Below are positions 1-64,000 of a DNA stretch of 64,000 nt, in pieces. A model generated the notes under the pieces. That model did no database searches. It saw only the letters and a list, made by a program, of their open reading frames with translations, and was not told where the DNA came from. The translations under genes were made by a program, and so were the position numbers. Source of the DNA: a virus. How positions within the stretch are numbered: the first letter of the stretch is position 1; every line of letters starts with the position of its first letter. The stretch covers positions 28,720 to 92,719 of IMG/VR virus record IMGVR_UViG_3300005326_000044, one strand, 5' to 3'.

Positions 1-1263
1 CGATTTTCTCTCATTTCATCTGCGGCTAACGACACAAATATTCCGTTTGAAAGATTGCGAGATACCGTTCAGGGCATTGATCAGGACTTTAGAATGTGGG
101 GCAGATCAGCAGATGGCACAATCGGAATGCTCAAGCAAATCAATGAGATTCTAAAAGAGCAAGGGCTTGGTGCTAACGCCGTCCTAGAAATCCAGAAATC
201 ACTTGCTTCATCCGCAGAAAGAATGAGTTTTGATAAGAAAGCTTTCTTTGGTATGGAAGCTGGTATTGGTGGAGGCGCGGCTCATGCAGGCTTAGAAGTT
301 GAAAATATGGTTCAAAAAGGAGATTGGGGTAAGCTGATTGGAATGATGCAAGATGTCGTAGGCAACATGGGCGGGAACGGGCAAGTAATGAATATGCAAG
401 AGGCTTTAGCTACCCCTGGAGGAGCAGACATATACCTACAGCAGAGAATGGCTCTTCAACAGTTCTCTGGTATTGGCGACGCTGGTATGCTTAATAGAAT
501 TATGGATATAATGAACAAAACCCAGCTTGGCGAAGCGCCAGACCAAGACGGAATGCTTGCTCTTGAAAACGCTTTCAATAAAGGAAACACCATTCAACAG
601 CATCAGTACAATGATCTGACAAGAATTGCAAACAAACTCGAAAATGGAAAGATTCTAGTAGCATTTGAAGCATTGGAACAACAACAGAATTTGACAGGTG
701 CTGGCGGAAAAGAGGATTTATATCTTAAGGCTCAAGCGTTGGCTGAAACAAAAACAGCGGGCCATTTTGATACTCTAAGCCGTTCAGTTATCAATGATTT
801 TAAAGGTTTGTTAGGTGATTTGCGAGGTATGGTCGTAAACTCTAAAGATATACTTGACCAGCAACTTAACAAAGCAAAAGGGGCTCTAGAAGACAAAAGA
901 CTTGCAAGAGAAGCTGATGAATTAGCTGCCCCTCCAGTAACTTCATCCGTAGCGCCTGTAATTCCATCTCGCAGTAAAAATTCAGCAGCAACCGGGCTGT
1001 ATAATGCGGCGGTACAAAGTTTTGTTCCTCCACAACAGATTGTTGAAGATGTAAATGGAGAAGACGGCACAATAACACCAAGATTACCACAAACAGGGGT
1101 CGATACAGCTTCTAATCCAAATGGACCTCAAGGAACTCTTCGTATTGTAATCGAAAAGAACGGCGAAGTAACACATGAAGAATTTGTAAGTGCTATGCAA
1201 TTATTTAGAGAAGAGTTTAGGAAAACCGTTAATGTTGGTCCGAACCAAAACAAATCCGCATAA
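1..1263 (+). CDS. C-terminal part of probable tape measure protein (5'-truncated by window)
   Basis: Frame is open from base 1; Ala/Gly/Gln/Met-rich helical sequence; lies directly upstream of tail-tip/baseplate genes. Confidence 0.55.
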   Translation, partial: RFSLISSAANDTNIPFERLRDTVQGIDQDFRMWGRSADGTIGMLKQINEILKEQGLGANAVLEIQKSLASSAERMSFDKKAFFGMEAGIGGGAAHAGLEVENMVQKGDWGKLIGMMQDVVGNMGGNGQVMNMQEALATPGGADIYLQQRMALQQFSGIGDAGMLNRIMDIMNKTQLGEAPDQDGMLALENAFNKGNTIQQHQYNDLTRIANKLENGKILVAFEALEQQQNLTGAGGKEDLYLKAQALAETKTAGHFDTLSRSVINDFKGLLGDLRGMVVNSKDILDQQLNKAKGALEDKRLAREADELAAPPVTSSVAPVIPSRSKNSAATGLYNAAVQSFVPPQQIVEDVNGEDGTITPRLPQTGVDTASNPNGPQGTLRIVIEKNGEVTHEEFVSAMQLFREEFRKTVNVGPNQNKSA

Positions 1264-1277
1264 TTATTTAGAGGCTT

Positions 1278-1988
1278 ATGGATAACAACACAATATATTC
1301 TACCAATGGTCAGTCGAGAGGTTACGCAACATATCGTCGTCAGCTTTTACGTTGGCTGGTTCCTGATGTTGGATATATTCAAATGTATGTAAATCCACAA
1401 AGCATCAACATCAATCGTGCCAAAGCAATTAAAAGCGAACGAACCAAAGGTGGATTTGTTATTCAGTATTGGGGAGAAGAACTTACAGACATCACGATTA
1501 CCGGAACTACGGCTACCTCAGGAGTTGAAGGACTGAACATTCTTCATGACATCTATCGCTCTGAACAAATAGGATTTAATACTTCCGCTTTGAACGCTGA
1601 AGCCATTTATGAAAACGAAACTGTTCAAAGCTGGATTGATACCGTTTTTCCTAGCATTGGTGATGCGTTAGATTTTTTCAAGGACTTTGGAGACAATGGG
1701 CTTAATACTCCGTATGCCCAAGCAAAACCTACTTTAGCTTACATGGCTTCTTCAGTAGAAATGCATTATATGGGTTCGTCGTTCAAAGGGTTTTTTACTG
1801 GTTTTACTTGCACTGAATCCGCTGACCAAGCTGGGTGGTTCAATTACGACTTGAAGTTCAAAGCGTTCCTTGAACGTGGGCGCCGTAGTAACTTCATGCC
1901 ATGGCATCGTTCTCCTACGGTAACAAATCAAACAATGAATTCAAGCGTTCCATGGGAACTTAATATGTCCTATTACAACTTAAGGTAA
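1278..1988 (+). CDS. Tail tube initiator / baseplate tube-like protein
   Basis: YVNPQSI..RTKGG..QYWGEELTDITITGTT and C-terminal FKGFFTGF..ES..FNYDLKF pattern typical of tube-fold proteins after the TMP; GAGG RBS. Confidence 0.6.
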   Translation: MDNNTIYSTNGQSRGYATYRRQLLRWLVPDVGYIQMYVNPQSININRAKAIKSERTKGGFVIQYWGEELTDITITGTTATSGVEGLNILHDIYRSEQIGFNTSALNAEAIYENETVQSWIDTVFPSIGDALDFFKDFGDNGLNTPYAQAKPTLAYMASSVEMHYMGSSFKGFFTGFTCTESADQAGWFNYDLKFKAFLERGRRSNFMPWHRSPTVTNQTMNSSVPWELNMSYYNLR

Positions 1989-1991
1989 GAA

Positions 1992-4900
1992 ATGTCACTA
2001 TTTTCTCAGTCCTCATTTGATACTGTAGCTGATATTCTGGGTTTAGGTCCTGGCAGTTACGCTCGTGGATTAACTGAAGCAGCGCAGCAACTTGCGAACA
2101 CGTTAGATAATACTGTAAAAAATAGTTACGTGGAATCTGGTTGGGTTGACCCTCAAAAAAAGGAACCCAACATACGCAATATAGTTACACAGACTCCAGA
2201 GCTTATCATTATTGTAAAGAAGAAAATGTTTTCAATGTTGAAAGACAATTATCCTATTGAACATATGGATAAAGATGAAAAACATTTTTATGCTGCTGCG
2301 AAAAAGCTTTTTGAGAATAAGTGTAGAGAAATTGCAGCGTATGAAAAAATATCCAAAGTTGAAAAGATTGTTAGAGAAAACAACGTACTGAATACTGGGA
2401 TGGCGGCAGCTGTTATAGATGCTCTTGACTCTACCGAAGCTGTGTTTGCCGGGCAGGCAGATATTTTTGGTGACAAAGCTCTCAGCGCTGTTTCTTCTGT
2501 GTTCTATGGTAAATTCTTTTCGGTTATCAACAGAATTCGTGACTTGCTTTATTTGAACGGTTATTCAACTGTAACCAGTTGGACACAAAATACAAAAAAT
2601 GTACAAACATTCATCGGTAGTGGCACAGGCGTTATTGAATTTGGAATTGTTACTTCTTTTAGCTGTACAAACTCTGTTAAATTTGGGGGTGGAAGTGCTA
2701 GTTTTTCTCTTTTAGACCCATACCGGAATCTAGCTATTATGGAATCTGATATCGAACGAGCAATCTTCGAGGTGTCAGACAATAAATTCAACCTCATGAA
2801 TGGGTATGCTGATTCCTTGCAAAACGAAAACACTACATTGCTAAATGAACTAAATAGCATGAGGAGTCAAAGAGGAGCAAGTGCGGTATCCATCCAAGTC
2901 AACCCTTATGCCAGCAATTACAATAGAATTATTTTGTCACTTGATCGATATGGCATTGAACTAACAAGTCCTGGTGGAGAAGGCTTACGGGGCGATTTGT
3001 TTGATAGTGAAGTTGCGTCTGCAAAACAAATTTTTAACACACTAATCAATACGTATCGAGAGCCATACGTAGACGCAGCAGGACAAGAAAGAATTCAAGA
3101 TGGAACCATTAACGGACGAGGGATAGCCGATGTAGAACTGTTTAGAAATGACGAGAAAAAACTGTTACAGCAGGTTTTTGATAATGCTTCGTCAGTTGCA
3201 TCTCTACGATCAAAGGATTATTCCGACTTTGTGGATTATGGTAGAAGAACAAATTATGTTCGACGCTTGATGCGCGAAAACTTTCTTGGTAAACAAGTTA
3301 TTCAACCGCTGGATATTGTGTCAGCTTTTATTTCTTCACAAACCATTGATGACAACGCAGTCCTGGCTGGATTGAAAACTCTTTCTGTCGATGAAAGTAG
3401 CAACCCTATTGATTCTTTCCTTAATAGCACGGTTGGACAGGTATTAATTCCTACCGCAAAAATTGATGCTTTTATTGCGGATACAGCGTTTCAAGCTACT
3501 GGTATTCCAGCGCTTACCAATGCTGTCGGTGACCTTGTTGGAGGCTCGGATGAGTCTACTACCTTCGATGCTCCCGCAGAAGGAGCAATAACAGCTAGAG
3601 AGTTCTTGAACAAAGGTGTTTATGATCTTCGCTCAATTGCTTCTGGTGGGTCAGGCCCGCTAGGTCAATTAAACAAAAATATTGGAGATCTTAAAGACCT
3701 TTGGGGAGATATGTTTGGGACCAAAAAGCCTAACTATGCTCTTGAAGCTGAAAAGAACATGTTGGCTGGCCCAGACTTTCCAATGTACCTGTATTTGTCT
3801 CTTAGAAAGTATTTTGGTTCAAGTGATTATGGCACCTGTGTTTTCAATGGGGTTGTTAGGCGTGTAACAGAAGATGGAACTCCTGGTTCTTACACTGTAA
3901 AGGTAGAATGCAAGGATAATTCATTTTACTTTGAGCAAGGGTTCTATCAGGAGAAGCCGTCTATCAAACAGTTCAATGGACATTTGTACGACCCATTAAC
4001 CCCGTTTGATTTAGACTTTGACGAAGCCACAGGCAAAGTATCTGACTCGAATTTCCAGCTATTAGATGAAAATCTTGATTTATTAAAGTCTAAAGTTGTC
4101 AAATATAAATTTGGGCGTTTTGTAAACAAAATTGTAACTGCTGACAACTATATGGATGCAGACTTTGATAACGTGAAAAATAGCGTTAGCATTAGTAAAC
4201 GCCAAGCTAATTATTTGCTTGATAATATTGCTGAGCGAGTTTCATCTATTCAAGATGTCACGAGAAAGATATTTCACAATGTAGATGGTCTTGTTTATAG
4301 ATGGAAGCGAGGTATTGGAACCGCTTGGATTGATAATTCCGGCAAGAATATGGCTGGGGAAGGTCTTGCTGAGCAAAACCAGAACAATAGAGTCGCTAAT
4401 GTAATCAGACAGGACCCATTTGCTGGACAAGATATTGTTAATGTAATTTCTTTGTTGATCACAGCGGAGCCTTACAATCTTTCTACTTTTATTGATGCTG
4501 GAATCAAAACAGGAATCCTTAATATAACAAAAAACGGAAATCCCAATGATTATATCAATGCGCTAACCAAAATGGTTAGAAAACAAAATAGCATTTGGGG
4601 TGAATTTATTCCGTTCAAGAGGTTTACATTAAGCACCAACATGTATAGCCAAATGTTGGCTTCACAATTCGCCATCAAATCTCAAAGCAAGCAGATTGGC
4701 AGTCTTCAAGCTCAAAAAGCCAAGTTAATGCAGCAGCTTGTTAAAACAGACACCAACTTTGCTACGCCAGAAAACCTAAAAGCGCTTTCAACAATAAAAT
4801 ATCCAGCTAGCACAACAATTGTCGTTCAAAACACAGAGTCAGTAGCTGTTGCTAAAGAAATTGTAAGGCTTGACGCGCAAATAAAACGAGCCGAAAATGA

Positions 4901-7598
4901 ACTTAGAATGGCTGCGTTATCCGATTCTTCAAGACTGTTTAGAATTGTTGGTGATCAAGAAGTCATGTTTGATTCCTATAATGACATTGACCCACAGACG
5001 CATCAGCCACGTCCGGCGTTAGCTGAAGCTACCAGAAACCTTACAAAGAAACAAAACTACATTACGCAACGGAAATTATGGCAAGTTAAATCAAATACAG
5101 ATAGAAACTTGTTTATTGTTTGTGATGAATATGACCAAGACGTTGATATTCAGGGCGCTGTTCAGAATTTGTCTGACTTTCAGATGATCAACACTAACTG
5201 GCAAAAAACTGGCGATAAAATAAACGCTTTAGCTAAGTTGGTAGGCTTTGAGATTTTTTGTAACTCACAGGGCCATATTGAACTTCGCGTTCCTCAGTAT
5301 AACCGAGTGCCAAGCAGCGTGTATTTTGAAATGATTCGAAAGAAACGCAACTATGGAATTCAATATTACCCCACGTTTCTTGAAAAAACATTTACAAATC
5401 GTATTATGAATATCTTCGATGAAATAGAAGAAGTCGAAGATTGGATTCGAGTTTATACAACTCTGCTTGGGTATTCTACCGATGCTGATCGCCAACTCTT
5501 TTTGGCTGGCACTTTAGGCACCAGTTCTGGAAGTGAATTTGCATTTATCACCGATGAAAATTCTGGTTCGTTGGCATCATTGCGCTCAGCAGTAACTCAA
5601 ATCTCTACAGACTACACAGACACCTACAATAACAAAGATAACCTATGGAGTTCATTGCTCCAGAGTCCTGTCACTTTGTCGGACGTAGGCGATTTCTATG
5701 AAAGAAATACTAGCAATTCATTTGTTTCTGGCCGTTTTAATTTCTTCCAGAAAAACAATCCTAAAGTTTTGGAAAATGTTTCCGTCGAAGGAACTGGCGA
5801 CCAAGTTACGAATTTCAAAAAGGTTGCCCGAGACACATTCAATAACTATGATATTCTAAAACAACTCAGCAATTTAAGTGATTTATATGACTCCAACAAA
5901 ACAACACTGGATTTTGTTGGAACAGAAATGATGGAAAGCATTCTAGAAGACAAGATTCATCGACTTGAAGCGAAGACAGGCAAGAAAATCGACATTCATA
6001 AATTCGTATCCAATGCTTTCAGCAATTCAATGTCCGGCTCGGTCAAATTCTTGTCTCCTATTGATGTAATGAATCTTCAGGGCAAAATTAGCCAATGTGT
6101 TTCTACAAGATATCGCGCCATTCTTTCTGCTGCAAATATCATAAAAAACATCGATCAAACTGCACGAGCGGCATCCGACCCTAACACTTTGGGTGGCGTA
6201 CTGTTTCCGAATTTGTTCAAGACGGATGATATCCCTGATTATATGTACCATATGATCGAGGATGAGGCCGAGGATGATTATGGTTTCGGGTCAGGTAGAA
6301 GATTTGTTGTTCACCCCAAAGATGTTCTCAACGTTAGTTACGGAGAACAAGACCCAGAATTTACTTCTATATGCGTAAAAGGCGCCGAGCAAGGCGGTTT
6401 GGTAGGTGACCAAGGCTTTCAAATTGGTGCCGGAATGGAAGTCCGCAGTGTGTGGGCAACGTCTTATGATTTATGGAGAATGTATGGAGCGAAGGATGGC
6501 GGTACAAGATATCTTCCATTCCTTAACAACGTAGAAACTCAAATTGCTCCCTACGCTATTATGTTGCTTAACCAACAAAGAGCAGGGCTTCTACACGCTT
6601 CCGTTACAAGAACCGGAAATGAATATGTCCAACCAGGAGAAGTATACTTCTTAAAAGACAGAGAACTTTTGTTCTATTGTGAAGATGTTCGCCATAACTT
6701 CACTTACGGTTCAAATTTCACAACAACGATGACTCTTACTTACGGGCACACTGTTGGAGAATACATTCCTACTCCTCTTGATATTATCGGTAAGTCTATT
6801 TACCGTGGACATCATACAAACGTTGGAGATTATCGAATGTCTCACCCCGCAGGAGCAAGCGTTGCTTCAACGTCTGAAGTTTACCTTGGTACATTGAGAT
6901 TTGACCCAAATGCTTTCACAGATGTCGCTAAAGGAAAAAAGATGTTGCTTGGCGGACAATATGGAGAAAAGAACAGAACAACTCTTACAGATATTCTGTA
7001 TAAAATACAGAATCTATTAGATAATTACAATTACCCTGTTGGGAAAAGCACTTACTCATGCATTTCCGTTCGTATTTTCCAAGATAAAAAGGGACCAAGC
7101 ACTTGGAATAAAATTGCAGCTGAGGAAGCCATTACTCTTCTTAGAAATCCAGCAGCAGTGTTTGAGGAAGAAGAAAAGAAAGAAACAATAACTCTTCCTA
7201 GCGCTAAGTTTATTGGCGGAGATGAAACCGCTTTTACAGATAAGCTGGGCGAGCCTCGAATAGTAGCTTTATACGAGTTCAAAACGAAAGACAATCTATC
7301 CTTCAATACGGTCAGGTCTCCTTCTGTTACGGCAATCAGTTATGCAAAAGAGATGGCGCAAGATGTAAATATGTGGGAAAAAATAAAGCTAACATTTAGC
7401 CCTGACAACCCGGATGAAACGTCGGAAAAAATAAAGAGTGCTTTAGTTGACAATATTATCGATATCTGGGTTGAGTTTGTTGACTTGAACGATAGTTTGC
7501 GCCAAACCCTAGGTAATAGTGATTTGGGTTCATCATCAAAAGCTACAGAATCAAAGCCTACACAGTCCCTCGTTACAGCTAAAGTTAAAATAGGTTAG
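1992..7598 (+). CDS. Large baseplate hub protein (gp27/VgrG-like fold with large insertions)
   Basis: VFNGVVRRV..YTVKVECKD and C-terminal GNEYVQPGE..FYCEDVRHNFTYGSNFTTTMTLTYG hub motifs; gene order. Confidence 0.6.
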   Translation: MSLFSQSSFDTVADILGLGPGSYARGLTEAAQQLANTLDNTVKNSYVESGWVDPQKKEPNIRNIVTQTPELIIIVKKKMFSMLKDNYPIEHMDKDEKHFYAAAKKLFENKCREIAAYEKISKVEKIVRENNVLNTGMAAAVIDALDSTEAVFAGQADIFGDKALSAVSSVFYGKFFSVINRIRDLLYLNGYSTVTSWTQNTKNVQTFIGSGTGVIEFGIVTSFSCTNSVKFGGGSASFSLLDPYRNLAIMESDIERAIFEVSDNKFNLMNGYADSLQNENTTLLNELNSMRSQRGASAVSIQVNPYASNYNRIILSLDRYGIELTSPGGEGLRGDLFDSEVASAKQIFNTLINTYREPYVDAAGQERIQDGTINGRGIADVELFRNDEKKLLQQVFDNASSVASLRSKDYSDFVDYGRRTNYVRRLMRENFLGKQVIQPLDIVSAFISSQTIDDNAVLAGLKTLSVDESSNPIDSFLNSTVGQVLIPTAKIDAFIADTAFQATGIPALTNAVGDLVGGSDESTTFDAPAEGAITAREFLNKGVYDLRSIASGGSGPLGQLNKNIGDLKDLWGDMFGTKKPNYALEAEKNMLAGPDFPMYLYLSLRKYFGSSDYGTCVFNGVVRRVTEDGTPGSYTVKVECKDNSFYFEQGFYQEKPSIKQFNGHLYDPLTPFDLDFDEATGKVSDSNFQLLDENLDLLKSKVVKYKFGRFVNKIVTADNYMDADFDNVKNSVSISKRQANYLLDNIAERVSSIQDVTRKIFHNVDGLVYRWKRGIGTAWIDNSGKNMAGEGLAEQNQNNRVANVIRQDPFAGQDIVNVISLLITAEPYNLSTFIDAGIKTGILNITKNGNPNDYINALTKMVRKQNSIWGEFIPFKRFTLSTNMYSQMLASQFAIKSQSKQIGSLQAQKAKLMQQLVKTDTNFATPENLKALSTIKYPASTTIVVQNTESVAVAKEIVRLDAQIKRAENELRMAALSDSSRLFRIVGDQEVMFDSYNDIDPQTHQPRPALAEATRNLTKKQNYITQRKLWQVKSNTDRNLFIVCDEYDQDVDIQGAVQNLSDFQMINTNWQKTGDKINALAKLVGFEIFCNSQGHIELRVPQYNRVPSSVYFEMIRKKRNYGIQYYPTFLEKTFTNRIMNIFDEIEEVEDWIRVYTTLLGYSTDADRQLFLAGTLGTSSGSEFAFITDENSGSLASLRSAVTQISTDYTDTYNNKDNLWSSLLQSPVTLSDVGDFYERNTSNSFVSGRFNFFQKNNPKVLENVSVEGTGDQVTNFKKVARDTFNNYDILKQLSNLSDLYDSNKTTLDFVGTEMMESILEDKIHRLEAKTGKKIDIHKFVSNAFSNSMSGSVKFLSPIDVMNLQGKISQCVSTRYRAILSAANIIKNIDQTARAASDPNTLGGVLFPNLFKTDDIPDYMYHMIEDEAEDDYGFGSGRRFVVHPKDVLNVSYGEQDPEFTSICVKGAEQGGLVGDQGFQIGAGMEVRSVWATSYDLWRMYGAKDGGTRYLPFLNNVETQIAPYAIMLLNQQRAGLLHASVTRTGNEYVQPGEVYFLKDRELLFYCEDVRHNFTYGSNFTTTMTLTYGHTVGEYIPTPLDIIGKSIYRGHHTNVGDYRMSHPAGASVASTSEVYLGTLRFDPNAFTDVAKGKKMLLGGQYGEKNRTTLTDILYKIQNLLDNYNYPVGKSTYSCISVRIFQDKKGPSTWNKIAAEEAITLLRNPAAVFEEEEKKETITLPSAKFIGGDETAFTDKLGEPRIVALYEFKTKDNLSFNTVRSPSVTAISYAKEMAQDVNMWEKIKLTFSPDNPDETSEKIKSALVDNIIDIWVEFVDLNDSLRQTLGNSDLGSSSKATESKPTQSLVTAKVKIG

Positions 7599-7615
7599 AA
7601 TTTAGTTTTTAGTTA

Positions 7616-7623
7616 GATATATA
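7616..7623 (+). promoter_or_regulatory. GATATATA putative phage promoter
   Basis: Recurrent intergenic octamer, 9 nt before ATG 7633, no clear SD. Confidence 0.6.
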
Positions 7624-7632
7624 GAGAAAAAA

Positions 7633-9885
7633 ATGACAAAGGATTTTTTAGATACCCTTCGAAAAATTCAAACCGAATTTTCACTTTCAAGCGCCTCTCA
7701 GGAAAGCGTTCCAACGACTAATCCAGATGATTATGACGCTAAGATTGCTTGCATAACAAGCATAGACGAAAGTAAAAATAGAATTCAAGTAAGGCTTATC
7801 GCTGGTGATTATTTTACCGATGAGTTTCCTGTAATCTATCCAGGTTTCATGGGAACGCCAGATGGCGCTGGGTTTTGGCACGGTTTGTCCGTCAATGATG
7901 TTGTCACTGTAACTTTGGCTCAAGGAAAACGTTGGATTATTACAAACAAATTAAACAACGTAGCTTCTAATCAAATAAATGGAACAAGAGTTTTTCCTCA
8001 GGACGAAGACATAGGGGTACCAGTCAAAGAAGGTTCTTACGGGTTTAGAGCTAAACTACAGTCGCCAAAACAAACTATTGGTGGCAGGTTTATGTCTGTG
8101 ATGGCTGTTCCTGGTGATGGGATTCATATAGGTGCGCCTCCATTTTCATCTTTGTTTTTTGATTATTTTCCAGACACAAACGGAACAGACAAATCTTCGT
8201 CGGTTGTTTCCCTGCAAGGTGGTCAATTATATAGTTTTTCAGAAAGCGGTTATTCAGTTGCTGGTATTGCTTTGCGCCCAAGTCAAAAACCAAGCAACGA
8301 GATGTTAGATCCTCATGATGAAGAGCGCTGGTATCGTGGTTTGAGCGCAATATGTTTAGACCCATCTCGAATAAAATCAAATGTTACCGACAAGGAAGCT
8401 ATCAGAAACCCACCGTTCAATGAAGAGCGTGAGGTTACTTATGAATTTGCAGAAAGCTCAGGCGTAGACGCTGATTCTATTGAAAAAAGAAAGCAAATGC
8501 TTCATGCTTTTGAAGACACAAACGCGATAACAATTTCGCGTTCATCTTCAAGTCGCAGAAACCGAAAATATGATACTTTGAGTCTTAGCTTGGTTTCTCC
8601 CAATCAATTGATGGAAAGAGCCAAAGGTACTCTTATAGATATTTATGGTAATGTCCTTGATTTGAATCGTCAAGCAATTCCAGTAGGCAGCGAACAATTA
8701 GCTGGGCTTGATGGAACAGAAAAATCATTTGATATTGTGCGAGCATTGCATAGAAAAGGTGTTGCCCATCACTTTGAATTAAATGCTCGAAAAGATCCAA
8801 AGGAAGATGTATCAGAGTCTGGGATTGGGAAAGAATACGGAGCGACTTCGGGAAGTTATAAGCGAGAAAGAAGCCGCTTATTCTTTGATATCGACAAAGA
8901 AGGCCAATTTAAGATTAATATACCCGCTTCTAGCGAAGTAGGAAACGTAGGTCTTTTAGTTAGGTATGAAAACGCTTCTACAATAAATGCGGTCAAAGAT
9001 AATTACGGTACAAATTATGATACGTTTGTCCAACCAGAAAAAGGTAAGTCAGATATTCTTGTTGATGAATTTGGTGTAGGTTGTGTTGCTTTAAAGGGCA
9101 ACGAAAAATTAGTTCCTACGGACAGAATAACATCTAAGCCTGTCAAACTAGGAACAGCCTTCCATGACATATCAAAAACTTGTTGTGAGCCAATATATCC
9201 GACTGGGAATGCTGCTGGCAGCCCTGGCAAGCTACTAGAAGGAAAAGGTCCCGCTATCTTTGCTGGGCCTGACGCCACAGACAAGAAAACATCTGTTGTT
9301 ACCACAGAAATCAATATTGATGGGGAAGAAGCAAACGCCGGAGGGCGGTCTGGAACTCTTGTTTTTGACGGAATGTTAAATTGTAGTGTTGGCGCCAACT
9401 CTGTTGATAGGCAATCTTTATGGTTGGACTTACAAGGCGGAATGATTTCGCGTATTGGAAGAGATAAAAACAACATCTCTGTATGCAGTCAATTAGACGG
9501 AAGCATGTTTGTTCAACTTGGCTCCAGTGGGACACCGCTAGATAAACGTTTCACTACCAAAAAAGGGTTTACAAGCGACGCAAATATCAACGTTATTTTT
9601 GAAATTAGAGTTATAACTGAAAACAATCGTTTTCACCGGTTTAGAATGGATAACTCTGGAATTCTGTTTCAAACCCCAGGGTCTTTTAGAGTTCTGGCTG
9701 CTGGAGAAGTGGAACTGCACGGCTCTAATATTCAGAACAACGCAGAACATATCGTTGACTATGGTTCATATTTTGATCCAAATAAATGGATGGTTTCTCG
9801 TGATGACACAGGAGATGGTAGACCAATGACCACTCAAAATGAATTCGTTCCAGACGGAGATACAGGGCCAAGCACAATAGTATAG
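7633..9885 (+). CDS. Baseplate central spike protein (gp5/gpV-like N-terminal OB fold)
   Basis: ACITSIDESKNRIQV..GAGFWHGLSVNDVVTV OB-fold pattern; beta-rich C-terminus; follows hub. Confidence 0.5.
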   Translation: MTKDFLDTLRKIQTEFSLSSASQESVPTTNPDDYDAKIACITSIDESKNRIQVRLIAGDYFTDEFPVIYPGFMGTPDGAGFWHGLSVNDVVTVTLAQGKRWIITNKLNNVASNQINGTRVFPQDEDIGVPVKEGSYGFRAKLQSPKQTIGGRFMSVMAVPGDGIHIGAPPFSSLFFDYFPDTNGTDKSSSVVSLQGGQLYSFSESGYSVAGIALRPSQKPSNEMLDPHDEERWYRGLSAICLDPSRIKSNVTDKEAIRNPPFNEEREVTYEFAESSGVDADSIEKRKQMLHAFEDTNAITISRSSSSRRNRKYDTLSLSLVSPNQLMERAKGTLIDIYGNVLDLNRQAIPVGSEQLAGLDGTEKSFDIVRALHRKGVAHHFELNARKDPKEDVSESGIGKEYGATSGSYKRERSRLFFDIDKEGQFKINIPASSEVGNVGLLVRYENASTINAVKDNYGTNYDTFVQPEKGKSDILVDEFGVGCVALKGNEKLVPTDRITSKPVKLGTAFHDISKTCCEPIYPTGNAAGSPGKLLEGKGPAIFAGPDATDKKTSVVTTEINIDGEEANAGGRSGTLVFDGMLNCSVGANSVDRQSLWLDLQGGMISRIGRDKNNISVCSQLDGSMFVQLGSSGTPLDKRFTTKKGFTSDANINVIFEIRVITENNRFHRFRMDNSGILFQTPGSFRVLAAGEVELHGSNIQNNAEHIVDYGSYFDPNKWMVSRDDTGDGRPMTTQNEFVPDGDTGPSTIV

Positions 9886-9897
9886 TTTAGGAGAAGA

Positions 9898-11868
9898 ATG
9901 CCTCGATCAGGTAAATGCAAAACAGATTCAATCAATTTTGATATTAATGGCCCGATGCTGCCATATCCGTCTCTTCCTGGATTCGGGCAGAATATCGGTT
10001 TGCCAGATCTTGGTTTGGCTCTTCCAGAAGGCTTTCCAGAAAACATCTTTGATCTTCTAAATAAACTAAAAATTAAATGGCCTGGAGGAATTGATCTACA
10101 AGGGTACTTGGATAGTTTTATGAAAAAGCTATCCCACTTGCTTGCCAACTTGTTGACACAAATGTCTGTATTTTTGGCTATTTACAATTTGATTTTAGCA
10201 ATCATTCAAATGATCGTTTGTATCATTGAAGTATTGTGCGGTGCGATTCGAAAGATACCTAAAAAATTAAAGAAGCTTTTTAGAACATGTATTCCTATTT
10301 TTATTTCTATTTTCCCGTTCCTCGCTCTTATAGCATTGATTCTTGCTATCATCGCAATGCTGATGGCTCTTATCAATTACATTATTGCAATGCTAAAGAA
10401 GATTTGGGAAGAACTCAAGCGCAATTTTGAAAATCTGAAACATTTAGTTTTAACTGACGGTAATCGCGCAGGCAATATTGCTGTTGTTCGTAAAATTTCG
10501 TCGATTTTGTGCATCTTAGAAAACGTTTTGATTATGTTTTTATTGGTGAAGGTTGTTATTGACACAATCAAAGCTCTCTTGAAACGCAAAATCAACAAAC
10601 CTTGTTCCGGCACAAGTGATTGTAGCTGCTGTACAAGTTGTTCAGATTTGTTGCAGCATCCGGACCAAGTAGCTAACAAGAACCTCACAATTACTTATTC
10701 GGGTTCAGCGCCTCTAGTTGAAAACCTGGATGCCACCGAGGTCGTCACAGCTATATCTACAGATATGGTTTCGCCTTATCGTTTTACAGAAATTCTCAGT
10801 ACAACATTCAATGGCTGTAATGTCGGTCCATTTTTCCCGCCTCAGCCAATTGATTCTTATACTGCTGACCGTGCCCCATACGTTTTGAACATCAAGATGC
10901 CGTATACTTCTTCTCTTGGCACAAGGGAAATTGTGGTGAATGATGTTGTAGTAGCTTGGGTCGAAGCTGACCCTGTTGGAAGCGGAAAGGTTCGTTTGGT
11001 GGGAGGTAAAGCCGAAGACCCAAGCAAAGAAATTACTGGGTATACTTTGCTTCAATGTTTACGCGGCAAAGATATGCCTAAGATGGCTCCTGGTATTCCA
11101 GTCAATTCTATAACAGTATCTGGAACAATTGGTGAACTCAAGGTTAATCTAGAAGAACTATTTGTCTTGAACCTAACATCTGCTGATTGTATGCCTGAGG
11201 TTGCCGCAGAGAGAGACGCTTTCTTCGCCACTATTGATGATAGTATGTTGGATGACCTTGTTTTCCCTGATATAGGCGAGGCAATGGACAATATGACCAA
11301 CGCCATTAATGGTTTGAGGGCAAATTTTAATGACGCAAACATTGATAATTTCTACAACAACATGAATGGTATCTTGGGGGACCTTCTCGACCAAGCTGAA
11401 AATACCTATACTGATACTTTGAATTTTATGGTGAGCCCACTACATTCTACAGCTTCATTAAGTCCTGAGATTCAATTTACCGGCAAAGAAATTGATGTCA
11501 TTGTAGTTCTTCGAAATGCTGTGCTTCAGACTATCAAGGATGTTGTAGGAGATTATGCAATTCCAACAAAAACACAAGACGCTCTTAGAGAAAAAATTAC
11601 AGCTGAGGCTTCCTTAGGTGTTGTTTCAGATTTCACTTATGACAATGACGGCAATTTTGTCGCCAAGATTGCTAGCACTACTGAAGGTGATGGAATTTTG
11701 AAAGTGTTTTGGGACAAACAACAACTTGGGCAGATTATACGCCCTGTCAATTTGGATGAACCAACGACAATCGTTGAAATAGAACTGCCTTATTCCTTTG
11801 TTGGCTTTACGGCTGATGAAGTTACCAAGCCTCGCAGAGATGAAAGCGACACAGCAAACAACAGGTAA
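9898..11868 (+). CDS. Virion-associated protein with hydrophobic helices, Cys cluster and C-terminal invasin/Big_1-like Ig domain
   Basis: Long hydrophobic stretches around aa 80-225; CSGTSDCSCCTSC; LGVVSDFTYDNDGNFVAKIASTTEG Ig-like motif. Confidence 0.5.
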   Translation: MPRSGKCKTDSINFDINGPMLPYPSLPGFGQNIGLPDLGLALPEGFPENIFDLLNKLKIKWPGGIDLQGYLDSFMKKLSHLLANLLTQMSVFLAIYNLILAIIQMIVCIIEVLCGAIRKIPKKLKKLFRTCIPIFISIFPFLALIALILAIIAMLMALINYIIAMLKKIWEELKRNFENLKHLVLTDGNRAGNIAVVRKISSILCILENVLIMFLLVKVVIDTIKALLKRKINKPCSGTSDCSCCTSCSDLLQHPDQVANKNLTITYSGSAPLVENLDATEVVTAISTDMVSPYRFTEILSTTFNGCNVGPFFPPQPIDSYTADRAPYVLNIKMPYTSSLGTREIVVNDVVVAWVEADPVGSGKVRLVGGKAEDPSKEITGYTLLQCLRGKDMPKMAPGIPVNSITVSGTIGELKVNLEELFVLNLTSADCMPEVAAERDAFFATIDDSMLDDLVFPDIGEAMDNMTNAINGLRANFNDANIDNFYNNMNGILGDLLDQAENTYTDTLNFMVSPLHSTASLSPEIQFTGKEIDVIVVLRNAVLQTIKDVVGDYAIPTKTQDALREKITAEASLGVVSDFTYDNDGNFVAKIASTTEGDGILKVFWDKQQLGQIIRPVNLDEPTTIVEIELPYSFVGFTADEVTKPRRDESDTANNR

Positions 11869-11871
11869 ATT

Positions 11872-13398
11872 ATGGGATCTAACGAAGTCATTAAAACAAT
11901 TGTGGAAACATATAAACAGTTTCCATTAGACAAAGGGTCTCTCCAATCTTTTATATCCTCAATTTTTGCTAAAATTGACGCGCATAGATTGCGTGTAGTC
12001 AAAGACGAAAACAATAAGGTTTCTACGGAGGATATGATTTCTTCCGGGCGCACTCTTGATGAAACCTTTGATGAATCTTATTGCCATGCTTTCTACCGCA
12101 TGTTGGGCCTCCCTGTGATTTCTAAGAATATGAAATTCTACAATCCAGGGTCTTATGGAAAAGCAATGACGCACACAGAGAATCAGCTGTTCCATAGCAA
12201 CATCAATAAAAATCAAGACGTTGGGCTGGCTGCGTTAGAAGATTTGCGAGAGTCTAGTTGTAACTATAACCTGTTTTTATTTAGCAGCGAAGGAACTTTA
12301 GCAAGAGAATATAAGATATCTATGCTAAAATACCCGAAGCCGATTTGTATGCTGGGTGATATTGACTCTCCTTTCAAGCCAGATAATGAACAACAGTTAA
12401 AAATTACTGAGCGAGGAAGTGATAGTCTTTATGTGAAACATTTTTTACGCCCATTCAAATGTAACGCTAAAATTGCGCCAGCTTCAAAATCTAGAACCGC
12501 AGCTAAGCTTGCGGCTCCTTTCTATGAAAGCAAGATGGATGAAAGTGTGGAGAAATTAGAAAAGCAATATATTGAAACTGTTTGCAAATTGCGTTTTACT
12601 GAGCCGTCATCGGATATCAAAGGCCAGATTGAAACGATGATTGCGGGAATGCAAACGGTAGAAATTGACGGGAAGAACCCGTTCAAGAAGCTTTTGTCCA
12701 ATCAATCAGCTTTAGAGATTTTTGTATCTAACGTTTTGTTTGCAAATTTTGTAAACGCCTGCTTGATATATTCTGATAAAATTGCAGAGTTCCGAAGTCT
12801 TGGAGATAAAATTGATGCAGCACAAGAAAAACAAAGCAAGATTACAGCTAAGATTGAGCAGCTAGAGCGTGACTACAACTTCTATTCTGGGATGGTCGTG
12901 TTCATGCCTCCGGATTTCAAACACAAATTCAGAGGACAAGAGTATGCTTCTCAGAACCCACATTCAGGAGTTCTTGCCTCAGAACTTGTTTCTTTAATTG
13001 ATTCGCCCGCAAGTTATTGTCTTAAGAATTTAGAAAGCGCAAAGAGCACAGAAAAAAGTATTAAAGCAGAAGCAAACGAAGTATCCAATGATATGTTTTA
13101 TTACACAGGAGAAGTAACTGGAATTGGCATTATTGATATCTTAGCTTTAATGTTGGCCTTTTGGTTAATCTCCAGAGACGCTCTAGTTTCTATGCTTGAT
13201 GAAGCATCATTTAGTAGACTCTGGAACGATGCAAATAATGAGCATTTGAGATGCGAGGCGGTCAAGACCCGCCATGACAAACAAGCCCCACCGCTAGACA
13301 TTGAGAAAGCCCTCACGGAATACGATCAGCAGGTCTTCAATCTATTAAGTCTAGCTGATTCAATAATTAAGCATAACAGCAAGGACAAATCCAAATAA
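11872..13398 (+). CDS. Hypothetical protein in baseplate operon
   Basis: 508-aa ORF tightly packed in operon; central coiled coil. Confidence 0.7.
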   Translation: MGSNEVIKTIVETYKQFPLDKGSLQSFISSIFAKIDAHRLRVVKDENNKVSTEDMISSGRTLDETFDESYCHAFYRMLGLPVISKNMKFYNPGSYGKAMTHTENQLFHSNINKNQDVGLAALEDLRESSCNYNLFLFSSEGTLAREYKISMLKYPKPICMLGDIDSPFKPDNEQQLKITERGSDSLYVKHFLRPFKCNAKIAPASKSRTAAKLAAPFYESKMDESVEKLEKQYIETVCKLRFTEPSSDIKGQIETMIAGMQTVEIDGKNPFKKLLSNQSALEIFVSNVLFANFVNACLIYSDKIAEFRSLGDKIDAAQEKQSKITAKIEQLERDYNFYSGMVVFMPPDFKHKFRGQEYASQNPHSGVLASELVSLIDSPASYCLKNLESAKSTEKSIKAEANEVSNDMFYYTGEVTGIGIIDILALMLAFWLISRDALVSMLDEASFSRLWNDANNEHLRCEAVKTRHDKQAPPLDIEKALTEYDQQVFNLLSLADSIIKHNSKDKSK

Positions 13399-13405
13399 AA
13401 GGCGC

Positions 13406-13834
13406 ATGTCTTACGATTTGAAGCTAGAGAACGGAAACTTAAAGATTGCTTCCAACGGCGATTTGGAACAAGTCAAATATACAGATAAGCTCGTACAAGA
13501 CGTGCTCAAGCTTGCAATTACGCCTCTTGGCGCAAACCAACTTGTTTCTTGGTATGGCTCTAGCGTCGGCAAAACGCTCATTGGTGAACCTGCCGATCTT
13601 GAATTCGCCAAACAAATAACATCAACCCAGCTGGCTTCTTCGCTTGAAATGTTGAAGCTACTACAAACAAAACAAATGCAGTATCAAAACGTTGCCGCAT
13701 CAGAGGCAATAAGCAGGGTATTACAAGTGTATGTTGGGAATGATAAAACTGAACTAAGACAAGTCAATGTTATTATTTCTGTTCTAACCAGAGCAGGTGT
13801 CAGAATAAACCCATCCTTTGTTGTTCATATCTAG
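13406..13834 (+). CDS. gp25-like baseplate wedge / sheath initiator
   Basis: 142 aa; DLKL..GDL..KLVQDVLKLAITPLG..YGS motif; precedes baseplate J. Confidence 0.75.
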   Translation: MSYDLKLENGNLKIASNGDLEQVKYTDKLVQDVLKLAITPLGANQLVSWYGSSVGKTLIGEPADLEFAKQITSTQLASSLEMLKLLQTKQMQYQNVAASEAISRVLQVYVGNDKTELRQVNVIISVLTRAGVRINPSFVVHI

Positions 13835-13846
13835 TTAAAGAGAACC

Positions 13847-16800
13847 ATGGTTGTAATCCTATCAACGGCCCAGATCGTCCAGAGAACAATTGATTTCCTT
13901 AGAAATGCACAGCCTCTTCTTGATATTAAAGAGGGCTCGGTCGCTCGCGATCTTATGGTTGATTCTGTTGCAGTAAGGATGAGCGAACTATATGATGAGC
14001 TTAACAAAATTTCTACTTCTCAGTCTTTAGCGCGAAGCATCGGCTCAGAACTTGATAATCTAGTAAGCAACTATGGTGAAAGTAGACGCCCTGCCAGCAG
14101 ATCAATTGGTCCAGCTATACTAACATTTGAATCTATTTTATCGGACCTAATTATTCCAAGCGGAAGCTTGATCTACTCTAAAAGTGGCGTAACTTTTCGT
14201 GTAATCAGCACCTATTCTATTACGAGCGGTGATGAGGCTAGATATAAGTCGTTAGCTACAAGACTTCAGTCAGATCTTAGTTACCTAAATATTAGAGATC
14301 CTTATGCTATAGAAGTTTTAGCAGAATGCACGACTACTGGAGCCAGCGGCAACATTAGTAAGTATGCCCTTACATCAAGTAATATCACAGGCATTACTGG
14401 CGTCACGAACGTTGTAGCTTTTAGCGGCGGACTTCAGGCTGAAAGCGACACCGCATATCGCAACAGAATCATTTCCGTTTTCTCTGGGTCTAACACCGGA
14501 ACAGAACTAGGCTACACCAACAAAGTAGCCGTTGACCCAGCAGTATTGAGCGTTATCACGGTTGGCCCAGGTGATCCATTGATGACTCGGGACGATTCGA
14601 TTCAGATGACGGATTCTAGCGGGAATCTTGTGTTAGATGAAACGGGCGAACCTATTATCACTACGGACGGCACGGGTGGGAAAGTAGATGTATATGTTCA
14701 CGGCTTCAGACTGCTCGAAAACACACAGAGCACTATTTATAACGATAGGTCTGGACAAGATGACGCAACAGCGTCCCAAAACGATTTGGTTCTAGGACAA
14801 ATTCCTGGGTTTGAAACCGCTTCTCTTAATAAAAAGCGCATGCACGCTAAGAGGACAAGAGCGCTACCTGCACAACCAGTTGTTTCTATTCTTGAGGTTG
14901 TTGGCTCTCGAAGCGGAGCATTCCAAAGCGAGACGATCAATGAATATGGCGTATCTTCTGGGAATTATCGTCTTGTAAAAGACACTGGAGCTTATGCTGG
15001 CAGCCCGTTTGGTTTGGATAAAATCCAATGGATTCGTAATTCTACTGAGATTCTTGGAGAAGACGCAACAAAAACAAACAATAACGGACAGGACTCTTTA
15101 ACCTATTCAGACGTTCTTAATATTCAGAACGTGCGAAGAGTTATTACAGTCACAAATGAAAATTCAATTGTTAGTAAAGCTGATCGGTCTGAGATTACTT
15201 TAGCTCACACTCCTATCCGAAACATTATTAAGGTTGTAAACCTTACAACTGGTGAAAGATATGTAGTAAGCGATCGTAACCCTGATGGCGTCAGCGGAGC
15301 ATATAACTTGACCGGTAGAATTATTATCTCTGGTAATTCGTTGCCTTCTGTAAGCGACACCTTGCAGGTAGATTATGAGTGGATTTTCTACCACGACACT
15401 TATGTTGATTTTGATTCCAAAGCAATATCTGATAACATCAGAACGGCCACCGATTGTGTAGACTGGGGCTATTCAAACATGATTCGTCGAGAGCAAGTAA
15501 TGCTTTCGATTGACAATAATGTTGCTTCCCTTGTCGTGTCATTACCCGTTGCTGCCGTAGCAAATGTGAACAAAGTCTACACTGATTTGTCCAAAATTGT
15601 TACACTTGATAATTCCGGAAACCTACAAATCAGCAACTTAACACAATCAGTTTCTAATGTTGTTTCTGTTAGAACAATATCTGGAAAAGAATTATTTAGA
15701 ACCAACAAAAACAACGGTTATTTCGACAACAACAAGATTGTTTTACCAACCGATAGTCCTGCCGCTCAAGGTGACATCGTTGATATAGTTTATAATGCAA
15801 GAGATATTTTTATGGTCAACAATGTATCTGGAAGCTTTTCAGATACAACTATTACTCTTTTACCAGGAGCTATAACCGAATACGGACTTCAAGACGGCGA
15901 CTTGCTTGAAGTAAATTACATTTGTTCAGTATCTGAACTGTTCCCCACAACGGATATTTCTACGCTGCCTGCTGCTGGGCCGACAAACGCAAACAAGTTT
16001 AACACAGCATTAAGAACTGCGTTTGGTTTTCAGCCGATTTGTAATGTGTTCTCTGGAAACGTTATAACCGGCAACCTAAGAAAGTCGCCATCTAAATTGG
16101 CTATTAATTTCTCCGGCATTCTTACTCCTGGAGTTCTTAGTATTAAGGGCGACGTTTACAATTTGTTTGATCAGGTAGTATTTACAGCTACATCAAATGG
16201 CATCATACAAGACTTGACCGGAGCCATTAAATTAGGGCTAGGATTAGGCTCGGATGATTCTTTACCGGCCAATATTCGTTTGGCTAAGATTGTAAAGGTT
16301 GAAAAAGTTGAAGCAACCAACAGTATAGTTACTTCGGTTCTATCTGATTACGATGTTGTTGGGTACAAGCTGAAAAACGCAGACTTCACTTTAGATACAG
16401 CCGTTACAGAAGCTACTTTGCGCCCTACACAATTTGAGCTTCCTAGCACCACGACAAATGAGGCTTCGCCTATTTTGGCTGGCGATAAGCTAAGAGTTTC
16501 ATTTTATACTTTTACTCCGGATGTTACTGAACAAGTGTCTGTTTCAACCAACGGCATTCAATACACCACAAATAGTTATGGGCACATAACTCTTATTTCT
16601 GTTGCCAGCGGATTCAAAACAGGAACAACGTATACTGGATCTATTTCAATATCCGCGATGAACCAACCTTCTATTGGAACAAGATATAAAGCCGCTTATA
16701 CGCATAGGACTCCTAAACCAGGAGAAAGAATCACGATGCGATATAGCTACAATTCGCTTATCAATGACGTAACTATAAACTTAGAACGAGATCGTCAGTT

Positions 16801-17125
16801 GACCGCTGATGTTTTGATCAAAGAAGCGCCTTACATCCAAATAGACTTAACTGCCTCTATTATTATAGCGAAAACACACAAGAACTCATCAAGATCAGTC
16901 GCTCAAAGCGTAGCCGATGCTATCACGGCAACCATCAATCAACTTAAGATGGGCTCGGTGCTTCATGCTTCAGATCTGATTAATGCCGCGTATCAAGTTG
17001 CTGGGTTAGATTCCATAAGAATTACAAGGTTCAACAAGGCCGGTCTCACCGGTCAGGTTTTGAAAATTCAAACGCTAAGAAATCAATACCTTCAAGCAAA
17101 CACAATTTCAATAACTATAGAATAA
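13847..17125 (+). CDS. Baseplate J-like (gp6-like) wedge protein with large insertion
   Basis: DIKEGSVARDL, ELDNL..YG..R, AECTTTGASGNI, FSGGLQAESDTAYRNR, C-terminal LKMG..SDLI..VAGLD. Confidence 0.85.
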   Translation: MVVILSTAQIVQRTIDFLRNAQPLLDIKEGSVARDLMVDSVAVRMSELYDELNKISTSQSLARSIGSELDNLVSNYGESRRPASRSIGPAILTFESILSDLIIPSGSLIYSKSGVTFRVISTYSITSGDEARYKSLATRLQSDLSYLNIRDPYAIEVLAECTTTGASGNISKYALTSSNITGITGVTNVVAFSGGLQAESDTAYRNRIISVFSGSNTGTELGYTNKVAVDPAVLSVITVGPGDPLMTRDDSIQMTDSSGNLVLDETGEPIITTDGTGGKVDVYVHGFRLLENTQSTIYNDRSGQDDATASQNDLVLGQIPGFETASLNKKRMHAKRTRALPAQPVVSILEVVGSRSGAFQSETINEYGVSSGNYRLVKDTGAYAGSPFGLDKIQWIRNSTEILGEDATKTNNNGQDSLTYSDVLNIQNVRRVITVTNENSIVSKADRSEITLAHTPIRNIIKVVNLTTGERYVVSDRNPDGVSGAYNLTGRIIISGNSLPSVSDTLQVDYEWIFYHDTYVDFDSKAISDNIRTATDCVDWGYSNMIRREQVMLSIDNNVASLVVSLPVAAVANVNKVYTDLSKIVTLDNSGNLQISNLTQSVSNVVSVRTISGKELFRTNKNNGYFDNNKIVLPTDSPAAQGDIVDIVYNARDIFMVNNVSGSFSDTTITLLPGAITEYGLQDGDLLEVNYICSVSELFPTTDISTLPAAGPTNANKFNTALRTAFGFQPICNVFSGNVITGNLRKSPSKLAINFSGILTPGVLSIKGDVYNLFDQVVFTATSNGIIQDLTGAIKLGLGLGSDDSLPANIRLAKIVKVEKVEATNSIVTSVLSDYDVVGYKLKNADFTLDTAVTEATLRPTQFELPSTTTNEASPILAGDKLRVSFYTFTPDVTEQVSVSTNGIQYTTNSYGHITLISVASGFKTGTTYTGSISISAMNQPSIGTRYKAAYTHRTPKPGERITMRYSYNSLINDVTINLERDRQLTADVLIKEAPYIQIDLTASIIIAKTHKNSSRSVAQSVADAITATINQLKMGSVLHASDLINAAYQVAGLDSIRITRFNKAGLTGQVLKIQTLRNQYLQANTISITIE

Positions 17126-17169
17126 CCCAGCATAAGTAAGAAAGAATATCCTACCGCTGCTAAGGAACG

Positions 17170-20100
17170 ATGGTAACAAATCTCAGAATAGTGGAATGTA
17201 AGGTTTTAAATTCTCGCACAATTCGAGCCAGATTTTCTGAACCGCTTGATTCTACAGTGCGCGCAGAAAATATTAGCGTTGCATCCATCACATCAGGCGT
17301 ACCAGACCCGATAGTAACGAAAACCGCTATCAAGCCTAACAACGTGCTTGATATAACAACATTGCCTCTATCTCCAGCAGCACATTACGAAATTACTTTT
17401 GCCAGCACAAATCTCAGGCCGTTCAGAAGCGTCAACGGCTCGGTTTTATTTGAAGACGGAAAAACAAACATTTTAGTAATTACTGGTCCACCATCGACAG
17501 ATAATTTTGTGTTCAATCGAATGGTGAAATTTCTAAAAGATACACCATATGAAACAGACCAGCCTGGAGTTATCAAAGATTATCTACACACTGTTTCAGA
17601 CCTTTTGATGAAATCGTTTCACGATATTCGCCAGTGTAAATCTGATAATTACCTAAACATTTTAGTTACTGACGAAATTCACAAGAGAGAATCTGGGCCA
17701 TTTGATCGTTTGGATAATGAAGGGGTATACGAGATATTACGGGTTGGCCTAAACCAAACTGGAACAACCATCCAACATTCAGCTTCATATAGTGAGTTTC
17801 CAGCTACGCCTGTATCTCTTCAGGAAGTTAGAGTTGCCAATGAACAGCTTCGAACTGCCGGTGCTGGAAGTGTTGGTTTCTATAAAGACGTTTTGACGTT
17901 AGCTCACGCTAACATTATTCGACTTGATTCGATGACTGTTTTCTATGAAAATGGTTCAACAGCAAATTACGACATCAATGCTTACGGATATCAGCTTCAA
18001 ACATCCAGGTATGACAAAAAAGCTTCGCCTTTAGTTGCTTTAGAAAATAACCAAGTTAAACTTAGTGATAAAGCTATTTTTTCTGGATTCAAAGCGCCTG
18101 TGCCTGGAGACATTGTTCACATAAGTTATGCTTATAAGGACACCGGTAGAATTGTTGAACAAGCTGATGATATTTCTATTTATGAAATCAAGCAAGCTGT
18201 ACGTGAAGTGTGTCCTCCAGTTGCAACCGTCTTTTCGCTAGGGCATGCCCCAATTACAGATCAAAGCGGGCAAACTACACCAGCGTTGAATGAAATTCAA
18301 TTTTTAGACCCTCTTGCTGTTCCTCCGTACTCAAGACGGCACGCAGCCTTTCAAAAGGAAATTGATTATAACCCCGAGAGGATGCCGTCGGTCGCTGGTG
18401 AATACTCTATCGATTATGACACTGGTAAAGTGTACGTGTACGGTATAAACAGAACCGAGGATGTTGGAACTGGAAGATTTCCTCCGGTATGCACGTACTA
18501 TTATAAATTCCTATACACAGCTGATTTAGATTACACCTACAACGAAACTCTACAGGAAGTTGCAGCAAGTTCTATTAGAGACTTGCCTGGGAAAAATGTT
18601 GTCTTACAATTTAGATACTCTAACAATCTAATTCCTGGTGTTGATTTTTCTGCTCAAATTCATACTGAAGAACTCGCGGAGCGCGTTCAAAACAGAGTTT
18701 CTACTCAACGTTCCGTAAAAGTATTACACCCACCAATAACCAATGCGTTTCGCGTATTGAACGAAACAACAGGTGAGCAATACGGTATCACCAGGTTTAA
18801 TGATGATACCATTTACTTTAATTCCCAAACTCCACCATCATTTTTTACTATCAACCGGGAACGAGTAACCTTTAAACAATTTTCAAATGAGCCTCTAATT
18901 AAATCGGATGAAACAACTAATGCTGGCGGATTGAATGTTTGGAAATTCTTTCTAAATAACTCTAAGATTGTTTCAACAACAGATGATTGCTTGGGTTCAA
19001 AAATCAGCACATCGCTAATGTTTACCGATACAGATTCGTTTAGTAACGAATTGTATTTCGAGCGTGACGCAACCGTTACCGCGAATGTTGATAGGCTAAC
19101 GGCGTATGGTGATTATGTTGTTGATTACTATAATGGAATTATCTGGTGTGCTGTTCCTTCAAATCATGTTGATAATGTAGGCGCAATTTCTTATCGAGCA
19201 TGTTGGATTGTTACTAATTATCCAAATATTATGTCTGTTCTTGATTTGTATACTCAAACTGACGGCGAAGCACAAAAAATCAAATACGATTATGCTGATT
19301 TTGACGCAGAGACCGTTAGCCTTTTGCAGTATCCGTCTTCTGATATTTATCTTTCAGAGGACACCACTTTAACTATTGTTGACGGTGTAATTTCTTTGCC
19401 AATTGCAGGCAAGATGGTGCGTCATCTGTATGATTATTCTTCGGTGGTCAACAATGAGTTATTGATTGATTTCGCTTCCGCTACCACTGTAACAGGGTCT
19501 GCCGCCAATGTAGGCGCAGTCTCTCATTATACAACAGCACAAGTAGCAGGAAATGGCACCATAGTGTTAAGTGATTTGCCCGTAAACGTTAAGCTTACCT
19601 CCATCACAAGAATTCTAAACTCTCAAGGAACAGAGTTGTTCAACACGCAAATCGCTGATGGAAGCGTTTTGAATCATACAGTTACTCTTCCTTCAGATAC
19701 AACCGCAATTGCTGGAGAATCGGTAACCGTTATTGCGATGGTTGAATTAGTAAATTCGACTTCTGTTCTTGTTGATGTTGATGCTGGCGGGCTGTTTATT
19801 GATTATATCTTTTGTAACGACGAGATTGTTGTTAGTTATGAACATGGTGATAATTGTCTTGATTTTCGCGAGTCTACAACCGTTCCAGAAGGAACTATTT
19901 ACTATGTAACATATCGGTATGGCGCGCTTCGCGATGCTCTTTTTGCAAACTTTGGGTCCATTATTGAAATGGATATTTTCAAAGAATTTAGCGTAAACTT
20001 GCCGCGAGAACGGTATCGCGATGCGATAATGGCTTGTCTTCAAACGTTTCCTAAAGGACCAACTGCCGCTGCTGTTTCAAATATTGCTAAGATTATATCT

Positions 20101-29353: not shown

Positions 29354-30196
29354 ATGCCAACTATTCACGCTCTCACACTTACCTGGAATGGTAAACCACT
29401 TATTGCAAAGCTAGCTGATAGTTTGAGGTTAGGCTTTTTATCTACTGGCTTGCGTTGTATTTGGCATGTGCGTGATAATGGGTCTACGGATGGAACAAAA
29501 GAGTTTTTTGATCGTATTTACTGGAAGCAAGATATCCGATATTACTATGAAAGTCACAACAGAGATAATTACGCGAAATGTAATAACGATTTGTTTACAT
29601 GCGCGTTGATGGACTCTCAAAGTTTACTCAACATCAATGAAGATTATGTTTTGTTTATCAACAATGACATTGAAATTATTGACCCCACTTCTTTGAGGAA
29701 GATGTTGGATCTTTTTAGAGATGGGGTTGGTGTTGTAGGCTCCAGGCTTCTTTATCCAAGTGGAAAAATCCAGCATGGCGGAGTTGTGTTTCCAAAAGAA
29801 TATATAGGTTTACCAAAACACCTTGGGGTAGGAGAAGCGCCTACAAAATACACTTCCTTGAACAGGGAATTTCAAGCGGTAACTTTTGCTTGTGCTTTGG
29901 TTCGAGCCAGCTGTATTGTTGGCTTGCAAAACAAAAAGATCGATGAAGATTATCATTGGTGTTTTGATGATGTAAATACCTGTCTTGATATTGTTTATCG
30001 GCAAAAGAAGCGAATTTTATATTGTGGTGAGACGAACATTATCCATCATGAAAGTGAGACGCTTAAGAAAAATCCAATTAATAAAGTTTATGAGAAACAT
30101 AATTTTGCTAAACTTAGGCGTGAGTGGGGAAACATAGTTGATTACGATTATGGAAAGTATTTGACAGGCAGAGAAGGGTATAAGGTAGTTAAATGA
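29354..30196 (+). CDS. Glycosyltransferase family 2
   Basis: VRDNGSTDGT, LFINND, VGSRLLYPSGKIQHGG, AVTFAC, HHES. Confidence 0.9.
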   Translation: MPTIHALTLTWNGKPLIAKLADSLRLGFLSTGLRCIWHVRDNGSTDGTKEFFDRIYWKQDIRYYYESHNRDNYAKCNNDLFTCALMDSQSLLNINEDYVLFINNDIEIIDPTSLRKMLDLFRDGVGVVGSRLLYPSGKIQHGGVVFPKEYIGLPKHLGVGEAPTKYTSLNREFQAVTFACALVRASCIVGLQNKKIDEDYHWCFDDVNTCLDIVYRQKKRILYCGETNIIHHESETLKKNPINKVYEKHNFAKLRREWGNIVDYDYGKYLTGREGYKVVK

Positions 30197-30972
30197 GTGC
30201 TGATACGACCCTGATGATGGTGACTTATAATCGCCTGGACCTTACGAAAGAAACATTTGAAGGCGCCCTCAAATATACTGGTAGAAAGTATAATTTGATT
30301 GTTGTGGACAATGGGTCAACTGATGGAACGACAGAGTGGTTGCAGTCTGTTGATAAATCAATGTATCCTGAGATGGATGGATTGAAGATTGTTCTTCTAA
30401 CAAAGAACAAAGGGATTGCTTATGGTAGAAGCAAATGTCTTGCGGAAATGTTTCGTTCATTTCCAGAAAGCGTTTATTTGGGAACGATAGACAATGATGT
30501 TGCTATCCCTAATAAAAATTGGCTTGCTGATTGTATTGATGTTTTGAATTTTGCACCGAAAGCTGGCCTTTGTGCGGTAAATTATGAAGGCAAGACATAT
30601 CCTAAAACATCCGTCAAGACTGAGACAAGAACGATTCCGCTGCAAATTATTTTACGCACTCCAGGAACAGCCACAATTGTATTCAGGCGTTCTAGTTTTG
30701 AAAAGATAGGGTATTTCGTGAATTATGGCACATACGGTCACGAAGACGCTGCGCAGTGCTTAAAATTGCGGTTATCAGATACTCGATGCTCTATGTTATA
30801 TTACTTAGATGAGCCGGGGATACATCTTGGTGAAGGTGAACGAGATGTAGGCGAGTATAGAAAGATGAAGACAGAAGAGTTCAATAGGAATTACAGTAAA
30901 TTTGTAAATGATCTTCGAGCTTGGAGCAGTGGAGCAAAATCGTTATATACAACGTTCGTGGAGGAAGAATGA
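30193..30972 (+). CDS. Glycosyltransferase family 2
   Basis: VTYNRL, IVVDNGSTDGT, DND, YGHED. Confidence 0.88.
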   Translation: MSADTTLMMVTYNRLDLTKETFEGALKYTGRKYNLIVVDNGSTDGTTEWLQSVDKSMYPEMDGLKIVLLTKNKGIAYGRSKCLAEMFRSFPESVYLGTIDNDVAIPNKNWLADCIDVLNFAPKAGLCAVNYEGKTYPKTSVKTETRTIPLQIILRTPGTATIVFRRSSFEKIGYFVNYGTYGHEDAAQCLKLRLSDTRCSMLYYLDEPGIHLGEGERDVGEYRKMKTEEFNRNYSKFVNDLRAWSSGAKSLYTTFVEEE

Positions 30973-31916
30973 AAGCATATGTTGCCGGTCATAGAGGTTT
31001 AGTAGGGTCTGCTATTTGTAGAGAGCTAGAGCGAAGAGGAGATTCATTTATAACCAGAACTTCCAAGGAAATGGATTTACGGCAAGAGTCTGCGGTGCAT
31101 CTATTCTTTGAGCATTGTGGAGATCAATTTGATTGTGTTTATCTTGCTGCCGCACATGTAGGTGGGATTGTTGCTAACAATTCTCAGCCTTTTGATTTTA
31201 TTTACAACAACCTGATGATTCAAAACAATATAATTCTTGCTTGTCGTAAGTACAATAAAAAGCTTTGTTTTCTTGGAAGCTCTTGTATTTATCCAAGAGA
31301 ATGTCCTCAGCCCATCAAAGAAGAATACTTGATGACCGGGCCATTAGAGCCGACGAATAGTGCTTATGCAGTAGCTAAGATTGCTGGAATTGAAATGTGC
31401 AAAGCTGCTTATAAACAAGGGTTGAATGACGGCACTTCGTTAGATAGTATTATCATAATGCCTTGTAATCTTTATGGGCCGAATGATAATTTCGATTTGA
31501 CTAGCTCGCATGTGTTGCCAGCATTAATGAGGAAGTTTCATGAAGCTAAGGTAAATAATATTTCTCGAATAGAAGTTTGGGGAGATGGTTCACCTTGGCG
31601 TGAATTTTTGCATGTAGATGATTTAGCTAAGGCTTGCGTCCATCTTATGGATGGTGCGAGTTATAACGCAGATCATCCAATTATTAATGTTGGTTCTGAG
31701 ACTGAAGTCACTATACGCGATTTGACATTTGTCATAGCTTCTATTGTTGAGTATCGTGGTGAGTGGGCTTGGGATTGTTCTAAACCTAACGGTACACCTA
31801 GAAAAATTATGGATTCGTCGTACATTAGATCTCTAGGTTGGAAGCCTAGCATCAGTTTGTATCAAGGTGTTAAGGAAACGTACGAATGGTATATGCGAAC
31901 AAAAACACAGAATTAG
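30969..31916 (+). CDS. fcl: GDP-L-fucose synthase
   Basis: AGHRGLVGSA, LAAAHVGGI, LGSSCIYP, YAVAK, PCNLYGPNDNF..SHVLPAL, WGDGSPWREFLHVDD; GGAGG RBS before ATG 30969. Confidence 0.95.
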   Translation: MKAYVAGHRGLVGSAICRELERRGDSFITRTSKEMDLRQESAVHLFFEHCGDQFDCVYLAAAHVGGIVANNSQPFDFIYNNLMIQNNIILACRKYNKKLCFLGSSCIYPRECPQPIKEEYLMTGPLEPTNSAYAVAKIAGIEMCKAAYKQGLNDGTSLDSIIIMPCNLYGPNDNFDLTSSHVLPALMRKFHEAKVNNISRIEVWGDGSPWREFLHVDDLAKACVHLMDGASYNADHPIINVGSETEVTIRDLTFVIASIVEYRGEWAWDCSKPNGTPRKIMDSSYIRSLGWKPSISLYQGVKETYEWYMRTKTQN

Positions 31917-32938
31917 ACTCTGACGTTGTCTTTTATCCATTTTCGCCTGGAATTCCATGGAACGCAAAGTCCGGAATAATTGAGCCATATATATCTCATG
32001 ATATATGGTTAGAACTGATTAAGCCTAAAGAATGTAACGTAGTTTGTCCTGGCTTCTTTTTGGAAGTCCTTTTATTACCACTGTTTTCTAAAGTTCTAGA
32101 AAGACATTCGGTAAAGGTGGACAAATGGATTGTTCCATCTTACTACAATGATTTTTTGAACTTGTTTGGGATTACTACTGCTAGTAGTGTAAGCGGGCGT
32201 TCTATTACTGTTTTTACAGAGTTCGACAGACTGTTTCGAACTGTTCGTGACTATCCTGCTCCGGTTTTTATGGATAGGATGGGGAAGGTATATTTCAATT
32301 GTCTGTTCAATTATGGTGAAAAAGTAGACCCTAATGGGGATTTTGTTGATAGGGACTATGAACCATTTTGGAGGCAGGTTCTTAAGAACACATGTTGTCA
32401 CCCGTATGAGATATCTTTTCCCACTGTGGAACGAGATTTCCTACGTACTGTTCTTGAAAAATTATTGGTTCGGTATGGTGCTGACCCAGATAAACCATAC
32501 TTTATAGTTGATAACATGGTGCGTTCTTATCGAACAGCAGATTATCGCGTTGCGATTGATGAGCAGCTTACGTTGCCAAACGTCAACACCTTGGGTTCAG
32601 TTCTTTCTAGTTACAAGCATCAATGCGTGGTCATGGCTGACGGAGTTCAACAATACAAAATGCACAATGTATTTTCTTTGCCGCCATGGTACAAAATGAG
32701 TTCATTAGAATTTTTTGCTTTGTTGTTATTTGCCGGAGGTATATATTCCTCTGATCCAAACGTTTATATGTCTGGAGCCATTTTAGGTTGTAGCAGAATA
32801 GTAGCCGTTGGTAACTTTGACAGTGGATGGGAGCTTAAGGACGCATTAGAGATTTCATGTGCTGTTGATAAAAGAAGAAAATGGCAACAAAGAGATGACT
32901 TTGATTTGAACAGTGTTTTGAAAGTTTTGGTACAATAG
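31886..32938 (+). CDS. Divergent GT9 (heptosyltransferase)-like protein
   Basis: SSLEFFALLLFAGGIYSSDPNVYMSGAILG resembles the GT9 consensus SLxELxALIxxAxxxxGNDSGxxHLAAALG. Confidence 0.4.
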   Translation: MVYANKNTELDSDVVFYPFSPGIPWNAKSGIIEPYISHDIWLELIKPKECNVVCPGFFLEVLLLPLFSKVLERHSVKVDKWIVPSYYNDFLNLFGITTASSVSGRSITVFTEFDRLFRTVRDYPAPVFMDRMGKVYFNCLFNYGEKVDPNGDFVDRDYEPFWRQVLKNTCCHPYEISFPTVERDFLRTVLEKLLVRYGADPDKPYFIVDNMVRSYRTADYRVAIDEQLTLPNVNTLGSVLSSYKHQCVVMADGVQQYKMHNVFSLPPWYKMSSLEFFALLLFAGGIYSSDPNVYMSGAILGCSRIVAVGNFDSGWELKDALEISCAVDKRRKWQQRDDFDLNSVLKVLVQ

Positions 32939-32944
32939 GAGAAC

Positions 32945-35900
32945 ATGATTTTTGTTGGCAAAGACGTAAGAGTCTATATTCAGAATAGTAAAAACATTTA
33001 TGTGTTACATGATGCGTCTGGTGTTGTAATTAAAAAAAGCGGCCATATAACGTTTGATTTTCCTGTCGAAGCAAAAGCTGTTGAGCTTGTTATTTCTAAA
33101 ATTGGCGGAGATGGTAAATTTTTCATAGATGGAGATGAGTGTGTTGCATCTTTGGTTCGGAATAATTTTTTGATAGATACTTCGGCGGCCAAACAAATTA
33201 CTATTTCAAGACCAGTGCAATGTACTGGGGATATTATTGTATCTAGCCTTAGAATTATTCAATCTAACAAACAAGAAACAATCATCATGGCAAATAGTGC
33301 AAGCATTAGGTCTAACTTATCTAAGTGCCGGGAAGTAAAAGGTTTTACATTTGTTGTTGGGCATGTCTTGGCTCAACCTAACGCTTCCATTGAATTGGGC
33401 AAGGATGCAGGGCTTAAAACATTAATAACTGCGCCTGAAAATTGTTACAAGTTTGTTGATGATAAAATCATTTTTCCAATCAAATGTAAAATTATAGAAT
33501 TTGAAATAACTGGTGGGGCCGAAAGTAGGCAGAATATGATTGAAGAAGTCATAGATGCTGATTTAAGTAAGTCTCCCGAAATAGATGTTAGTAGCAAACC
33601 TCGTCAAGAAGAAGTGGCTGTAGCTTCTCCTGCGATAATTGACACTACAATCCATACAGTGTTTTACTCTTCGCAAGATAATAAGTTTTCATCTGCTGTT
33701 AAGCGACGTGGGCACTTTGTAAATTTGCGGCCGGGCCATGTGAATAATGAACTTTTATTGTATCCAAACACAGAAATAAAGATTCCGTATGTTGCTGACG
33801 CAGGTACGAATGCGGTTGAAATAATCATTGGAACTAAACAAAATCAAAGAAAAGGCTGTCCTATTACTGTTGGTGTAGTAGATTCTTCGGGCGTCTTTAA
33901 CAGTGAAGTTACATCAATAGAAGAAGCTGAGTTTAGAATCTATGTGCCTACTACGGTAGGGAATAATGAAGCAATAATAAGTATCCCTGCAAATTTTAAA
34001 GATGGGCTGAGGCTAAATAAACTTATCATTAGAAGAAGCTCGATGCAGAAGGTTGTAGAAGCTAGAGCTATAGCTACGGCAAAAATCCTAAATCTTCCTG
34101 TTAAGACGGCTAAATCAAATCAAGAAACGCTCGATACAAGCGTTAATATGTTGTCTAGCCTTGGCAAGAAACGCAAGGTTTCTATTGTGATGTCTTTGAA
34201 AAATAGAACCAATTTTCTTAAGTACACTTTGGAAACTTTGATCAAGCAAACAATGCCAAAGGATGATTTTGAACTGGTGGTTGTGGATGACGGCTCATCG
34301 GAAGATTTGGAAGGTTTTCTACTTAAGTACTCAAAACGACTGAACATAAAGTACATCAAGATTAATTACCATAAGTCTGATATCCCCATTTGGAGCCATA
34401 CGCCAGCGCTGTCGAATAATGTTGGTTTTAAAAATGCTGATGGAGAAGTAATTATCATTTGTGGTCCTGAGATTTTGCATAAAGAGACAAACCTTGAAGT
34501 GGCGTATCGAGCAGCGATGAGAGATATTTCAGCCTTTGGTTTGGTGTGGCATAGCAATATGCATTTTGTTAACAACGTTTTTGCTATGCCTGACCCGGAA
34601 AAAATCAGCTTTGATAATTATATGAAGATGAGCGGGTCCCAGCATGAGTGTATAACGAAGAACGCTTTCTATTGGTATTTGCTTGCTGTAAAAAAAGAAC
34701 ACGTAATGCGAATTGGTGGCGTTGACGAAGAGTATGGGCGAGGGGTCTGTGGTGAGGATGATAACTTTGCTGCGCGCCTCAATGTAGCAAAAGTGCCAAA
34801 TACTCATGCGTTTGACATAGTAGCTATTCATATGGAACACAATATGGGGGATGACAAATATGATAAAAAGCGTCATCGGAACACAAGAGAATGGAAAGAG
34901 GCGAGACAAATCAACTTAGTTCGTTGGAACGAATGGCACCATCATAAGAAGGCAGTAGCAAATGAGAACCGCGAATGGGGAAGCAATAATGTAATTGATG
35001 TGATTAAGTCTATTAGAGACGGTTTGGTTTTCGATCATAAAAACTATGATGTAACAACAACATATAAATTGAATAATTTGAAAGTTCTGTATTTGCCCTT
35101 AGCAAAGCAAACAGGGACAGAAGAGGCATTTAAGAAATTTGGAGTAGACCTGAAGATATTTGATTTTCTTGGGGCAGCAGGAGGTTCCGGTTCAAGAAAA
35201 AAGCAAGCTAATGAAGAGCTTGTGCGCGTTGCAACCGAATTCAAGCCGGACCTTATTCATATGCAGCTTCAATACACAAATATCATTTCACCTAGCACTT
35301 TACAAAAAATCAAGTCGCTTATGCCGAATGTTATCATGTCCAACTGGTCAGGAGATGTTAGGGCCGAAGTACCATCATATTTTAATGAGGTCGGTAAAGT
35401 TATTGACTATACTCTTATGTGTAATACAGGACAACTACCGAAATTAAGTAAAGTTTGCAAAAATGCTTTGTACTGGCAAAACGGAGTTAGTACAGCTGTG
35501 TGCCATCCAAAATTCAACACAGAACTAAAGTATGACGTTTGTTTTGTCGCTAATTGTTATTCTCAGTTTCCTGGTTATAAAGAGCGAATGGCTTTTGGAA
35601 AAGCGCTTAAAACTGAATACAAAGGCAAGTGCGCAATCTTTGGGGGCGGCTGGCCTGCGAACATATCAAATGGTTTTATAGAGTGGGACCAAGTAAATGA
35701 TCTTTATAACCAAAGCAAAGTAGTTATCAGTATTTCAAATTTTAATAACATTGCTGATTATTTTAGTGATCGCTTTTTGATGTCTATGGCTTCTGGTAGA
35801 CCAGTTTTGTCGTGGACTTTTCCTAATATAGAAAATTACATCACAGAAGGTGTAAACGGATATGTGATGAAGTCGGTTGATGAAGGTATGAGTAAGTTGA

Positions 35901-36028
35901 AACGGATGTTGAGTGAGCCCAAGATATTAGACCAAGTAGGAGCTTGCGGCGCCAAGACGGTGTTAGAAAATCATACTTTCGTTTCTAGAATTAAGGAGCT
36001 TCTTACAATCGTAAATCTTTTGAAGTAA
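32945..36028 (+). CDS. Multidomain glycosyltransferase: unknown N-terminal beta region + GT2 + CgeB-like GT-B
   Basis: VSIVMS..FELVVVDDGSS..GGVDEEYG..GEDDNF; then WSGDVR, YDVCFVAN, YFSDRF..MASG, NHTFVSRI. Confidence 0.85.
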   Translation: MIFVGKDVRVYIQNSKNIYVLHDASGVVIKKSGHITFDFPVEAKAVELVISKIGGDGKFFIDGDECVASLVRNNFLIDTSAAKQITISRPVQCTGDIIVSSLRIIQSNKQETIIMANSASIRSNLSKCREVKGFTFVVGHVLAQPNASIELGKDAGLKTLITAPENCYKFVDDKIIFPIKCKIIEFEITGGAESRQNMIEEVIDADLSKSPEIDVSSKPRQEEVAVASPAIIDTTIHTVFYSSQDNKFSSAVKRRGHFVNLRPGHVNNELLLYPNTEIKIPYVADAGTNAVEIIIGTKQNQRKGCPITVGVVDSSGVFNSEVTSIEEAEFRIYVPTTVGNNEAIISIPANFKDGLRLNKLIIRRSSMQKVVEARAIATAKILNLPVKTAKSNQETLDTSVNMLSSLGKKRKVSIVMSLKNRTNFLKYTLETLIKQTMPKDDFELVVVDDGSSEDLEGFLLKYSKRLNIKYIKINYHKSDIPIWSHTPALSNNVGFKNADGEVIIICGPEILHKETNLEVAYRAAMRDISAFGLVWHSNMHFVNNVFAMPDPEKISFDNYMKMSGSQHECITKNAFYWYLLAVKKEHVMRIGGVDEEYGRGVCGEDDNFAARLNVAKVPNTHAFDIVAIHMEHNMGDDKYDKKRHRNTREWKEARQINLVRWNEWHHHKKAVANENREWGSNNVIDVIKSIRDGLVFDHKNYDVTTTYKLNNLKVLYLPLAKQTGTEEAFKKFGVDLKIFDFLGAAGGSGSRKKQANEELVRVATEFKPDLIHMQLQYTNIISPSTLQKIKSLMPNVIMSNWSGDVRAEVPSYFNEVGKVIDYTLMCNTGQLPKLSKVCKNALYWQNGVSTAVCHPKFNTELKYDVCFVANCYSQFPGYKERMAFGKALKTEYKGKCAIFGGGWPANISNGFIEWDQVNDLYNQSKVVISISNFNNIADYFSDRFLMSMASGRPVLSWTFPNIENYITEGVNGYVMKSVDEGMSKLKRMLSEPKILDQVGACGAKTVLENHTFVSRIKELLTIVNLLK

Positions 36029-36655
36029 TTACCTGATAAGAGAATCAATATTAGGAACGTCTTCTTTGTACTTTAATAGCTTTACTTTGGATTCAGCGTT
36101 GCAACGATAGTTCCAAAAGTTCCTAATCTTAAAGCACCAATCCAAATCTTCCCCTTGGTTCCAGCATAAATTTTCATTTAGCGGATATTTCAATGTAAAT
36201 GATTTTTTGGAACAATAGTATGATCCAGAAGCATACATTTCTTTGGTTCTAGAATGGTCGTGATAGTGTAATAGTTTTGGCGGCCAAAGCAACCAGTCTC
36301 GAAATCTTGTATTGTCGTAGTTGAGAATAGGGTTCATACAAACATCCCAGTTGTCACCAAACGAGATGAAGTTTTCATACCATCCATCACAAAGGGCTAC
36401 GTAATCATGCAAAAAAGCGATGTTTTCAAAACGAGCTTCTTGTGATATGATGTTTTTCTTTCGAGTAATCCACATCGGTTTAATTTTTTCATTAAATGGA
36501 ATAATTTTTGTATTTTTTCGACTAATTTCACATTGCCCAACAATTATTACTTGATAGTGGTTTTCTGGTATTTTTTGTTGTTCTATAGAGTTAATTATTT
36601 TGTTGATGAATTCTTCTTTTTGTCCGCCAGTAATAATGCCGAATGTCCAAAACAT
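36029..36655 (-). CDS. GT-A fold (GT2-like) glycosyltransferase
   Basis: WTFGIIT, WITRKKN, FLHDY, WNQGEDLDW; GAGG RBS before ATG 36655. Confidence 0.7.
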   Translation of the reverse strand: MFWTFGIITGGQKEEFINKIINSIEQQKIPENHYQVIIVGQCEISRKNTKIIPFNEKIKPMWITRKKNIISQEARFENIAFLHDYVALCDGWYENFISFGDNWDVCMNPILNYDNTRFRDWLLWPPKLLHYHDHSRTKEMYASGSYYCSKKSFTLKYPLNENLCWNQGEDLDWCFKIRNFWNYRCNAESKVKLLKYKEDVPNIDSLIR

Positions 36656-36703
36656 TTTTCCTCTTAATCTGTTCTTCAAGATTCTTTGTTATTCGTTGTT
36701 GTC

Positions 36704-36711
36704 GATATATA
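36704..36711 (+). promoter_or_regulatory. GATATATA putative promoter
   Basis: In divergent intergenic gap, 30 nt before GTG 36742. Confidence 0.5.
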
Positions 36712-36741
36712 AGCCATAGAATCTCTGCGAAATGGTGGCTT

Positions 36742-38121
36742 GTGTTAAAACTGATAATTTTTGATTTAGATGGTGTGCTCGTAAAGTCAAAGGACCAGCA
36801 TTTTGAAGCTTTGAATCTTGCACTAGGTATTTACGACGAAAAATATGTTATTTCAAAAGAAGACCATATCAAAAAGTTTGATGGGTTGCCTACAAAACGA
36901 AAGCTGAAAGTTCTAACCGAAGAACGAGGACTGCCTGTTGAACTGTATGAAAAAATTTGGCAAGCGAAGCAAGAATTTACTTTTGAGATGATCAAGCGTA
37001 ACATTCATGTTGATTCTAAATTGGTAGCTCTATTTTCTAAGCTTAAGAAAAGCGGATTTACCATTTATGTTGCTTCAAATTCAATCAAGCACTCTGTGAA
37101 ACTTTACTTGATGAGATTGGGCTTGATGGAGTTTGTTGACGACTACCTTTCTAATGAGGACGTTACTAATTCGAAGCCCAATTGCGAGATGTATTTGAAG
37201 TGTATGGTAAAAGCTAAGGTTGAACCAAAGGAAACTATCATTGTAGAGGATAGTCCGGTTGGTCTGTTGGCAGCCACCAATGCGGGTGCAAATGTTTTCC
37301 GCGTAAGCGGCCCATCAGACTTGTATGATGATAAGCTTTTTGATTTCATTACCGGTTTAGGTAAAAAGACAATGACTAATAATACTAAGTGGCATAATCC
37401 AAAGATGAATATTGTAGTTCCAATGGCTGGCGCAGGTAGTCGTTTTTCTACTGCTGGATATACTTTTCCTAAGCCGTTGATTGACATCAAGAACAAACCA
37501 ATGATTCAGGTGGTTGTTGAGAACTTGAATTTGAGTGCCAATTACATTTTCATTGTGCGGGCAGAACACTACGAAAAGTACAATCTAAAGTATTTGCTGA
37601 ATATTATTGCGCCAAATTGCAGTATTATTCAGGTGAATGACATTACGCAGGGCGCAGCATGTACCGTTCTTCTTGCAAAAGACTTAATTAATAACGATGA
37701 ACCTTTAATGATTGCCAATTCTGACCAGTTTGTAGAGTGGGATAGTACAGACTTTCTCTATGCGGTAGAGTCGGGAAGCTGTGATGGCGGAATCCTTGTG
37801 TTTAACAGCACTCATCCTAAATGGTCTTACGTGAAGCTTAATGATGAGGGTTACATTTGTGACGTGCAGGAAAAAAAGGTTATTTCTAACATGGCGACGG
37901 TTGGCATTTATCACTTTACAAAAGGCAGTGATTTCGTTCAATATGCGGAACGTATGATTGAAAAGGATATTCGAGTTAATAATGAGTTTTACGTTGCCCC
38001 TGTTTATAATGAAGCAATTCTAGACGGAAAATTGATTAGGCCGTATCAAGTGAAAAAGATGTGGGGGCTTGGTACACCAGAAGACTTGCAAACCTTTCTA
38101 AGGGCACATGAAGAAGTATAA
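36742..38121 (+). CDS. HAD phosphatase fused to BcbE-like sugar nucleotidyltransferase
   Basis: IFDLDGVL, KP, VEDS..G HAD motifs; MNIVVPMAGAGSRF..GYTFPKPLI, ANSDQ, NNEFYVAPVYN, GLGTPEDL. Confidence 0.9.
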   Translation: MLKLIIFDLDGVLVKSKDQHFEALNLALGIYDEKYVISKEDHIKKFDGLPTKRKLKVLTEERGLPVELYEKIWQAKQEFTFEMIKRNIHVDSKLVALFSKLKKSGFTIYVASNSIKHSVKLYLMRLGLMEFVDDYLSNEDVTNSKPNCEMYLKCMVKAKVEPKETIIVEDSPVGLLAATNAGANVFRVSGPSDLYDDKLFDFITGLGKKTMTNNTKWHNPKMNIVVPMAGAGSRFSTAGYTFPKPLIDIKNKPMIQVVVENLNLSANYIFIVRAEHYEKYNLKYLLNIIAPNCSIIQVNDITQGAACTVLLAKDLINNDEPLMIANSDQFVEWDSTDFLYAVESGSCDGGILVFNSTHPKWSYVKLNDEGYICDVQEKKVISNMATVGIYHFTKGSDFVQYAERMIEKDIRVNNEFYVAPVYNEAILDGKLIRPYQVKKMWGLGTPEDLQTFLRAHEEV

Positions 38122-38428
38122 TTTACAAGATATGATAGGCGGATGGTTTATAGGTAACTTTGAACCATCTGTGGTCAAGATTCCTGATTTTGAGGTAGCA
38201 GTAAAGTATTATCTTGCTGGACAGTCTGAACCTAAACATACACACAAAGAAGCTGTAGAATTTACAGTTATTGTTAAGGGGACTGTAGTTATGAATGGCA
38301 AAACCTATATGTTAGGTGACATTATTGAAGTTGAAAAGATGGAAGCGGTAGGCTTTGTAGCTCTCACAGATGTGACAACGGTTGTAGTTAAGATACCAAG
38401 CGTGCTGGGAGATAAATATGTTGAGTAA
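38108..38428 (+). CDS. Cupin-fold protein
   Basis: GGWFIGNFEP, HTHK...E metal motif; usual neighbour of BcbE-like genes. Confidence 0.75.
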   Translation: MKKYNLQDMIGGWFIGNFEPSVVKIPDFEVAVKYYLAGQSEPKHTHKEAVEFTVIVKGTVVMNGKTYMLGDIIEVEKMEAVGFVALTDVTTVVVKIPSVLGDKYVE

Positions 38429-38867
38429 AGTTATAGCTCACCGTGGGAACCTGAATGGGCCTGGAAGTGTAGAAAATGATCCTAAAGGAATTCATGAGGC
38501 TTTATTTGCTGGGTATGATGTTGAAATTGATGTTTGGTTAGAAAACAATCAAATATTACTTGGTCATGATAGTCCAACTTATGAGGTTGACCTCAAGTTT
38601 ATCAAGCAAGATAGATTGTGGTGTCATGCCAAAAATGTTGATGCACTTTCCTACATGTTGAAAAATTCAATTCATTGTTTTTGGCATCAAGAAGATAATT
38701 ATACGATAACTTCCAAAGGTTATATTTGGGTTTATCCAGGGCAGAAGTTGGTTCCTGGTTGTGTAGCTTTGTTTGATTCGTATCTGTTGGACCATCTAGC
38801 TATAGCTTATGCTATATGTACAGATTATCCAACGTCTTACAATTTAGGTGAACAGAATGAAGTATGA
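38418..38867 (+). CDS. Short GDPD/PI-PLC-like phosphodiesterase
   Basis: IAHRGN..EN..GYDVEIDVW..LGHD..WCHAKN..ICTDYP. Confidence 0.8.
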   Translation: MLSKVIAHRGNLNGPGSVENDPKGIHEALFAGYDVEIDVWLENNQILLGHDSPTYEVDLKFIKQDRLWCHAKNVDALSYMLKNSIHCFWHQEDNYTITSKGYIWVYPGQKLVPGCVALFDSYLLDHLAIAYAICTDYPTSYNLGEQNEV

Positions 38868-39552
38868 TGACATTGTTAGCGCGGCGCAGGATGCGCCGGT
38901 AAAACTGCTGAAGGATTCTTTATCTCTTCGGATGGCCAAGCATGTAAACCCTCTTTCTATTACTGAAACAGAATTTGAGTTTATTAGAAGCACAATTGTA
39001 AATAACAAACTAAAAACCGGGTATGAGGTAGCGACGGCGTTTGGTGTTTCTGCTTTAGCTATGGCTCTTGGTATCAAAGAAACGGGTGGAAAATCTGTTT
39101 CTATGGATTGTTATATTGAAGAACAGTTTAATAGCTGTGAAGTGTATCGCGATAAAGATCGAACTTTGTATCAAGATTCTGATGGGTTTAGAAGCGCTTC
39201 TTTTTTGATGAAGCATTTTGGCGTTGAAAATCACATTACACTTGCTGTTGGCTGGAGCCCAGATGACACTGAAACCGTACTCAAAAATACATTTGGGCCT
39301 AAAGTAAAATTAGACTATGTTATGATAGATGCACAACATATAGACAAATCATTGATTGCAGATTTTGATGCGGTTCTTCCGTACATAAATCGCAAGAGGT
39401 TCGTGTTGTTTGTGCATGACCTACATTGTTTTACATCAGAAGCTATAGGGCATATTGAGCGTTCTTTAGAAACAAAACTTAGTGTTGTGCCGGAATGTGC
39501 ATTAGGGACAGGCAACGGTTATAATTTAGCGATGGCTACAAACATAAAGTAA
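38857..39552 (+). CDS. Class I SAM-dependent methyltransferase (Methyltransf_24-like)
   Basis: [23 protein letters not shown]. Confidence 0.75.
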
Positions 39553-39553
39553 C

Positions 39554-40543
39554 ATGACAACAACCAGTGTTATTACAGGAATCACAGGACAAGACGGGTC
39601 TTATTTAGCTGAGTTATTGTTAGAGTCTGGGTATAAGGTTTATGGTATCATCAGACGTTCTAGTTCTTTCAACACAGCACGTATTGAAGGAATTTATGAA
39701 CATCCCAATCTAAAATTGATTTATGCTGATTTGTCTGATAGCTCAAGCGTTGGTCAAATTGTAGAAGATATAAAGCCAGATTATTTCTACAATCTTGGTG
39801 CGCAATCTCATGTTCGTGTAAGCTTTGATATTCCAGAATACACTTACGATATAACTGGAATAGGCGTTTTGAGATGTTTAGAAGCAATCCGGCGGTTTAG
39901 TCCTAAAACTAGATTCTATCAAGCGAGTTCCAGTGAGCTTTTTGGTTCAACTCCTCCTCCGCAAAATGAATTAACACCGTTTCATCCTAGAAGCCCATAT
40001 GGTGTTGCGAAACTTGCAGGATATTGGACGGTTGTAAATTATAGAGAAAGTTATGGAATATTTGGAAGTAATGGAATTTTATTCAACCATGAATCTCATA
40101 GGCGTGGAGAGACCTTTGTAACTAGAAAAATCACTCGTGCTGTTGGTCGTATTAAACATGGTTTACAACAAGAGCTTCGGCTTGGCAATCTTGAAGCAAA
40201 GAGAGATTGGGGACATTCTAAGGATTTTGTGGCGGCACAAAAGCTTATTCTTGAGCATGACCATCCAGATGATTTTGTAATTGCCACAGGGGAGTCTCAT
40301 TCTGTCCGTGAGTTTGCAGAGAAAGCTTTTTCTTATGCTGGGCTAGACCCATATAAATACATTGGGGTAGACCACAAATACTATAGACCAGCAGAAGTAG
40401 ATTATCTTTTGGGAGATGCCACTAAAGCTAGAAAGATTTTGGGTTGGGAGCCTCAAATTTCCTTTAGTAAACTTGTAGAAGAAATGGTTGAGTCTGATAT
40501 GGAGTTGGCTCGACGTGAAGCCCTTGTCGCAAACAAACTGTAA
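39554..40543 (+). CDS. gmd: GDP-mannose 4,6-dehydratase
   Basis: [65 protein letters not shown]. Confidence 0.97.
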
Positions 40544-40553
40544 AGGATTCGTC

Positions 40554-42134
40554 ATGAAAAAACTGGTTATACTATTAAATAGCAAGCATGTTTCTAAGGA
40601 AGAATTTGGGACATTAGAAAGTCTTTTAGCTCTTCCAGACACGTTTGTTATGGAACATTATAACGCAGCGTTGTTGCAAAGCTTATTTGCGCAAGGGGAG
40701 GTTGACGGAGTTGTATGTATTGGTGGCACAGGTAATTATAAAGATATTTTGTTAGCTAATAAGATCTGCCCAATTTATTTTCTTGATCATACTGGGTGCG
40801 ATGATTTCGTTACTTCTTTAGTTGATAGAGATAGACTTATTTTTTCTACACATCACATTAGAGAAATTGTTGATATTCATCAGAATTTTGTGCGCGCCGG
40901 TCTTTTGATTAATTCTGGTTGTCGATATGTTGAAGCTGGGTTTGTTTTCAGTAAAGACGGTAAACTGTGCAGAGCTATAGAAAAAAACGCACCAATACCA
41001 ATGCAGGTAGTGGAAGAAGCTTCAAACTTAGGATATGTTCCAAAGTTAAACAAATTTGGGGAAAGCGACAGGTATGTACTTTACAATATAGAAGAAATTC
41101 CGTTTGTAACCAGAGGAACGGAATGGTCGGTTGGACAGTCTGTTGCTATACTTAATTCGCTTCTTGATTTTGAGCTTTATTTACTGGAGCATTCATGTTC
41201 GTTACTAGATCCACATAGTAACAACTTTACATTTAGAAACTCTAAGTTTATTTATTTTGATTATGGATCGATTTCAAACAATATACACAAGTATGGCTTT
41301 TTAGCTCATGTAATGAATTTGGTTATTAAGCCTTGTTTTTACGGAAAGCCGATTGTTGATATTGAATCCTTGGAACGCGAATTTGAAAAATGGTATACCA
41401 AACATAATACTGAAAATCATGATGTAAATGAACTTAAAATGGCCATTGCTGAATTGCGATTGTTAGTGAACAGTATTGTTCTGAACGAGCCCAAATGTTG
41501 TTGGAACACGTATTGCCCCGAGATGTGTTTTACTTTAGAGCAGTTTGAGGCTAATAAATTTCAAAGAAAGAATAAGTACGATTATGTTTTAGATAAGTAT
41601 AAGACATATAAACCAAAGCGCGTTGTCGATTTGGGAGGAAATATTGGCTACTATTCTTTTATGGCTTCAACGCTTGGAGCGCAAGCTTTGGTGCTTGAGA
41701 ATAGGCATAGCGTTTTAGATGAAGGATTCAGTCTTGCTAAGAAACATAACATGAATGTTGATTTTGCATTAATTGACTTGTTCAATGTTGTCGAATCGGC
41801 GGTGAGCGAATATGTTACTAGCGATTCTATATACACTAGATTTCAAGGGGATTTTTGTCTGGCGTCAGCTATTACTCATCATCTATCCCATGGTGGTGAA
41901 AAAAGCTTAAGTTTTGAACGGCAAGTTGAAATGTTTAACAAGCTCACAACCAAGTATCTGTTGGTTGAATTTATTCCAAGCACAGATATTCACGTTAAAA
42001 CGTGGGGGATGCCGGAGAGTTACACCATGGATAACTATATGAAGGAATTGAATAAGTATTTTTCTATTCTTGAGATAGCGGATTCGGAACCTCTTCCGAG
42101 AAAATGGATCTTCTGCGAGAAGAAGTCCAAGTAG
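40554..42134 (+). CDS. NoeA-like protein: kinase-like region + C-terminal SAM methyltransferase
   Basis: IPFVT..EWS..LLDPHSNNF..FDYGS; VVDLGGNIGYYS, AITHHL, LLVEFI. Confidence 0.65.
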   Translation: MKKLVILLNSKHVSKEEFGTLESLLALPDTFVMEHYNAALLQSLFAQGEVDGVVCIGGTGNYKDILLANKICPIYFLDHTGCDDFVTSLVDRDRLIFSTHHIREIVDIHQNFVRAGLLINSGCRYVEAGFVFSKDGKLCRAIEKNAPIPMQVVEEASNLGYVPKLNKFGESDRYVLYNIEEIPFVTRGTEWSVGQSVAILNSLLDFELYLLEHSCSLLDPHSNNFTFRNSKFIYFDYGSISNNIHKYGFLAHVMNLVIKPCFYGKPIVDIESLEREFEKWYTKHNTENHDVNELKMAIAELRLLVNSIVLNEPKCCWNTYCPEMCFTLEQFEANKFQRKNKYDYVLDKYKTYKPKRVVDLGGNIGYYSFMASTLGAQALVLENRHSVLDEGFSLAKKHNMNVDFALIDLFNVVESAVSEYVTSDSIYTRFQGDFCLASAITHHLSHGGEKSLSFERQVEMFNKLTTKYLLVEFIPSTDIHVKTWGMPESYTMDNYMKELNKYFSILEIADSEPLPRKWIFCEKKSK

Positions 42135-42137
42135 ATT

Positions 42138-42440
42138 CTAGGACTTTAGAATCTCCTCAACATCAATCGTTATAACGTTTTCCAAATCTTCATCGTGCAT
42201 GCCTTGGTGCGTTTCGCGGTGGCAATTAGAGCAGATTAGAATGCACCCCTCAAGCTCTTTGAGAAGCAGGTAGTCATCTACTGCCTTCTTGCGGAAGGAA
42301 GAGATTTGGAATTCTTTTTTGGAGGGGTCTAGGTGGTGAAATTCGAGAGCAGCTAGACATTTGCGATAGCCGCAAAGAGCACAACCACCGAAGGTATTGA
42401 CGAGGACTTGTTTGACGGAGGGGCGTTTCTGCTTCGGCAC
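42138..42440 (-). CDS. HNH endonuclease
   Basis: CALCGY..CLAALEFHHLDP..CILICSNCHRETH. Confidence 0.9.
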   Translation of the reverse strand: MPKQKRPSVKQVLVNTFGGCALCGYRKCLAALEFHHLDPSKKEFQISSFRKKAVDDYLLLKELEGCILICSNCHRETHQGMHDEDLENVITIDVEEILKS

Positions 42441-42448
42441 ATGATACT

Positions 42449-42456
42449 AATATATC
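42449..42456 (-). promoter_or_regulatory. GATATATT promoter variant before HNH gene
   Basis: 8 nt before GTG 42440; embedded in an inverted repeat. Confidence 0.45.
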
Positions 42457-42826
42457 ATGCGCGAAGAGCTTTTTCGATTTCTTCCACGATAAATGTGTAA
42501 TCTAGATTCTTGGACCATTCGATTTTAAGCATTTCAAATGTTTCGATATCCAAAACGTCTTTGAGATTACATGACGCCGAGTCAAACGTGTGAGGCGTTA
42601 GGAATTCGTGCAAGCCAAGCGGCCGAGCACGCTTGTATTGAATGGGAGCTTTTTCATAATCGCCACAATACTCCACATGTCCAGGGCGTACAGAACGCAC
42701 AAGCTTTTCCAACTTTTCCGGATTCAATGATGCTCCGTCAACGAATAGGAACTGCACGACAGGTAGCGACCCATCAGTTTCCACAGCGGGAATAATTGTA
42801 GTCATCCATACGAGCAGCGTCTTCAT
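42455..42826 (-). CDS. Hypothetical protein (123 aa; likely start ATG 42826)
   Basis: MKTLLVW...; promoter immediately upstream supports the shorter start. Confidence 0.6.
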   Translation of the reverse strand: MKTLLVWMTTIIPAVETDGSLPVVQFLFVDGASLNPEKLEKLVRSVRPGHVEYCGDYEKAPIQYKRARPLGLHEFLTPHTFDSASCNLKDVLDIETFEMLKIEWSKNLDYTFIVEEIEKALRA

Positions 42827-42832
42827 GCCTAC

Positions 42833-42861
42833 AGCGTAGCACAGGGTAGGTCTGCGGCCAA
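42833..42861 (-). promoter_or_regulatory. Host sigma70-type promoter, leaderless
   Basis: TTGGCC-N17-TACGCT with extended -10 TG; 6 nt to ATG; upstream A tract. Confidence 0.55.
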
Positions 42862-42948
42862 CTGGGGTCAGCGATTTTTTGGTTTTCGTTGGTTTTCTGC
42901 GCGAATTCATGCGCGCATGCCAATAGAAACGAATATCCATGAGGATAC

Positions 42949-44142
42949 ATGGTTGCACGTAAAATTGGTACAATAGCACTGGAATCTTTTGTTGAGGCGG
43001 CTAGTTGGTTGGAAAAGTATGCCAAGCTTACCGACGCTGAGCGGCGCATCATCAACGAAAAGCTATTTAATCAGGAGCCGGTTACTGATGCCGACAGAGA
43101 AAGATGGAGCAAGGGATTGCCAGACGATAAAGATACGGGAGGCGCTTTACAACGTAAGTTGCGAGCTATTTCTGTAGAGCCAAATAAAGAGAACTTGTAT
43201 CAGGACAATTTATATGAGCTATATCAAGTAAGTGACCCACGTCTTACTGATGAACAATTAAAGCAAGAACTTAAATACTTTAATGACAGGCAATGGTTGA
43301 GCCAGGCAAAAAGCGTTAGACAAGACTTTGCTGATGTGCCAGAAGCAGAAATGGTATTATCAGATGGATTTAGGCGCGCAGGATTAAATGTTCTTAGTCA
43401 TGTAGTTGATGATTACAGACGAACTATGAGCGAATCTTTTGATGAAGGAAAAGGAAGCTTGGCATCAAACATTTTTGACGTAACTATACATAGGCTTTTT
43501 GTTGCTGGGGAAATATATCCAATTGTAAAGGAGCTTTATGAGGAATTAAATATTCCAAAAGAAAAAATAGTACAATTATTACATGACGCTTCAGAACTAC
43601 AGGAATATTATACTACAAATCAAGCAGATCTCAATGACCGTGACAAAATGATGATGAAGGAACGATTTCGACCTCTTTTTGCTAAGAGACTTGAAAACTT
43701 TATAAAGACACTTGCTACATATATGTTGGCCGAGTCTGGTTCAAAACCAGCTGAAAAAGATTTTCGAAATGTAAATATTGATAAGTGGTATCTTAGACAA
43801 TCCGACAGGTTGGATAAGATACGAGAGATTCTTAATGTACCACAAATACCGGACCAAAAAACGGATCCAGATAAAACAGCGGTGTCCGGTCATGGTCGCT
43901 CAATGTCATCATTGCCTAATCAATCAAGAACTGTAGTGCAGCCATTAAATAAAGATAATGTTTCAGATGATAATATTGGGGAGGATAAAACTATTTCTGT
44001 TTTGGATAGAACTCAACCAGCTATTCTAAGAGCCAAGATACCATCTTCACCCGAGAAACTTAAAAATGAAAGCGAAGATGTTTTAAGAACACTTGACCCT
44101 GATGAAGCAACAAATCCAAATATCAAAAAACCTGTAAAATAG
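42949..44142 (+). CDS. Hypothetical protein
   Basis: 397-aa ORF with GAGG RBS; helical core, low-complexity C-terminus. Confidence 0.75.
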   Translation: MVARKIGTIALESFVEAASWLEKYAKLTDAERRIINEKLFNQEPVTDADRERWSKGLPDDKDTGGALQRKLRAISVEPNKENLYQDNLYELYQVSDPRLTDEQLKQELKYFNDRQWLSQAKSVRQDFADVPEAEMVLSDGFRRAGLNVLSHVVDDYRRTMSESFDEGKGSLASNIFDVTIHRLFVAGEIYPIVKELYEELNIPKEKIVQLLHDASELQEYYTTNQADLNDRDKMMMKERFRPLFAKRLENFIKTLATYMLAESGSKPAEKDFRNVNIDKWYLRQSDRLDKIREILNVPQIPDQKTDPDKTAVSGHGRSMSSLPNQSRTVVQPLNKDNVSDDNIGEDKTISVLDRTQPAILRAKIPSSPEKLKNESEDVLRTLDPDEATNPNIKKPVK

Positions 44143-44152
44143 AGTCAGGCAC

Positions 44153-44160
44153 GATATATA
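44153..44160 (+). promoter_or_regulatory. GATATATA putative promoter
   Basis: 10 nt before ATG 44171, no SD. Confidence 0.6.
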
Positions 44161-44170
44161 ATCTTTTCAA

Positions 44171-45124
44171 ATGTCTACAACCTATCTTATTACCGGGTCC
44201 GCCGGTTTCATCGGTTCCAATTTAATTCGTTCAATTTTGTACAATCAAAAGGATTGTAAAATCATTAGTGTTGATTCTCTGGAACGGTTAGATTCTAGAA
44301 ACAACTTGTATATCAACAAAGCACACGAATTTCAGGTTGGAAACATCTGCGATAGAGATTTTATCGTTAGAATGACTCATATTTATCAGCCGGACATTAT
44401 TATCAATTTAGCAAAGCCTAATCTATACCGGGAAGATCTTGTTGAGGCTAGAACCAAAGGAGTGTTCAATTTAATTGAAGCGTCTGGATTTCAAAAAACT
44501 AATCCATTAAAGCATTTTATTCAAGTGTCTTGTGCTGACGTTTATGGTGAAGAACCACGCACAAGACCTATAACAGAAAACGAATGTGTAGACCCTCAGA
44601 CATTGAAAGCTTCTTTGAACGTTGCTTCTGAAAATATTGTTCGTACTTTTAATAAAGATTTACCATATACAATTTTGCGATTACCACAGGTGTTTGGGAT
44701 GAGACAAGCTTATGGCTTTGTCCCTGCTGTTATTTATGATAGCGCTAATGGTCATTCTATTTCTCTTATTGAAAAGGGAACAAAAGTTCGCGAGTTGTTG
44801 TATATTGAAGACTTATATTATGCTATTACAACCATTTTAACATCTGACCATTCAAAACAGGAAACTTACAATGTATCTTGCGGTAATGATTTTACAGATG
44901 CTGAACTTGTAGCTTTGATTGCCAGTGAAGCTACTGACTCTGTAATTACTTTGCAAAATGAGCAGCGTGAGCGAGACGACATATTTGATTATGGGTTTTA
45001 TGGTAGTTATGTGAAGCTTAATACAGATAAGATTCGAAGCCTTGGTTGGAAGCCGCAGAAACTTCGTGAAAAATTGAAGTTTACTGTAGGTTGGTATAAG
45101 AATAATCCGTGGATTTTCAAATAG
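44171..45124 (+). CDS. RmlB-like extended SDR protein lacking catalytic residues
   Basis: ITGSAGFIGSN intact; STDEVYG reads SCADVYG; YxxxK position reads KASLN. Confidence 0.8.
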   Translation: MSTTYLITGSAGFIGSNLIRSILYNQKDCKIISVDSLERLDSRNNLYINKAHEFQVGNICDRDFIVRMTHIYQPDIIINLAKPNLYREDLVEARTKGVFNLIEASGFQKTNPLKHFIQVSCADVYGEEPRTRPITENECVDPQTLKASLNVASENIVRTFNKDLPYTILRLPQVFGMRQAYGFVPAVIYDSANGHSISLIEKGTKVRELLYIEDLYYAITTILTSDHSKQETYNVSCGNDFTDAELVALIASEATDSVITLQNEQRERDDIFDYGFYGSYVKLNTDKIRSLGWKPQKLREKLKFTVGWYKNNPWIFK

Positions 45125-45259
45125 AATTCTAGTTATTTTTAGGTATTTTTACTTATGGTAGCAAGAATAACCACGAAAGAAAAAGAAAATAGAACCAAAC
45201 TTATAGTCGTTGATGACATTGGTTTGGATACAGAAGTAGAAGATAACAATGGTGAAAAA

Positions 45260-46564
45260 ATGACCAATGAAGAAAATAAGTTAGATGAAGATAAATTAGC
45301 AGCTTTGAAAGCTAAGATGACAGAAAAAGCAGCGGTAGTAGAAGCTGCGCCTGCCGTTCCCGCTGAAAGACAAGTGAGCCTGAAATTTGGAGTAATTGGT
45401 TTGGGGCAAGGAGGAAGTCGTATTGCTGAAGTTTTCAATGACTTGGGCTATCCAACCATTGTTGCCAACACAGCAACTCAGGATTTGGTTCATATTAATG
45501 TGCCTGAAGACCATAAGCTATTTATGGACATCGGCCTTCAGGGCGCAGCGAAGAACATTGATCGTGGGCAAGAGGCAGCAGAAGCTTATCGTGAAGAGAT
45601 TCAGAAATTAGCTTATGATGTTCTTGGAACCACACAAGTTCTAATTGTAGCTGCCTCTTGTGGCGGTGGGTCAGGTGCTGGAGCAATTTCTACTGTTATT
45701 GAACTTCTTCAAGTAATGGGGAAACCAATTGTAGTAATTGGTGTTCTTCCTATGCATTCGGAAGATGTAAAGACGAAGGCTAACTCATTAGAAACCGTTT
45801 CCAAGCTTGCTGGGCTTGTGAATGGTGGAAAAATTCATAACGTTATCATTATCGATAATGCTCAAATTGAATCTATTTTTGCTGGCGTTAGTCAGATGGA
45901 TTTTTATAAGGTAGCAAATAAAGCAATTGTCGAGCCAATTGATATCTTCAATAATTTCAGTATGCTTCCATCAGATGTAAAGGGTTTAGATTCATCTGAA
46001 TGGGCAACACTCTTCCTCAACGGAGAAGGATTATCTGTCTATGGTCAACTTTCGATTTCGAACTATGAAGAAGACACATCCATCGCAGAAGGAATTATTT
46101 CAAGTCTTTCGGATAACTTGCTCGCCAGCTCTTTCGATCTCAAGCAGGCGCAGGATGTTGGCTTCATGGTGGTAGCCAATAAGGAAGTGTGGAGTAAGGT
46201 GCCTGCTGGTGCCGTAAACTACGCTTCTTTGATGGTTGCTGAAATGTTTGGGAATCCAGGCGGGTTGTTCAAGGGCGTCTATACTCATGACGACCCTGAG
46301 GATGTAATTAAGATTTATACCTTTGTTTCAGGGCTCGGCTTACCTGAAGTAAGACTCAACAGCTTGAAGAAGGAAGTTGAAGTCATGCAGGATGCCCTTA
46401 AGGCAAAAGGGAAAGAACGAACTAATAAACTTAATCTTGACATCAATAAAGATGTTGCTGTTTCAAAGGTAGAGGAACTGAAGAGCCGAATCGCTGCTAA
46501 TCGTAGTGGTTTTGGCAAATTGAATACTTCTTTGGGTGGGATAGTAGATCGTCGAAAGAAGTAA
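45260..46564 (+). CDS. Tubulin/FtsZ-family GTPase (TubZ/RepX-like)
   Basis: GVIGLGQGGSRIA, GAAK, GGGSGAG signature, IIDN, N..I, LDSSE; coiled-coil/basic tail; GGTGA RBS before 45260 (track start 45155). Confidence 0.9.
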   Translation: MTNEENKLDEDKLAALKAKMTEKAAVVEAAPAVPAERQVSLKFGVIGLGQGGSRIAEVFNDLGYPTIVANTATQDLVHINVPEDHKLFMDIGLQGAAKNIDRGQEAAEAYREEIQKLAYDVLGTTQVLIVAASCGGGSGAGAISTVIELLQVMGKPIVVIGVLPMHSEDVKTKANSLETVSKLAGLVNGGKIHNVIIIDNAQIESIFAGVSQMDFYKVANKAIVEPIDIFNNFSMLPSDVKGLDSSEWATLFLNGEGLSVYGQLSISNYEEDTSIAEGIISSLSDNLLASSFDLKQAQDVGFMVVANKEVWSKVPAGAVNYASLMVAEMFGNPGGLFKGVYTHDDPEDVIKIYTFVSGLGLPEVRLNSLKKEVEVMQDALKAKGKERTNKLNLDINKDVAVSKVEELKSRIAANRSGFGKLNTSLGGIVDRRKK

Positions 46565-46579
46565 AAATCAACTAGAGTT

Positions 46580-46618
46580 AAAACAAAAAGCCCGAACTAT
46601 TCGGGCTTTTTGTTTTTT
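46580..46618. terminator. Bidirectional intrinsic terminator
   Basis: Perfect 17-bp IR AAAACAAAAAGCCCGAA-CTA-TTCGGGCTTTTTGTTTT between convergent genes. Confidence 0.9.
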
Positions 46619-46649
46619 AGGAGATAGATGAATCGGTCAGTTATTTCAT

Positions 46650-47810
46650 TTAGTCTTCAATGTTTGGCTCTTGTTCTTTAAGCTCTTTATATGCGGCTGA
46701 ATCATCACTTAAGCGAACACCTGTCTTATAGAAACCGGTTTCAACTCGTTTTTTTTCAGCGTCGATTAGTTGGATAGCGCTCATTACCTTTTTGCGTAAA
46801 CCATCGATTGCAATAAGGCGTTTTGAATCTTCTTTTGCATTAAGAATATCTTTTGTTGCCTCAGCCATTTCCTCGAACATTTGTGTTACATTTAGTTTTT
46901 CAAGCTTTTCATAACCAACTGGGGTGAAGATTTCTGCAACGGTTTTTCCGTTAATTTCTTCTGTCGTCAATTTGCCAATAATCTTTGCCACAAAATAATC
47001 GATCATTTGATCTTTGCTGTTGTCGTGGCGTCGGAAAGAATGCATCGAAGTAGAAGAAGGCTTTTGTTTCTGGAACTTGTTGGTGCGTTCAATAATTTGA
47101 GCCAAGGCCGCATCTCTGGCAGCAGAAGAAATTGAGTTGACATTAGCAATCATATCTTCTCGTATCTTGCGTAGAGTTTCTATATCAGTAGGAGTTAATC
47201 CAGCAATCGAGATTGACTCAGGGTCAGGTACTTCATACCCGTTGATGTTAAGCATTTTTACATCGTGGTTTTCAACAAGGTCTACTGGGCTTGGAGTAGC
47301 TAGATCTTTTTTCTCAACTTCTGCCGCTCTCTTGAAGTTTTTCCACTTATCAAAATGTGGCTTTGAATGCTGAGAAGACATTACCTCTAAAATTACTTCT
47401 TTGATAGCTGTTTTTAGTTCGTCTGATAGTACTGTTTTTGATTTCGCTCCAGCATAGAAATCTTCTAATGACTTCTTTTTTGAAGAAGTCTGCTTGTTGA
47501 AATTATAATCAGCGCAAATTACAGCGAGATTGCAAATAAGGTCATATGCTTTAGGGTCTCCATTTAGAACATCTATTACAGTGTGTGGAAGCGCATTGTA
47601 GATAAGGTTGAACTGCTCTTCGATTAGACGGATATCATTCAATAGTATTTTAGAACCATTATCCGGCTTTGCAACCTCTTCCTCTTCTTCTACCAAAATT
47701 GTACCAGTAGCGGTTTGCATTGCTTTCACAGGTAGCGTTCCGGTCTTAAACCATCTGACAGCTGTTTGATAATTGATTCCGTGCTTGCGTGCCCAATCTG
47801 CTAGTTTCAT
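46650..47810 (-). CDS. IS607/MerR-type HTH DNA-binding protein with unrelated helical C-terminus
   Basis: MKLADWARKHGINYQTAVRWFKTGTLPV..QTATGTILV; no serine recombinase YARVS motif. Confidence 0.75.
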   Translation of the reverse strand: MKLADWARKHGINYQTAVRWFKTGTLPVKAMQTATGTILVEEEEEVAKPDNGSKILLNDIRLIEEQFNLIYNALPHTVIDVLNGDPKAYDLICNLAVICADYNFNKQTSSKKKSLEDFYAGAKSKTVLSDELKTAIKEVILEVMSSQHSKPHFDKWKNFKRAAEVEKKDLATPSPVDLVENHDVKMLNINGYEVPDPESISIAGLTPTDIETLRKIREDMIANVNSISSAARDAALAQIIERTNKFQKQKPSSTSMHSFRRHDNSKDQMIDYFVAKIIGKLTTEEINGKTVAEIFTPVGYEKLEKLNVTQMFEEMAEATKDILNAKEDSKRLIAIDGLRKKVMSAIQLIDAEKKRVETGFYKTGVRLSDDSAAYKELKEQEPNIED

Positions 47811-47872
47811 ATTCGTGCCTTTCTCTAAATGTCAATCACTTTTGTGGTTGAATTTTGTTTTATATATTTATG

Positions 47873-47937
47873 TATCATGAATGATAGATTTGATAACTTT
47901 TTCTATCAAACAAATATCATTCATGATAGAAAAGTTA
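47873..47937. repeat. Array of TATCA/TGATA palindromic sites
   Basis: TATCAT-GA-ATGATA (47873-47886), TGATA-N8-TATCA (47891-47908), TATCAT-TC-ATGATA (47915-47928); near-IR TAACTTTTTCTATCA/TGATAGAAAAGTTA. Confidence 0.8.
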
Positions 47938-48002
47938 GTCGAGCAATATTTTTGCTGTTATATTTATATTGTGAAACTATATACAATTAAAAGAGAATTG
48001 GG

Positions 48003-49466
48003 ATGACACCAAGGTTAGAAATAAAAGGAAGTCGAGCTTGTTTGTTTGGTAAATTTGATGCGGAGCTTCTTAATCAGTTGGACCTAGAGTTGTCTTTTAG
48101 ACCGCTTGGTTATGAATACAGTCCAGCCTATACGTCGGGGCGCTGGGATGGTAAAATTTCTTTAATGTCTTCTAATCTTGTTTTTAGAACAGGGTTAGTA
48201 CCAAGAGTTGTTGAATTTTTCAAAACCAAAAACATTGACTTAGAAGTCATTGACCATAATAGATGTACTGAGAATACTCCAATTGATATTACGCCCAGGC
48301 TTATAGAACTCAAGAAGCTTCCACGACCACACCAGCAGGAGGCTTTAGAATCTGCTCTAAGACACAAGCGCGGAATTATTCGTGTAGCCACTGGCGGCGG
48401 AAAAACTCTTGTTGCTGCAATGTTAGCGGCAGCCGTAGGGAAGCCGACTGTTATTTATGTAATCGGCAAAGATCTTCTTTGGCAGTTTCATCGTTTTTTT
48501 ACCGATATTTTTCAGACGGATATTGGTGTTGTTGGCGATGGCGAATGTAAAATTGCGAAAATTAACATCGTTTCTGTTTGGACGGCAGCCAAAGCATTTG
48601 AGCCAAACACGAAACAAATTGTAGAAGAAGATTCTGAAAAAGAGAAAGATGTAGCTAAAGAAAAGTACGAAGAGATTAGGCAGATTATCACAAACGCTAA
48701 AGTATCTATTCTTGATGAGTGTCATGCGGCAGCAAGCGATACTATTCAGTCTATTGGCGATTATATTCGCAGTGAGTACGTCATTGGAATGAGCGCTACT
48801 CCTATCAGAGATGACAATAAGAATCTGTTGACTGAAAGTTTGTTTGGTCGAATCATTGTAGATATTTCAGCGTCGCGTCTCATTAAGGATGGGTTTCTTG
48901 TAAAGCCTGTGATTCGTTTTCTTGCCGTGCCTCCAATGGATGATATGCCAAGGCATTATCAATCAATCTATAAAACCTATATAGTTGAAAACAAAACAAG
49001 AAATGATCTTATCGTTCAGGCGGCGAAAAGTCTTGTTGACCAAGGCTTTGTTACCCTAATCTTGTTTAAAGATATCAAGCATGGTTCCATTCTGTATAAA
49101 GCTTTGAAAGAGGAAATGTACTGTAGAATGCTTAATGGAACTATGTCTACTGATAAGCGTGATGAAGTTAAGAATGAAATAGAGACAGGTAAGTGTCGAT
49201 TGGTTCTTGCTTCCACAATATTTGATGTAGGAGTTGATATTGTTTCTTTAAGTGGTCTTATTCTTGCTGGTGGCGGACAATCTATTAAGACGCTTCAACG
49301 AATCGGACGTGTTATTCGATTGTATCCTGGTAAGGATTTTGCTGCTGTTATTGATTTTTATGATCAGGCAAAATACTTGAAGGACCATTCAAAACAAAGA
49401 AAGATTATTTATCTAAGAGAGCCGGGGTTTGAAGTAGAATGGCCGAAGATTAAGAAAAAACGGTAG
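48003..49466 (+). CDS. Superfamily 2 DExH helicase (UvsW/Rad25-like)
   Basis: ATGGGKT, ILDECH, GMSATP, QRIGRVIR. Confidence 0.92.
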   Translation: MTPRLEIKGSRACLFGKFDAELLNQLDLELSFRPLGYEYSPAYTSGRWDGKISLMSSNLVFRTGLVPRVVEFFKTKNIDLEVIDHNRCTENTPIDITPRLIELKKLPRPHQQEALESALRHKRGIIRVATGGGKTLVAAMLAAAVGKPTVIYVIGKDLLWQFHRFFTDIFQTDIGVVGDGECKIAKINIVSVWTAAKAFEPNTKQIVEEDSEKEKDVAKEKYEEIRQIITNAKVSILDECHAAASDTIQSIGDYIRSEYVIGMSATPIRDDNKNLLTESLFGRIIVDISASRLIKDGFLVKPVIRFLAVPPMDDMPRHYQSIYKTYIVENKTRNDLIVQAAKSLVDQGFVTLILFKDIKHGSILYKALKEEMYCRMLNGTMSTDKRDEVKNEIETGKCRLVLASTIFDVGVDIVSLSGLILAGGGQSIKTLQRIGRVIRLYPGKDFAAVIDFYDQAKYLKDHSKQRKIIYLREPGFEVEWPKIKKKR

Positions 49467-49473
49467 GTATAAA

Positions 49474-50016
49474 ATGGTAAGAACGAAAGATATTGAAAGA
49501 CTACAACGAACTAAATATGAAGCGTTTGGTGGGTATGTCTATTCTATTCCAAGATTTCCAGAATTTAATTACTGTGGAACCATATTCCGTCAAAACTATC
49601 TTGGGCCATTTTTTATCGCTCGCGTCAATGGTAACACATTCAAACCAAAGCATGAGTTGACCGTAACCTTCAATGACGCTAATCATGTTGCTTTAGATGT
49701 TTCTAAGCATGAAGGCTTGTATTATGAGTATGGTAGAATCTTAGAGGTAATCAAAAATGGTAAGTCAAGATTGATTCCAGCTTACAGTTTGACTAAAATA
49801 AATGTTGATTCTAAATTAAAAAAGGTTATCTTCCACAGAGAATTTATTCCAAACTATTGTTTGCGGCTTAACCTAAATGGGAAAATTATCGGCAAAGTAA
49901 CAAAAGCTTCTATTTTGCGAACCATACTTTTTGATCGGGTGTATGGGCAGTTCATAGTAAATCAACTTCAGTTACAGAACTCAATTCAAAACCCACTGAC
50001 AAATGAGATAAATTAA
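49474..50016 (+). CDS. Hypothetical protein
   Basis: 180-aa ORF in operon, basic. Confidence 0.65.
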   Translation: MVRTKDIERLQRTKYEAFGGYVYSIPRFPEFNYCGTIFRQNYLGPFFIARVNGNTFKPKHELTVTFNDANHVALDVSKHEGLYYEYGRILEVIKNGKSRLIPAYSLTKINVDSKLKKVIFHREFIPNYCLRLNLNGKIIGKVTKASILRTILFDRVYGQFIVNQLQLQNSIQNPLTNEIN

Positions 50017-50612
50017 TGGTAAGGTCAAAGTTTCAAAAAGATCCAGACAGTAACCTATCAACAGCATTTCAAAAGTTTGAAGCGCTGTTTGATAATTTTG
50101 ATTCTTTTCCTGTGGCTGATTGGGCAGTCACTCATGCTCTAGTATATATTTGCAAAAAGTATGAAGAAAAGTTTGGGATGAAGTTTGTTCTGTCCTATAA
50201 GGGCTCTCCAAGCACTTGCCCAGAATATAAGCTAACGGCTCGTATATTCATGATGCTTGGTGTGAAGAAGGGGCAGGGGCAAATTGTAAAAGACTTTGTC
50301 GATTTCTTTTACAAGAACTATCGTGGAAAGACTTATTTCACGAGCATTGGCGCTCTCGCCAAGAACGATATCGTTGCCGCTTTCAAGAAGCAAAAAGCGC
50401 AACTAAATAGAAAGACACGAACAACTCCATTACCAGAGAGGTTTGTTAGTATTGCTTCAAGTATTCCGGACGTTTCATTCCTTAAAACGTGGGGCGACCT
50501 TGCCTTCTTGAGACAAGCTATGGAAAGCGAAAAGAACAGTAATTATGAAAAGCTTTTCGAGAAGTTAGTTAGCGAAGGCTTAGACCTTAAAGAATTAGAT
50601 GGGATAGTATAA
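50016..50612 (+). CDS. Hypothetical protein (replication module)
   Basis: 198 aa; TAATG overlaps at both ends. Confidence 0.7.
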   Translation: MVRSKFQKDPDSNLSTAFQKFEALFDNFDSFPVADWAVTHALVYICKKYEEKFGMKFVLSYKGSPSTCPEYKLTARIFMMLGVKKGQGQIVKDFVDFFYKNYRGKTYFTSIGALAKNDIVAAFKKQKAQLNRKTRTTPLPERFVSIASSIPDVSFLKTWGDLAFLRQAMESEKNSNYEKLFEKLVSEGLDLKELDGIV

Positions 50613-51100
50613 TGCAAAATAGTGGACAAGATAGAATTGGTTGTGTAGTTCGCGTGCATATGTTGAATGGGCTTATATTTACAGGCACAGTATTGATGTG
50701 GGATGAGGCAGTCGTATATCTCTCTACAGTGTCAGGAGAACTTGTTGAAATTACTCGCACACAAGACATTAGCGCTGTGGTTTATATTGTAAAGAAGGAC
50801 GGCAATCTTTTGCGTGAAGATGATTTGAAGAAGAAGAACGCAAAGCCACAGTTGATGAAGGAGCAGAAAGAGGAAAGTAAGGAGCAAGAGAAGCCATCAG
50901 ATCAACCAACAACACGAAAAAATGAGTTGGTGGAGCGCGTCAAATCTCTTGCTGAACTGCAAAAACTCAAAGCAATTTCAGAACGAGAAGCTGCTAAAGC
51001 AAAACTGAAGACTTCGCACGCGACAGCTAAACCAGTGGAGTACCATGATCCAATATCAATTTTGCAGTCATTTAAGAACAATATCAGAAACAAAGGCTGA
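50612..51100 (+). CDS. Sm/Hfq-like fold protein with charged C-terminal tail
   Basis: VRVHMLNGLIFTGTVLMWDEAVVYL...DISAVV matches Sm1/Sm2 spacing. Confidence 0.5.
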   Translation: MQNSGQDRIGCVVRVHMLNGLIFTGTVLMWDEAVVYLSTVSGELVEITRTQDISAVVYIVKKDGNLLREDDLKKKNAKPQLMKEQKEESKEQEKPSDQPTTRKNELVERVKSLAELQKLKAISEREAAKAKLKTSHATAKPVEYHDPISILQSFKNNIRNKG

Positions 51101-51773
51101 TATTCACAAAAAGGCGATTTATAACGCTTGCCCCACATGTGCTGGCAAAGACATGGCGCAATGCGATAAATGTATGCTTAAGGCAAAGGTGATTGACCGT
51201 TATGTACAGTCCAATATCCCTGTTGACTTCTGGGAATTGGATATGAAACGTAACTTCAAAGGACACAGTAGGCTTATGAGAGCTTACAATGATATCTCGG
51301 GGTCGTTCGATGAGTACTATAAGAGTGGAAGTTCACTGTTGTTAGTTGGCAATCATGGGGTTGGTAAAACTTTCTTTGGTACATCTGTGCTAAAGTTAGC
51401 GGCTCTTCGCGGGCTAGGCGCACTATATGTTACGTTAAGTGATATTGTCAATGTATTGATCTATGGGGACTCTTCTACGAAGTTTGATGCGCGTAGAGAG
51501 TTGATGATGGTTTCATTCTTGGTGATTGATGAATTTGATTCTCGTTTTGTTGGAACAGAAGCTGCCGCCGAGTTGTTTGGAAGGGTTTTAGAAAGCATCA
51601 TTCGTATCCGCTTTCAGAACCAGATGCCCACAATATTGATAAGCAATAACTCTGACCCAACCAAGGTCTTAGGGGAAAGTCTGGGAGCTTCAATTTCAAG
51701 TCTTATTGCCGGTTATTGTATTAAGATTCCTGTGGTTGGAGAAGATTATAGAGAGACAAAGGGAGCCAAGTAA
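51045..51773 (+). CDS. DnaC/IstB-like helicase loader ATPase
   Basis: CPTC/CDKC Zn motif, GNHGVGKT, LVIDEF, PTILISN; precedes dnaB. Confidence 0.85.
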   Translation: MIQYQFCSHLRTISETKADIHKKAIYNACPTCAGKDMAQCDKCMLKAKVIDRYVQSNIPVDFWELDMKRNFKGHSRLMRAYNDISGSFDEYYKSGSSLLLVGNHGVGKTFFGTSVLKLAALRGLGALYVTLSDIVNVLIYGDSSTKFDARRELMMVSFLVIDEFDSRFVGTEAAAELFGRVLESIIRIRFQNQMPTILISNNSDPTKVLGESLGASISSLIAGYCIKIPVVGEDYRETKGAK

Positions 51774-53297
51774 ATGACTTTCGATGACACAGAAGAGCAA
51801 GAAAACACGACATACAATGTTGACCTTCAGATGTTAAACATCTTGGTCAATAACAAAAAAGAATTACGAGATTTTGTAACGCAGTTCAATGAGTATGCGT
51901 TTGAACAGCGTTACGTGCGTTTCGCTAAACATTTGATTAGCTATCTAAAAGCTTATAATTCTTGTCCAACGCTTTCTACCCTTATCGAATATTGTAACAC
52001 GAATAATAACAGTAATTTAGAGGGTTATATTACTGATGTTTGGAGCGAGGTAGAGGATAACGGAACAGACTCTCGTGAATACTCCTTCATCCTTAATAAA
52101 ATCAAGGAACGAAGGAATCGTATTCTTATCAGTACTTTCATACAGGATACGTCAGAAAATATTGATTCGCTAGATAGCCGCGAACTAGTTGAGTTGAATA
52201 ACAGACTCGTCAAGCTGACTAATGAAATTAGAAGTCTCAAGGAAAAAAGAGTCTATACTGAAATATCTATGAAGACTGGTGTTGAGGCTTATGTAAACAA
52301 GCTTCGGGCCAAGGGGAATGACCCAGCGTTGACTAGAGGGATTATGACTGGGTTCTCTACTTTCGATTATTATACTAACGGTATTCGAAAGGGAGAGCTT
52401 GGTGTAATTGTAGCTGATTCAGGTGGTGGTAAGAGTATCTTTTTAGATAACCTAGCCAAGAACGTTTACCTTGGCACAAACGTTATACCAACCACCAATA
52501 AACAATTGAAGGAGATGATTGAGACTAATTCCTTCAAGGACGATGGGAAAAATGTTCTTTTGATCTCGTTGGAGATGCCTGCGGATGAAGTAGAAGATCG
52601 CGTCATGTCTTCTATGGCAGAGGTTGATAGCCTTAATTTATCTAAGGGGCCTGAGTACATCACAGAAGAAGAAAGCAAAAGACTATCAATTGCTTTGAAA
52701 TTCAGACAGCATTATGAAAAAGAACTAAAGATTGTAGATGTACCTCGTGGCTGCTCGATGGCTCAGGTGCAACGAATCTATGATGATATTTGTGCTGAGT
52801 TTATTCCTGATTTAGTGATTATTGACTACTTGGGATTGATGACGGATGGCGGAGAAATTAATGAACAAGACTGGGAGAAACTAAAGAATATTGCCGAGCA
52901 AATGCATGAGTTCGCTCGGGTCAATGAAGTAGCTGTCTTTACAGCAGTGCAGGCGAAGTGTTCGAAGCCAGGAGAGGGAGGCGTTGGTCTTCATCGAATT
53001 GGTCGAAGCAGTATGATCTTACACAACGCTAATATTGCGCTTCAGATTGAAAACAGAGAAAATGAAGATATGCGTCCAGATGCAAGAATTCATTGTATTA
53101 AGTTTCGACGTGGGCCAAAGTTTATTATGAGCAATCTTAGAAAAGAGTTTGTGTATAATCGTTTTGCTGATGCTGGGTTTACGGAAGAACAGCGGGCGCC
53201 AAAACAAGAAGGCAAGCTTGGAGAAGATTTGTCGAGCGTCATGGCTCTAATTGAACAAGATGATTCTGAGCATGAAGCGCAGCAGGAGCAGGAATAA
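51774..53297 (+). CDS. dnaB: DnaB-like replicative helicase
   Basis: GIMTGF..D..TNG, ADSGGGKS, ISLEM, IIDYLGLM, AVQ, KFRRG. Confidence 0.9.
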   Translation: MTFDDTEEQENTTYNVDLQMLNILVNNKKELRDFVTQFNEYAFEQRYVRFAKHLISYLKAYNSCPTLSTLIEYCNTNNNSNLEGYITDVWSEVEDNGTDSREYSFILNKIKERRNRILISTFIQDTSENIDSLDSRELVELNNRLVKLTNEIRSLKEKRVYTEISMKTGVEAYVNKLRAKGNDPALTRGIMTGFSTFDYYTNGIRKGELGVIVADSGGGKSIFLDNLAKNVYLGTNVIPTTNKQLKEMIETNSFKDDGKNVLLISLEMPADEVEDRVMSSMAEVDSLNLSKGPEYITEEESKRLSIALKFRQHYEKELKIVDVPRGCSMAQVQRIYDDICAEFIPDLVIIDYLGLMTDGGEINEQDWEKLKNIAEQMHEFARVNEVAVFTAVQAKCSKPGEGGVGLHRIGRSSMILHNANIALQIENRENEDMRPDARIHCIKFRRGPKFIMSNLRKEFVYNRFADAGFTEEQRAPKQEGKLGEDLSSVMALIEQDDSEHEAQQEQE

Positions 53298-53651
53298 ATG
53301 GGATACTTGAATGATTTAGCAACCAGAACTTATGAAGCTTGTAAAGCAAGAGGCTTTCATTCTGGTGAGCCGAAGGTTGGAGACTTTTGTGCCAATCTAC
53401 ATGGGGAAGTAAGTGAGCTTTGGGAAGCATATCGTAACAATACGTTCGATATGTTTTGTAATAAAGCCGAGAAGATGATTGAGCTTGGAATTGACCCTCC
53501 TTTGTCTTGCGCGGAGGAAGAATTGGCTGACATTATCATTCGAGCTTTGGACATGGCTAAAGCGTTCAACATTGATATTGACCGCGCCGTGGAAGCCAAA
53601 GAGAAGTATAATGCTACAAGATCCTTTAGACATGGTGGAAAGAAAGCGTAG
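53298..53651 (+). CDS. MazG-like nucleotide pyrophosphohydrolase
   Basis: LHGEVSELWEA, EEELADIIIR, K..YN..R..RHG. Confidence 0.85.
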   Translation: MGYLNDLATRTYEACKARGFHSGEPKVGDFCANLHGEVSELWEAYRNNTFDMFCNKAEKMIELGIDPPLSCAEEELADIIIRALDMAKAFNIDIDRAVEAKEKYNATRSFRHGGKKA

Positions 53652-53653
53652 CT

Positions 53654-54082
53654 ATGAACAACGACAAATACAATTCTATCAAATCCTCTCTTAATAAGCT
53701 AAATCTAAAGGATTTGGAATCCATAGAAAGGCTTGTGAGAACTATTAAAAAAGCAAAAGGGCCTCAGGTCCCCGAGGCCATTTGGAAGGAATTGCGAAAA
53801 GAAGCAAACAGTTTAGATGAAATAAAGACGGACATAATATTGACTGTTCCATGTTATATTCAATCTGCGGTTACGAGCAAACATAATTATGGGAAAGCTT
53901 ATTTAGATTTTCCTGAGTGGGAACTTGAAAAAAGATTTCGAAGTTTCTTGAAAACACCGGAAGCTAAAAAGATGCTTAAGGACGCCGAAGATAAGCAAAC
54001 AGCTTTTGTTCAAAAACTAAAAAATATCGCTAAAGAGTATAACGTAACATATAGTGATCTTTTTGAATCGGTTGCTTGGTAA
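53654..54082 (+). CDS. Hypothetical protein
   Basis: 142-aa ORF in operon. Confidence 0.65.
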   Translation: MNNDKYNSIKSSLNKLNLKDLESIERLVRTIKKAKGPQVPEAIWKELRKEANSLDEIKTDIILTVPCYIQSAVTSKHNYGKAYLDFPEWELEKRFRSFLKTPEAKKMLKDAEDKQTAFVQKLKNIAKEYNVTYSDLFESVAW

Positions 54083-54093
54083 GGAGAAAGAAT

Positions 54094-54408
54094 ATGCCTA
54101 CATATTTCCACGTTTGTGAAAATCCAGATTGTAACCATGAATGGGAAGAAGAATATTCAATTAAAGCAGACCCACCGAAGGTTTGTCCAAAGTGCGGGCA
54201 GGAAACTGCCAAGAGAATGATTTCAGGTGGCTCAGGCCGAGGTATTGTTGAACTTACAGGACATGAGCTATCGCAGAAAATTAGGGAAGACGCGCAAAAG
54301 ATAAAGTCTGATGCAGCGCGTTCAGACAAAACATTAGCCAATCTCGTCGGGGAACAAAAATTCCATCAGCTTCAAACAGAAAGAGATCGAGTACCTCGAC
54401 GCAGATAA
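54094..54408 (+). CDS. FmdB-like zinc-ribbon protein
   Basis: MPTY..C..C.HEWE...CPKCG...KRMIS; AAGGAG RBS. Confidence 0.8.
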   Translation: MPTYFHVCENPDCNHEWEEEYSIKADPPKVCPKCGQETAKRMISGGSGRGIVELTGHELSQKIREDAQKIKSDAARSDKTLANLVGEQKFHQLQTERDRVPRRR

Positions 54409-54420
54409 TATAGAGGAATT

Positions 54421-55119
54421 ATGGACTTAGACCACGTTGTATTTAAAAACGAAGAAAATAGAAAAGTATTTGAGCTACTTAGTAAACTTACTGAGTTGCG
54501 TGCAAAGCTAAAGAAGAAGGGTAAGAAGACAGACGTAATTTCAACTCGTAATGCAGAGAAAGAATATGAAGTATATTTCAATTCTATGGTAAAGCGTTTT
54601 GGTTATATTGCTGAACTTCATACAAAACGATATATGAAGTATCCTAATTATCAAGACCTTCTTCAAGAGGGATACCTTGGGTTAGTTGTTGCTCTAAGGA
54701 AGTTTGACATGGCTCGTAGCAACAATTTCTTCAAACTTGCTAATTGGTATGTAAAAACTCGCGTGAAACGAGCGGCTAACAAATTTGATGTTGTCAATGT
54801 GCCGATGGCCGTTGGTAAAGAGTGCCCTCCTTGTCGGGTAGATATACCAGCCGTACTATCTGATCATTCAGAGTTTGAAATGGACATCATCGATACGATT
54901 CAACAGTCAGAAATGATTAGAAACGCATTGTCAACTTTACCACATGAAAGCAAGCAAGTGATTTGTTATTTCTATGGAATTGATTTTTCAGGCGAAGAAA
55001 TCTTTTCTGCTGAAAAGAAGAGCATTGAGGATATTTCCAAAGAGATGAAGCTTCCTAAAATGAAGATAAAAAAGATCATCGAAACAGCAACAGATAACCT
55101 AGAAATGATTGTTGAGTAA
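54421..55119 (+). CDS. Phage sigma-70 family factor
   Basis: Region 2 YQDLLQEGYLGL..A..KFD..F...A.W; region 4 L..LP....VI..FYG...SIEDIS HTH. Confidence 0.85.
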   Translation: MDLDHVVFKNEENRKVFELLSKLTELRAKLKKKGKKTDVISTRNAEKEYEVYFNSMVKRFGYIAELHTKRYMKYPNYQDLLQEGYLGLVVALRKFDMARSNNFFKLANWYVKTRVKRAANKFDVVNVPMAVGKECPPCRVDIPAVLSDHSEFEMDIIDTIQQSEMIRNALSTLPHESKQVICYFYGIDFSGEEIFSAEKKSIEDISKEMKLPKMKIKKIIETATDNLEMIVE

Positions 55120-55198
55120 TTAATCCGAATTCTCACAAGTCAATAATGGAGCATGGTTAAACGTTTGTAAGTTTAACACATCATTAGGAGTATAGCGC

Positions 55199-57559
55199 AT
55201 GTCAGTTAAATTACCTCAGGAATTAGTAGATCAGATTGTTGAAGGACTAGACCATCCATCTTATCATGACTTGGATGCGTATTATGGCGTAGATGAAAAT
55301 AGTTTGATCGCAAAAGACGTATTGAAGAATAAGTATTTTGCTCCTTGGGAAGAGTCTCCTTTTGATATGTGGGTACGATTGGCTTGGGGCGCAGCGCAAG
55401 CTGAAAAGGAAGAAGAGCGACTTTCTTGGGCGAAGAAGTACTTTAGTATTCTTCGAGATTACAAGTTTCTTCCTGGTGGCCGTATCAATTATGGTCTTGG
55501 TCGCGATGACATCAATGTAAGTTTTTCTAATTGTTATGTCGTACCAATTAAAGAAGATTCTCTTGAAGGCATTTATACTTGTCTTACTGAGGAAGCTAAG
55601 ACATATAAGACGGGTGGTGGCTGTGGGCATGATTTAAGCATTCTTCGCCCAAGAGGAACGGATATCAAAGGGAGCGGAGGGTCTTCTTGTGGTCCGGTCG
55701 GGTTCATGAATTTGTTTTCGGTAAGCACAAATACCGTACAGCAGAACAACCGTCGTGGCGCAAACATGCAGTCCATTCTTTGTACCCATCCTGATATTCA
55801 GGAGTTCATTGGGGTAAAGAATGATGTTGGTTGGGTAAAAGAAATCTTTGATAAGATTATTAAGGTGTACCCAGCAACAAAACCTCTTCTTAAGAAAGTC
55901 ATGAGGGATTTCGTCGAGAAGAAGCGTAATGTTCAACACTCGAACATTAGCGTGAAGATTCTTGACGCCTTCATGGAGGCAATTGTTTATGGCAAAGACC
56001 TTGAACTTACTTGGGGTGGCAAGGTTTACAAGGTAATCAAGAGTACTGAGCTTTGGGATCTGATTATTGGTTCTGCTCGTGATTCAGGAGAGCCAGGACT
56101 TATGTTCTGGGACCGTATGCGCGAAACGAACAACCTTGAGTATATTAATCCTATTTTAAGCTCAAATCCGTGCTCCGAGATACCCTTGGGAGCATATGCT
56201 AACTGCTTGCTTGGACACATGACTCTGCCAAGATTTGTTGTAAACGGGCTGTTTGATTTTGATGATTTTATTGCGTCTATTCGTGTAGCTCAGCGTTTCC
56301 TAGATAATATCATCACGCTCAATGATGGACGGCATGCGTTGCCTCAGCAAAATGATGTAGCTAGGAATGAACGTCGTACAGGTCTTGGTATTACAGGACT
56401 TGGCGATGCTCTTGTTATGCTTGGTTATAAGTATGGCGCAGAGGAAAGTATTGAATTTACAGATAAGCTTAGTTACACGTTTATGAGCACAGCATACGAC
56501 ACAAGTTGTGACCTTGCCGTTGAACGCGGAGTATTTCCTTGGTTCCAGTCGGAAGGTTTTTTCCAAAGCAAATTTGCGCAGAGACTTCCAGAGTACATCA
56601 AACAGAAAATTCAACTCCATGGTATTCGTAATGGAATGCTTCTGACTTGCGCTCCTGTTGGTTCCGGTTCAATTATCGCGCAGACATCAAGCGGGATTGA
56701 ACCTATCTTCCGTATTTCTTACATTCGGAAGGTGAAAGATGAACAAGAGAATTACACTGAGTATCGTGTTTATCATCCGCTTATTAAGAGTCTGTTTGTT
56801 GATAAGGAGCTAAGCGTTCCGGATTATGTTATAGATTCTTCGGAGGTTGTTCCGTCAGACCGCGTAAATATACAAGCAACTATCCAGAAGTATATTGATA
56901 ATTCTATCTCTTCTACGGTAAATCTTCCTAGAGAGGCTACCAAAGAACAAGTGTCGGATATTTATTTGCGTGCTTGGAAATCGGGATGCAAGGGGATTAC
57001 AGTATACCGAGAGGGTTCGCGTGAAGGAATTCTTCTTTCGGAGGAAGAGTACAAGCAAGCTTCTGAAGAATTCGATCTTGATTTGGTTGAGTCGGCAGAG
57101 AATGGCAAGAAACGCTATACACTAAAGCGCCCGAAGAAACTACAAGGCGAAACATATAAGATTCGTACTGATACAGGTGGAAGTAAGGGGCCAGTAAATT
57201 GTTATTATACAATCAATTTCTTCCCTAACTCTGAAATTCCTTATGAGCTTTTGGTTTCGGAACCGCCGGGCGATAAGGATATGAAAGATGTACTTATGCT
57301 GGAGTTTGCCACTCGCGCTACCAGTATGATGTTACGTCATCGGATTCCGATCGAATTTATCGTTCAACAGTACGAGAAGCTGTCTAACCAGTATTATTAC
57401 AGCTTGCCTCTGTCTATTGCCAAGGTGTTGAGAAACTATATTGCTCCTGACACCAAGATGAACGGCGAAGTATGCTCAGCTTGCGGTAGCGAAAATGTAC
57501 GTTTTGAAAACGGCTGCTACATGTGTGCTGATTGCGGTAACGGCAAGTGCTCTGGATAA
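55199..57559 (+). CDS. nrdJ: Class II (adenosylcobalamin) ribonucleotide reductase
   Basis: FLPGGR, NCYV, GGGCG, RRGANM, NPCSEIPL..CLLG, CAPVG..TSSGIEP, ISSTVN, CKGITVYR, C-terminal Zn ribbon; no adjacent beta subunit. Confidence 0.9.
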   Translation: MSVKLPQELVDQIVEGLDHPSYHDLDAYYGVDENSLIAKDVLKNKYFAPWEESPFDMWVRLAWGAAQAEKEEERLSWAKKYFSILRDYKFLPGGRINYGLGRDDINVSFSNCYVVPIKEDSLEGIYTCLTEEAKTYKTGGGCGHDLSILRPRGTDIKGSGGSSCGPVGFMNLFSVSTNTVQQNNRRGANMQSILCTHPDIQEFIGVKNDVGWVKEIFDKIIKVYPATKPLLKKVMRDFVEKKRNVQHSNISVKILDAFMEAIVYGKDLELTWGGKVYKVIKSTELWDLIIGSARDSGEPGLMFWDRMRETNNLEYINPILSSNPCSEIPLGAYANCLLGHMTLPRFVVNGLFDFDDFIASIRVAQRFLDNIITLNDGRHALPQQNDVARNERRTGLGITGLGDALVMLGYKYGAEESIEFTDKLSYTFMSTAYDTSCDLAVERGVFPWFQSEGFFQSKFAQRLPEYIKQKIQLHGIRNGMLLTCAPVGSGSIIAQTSSGIEPIFRISYIRKVKDEQENYTEYRVYHPLIKSLFVDKELSVPDYVIDSSEVVPSDRVNIQATIQKYIDNSISSTVNLPREATKEQVSDIYLRAWKSGCKGITVYREGSREGILLSEEEYKQASEEFDLDLVESAENGKKRYTLKRPKKLQGETYKIRTDTGGSKGPVNCYYTINFFPNSEIPYELLVSEPPGDKDMKDVLMLEFATRATSMMLRHRIPIEFIVQQYEKLSNQYYYSLPLSIAKVLRNYIAPDTKMNGEVCSACGSENVRFENGCYMCADCGNGKCSG

Positions 57560-57621
57560 TTCAAAAATATTGTAATTATCCTTTCTTTTCATTTTTTTAC
57601 TCCAACAACTACTAACTTTTG

Positions 57622-57658
57622 TCATCTCAGGGTACATAGTATCTTGAGGTGATTTTTT
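57622..57658 (+). terminator. Rho-independent terminator
   Basis: TCATCTCAGGGTAC-ATA-GTATCTTGAGGTGA stem with G-U pairs + T6. Confidence 0.75.
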
Positions 57659-57730
57659 ATCGCAAACTAATAAAATTACAGCAAATTCCGAAGTATGTAT
57701 AGTTTGGTATACTTTTAGGAAAGTGCTCGA

Positions 57731-58099
57731 ATGACCGTATTACTTGTAGACAGACATGAGGCTAGAAAAATAGAAGAAGAAGAGAAGGCTAAATGGATTC
57801 GCTCGGTTCTAGAGAAAATAGGAGTTCCACTAGATGATTGGCCGGAAAATCCTTCTATGGCAAACCTGCGTAAAATGCGGGACTTATTTCGTGCTGCTGG
57901 CATTGAAATCATCAACGATAACTGTGAGGGGATAGAAATTTATCTAAATGATGAAATGGTAGCTTATTGGCGCCGACCCTTTTATAAGATGGTTATGGAC
58001 CCAAGAGAACGGGACGTTCGATATAAATTCTATTACGAGATGCATCTTCAATGTGATAGCGTCTATGATCAAAATCAACAAGAAAGCCAGCAAGACTAG
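57731..58099 (+). CDS. Hypothetical protein
   Basis: 122-aa ORF, AGGA RBS. Confidence 0.7.
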   Translation: MTVLLVDRHEARKIEEEEKAKWIRSVLEKIGVPLDDWPENPSMANLRKMRDLFRAAGIEIINDNCEGIEIYLNDEMVAYWRRPFYKMVMDPRERDVRYKFYYEMHLQCDSVYDQNQQESQQD

Positions 58100-58118
58100 G
58101 TTCAATACTCGGAGGAAA

Positions 58119-59399
58119 ATGACTCACAAAAATTATGTCTTAGACACCAGCACCCTACTTCATGATCCGCGATGTTTTGAGAAATTTGTGGATAACAACG
58201 TTGTTATTCCGCTCGTGGTTTTGGAAGAATTAGACCATATTAAGATTCGTTCTGATGCAACTGGCGCAAACGCTCGTATTGTGATTCGGTATATCGACAG
58301 CTTGATGGGAGAGAATGTAGATTTTGAAAAAGGTATTGACATTGGTAACAGTACCTTTGTGTTTTTCGATAAATATCTTCGAAAAGATGAGCGTTTCAGT
58401 GCGGGCGGCAAGGATGATAACATCTTAGCTTGCGCAGCGCATTATGAGAATGCCGTTCTTGTGACCAAAGATGTCAACATGAGAATTCGCGCTAAGGCGT
58501 GCGGCATTAAAGCAGAAGACTACAAGAATGACAAAGTATCTGTTGATGAACTGTATACGGGTTCTAGGTTTATAAATCTCGATGAGATGGGAATCTTTAT
58601 CGAAGACCTTACACCGGCAAATGGTTTAGACAGTTGCGATGGCACGATATTTGAAACTCTGTTTCCTAATGAGTTTGCTCAAGTCGTTAGCAATGGTGTT
58701 AGTTCTATTTATCGGAAGCGCGCAAATGGTTCTTTGAAACCTGTTCGGTTGCCGCCGAAGGGTGTTTGGGGTTTACAGTCAAGAAATATGGAGCAGGCAT
58801 TTGCTCTTGATTTGTTGCTTGACCCAAACGTTCCTCTGGTAACATTGATTGGAAAGGCTGGAGCAGGAAAAAGCTTGCTTACTATCGGAGCAGCTTTAGA
58901 GTTGGTTTTGGACCAGAAGAAATATACCAAAGCTGAACTATACAAAGTTATCATGTCTGTTGGAAAAGACCTTGGCTACTTGCCTGGAGATCTCGCGGAG
59001 AAACTTGGCCCTTGGATGGGCTCTATGAAGGATGCTCTAGAATATCTTGCAGAAGGAACAAACTTTGAAACCTTCATGCATATGTACAAAGAGAAAATCA
59101 AGATGGAAGCTCTAACATATGTTCGTGGTCGTTCCATGAATAAGGTTTTCATCATGTTGGATGAAGCTCAAAACTCCACGAAAAATGAGATTAAGACCTT
59201 GATTACTCGCGCAGGTTTCGATAGCAAAATTGTTCTTCTTGGAGATATTGAGCAAATTGATAACCATTATCTTGACGCTATGGATAATGGTCTTACCTAC
59301 GTCATTGAACAATTTAAAACCTCTAAGCTCGCCGGGCATGTTACCCTCGTGAAGGGTGAGAGAAGCCCGCTAGCCACAGAAGCTTCTAAGATCCTTTAA
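58119..59399 (+). CDS. phoH: PIN-PhoH protein (PhoH2/YlaK-like)
   Basis: YVLDTS..EELD..DDNIL..LVTKD PIN domain; GKAGAGKS, LGYLPG, RGRS, DEAQN, GDIEQID; GGAGG RBS. Confidence 0.93.
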   Translation: MTHKNYVLDTSTLLHDPRCFEKFVDNNVVIPLVVLEELDHIKIRSDATGANARIVIRYIDSLMGENVDFEKGIDIGNSTFVFFDKYLRKDERFSAGGKDDNILACAAHYENAVLVTKDVNMRIRAKACGIKAEDYKNDKVSVDELYTGSRFINLDEMGIFIEDLTPANGLDSCDGTIFETLFPNEFAQVVSNGVSSIYRKRANGSLKPVRLPPKGVWGLQSRNMEQAFALDLLLDPNVPLVTLIGKAGAGKSLLTIGAALELVLDQKKYTKAELYKVIMSVGKDLGYLPGDLAEKLGPWMGSMKDALEYLAEGTNFETFMHMYKEKIKMEALTYVRGRSMNKVFIMLDEAQNSTKNEIKTLITRAGFDSKIVLLGDIEQIDNHYLDAMDNGLTYVIEQFKTSKLAGHVTLVKGERSPLATEASKIL

Positions 59400-59458
59400 A
59401 CTCTAGTCGGGTATAATCAGTAAATTCAATATTCAACTATTGAAATTGGAGTAGTTTT

Positions 59459-59728
59459 ATGTCTAACGAAAATGATGATCGTATCAAAAATTTACCATTT
59501 GAATATTATGCTTCCATTGCTTTAGCAAAAGAAAAAATGAAGCGGACTGAAATTGAAGTAGAGAAAGCGCAGGCGAATCAAAACTATCAAACTATGGTCT
59601 ATAAGTACACCGTTTTAACTGTTTTTAAGAAACTCAATTTGCCGGATGATGCCACATTAGGTGATGATGGCTCAATCATTTATGCTGATGTGCCTCTTAC
59701 GGCTGAGCCGGAAAACGAAACAAAATGA
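59459..59728 (+). CDS. Hypothetical protein
   Basis: 89 aa, GGAG RBS. Confidence 0.65.
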   Translation: MSNENDDRIKNLPFEYYASIALAKEKMKRTEIEVEKAQANQNYQTMVYKYTVLTVFKKLNLPDDATLGDDGSIIYADVPLTAEPENETK

Positions 59729-59985
59729 CAATTGAAAAGAAATATACTGTAGTTAAACTAAATCACGATGGCGTTGAATTAGCTCAAACTTTAGCTAATT
59801 TGATTTCTATTCGAAACTATTTGTATATGGTAAGCAGCAATATACGTCCTTCTGCACAAAATAAGGGAGAGTATATTAGAATCAATTCAAAAATTGAGAT
59901 TCTCGATAAGAGGATTCTTAATCTATGTTTGACTCTTAATGTACCTTTTGATATTCAGGTAGAAGAGATCGAAAATGCAGACTAG
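59725..59985 (+). CDS. Hypothetical protein
   Basis: 86 aa, ATGA overlap. Confidence 0.65.
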   Translation: MTIEKKYTVVKLNHDGVELAQTLANLISIRNYLYMVSSNIRPSAQNKGEYIRINSKIEILDKRILNLCLTLNVPFDIQVEEIENAD

Positions 59986-60760
59986 GTACAACTATCATAT
60001 TTATTCGATAAAGGATCAAAACTGGCTTGAATCTCAGCGAGTTGCTGGTCAGGTTTTATCGAAAGCTATTCAAGAAGGATTGAAAGCTGTTGTTCCTGGC
60101 AAGACGACCAGGGAAATAGACAAGGTGGTTGAAACATTTATCCTTGATCATTTTATGTGCGAGGCCACTTTCAAGGGCTACAAAGGTTTTCCTGCGGCCA
60201 CTTGCATTTCCGTTAACAATGAAATTGTTCATGGTATCCCTGGGGATAGGATTATTCAAGAGGGAGATGTAGTTACTCTTGATAGCGGGGTTACTCATAA
60301 TGGAGCCATAGCTGATATGGCTCGAACCATGATTGTTGGGGAGTCAAAAAATATTAAACACAAATGGTTGCTGATTAATTGTAAGCTTGCTTTAAATGCT
60401 GCGGTTTCAGCAATCAATAACACAATTGAAAGAAAGGTTCCGATTCGATTAGGAACTATTGGCGCCGCAATTTCTCATACAGCAAAGCAGATTAATGCTC
60501 ATGTAATAGTTGATTTGGGTGGACATGGGTTTGAGTCAAATACTCCTCATGGGTATCCTTTCGTTCACAATACTGGTGAAAAAGATACTGGGCCAATTTT
60601 GTATCCTGGAACTACTATTGCTATTGAGCCAATGATAACCTTTGGTTCGCCAAAGATTAGAATTGCCGAAGATGGTTGGACGGTTTTGTTAGAAGACGTT
60701 GGTGTTCATGAGGAAGATACTATTTTCATTCATGAGGACAGAGTGGAAATTATTACCTAG
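59975..60760 (+). CDS. map: Methionine aminopeptidase type I
   Basis: GFPAATCISVN..VHGIP; metal ligands in LDSG, ADMART, GGHG, AIEPM, HEEDT. Confidence 0.93.
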   Translation: MQTRYNYHIYSIKDQNWLESQRVAGQVLSKAIQEGLKAVVPGKTTREIDKVVETFILDHFMCEATFKGYKGFPAATCISVNNEIVHGIPGDRIIQEGDVVTLDSGVTHNGAIADMARTMIVGESKNIKHKWLLINCKLALNAAVSAINNTIERKVPIRLGTIGAAISHTAKQINAHVIVDLGGHGFESNTPHGYPFVHNTGEKDTGPILYPGTTIAIEPMITFGSPKIRIAEDGWTVLLEDVGVHEEDTIFIHEDRVEIIT

Positions 60761-60772
60761 GGAGAAGTTAGA

Positions 60773-61483
60773 ATGAGTATAGAATGTTCAAAATGCCCCG
60801 CATGTGATTGTGTTGATAAAGAAGTTGATGAAGCAGCAGAAGGTGTACTTGCTTTTTTGCGCGGATATGCTGAAGAGCTTCGAGAACAGTTGGATAAATG
60901 CATGCATTTAGATGAAGTACAGAATCTTTCTGCTAGTGTTTTGGGCAACGCAGGAATGGTATCACAGATTCTTCGTACTTTAGTTGATTATACACCGGAC
61001 CAAAGACGTGTTATAGGCAACAAGATTAATCATATTGTAAATGAATTTAAAGCGGCGATTGCAACAAGGAAGAAGCTTCTCCAAACAAAGGGCTCAGAAG
61101 TAAATTATGCAGCCCGCAATCTTCAAAATGAATTGATCGAAGCCTTTAAAGATAAGAAAGATACTTTCTTAGGAATCGATAAAGCCACGCTTAATGTTAT
61201 CCAAAAATTTGTTGCTGAAAAGGAAAGAAAGAATCGTCACACCCTCAATATAAAGAAAGGGATTTCGGTTTGTCCTAGATGTGGTTATCCGAACAGTCTT
61301 AAAGCCATAATGCCTGTAGCTGGACCTTGTCCTTATTGTGGCTGGGAAGATTCTGAAGCCAAGACTATGCGGGCTTTGTATCGTATTGTTATGGAACAGC
61401 TTGATACCAAATCGTCAAGTGATTCAATAACAATCGAAGCTGGTGTGCTTAAGGTTTTGCTTTCTTGGATGAATGAGCATTGA
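60773..61483 (+). CDS. Zn-finger protein containing PheRS alpha N-terminal coiled-coil-like domain
   Basis: LDEVQ..VLGNAGMVSQILRTL..TPDQRRVIGNKIN; CxxC motifs at both ends. Confidence 0.55.
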   Translation: MSIECSKCPACDCVDKEVDEAAEGVLAFLRGYAEELREQLDKCMHLDEVQNLSASVLGNAGMVSQILRTLVDYTPDQRRVIGNKINHIVNEFKAAIATRKKLLQTKGSEVNYAARNLQNELIEAFKDKKDTFLGIDKATLNVIQKFVAEKERKNRHTLNIKKGISVCPRCGYPNSLKAIMPVAGPCPYCGWEDSEAKTMRALYRIVMEQLDTKSSSDSITIEAGVLKVLLSWMNEH

Positions 61484-61485
61484 AA

Positions 61486-62067
61486 ATGGCAAAGAAATTC
61501 AATGTTCAGGTAAGCAGTGGCGGAATTGTTATTCCGATTTCTAAGTCCAATAAGTTTTCTCTAAAGGAACCTCGACGACCGCCGAAACCGGTTAGACCTA
61601 TTAAGCCGATTGAGCCTGAAAAAACAATTGATGTACCTCATGATATTCCGTTTGTTTTCAATTGCGCTCAACACGTTGCAATTCCGTTGGATGAAATTTT
61701 GGCTAAATTGCCTCCTGGAATTGCTCCTGATAAATTGACTTTGTGTGTTGAAAGTTCAGGTTCGGATTGTGGTGGGTTTTCAGATAATTATGATTGTGAC
61801 CCTGACACTTGGGTGAGTCAATGTTATCTACGTCATTTTGTGCGCGGAGAAAGCCCAAGTTATTCAAGAGACATGAAAGCATATAACAGAAAGCTTACCA
61901 AATTTGATCGCGATATGAAAAAGTATAATGAAAAAATGGTCGAGCACGATATAGCTTTGAAGAAGTATGAAGAAGACTTTGCGGAGTTTCAGGCCAAGCA
62001 AGCTATTCTAAATGGGGCAACAGAAGAGTTTTTGAGTAAGGTAGAAAAGGAATTGAAAAAGAAATGA
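61486..62067 (+). CDS. Hypothetical protein (Pro-rich segment + coiled coil)
   Basis: EPRRPPKPVRPIKPIEP; C-terminal heptads. Confidence 0.7.
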   Translation: MAKKFNVQVSSGGIVIPISKSNKFSLKEPRRPPKPVRPIKPIEPEKTIDVPHDIPFVFNCAQHVAIPLDEILAKLPPGIAPDKLTLCVESSGSDCGGFSDNYDCDPDTWVSQCYLRHFVRGESPSYSRDMKAYNRKLTKFDRDMKKYNEKMVEHDIALKKYEEDFAEFQAKQAILNGATEEFLSKVEKELKKK

Positions 62068-62939
62068 ATTACGAAGAGTTAAATTATTTAGACCTTTTGA
62101 AGCAAACTGTAGATAAAGGTGTTCGAAAATCTAATAGGACCGGAATTGATACTCTTAGTTTATTTGGAACTCAGCTTAGGTTTTCTTTAGCTGATAATAC
62201 TCTTCCACTTCTTACTACTAAAAAAATGTTTACGAAGGGTATTGTTGAGGAATTGTTGTTCTTTTTGCGGGGCGAAACGAATACTAAAATCCTAGAAGAA
62301 CGTGGCGTTAATATATGGAAAGGTAATACCAGCAAAGAGTTTTTGAATAAGGTAGGTTTAGGTTATTTGCCCGAAGGCGATATGGGATATGGATATGGTT
62401 TTCAGTGGCGCCATTTTGGCGGGCAAAAAAATATGAAGGATGAATTGATTCAACCTGGGATTGATCAGTTAAAAATTGTAATTGATACTATCAAGAACAA
62501 TCCTGATGACCGTAGAATCATCATGAGCGCTTGGAACCCAAGCCAACTAAAGTTTATGGTTTTGCCTCCTTGCCATATGTTTGTGCAGTTTTTTGTGGAT
62601 GGCGATCAATTATCAAGCCAATTTCTGATGAGGTCAGTAGATCTCCTGTTGGGTTTGCCTTTTAATATTGCTAGTTATGCCATTTTAACACACGTCGTGG
62701 CAAAGGTAACCAAATTACACGCGAAAGAATTGATTTTTGTTGGTGGAGATACACATTGTTATCTAAATCATATTGATGCTATTCATGAGCAGTTAAAAAG
62801 AAAACCATTTGAATTTCCAAAATTGCTTATAACAAAGGAAATCAATACAATTAAAGATGTTGAAGAATTGGAATATTCGGATTTTCAGATTAGAGATTAT
62901 CAATATTATCCAGCAATAAAAGCCACTATGGCTGTTTAG
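62064..62939 (+). CDS. thyA: Thymidylate synthase
   Basis: RTGIDT, PLLTTKK, EELLFF, YGFQWR, RRIIMSAWN, LPPCH, RSVD..LGLPFN, H.Y.NH. Confidence 0.97.
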   Translation: MNYEELNYLDLLKQTVDKGVRKSNRTGIDTLSLFGTQLRFSLADNTLPLLTTKKMFTKGIVEELLFFLRGETNTKILEERGVNIWKGNTSKEFLNKVGLGYLPEGDMGYGYGFQWRHFGGQKNMKDELIQPGIDQLKIVIDTIKNNPDDRRIIMSAWNPSQLKFMVLPPCHMFVQFFVDGDQLSSQFLMRSVDLLLGLPFNIASYAILTHVVAKVTKLHAKELIFVGGDTHCYLNHIDAIHEQLKRKPFEFPKLLITKEINTIKDVEELEYSDFQIRDYQYYPAIKATMAV

Positions 62940-62944
62940 GTTTT

Positions 62945-62952
62945 GATATATA
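62945..62952 (+). promoter_or_regulatory. GATATATA putative promoter
   Basis: 7 nt before ATG 62960, no SD. Confidence 0.6.
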
Positions 62953-62959
62953 TTTTTCT

Positions 62960-63859
62960 ATGGGTTTAAAGGAAGACTTATTTCAATGGTATTGGGATGA
63001 AGGTTTAACAACCATACAAATAGGTAAATTGCTTGACAAATCATATGTAACTATTATTCATTATATGAAGAAATTTGGAATTGCCAGGAGGACAAAAGTT
63101 CAAGCGGCTTTGTTCGGTGAAAAAAATCCTATGTATGGGCGAACTCATTCGCCTGAAACCAGAAGGCGTATCGCCGAAAATCTTGCGATTACAAATCAAA
63201 AACCAGAAATAAAAGCTAAACGAAGCAAAGCAAATTCTGGTAAAAATAACCCAATGTATGGCCGCAAACAATCTGCCAAAGTTATTGAAGCTTCAAGAGC
63301 GCGATTAACTCAACTGCATCAAACTGAAGCATTTAAAAAACTAAATAAAGAATCTAAGCAAACACCTGAATTTAGGAAAAAACTTTCTGATATAGCAAAA
63401 ACGAGAGTTGGTAAAAAGAATCCATTTTATGGAAAGACTCATTCTGATGAGACTAGAAAAATAATATCACAATCAAACAAGGGTCGATTTGTAGGAGAAA
63501 AAGGATCAAATTGGCAGGGTGGTAAGACCAAATTGACTCTTGCCGTTCGTGGTTTAGTTGAAAATTTGCATTGGAGAAAAAAGGTTTTTGAAAGGGATAA
63601 TTATACTTGTTAAAATTGTGGCCAAGTAGGCGGAAAACTTAATGCTGATCATATTCGCCCATTCTCTGTTCTATTGAAGGAAAACAATATATTGTCGCTA
63701 GATGAAGCAAGAAGTTGTGAAGCATTATGGGCTGTATCTAACGGTAGAACATTGTGTGTCGCATGTCATAAAAAAACGGATTCTTTTTGTGGAAAAGTAC
63801 AACAAACATACAAGGATATCTTACCGAAGCCAATAAGGAAAAAGAAAGTAACACAATGA
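62960..63859 (+). pseudogene. NUMOD3-repeat HNH homing endonuclease interrupted by in-frame TAA (63611-63613)
   Basis: NPMYGRTHS/NPFYGKTHS repeats; same frame continues ERDNYTC*NCG..ADHI..NGRTLC..CH. Confidence 0.85.
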
Positions 63860-64000
63860 ACATAGATTTACCACAACTAGCGCGAGTGATAGCCGCCATG
63901 GACCCAACGGGGCTTATTGGTGATGGCCCGAATATTCCTTGGCGTTATCCAGAAGATTTCCAAAGGTTCCGTTTCAAGACTATGGGTGGAGTTCTTATTA
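63856..64000 (+). CDS. folA: Dihydrofolate reductase (3'-truncated; not in ORF track)
   Basis: MNIDLPQLARVIAAMDPTGLIGDGPNIPWRYPEDFQRFRFKTMGGVLI; near thyA. Confidence 0.88.
   Translation, partial: MNIDLPQLARVIAAMDPTGLIGDGPNIPWRYPEDFQRFRFKTMGGVLI

What the first reader, a model, noticed from the sequence alone, without database searches (positions are those of the whole stretch)
45260..47937. Putative tubulin-based genome partition/positioning system: TubZ-like GTPase + HTH adaptor + palindrome array
Seen: a tubulin-family gene with coiled-coil/basic tail, convergent with a MerR/IS607-type HTH protein with a long helical tail, whose upstream region holds clustered TATCA/TGATA sites. Known: type III partition uses TubZ, a DNA-binding adaptor and a centromere; phage c-st adds the MerR-like coiled-coil protein TubY. 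The N-terminus GLGQGG looks more TubZ/RepX/CetZ-like than PhuZ-like to me. Inference: a new tubZ-adaptor-centromere variant for a jumbo phage, possibly with the pseudoenzyme as fourth component.
Basis: partly seen in the sequence, partly recalled or inferred. Interest (0 to 1): 0.75.

Follow-up and report, generated by a model that had tools for sequence, protein, structure and literature searches.

The report
Megaphage tubulin beside an unrelated regulator
A huge phage carries a TubZ-like tubulin gene that is conserved in about 160 related phage loci, but the neighbouring DNA-binding protein and its palindromic sites look like a lineage-specific, self-regulating transcription factor inserted next door, not a tubulin-based partition system.

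Summary

**Tubulin (45155-46564, +).** It is a genuine TubZ/RepX-like tubulin. It belongs to a large family found in roughly 430-480 kb phages. It always sits between an RmlB-like gene and a UvsW/DnaC/DnaB replication operon. There is no TubR, no centromere-like repeat array and no detectable chimallin.

**HTH gene (46650-47810, -).** It has a homologue next to the tubulin in only 1 of 160 related loci, the nearest relative L086. That is one gain on the tubulin tree. The tubulin-helicase gap is a variable slot (-4 to 2798 bp) that elsewhere holds lysozyme or homing-endonuclease genes.

**TATCA/TGATA cluster (47873-47928).** It is unique in the contig and overlaps the HTH gene's own predicted promoter. 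Similar clusters lie upstream of every gene tested that encodes this IS607-type HTH. In four complete relatives those genes lie 107-124 kb from the tubulin.

**Best reading.** This is an orphan megaphage tubulin next to an autoregulated transcription factor.

**RmlB-like neighbour.** It is catalytically intact in most relatives and degenerate but retained in the window's seven-member subclade.

First-stage readers of this scan noted the same tubulin family in at least five other genomes.

The parts
44171..45124 (+). RmlB-like (dTDP-glucose 4,6-dehydratase family) gene directly upstream of the tubulin gene. The catalytic TDE and YxxxK motifs are lost; the GxxGxxG motif is kept.
   Evidence: Pfam Epimerase 1e-31 and TIGR01181 2e-39. 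A homologue lies upstream of the tubulin in 76 of 80 IMG/VR loci. The motifs are intact in most relatives and degenerate in the window's subclade.
45155..46564 (+). TubZ/RepX-like tubulin GTPase with a roughly 70-aa N-terminal extension, a long C-terminal helix, and a conserved tail of the form FGKL...DRRK.
46581..46615 (.). Bidirectional intrinsic terminator between the convergent tubulin and HTH genes.
   Evidence: 16-bp stem with flanking A and T tracts, -26.6 kcal/mol, z -7.7.
46650..47810 (-). 386-aa protein with an IS607-type N-terminal HTH (aa 1-44, encoded at 47679-47810), an acidic linker, and a helical region of unknown fold.
47873..47928 (.). Operator-like cluster: palindrome 47873-47886, TTGATA-N8-TATCAA 47890-47909, palindrome 47915-47928.
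47881..47909 (-). Best sigma-70-like promoter match for the HTH gene. The -35 element TTGATA is at 47909-47904 and the -10 element TATCAT at 47886-47881. Both lie inside the site cluster.
   Evidence: 10 of 12 consensus positions, tied for the best score in 44000-48200. This is a consensus match only.
48003..49466 (+). UvsW-like helicase, the first gene of the conserved replication operon and divergent from the HTH gene.
   Evidence: Pfam ResIII, Helicase_C and UvsW_N. It lies downstream of the tubulin in 68 of 80 loci. DnaC-like and DnaB-like genes follow.

Best explanation
Two independent things lie side by side.

(1) The tubulin is a member of a large family of TubZ/RepX-like cytomotive GTPases that is conserved in megaphages of about 430-480 kb. 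Its GTP-binding loops and the T7 D-x-x-E motif are intact. By inference, it polymerises in a GTP-dependent way and positions or moves phage DNA, or a replication or assembly site. It would do so through partners that bind its conserved N-terminal DDxGLD region and its C-terminal FGKL...DRRK peptide. Those partners must be conserved phage or host components, not the HTH protein.

(2) The HTH gene and its TATCA/TGATA cluster form a lineage-specific accessory module. It was inserted into a variable slot between the tubulin gene and the UvsW helicase gene. By inference, the protein binds the palindromes as a dimer or higher oligomer through its IS607-type HTH. It would then repress its own promoter, which overlaps the sites, and possibly modulate the divergent replication operon.
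For: Tubulin identity. Evidence comes from Pfam and PDB sequence matches, an AF2 model and Foldseek. The invariant residues include the G-rich T1 and T4 loops and D279/E282, which align with the DASE motif of RepX.

Family size and synteny. At least 683 homologues were found, many of them on contigs of 100-500 kb. There are 160 loci with the conserved order GT - RmlB-like - tubulin - [variable gap] - UvsW - ... - DnaC - DnaB. Five relatives are 97-100% complete at 433-481 kb.

HTH is not a partner.
- blastp finds it in 0 of 80 IMG/VR loci.
- tblastn with the HTH family finds only L086 among 160 loci.
- On a 125-row tubulin tree the HTH gene is confined to the window+L086 pair (support 100), nested in a seven-member subclade.
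- In 19 of 68 loci the tubulin-helicase gap is under 150 bp.
- Elsewhere the gap holds GH25 lysozyme, GIY-YIG, DUF4379/CapR or phosphoesterase genes.

Sites belong to the HTH gene.
- The L086 homologue (29% identity, E 2e-29) also has 4 TGATA/TATCA pentamers directly upstream.
- All six genes of this HTH type that were examined have at least 3 pentamers in the 120-130 bp upstream, against 1.3% of 2157 control upstream regions.
- Four of those genes lie 107-124 kb from the tubulin in complete relatives.
- The best promoter match for the HTH gene lies inside the cluster.
Against: Nothing here is experimental: neither DNA binding by the HTH protein nor polymerisation of the tubulin was shown. In the only two phages that have this HTH protein, it sits next to the tubulin, so a lineage-specific recruitment as an adaptor cannot be excluded. 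The genomic contexts of three further HTH-family members (P0126, P0127, P0128) could not be fetched. TGATA-like words also resemble promoter hexamers and a GATATATA-like motif common in these phages, so part of the enrichment could reflect promoter architecture rather than an operator. The tubulin's cargo is unknown.
Confidence: 0.72

Rival explanations
1. A newly evolved type III-like partition or positioning system restricted to the window+L086 lineage. The HTH protein would bind the palindrome cluster and tether that DNA to the tubulin filament, acting as a TubR or TubY analogue.
For: The tubulin is TubZ-like and has a basic C-terminal tail. In both phages that have the HTH gene, it is immediately downstream and convergent. 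TubY of c-st also lies downstream of tubZ and is an HTH plus coiled-coil protein (PMC7762940).
Against: More than 150 tubulin loci lack the HTH gene. The two positive phages are sister taxa, so they count as one event. There is no similarity to TubY, the C-terminus is acidic rather than a Lys/Phe tail, and the two genes are separate transcription units with a strong terminator between them. There are only two palindromes plus one half-site pair, not an iteron array. The same HTH type with the same kind of sites occurs 107-124 kb from the tubulin in relatives. The HTH protein has diverged to 29% identity while the tubulin remains 77% identical.
Confidence: 0.07
2. The tubulin works with the adjacent RmlB-like protein. 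That protein would be a nucleotide- or NAD-binding regulator of tubulin assembly, analogous to KidO or UgtP acting on FtsZ.
For: The gene lies upstream of the tubulin in 76 of 80 IMG/VR loci and 67 of 80 metagenome loci, often tightly spaced or overlapping. In the window's seven-member subclade the catalytic motifs are lost, yet the ORF, the GxxGxxG motif and 50 invariant positions are retained across proteins only 31-34% identical.
Against: In the large majority of relatives the enzyme has intact STDE and YxxxK motifs and follows glycosyltransferase genes. The adjacency is therefore most simply the border between a glycan module and the replication module, in genomes that are syntenic throughout. 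Insertions separate the two genes in about 25 loci. Phage G, the closest cultured homologue, has no such neighbour. No interaction was tested.
Confidence: 0.1
3. The palindrome cluster is a replication origin and the HTH protein is its initiator, placed at the head of the helicase, loader and DnaB operon.
For: The intergenic region lies directly upstream of the UvsW, DnaC-like and DnaB-like genes. It contains repeated protein-binding-like sites.
Against: The protein and the sites are absent from this position in more than 150 relatives that have the same replication operon. In L086 the module faces a DUF4379/CapR gene rather than the helicase. No iteron array was found.
Confidence: 0.05

Closest known systems
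TubZ/RepX of Bacillus pXO1-like and pBtoxis plasmids (type III partition GTPase)
   Same: It is the best sequence and fold match over the whole length, including the TubZ-like C-terminal domain and the long C-terminal helix. It also has a basic C-terminal tail.
   Different: Identity is about 20-25%. There is no tubR gene and no tubC iterons. The protein has a conserved 70-aa N-terminal extension and sits in a roughly 450 kb phage at the head of a replication operon.
Bacillus phage G gp138 (FtsZ/tubulin-like GTPase)
   Same: It is the closest homologue in a cultured phage: 26% identity at 7e-21, and hhalign 8e-26 over 329 columns. Phage G is also a megaphage.
   Different: It has different neighbours, with no RmlB-like or UvsW gene beside it. 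A 98-aa ORF with weak winged-HTH matches lies directly upstream. It lacks the terminal extensions. Its function is untested (PMC12484599).
PhuZ of nucleus-forming jumbo phages (201phi2-1 gp59)
   Same: It is an orphan phage tubulin without TubR in a large, probably lytic phage. The likely role is positioning of phage DNA or structures.
   Different: Similarity is weak and confined to the GTPase domain (hhalign 2e-6). PhuZ is not among the 60 profile matches or the 50 fold matches listed. The tail here is basic rather than acidic. No chimallin was detected in five complete relatives.
TubY (MerR-like HTH / coiled-coil modulator of type III systems; c-st CST188)
   Same: Both have an N-terminal HTH followed by a helical region, and both are encoded downstream of the tubulin gene.
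   Different: BLASTP finds no similarity. Pfam detects no MerR domain. The window protein ends in an acidic C-terminus, whereas c-st TubY ends KKGFFGKLFKR. Linkage to the tubulin is not conserved.
N-terminal HTH of IS607-family transposases, and classical autoregulated phage repressors
   Same: The first 42-57 residues are 56-69% identical to IS607 TnpA. Palindromic sites overlap the gene's own promoter in a divergent intergenic region.
   Different: There is no serine-recombinase domain and no tnpB. The C-terminal 340 residues have only about five detectable relatives.

Membership tests
Tubulin/FtsZ superfamily, TubZ-like branch (protein) | GTPase domain with G-rich T1 and T4 signature loops and an acidic pair in the T7 loop | tested here: met
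   Pfam Tubulin 7e-15. GLGQGG and GGGSGAG are invariant, and D279/E282 are invariant and align with the DASE motif of RepX.
Tubulin/FtsZ superfamily, TubZ-like branch (protein) | TubZ-type C-terminal domain and long C-terminal helix; closest to TubZ structures | tested here: met
   TubZ-like_C matches 15 of 18 family members, best E 9e-10, although the window protein itself is below the cut-off. Foldseek top hits are 2xkb, 2xka and 4ei7, with target-normalised TM 0.73-0.77. The profile matches RepX at 8e-30.
Type III (TubZRC) partition system | Small centromere-binding protein TubR encoded immediately upstream in the same operon | tested here: not met
   The upstream gene is a 317-aa RmlB-like protein with a 30-bp gap. 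No conserved small HTH ORF is found next to the tubulin in 160 loci.
Type III (TubZRC) partition system | tubC centromere: an array of direct iterons next to the operon | tested here: not met
   No tandem array was found in 42000-50000. The only site cluster is 1.3 kb downstream of the tubulin gene, consists of two palindromes plus one half-site pair, and associates with the HTH gene.
Type III (TubZRC) partition system | Filament formation and plasmid or prophage stabilisation | not testable with these tools
   This needs polymerisation and stability assays.
PhuZ spindle of nucleus-forming phages | PhuZ-clade sequence, an acidic C-terminal tail, and co-occurrence with chimallin | tested here: not met
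   hhalign 2e-6 over the GTPase domain only. The tail is basic. No chimallin match was found in five complete relatives; this is a single-sequence search and therefore a weak negative.
TubY | MerR-type HTH, tetramerising coiled coil, and a conserved C-terminal Lys/Phe amphipathic tail | tested here: not met
   The HTH is IS607-type, with no Pfam MerR hit. The C-terminus is acidic. There is no BLASTP similarity to CST188. The coiled-coil state could not be assessed because the model has pLDDT 41.
TubY | Conserved linkage to tubRZ | tested here: not met
   The HTH family is present in 1 of 160 tubulin loci.
IS607-family transposase | N-terminal HTH plus a serine-recombinase catalytic domain | tested here: not met
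   Only profile positions 2-35 of 187 in NF033518 match. Pfam finds no Resolvase domain.

The most novel reading that the evidence does not exclude
The megaphage tubulin is regulated by its conserved upstream neighbour. In the window's subclade that neighbour has become a dedicated, catalytically dead, nucleotide-binding regulator, analogous to KidO acting on FtsZ. In addition, in the window+L086 lineage an IS607-derived HTH protein may have been newly recruited to couple a DNA site to the filament. Either would show a tubulin-based DNA-positioning system being assembled from unrelated parts.
Probability: 0.1. Interest if true: 0.75.

Novelty: new variant of a known kind. Interest (0 to 1): 0.4.

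Why it matters
Phage tubulins are known in two settings. TubZ works with TubR and tubC in plasmid prophages, and PhuZ works with the chimallin nucleus.

This family is TubZ-like in sequence and fold, yet it has neither set of partners. It is conserved at the head of the replication operon in many phages of about 450 kb, and it carries its own conserved terminal peptides. It therefore points to a third, uncharacterised use of a tubulin in the largest phages.

The work also shows that the proposed three-part partition system is a chance neighbourhood. This saves effort that would otherwise go into testing it.

Finally, the HTH-site pairing gives a testable recognition motif (TGATA half-sites) for a widespread IS607-type phage HTH domain.

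Tried and rejected
- **Single-protein scans of IMG/VR** with the tubulin and with the HTH protein found nothing. Alignment-based scans were needed.
The contexts of the closest tubulins P0002-P0012 and of the HTH relatives P0126-P0128 could therefore not be looked up directly. One metagenome scan recovered some of them.
- **AF2 of the HTH protein alone** gave pLDDT 41 and was unusable for fold search.
- **The ESM Atlas** gave only weak leads, apart from an IS607-like N-terminus.
- **The HTH-family scan of GTDB genomes** returned matches to the N-terminal HTH only, in bacterial genomes and MAGs. The IMG/VR scan returned only HTH-domain matches, with no tubulin within 6 kb.
- **BLASTP of the HTH protein against c-st TubY** found no similarity.
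- **Tandem Repeats Finder** found no centromere-like array.
- **Membrane-targeting helix.** The tubulin tail (FGKL...DRRK) superficially resembles the c-st TubY tail (FFGKLFKR). A hydrophobic-moment test against shuffles gave no signal, even for TubY itself, so the idea was dropped as unsupported.
- **Chimallin search** in five complete relatives found no match.
- **'Pseudoenzyme as a conserved fourth component'** was rejected as a family-wide feature because most relatives keep the catalytic residues. It is kept only as a subclade-level lead.
Full report
**Setting.** The window is bases 28720-92719 of a 92.7 kb IMG/VR viral contig that CheckV rates 22% complete. That implies a phage of roughly 400 kb. 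Related contigs that carry the same tubulin are 433-481 kb and 97-100% complete, and one has direct terminal repeats.

**Observation.** All three features exist.

- *Tubulin.* ORF 45155-46564 (+, 469 aa) matches Pfam Tubulin (7e-15) and, below the curated cut-off, TubZ-like_C (8e-5).
- *HTH gene.* ORF 46650-47810 (-, 386 aa) is convergent with the tubulin gene. A strong bidirectional terminator lies between them at 46581-46615 (z -7.7). Residues 1-42/57 are 56-69% identical to the N-terminal HTH of IS607 transposases (E 3e-11; NF033518 at 1e-4). Pfam finds nothing else. A single-sequence AF2 model is helical but unreliable (pLDDT 41).
- *Sites.* The 192-bp divergent intergenic region holds TATCATGAATGATA (47873-47886), TTGATA-N8-TATCAA (47890-47909) and TATCATTCATGATA (47915-47928). 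The 14-bp pattern occurs nowhere else in the contig. The pentamer cluster is the densest in the window (6, against 3 for the next best and 5 as the shuffle maximum).

**What the tubulin is.**

- *Sequence.* The best solved-structure match is RepX/TubZ of a pXO1-like plasmid: 3.5e-17 with the single sequence and 7.9e-30 with a 60-member family profile, in both cases over the full length. TubZ-Bt follows at 6e-16, FtsZ at about 2e-15 (not over the full length) and c-st TubZ at 1e-13. PhuZ is not among the 60 matches listed.
- *Fold.* An AF2 model built on the family alignment (pLDDT 79) has the tubulin core plus a long C-terminal helix. It finds TubZ-Bt and B. cereus TubZ first (E about 1e-24, target-normalised TM 0.73-0.77).
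- *Profile comparisons.* hhalign gives 8e-26 to phage G gp138, 1e-10 to c-st TubZ and 2e-6 to PhuZ.
- *Catalytic motifs.* The nucleotide-binding loops and a D-x-x-E pair, which aligns with the DASE motif of RepX, are invariant. GTP-dependent polymerisation is therefore expected, though it is inferred and not shown.

**The family and its neighbourhood.** The protein database holds at least 683 homologues of about 50% identity, many on contigs of 100-500 kb. I fetched 80 IMG/VR loci and 80 metagenome loci.

- The gene order is strongly conserved: glycosyltransferases, an RmlB-like gene (76 of 80 and 67 of 80 loci), the tubulin, a variable gap, a UvsW-like helicase (68 of 80 and 55 of 80), and then a conserved 198-aa gene, a DnaC-like loader and a DnaB-like helicase.
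- No small HTH gene in a TubR-like position is conserved, and no iteron array is present.
- A search with 201phi2-1 chimallin found nothing in five complete relatives. This is a weak negative.
- The family shares a conserved N-terminal extension (DDxGLD, then a Lys-rich helix) and a C-terminal peptide (FGKL, a few residues, then DRRK). These argue for conserved binding partners.

**The HTH gene is not such a partner.**

- blastp of the window's proteins against the ORFs of the 80 IMG/VR loci gave 0 hits for the HTH protein.
- The tubulin-helicase gap ranges from -4 to 2798 bp and is under 150 bp in 19 of 68 loci. In other phages it holds GH25 lysozyme with small ORFs, GIY-YIG or DUF4379/CapR genes, or a phosphoesterase. 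It is an insertion hotspot.
- The word-based protein search found no full-length homologue.
- The metagenome scan recovered the nearest relative, L086 (tubulin 77% identical). It has a homologue (29% identity, E 2e-29) in the same convergent position. That copy is split by an in-frame TAA, and an intact 395-aa version (P0275) exists in another sample.
- tblastn with all the HTH-family members against the 160 tubulin loci hit only L086.
- On a FastTree of 125 tubulins, window+L086 form a pair with support 100, inside a seven-member subclade with support 100. The HTH gene is therefore one lineage-specific gain.
- An exhaustive profile search found 937 proteins. Nearly all share only the 45-residue HTH, and only P0126, P0127 and P0128 extend further.

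**The sites go with the HTH gene.**

- The 76-bp region upstream of the L086 homologue has four TGATA/TATCA pentamers, including TTGATA-N9-TATCAA. This is the same arrangement as the centre of the window's cluster.
- Four of five complete relatives encode a protein of about 280-300 aa with the same HTH. This is family A6, which shares 61% identity with the window's family over residues 1-44 and no homology beyond. These genes lie 107-124 kb from the tubulin gene.
- All six genes of this HTH type have at least 3 pentamers in the 120-130 bp upstream. Only 1.3% of 2157 control upstream regions from the same phages reach that count, and the control mean is 0.52.
- In the window, the best sigma-70-like match for the HTH gene has its -35 (TTGATA) and -10 (TATCAT) elements inside the cluster.

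The simplest reading is a self-repressing transcription factor whose recognition half-site is TGATA. An effect on the divergent helicase operon is possible, but it is not conserved, because in L086 the divergent gene is a DUF4379/CapR gene.

One caveat applies. TGATA-rich words also resemble promoter elements that are common in these phages, so the enrichment is suggestive rather than proof of an operator.

**Comparison with TubY.** TubY is defined by a MerR-like HTH, a tetrameric coiled coil, a Lys/Phe C-terminal tail and linkage to tubRZ (PMC7762940). The window protein has no BLASTP similarity to c-st TubY. It ends in an acidic stretch, whereas c-st TubY ends KKGFFGKLFKR. It is linked to a tubulin in one lineage only.

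**The 'pseudoenzyme'.** The window's RmlB-like protein has indeed lost the TDE and YxxxK motifs while keeping GxxGxxG.

- In most relatives the orthologous neighbour keeps STDE and YSASK. The family-wide adjacency is therefore best explained as the border between the glycan and replication modules.
- Within the window's seven-member tubulin subclade the catalytic residues are degenerate in several divergent phages: the window, L087, L088, L089/L100 and L102. The ORFs stay intact and 50 positions are invariant, at only 31-34% identity.
- A retained dead enzyme next to a tubulin is a lead worth testing, but there is no evidence of interaction.

**Verdict.** What remains is a well-conserved but uncharacterised TubZ-like tubulin family of megaphages that lacks TubR, tubC and chimallin, next to an ordinary lineage-specific regulator.

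First-stage readers of this scan noted the same tubulin family, with the same terminal extensions and replication-operon context, in at least five other genomes. Those notes are unchecked but agree with the synteny found here.

Published work mentions tubulin homologues in huge phages and in phage G only in passing (PMC7162821; PMC12484599).

Noticed in passing
window 44171-45124; L087:2629-3558, L088:3586-4515, L100:459-1349, L102:4732-5643: The RmlB-like gene upstream of the tubulin has lost its catalytic TDE and YxxxK residues in the window's seven-member subclade. It keeps GxxGxxG, an intact ORF and 50 invariant positions at 31-34% identity. In the larger clade the enzyme looks active.
   Followed up: partly
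window 45155-45365 and 46510-46564 (tubulin termini); alignments A1 and A2: The tubulin family has a conserved N-terminal DDxGLD motif followed by a Lys-rich helix, and a nearly invariant C-terminal peptide: FGKL, 2-8 residues, then (V/I)D(R/K)R(K/R). Both look like partner-binding peptides. A hydrophobic-moment test gave no support for a membrane-targeting helix.
   Followed up: partly
L215:1501-2370, L216:1489-2337, L217:1489-2385, L218:1489-2379 (complete relatives G001-G004): A conserved megaphage protein family of about 280-300 aa (also P0122) has the same IS607-type HTH, a conserved SLFLKKTVEFSKNN...EDFAAY core and a basic KRGRK C-terminal tail. Three of the four have a TATGCATAA motif upstream. 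Two of those (L215, L218) have TGATA repeats at -46 and -37.
   Followed up: partly
L086:1565-1567: The HTH homologue in the nearest relative is split by an in-frame TAA into 316-aa and 68-aa ORFs. An intact 395-aa version (P0275) occurs in another sample, so this is either a polymorphic nonsense mutation or a sequencing error.
   Followed up: partly
tubulin-helicase gap in L002-L165: The gap is an insertion hotspot (-4 to 2798 bp). It carries a GH25 lysozyme with 2-4 small ORFs in about 33 loci, which may be a lysis cassette. It also carries GIY-YIG/NUMOD3 and DUF4379/CapR genes and a calcineurin-like phosphoesterase.
   Followed up: partly
L084:5692-5985 (Bacillus phage G gp137): A 98-aa ORF ends immediately before the phage G tubulin gene gp138. 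It has weak matches to winged-HTH families (TrmB, DUF3116 and DUF4364, E 0.01-0.02). Phage G may therefore have a TubR-like partner that the family studied here lacks.
   Followed up: no
window 45130-45151: A 10-bp unit, TAGGTATTTT, is repeated 2.2 times in the 30-bp spacer between the RmlB-like gene and the tubulin gene. There is no clear Shine-Dalgarno sequence before the tubulin ATG.
   Followed up: no
window 42138-42440 (-): An HNH endonuclease gene lies on the minus strand (PHROG 1e-23) between the glycan cluster and the RmlB-like gene. A 59% identical copy sits in a similar place in L088.
   Followed up: no
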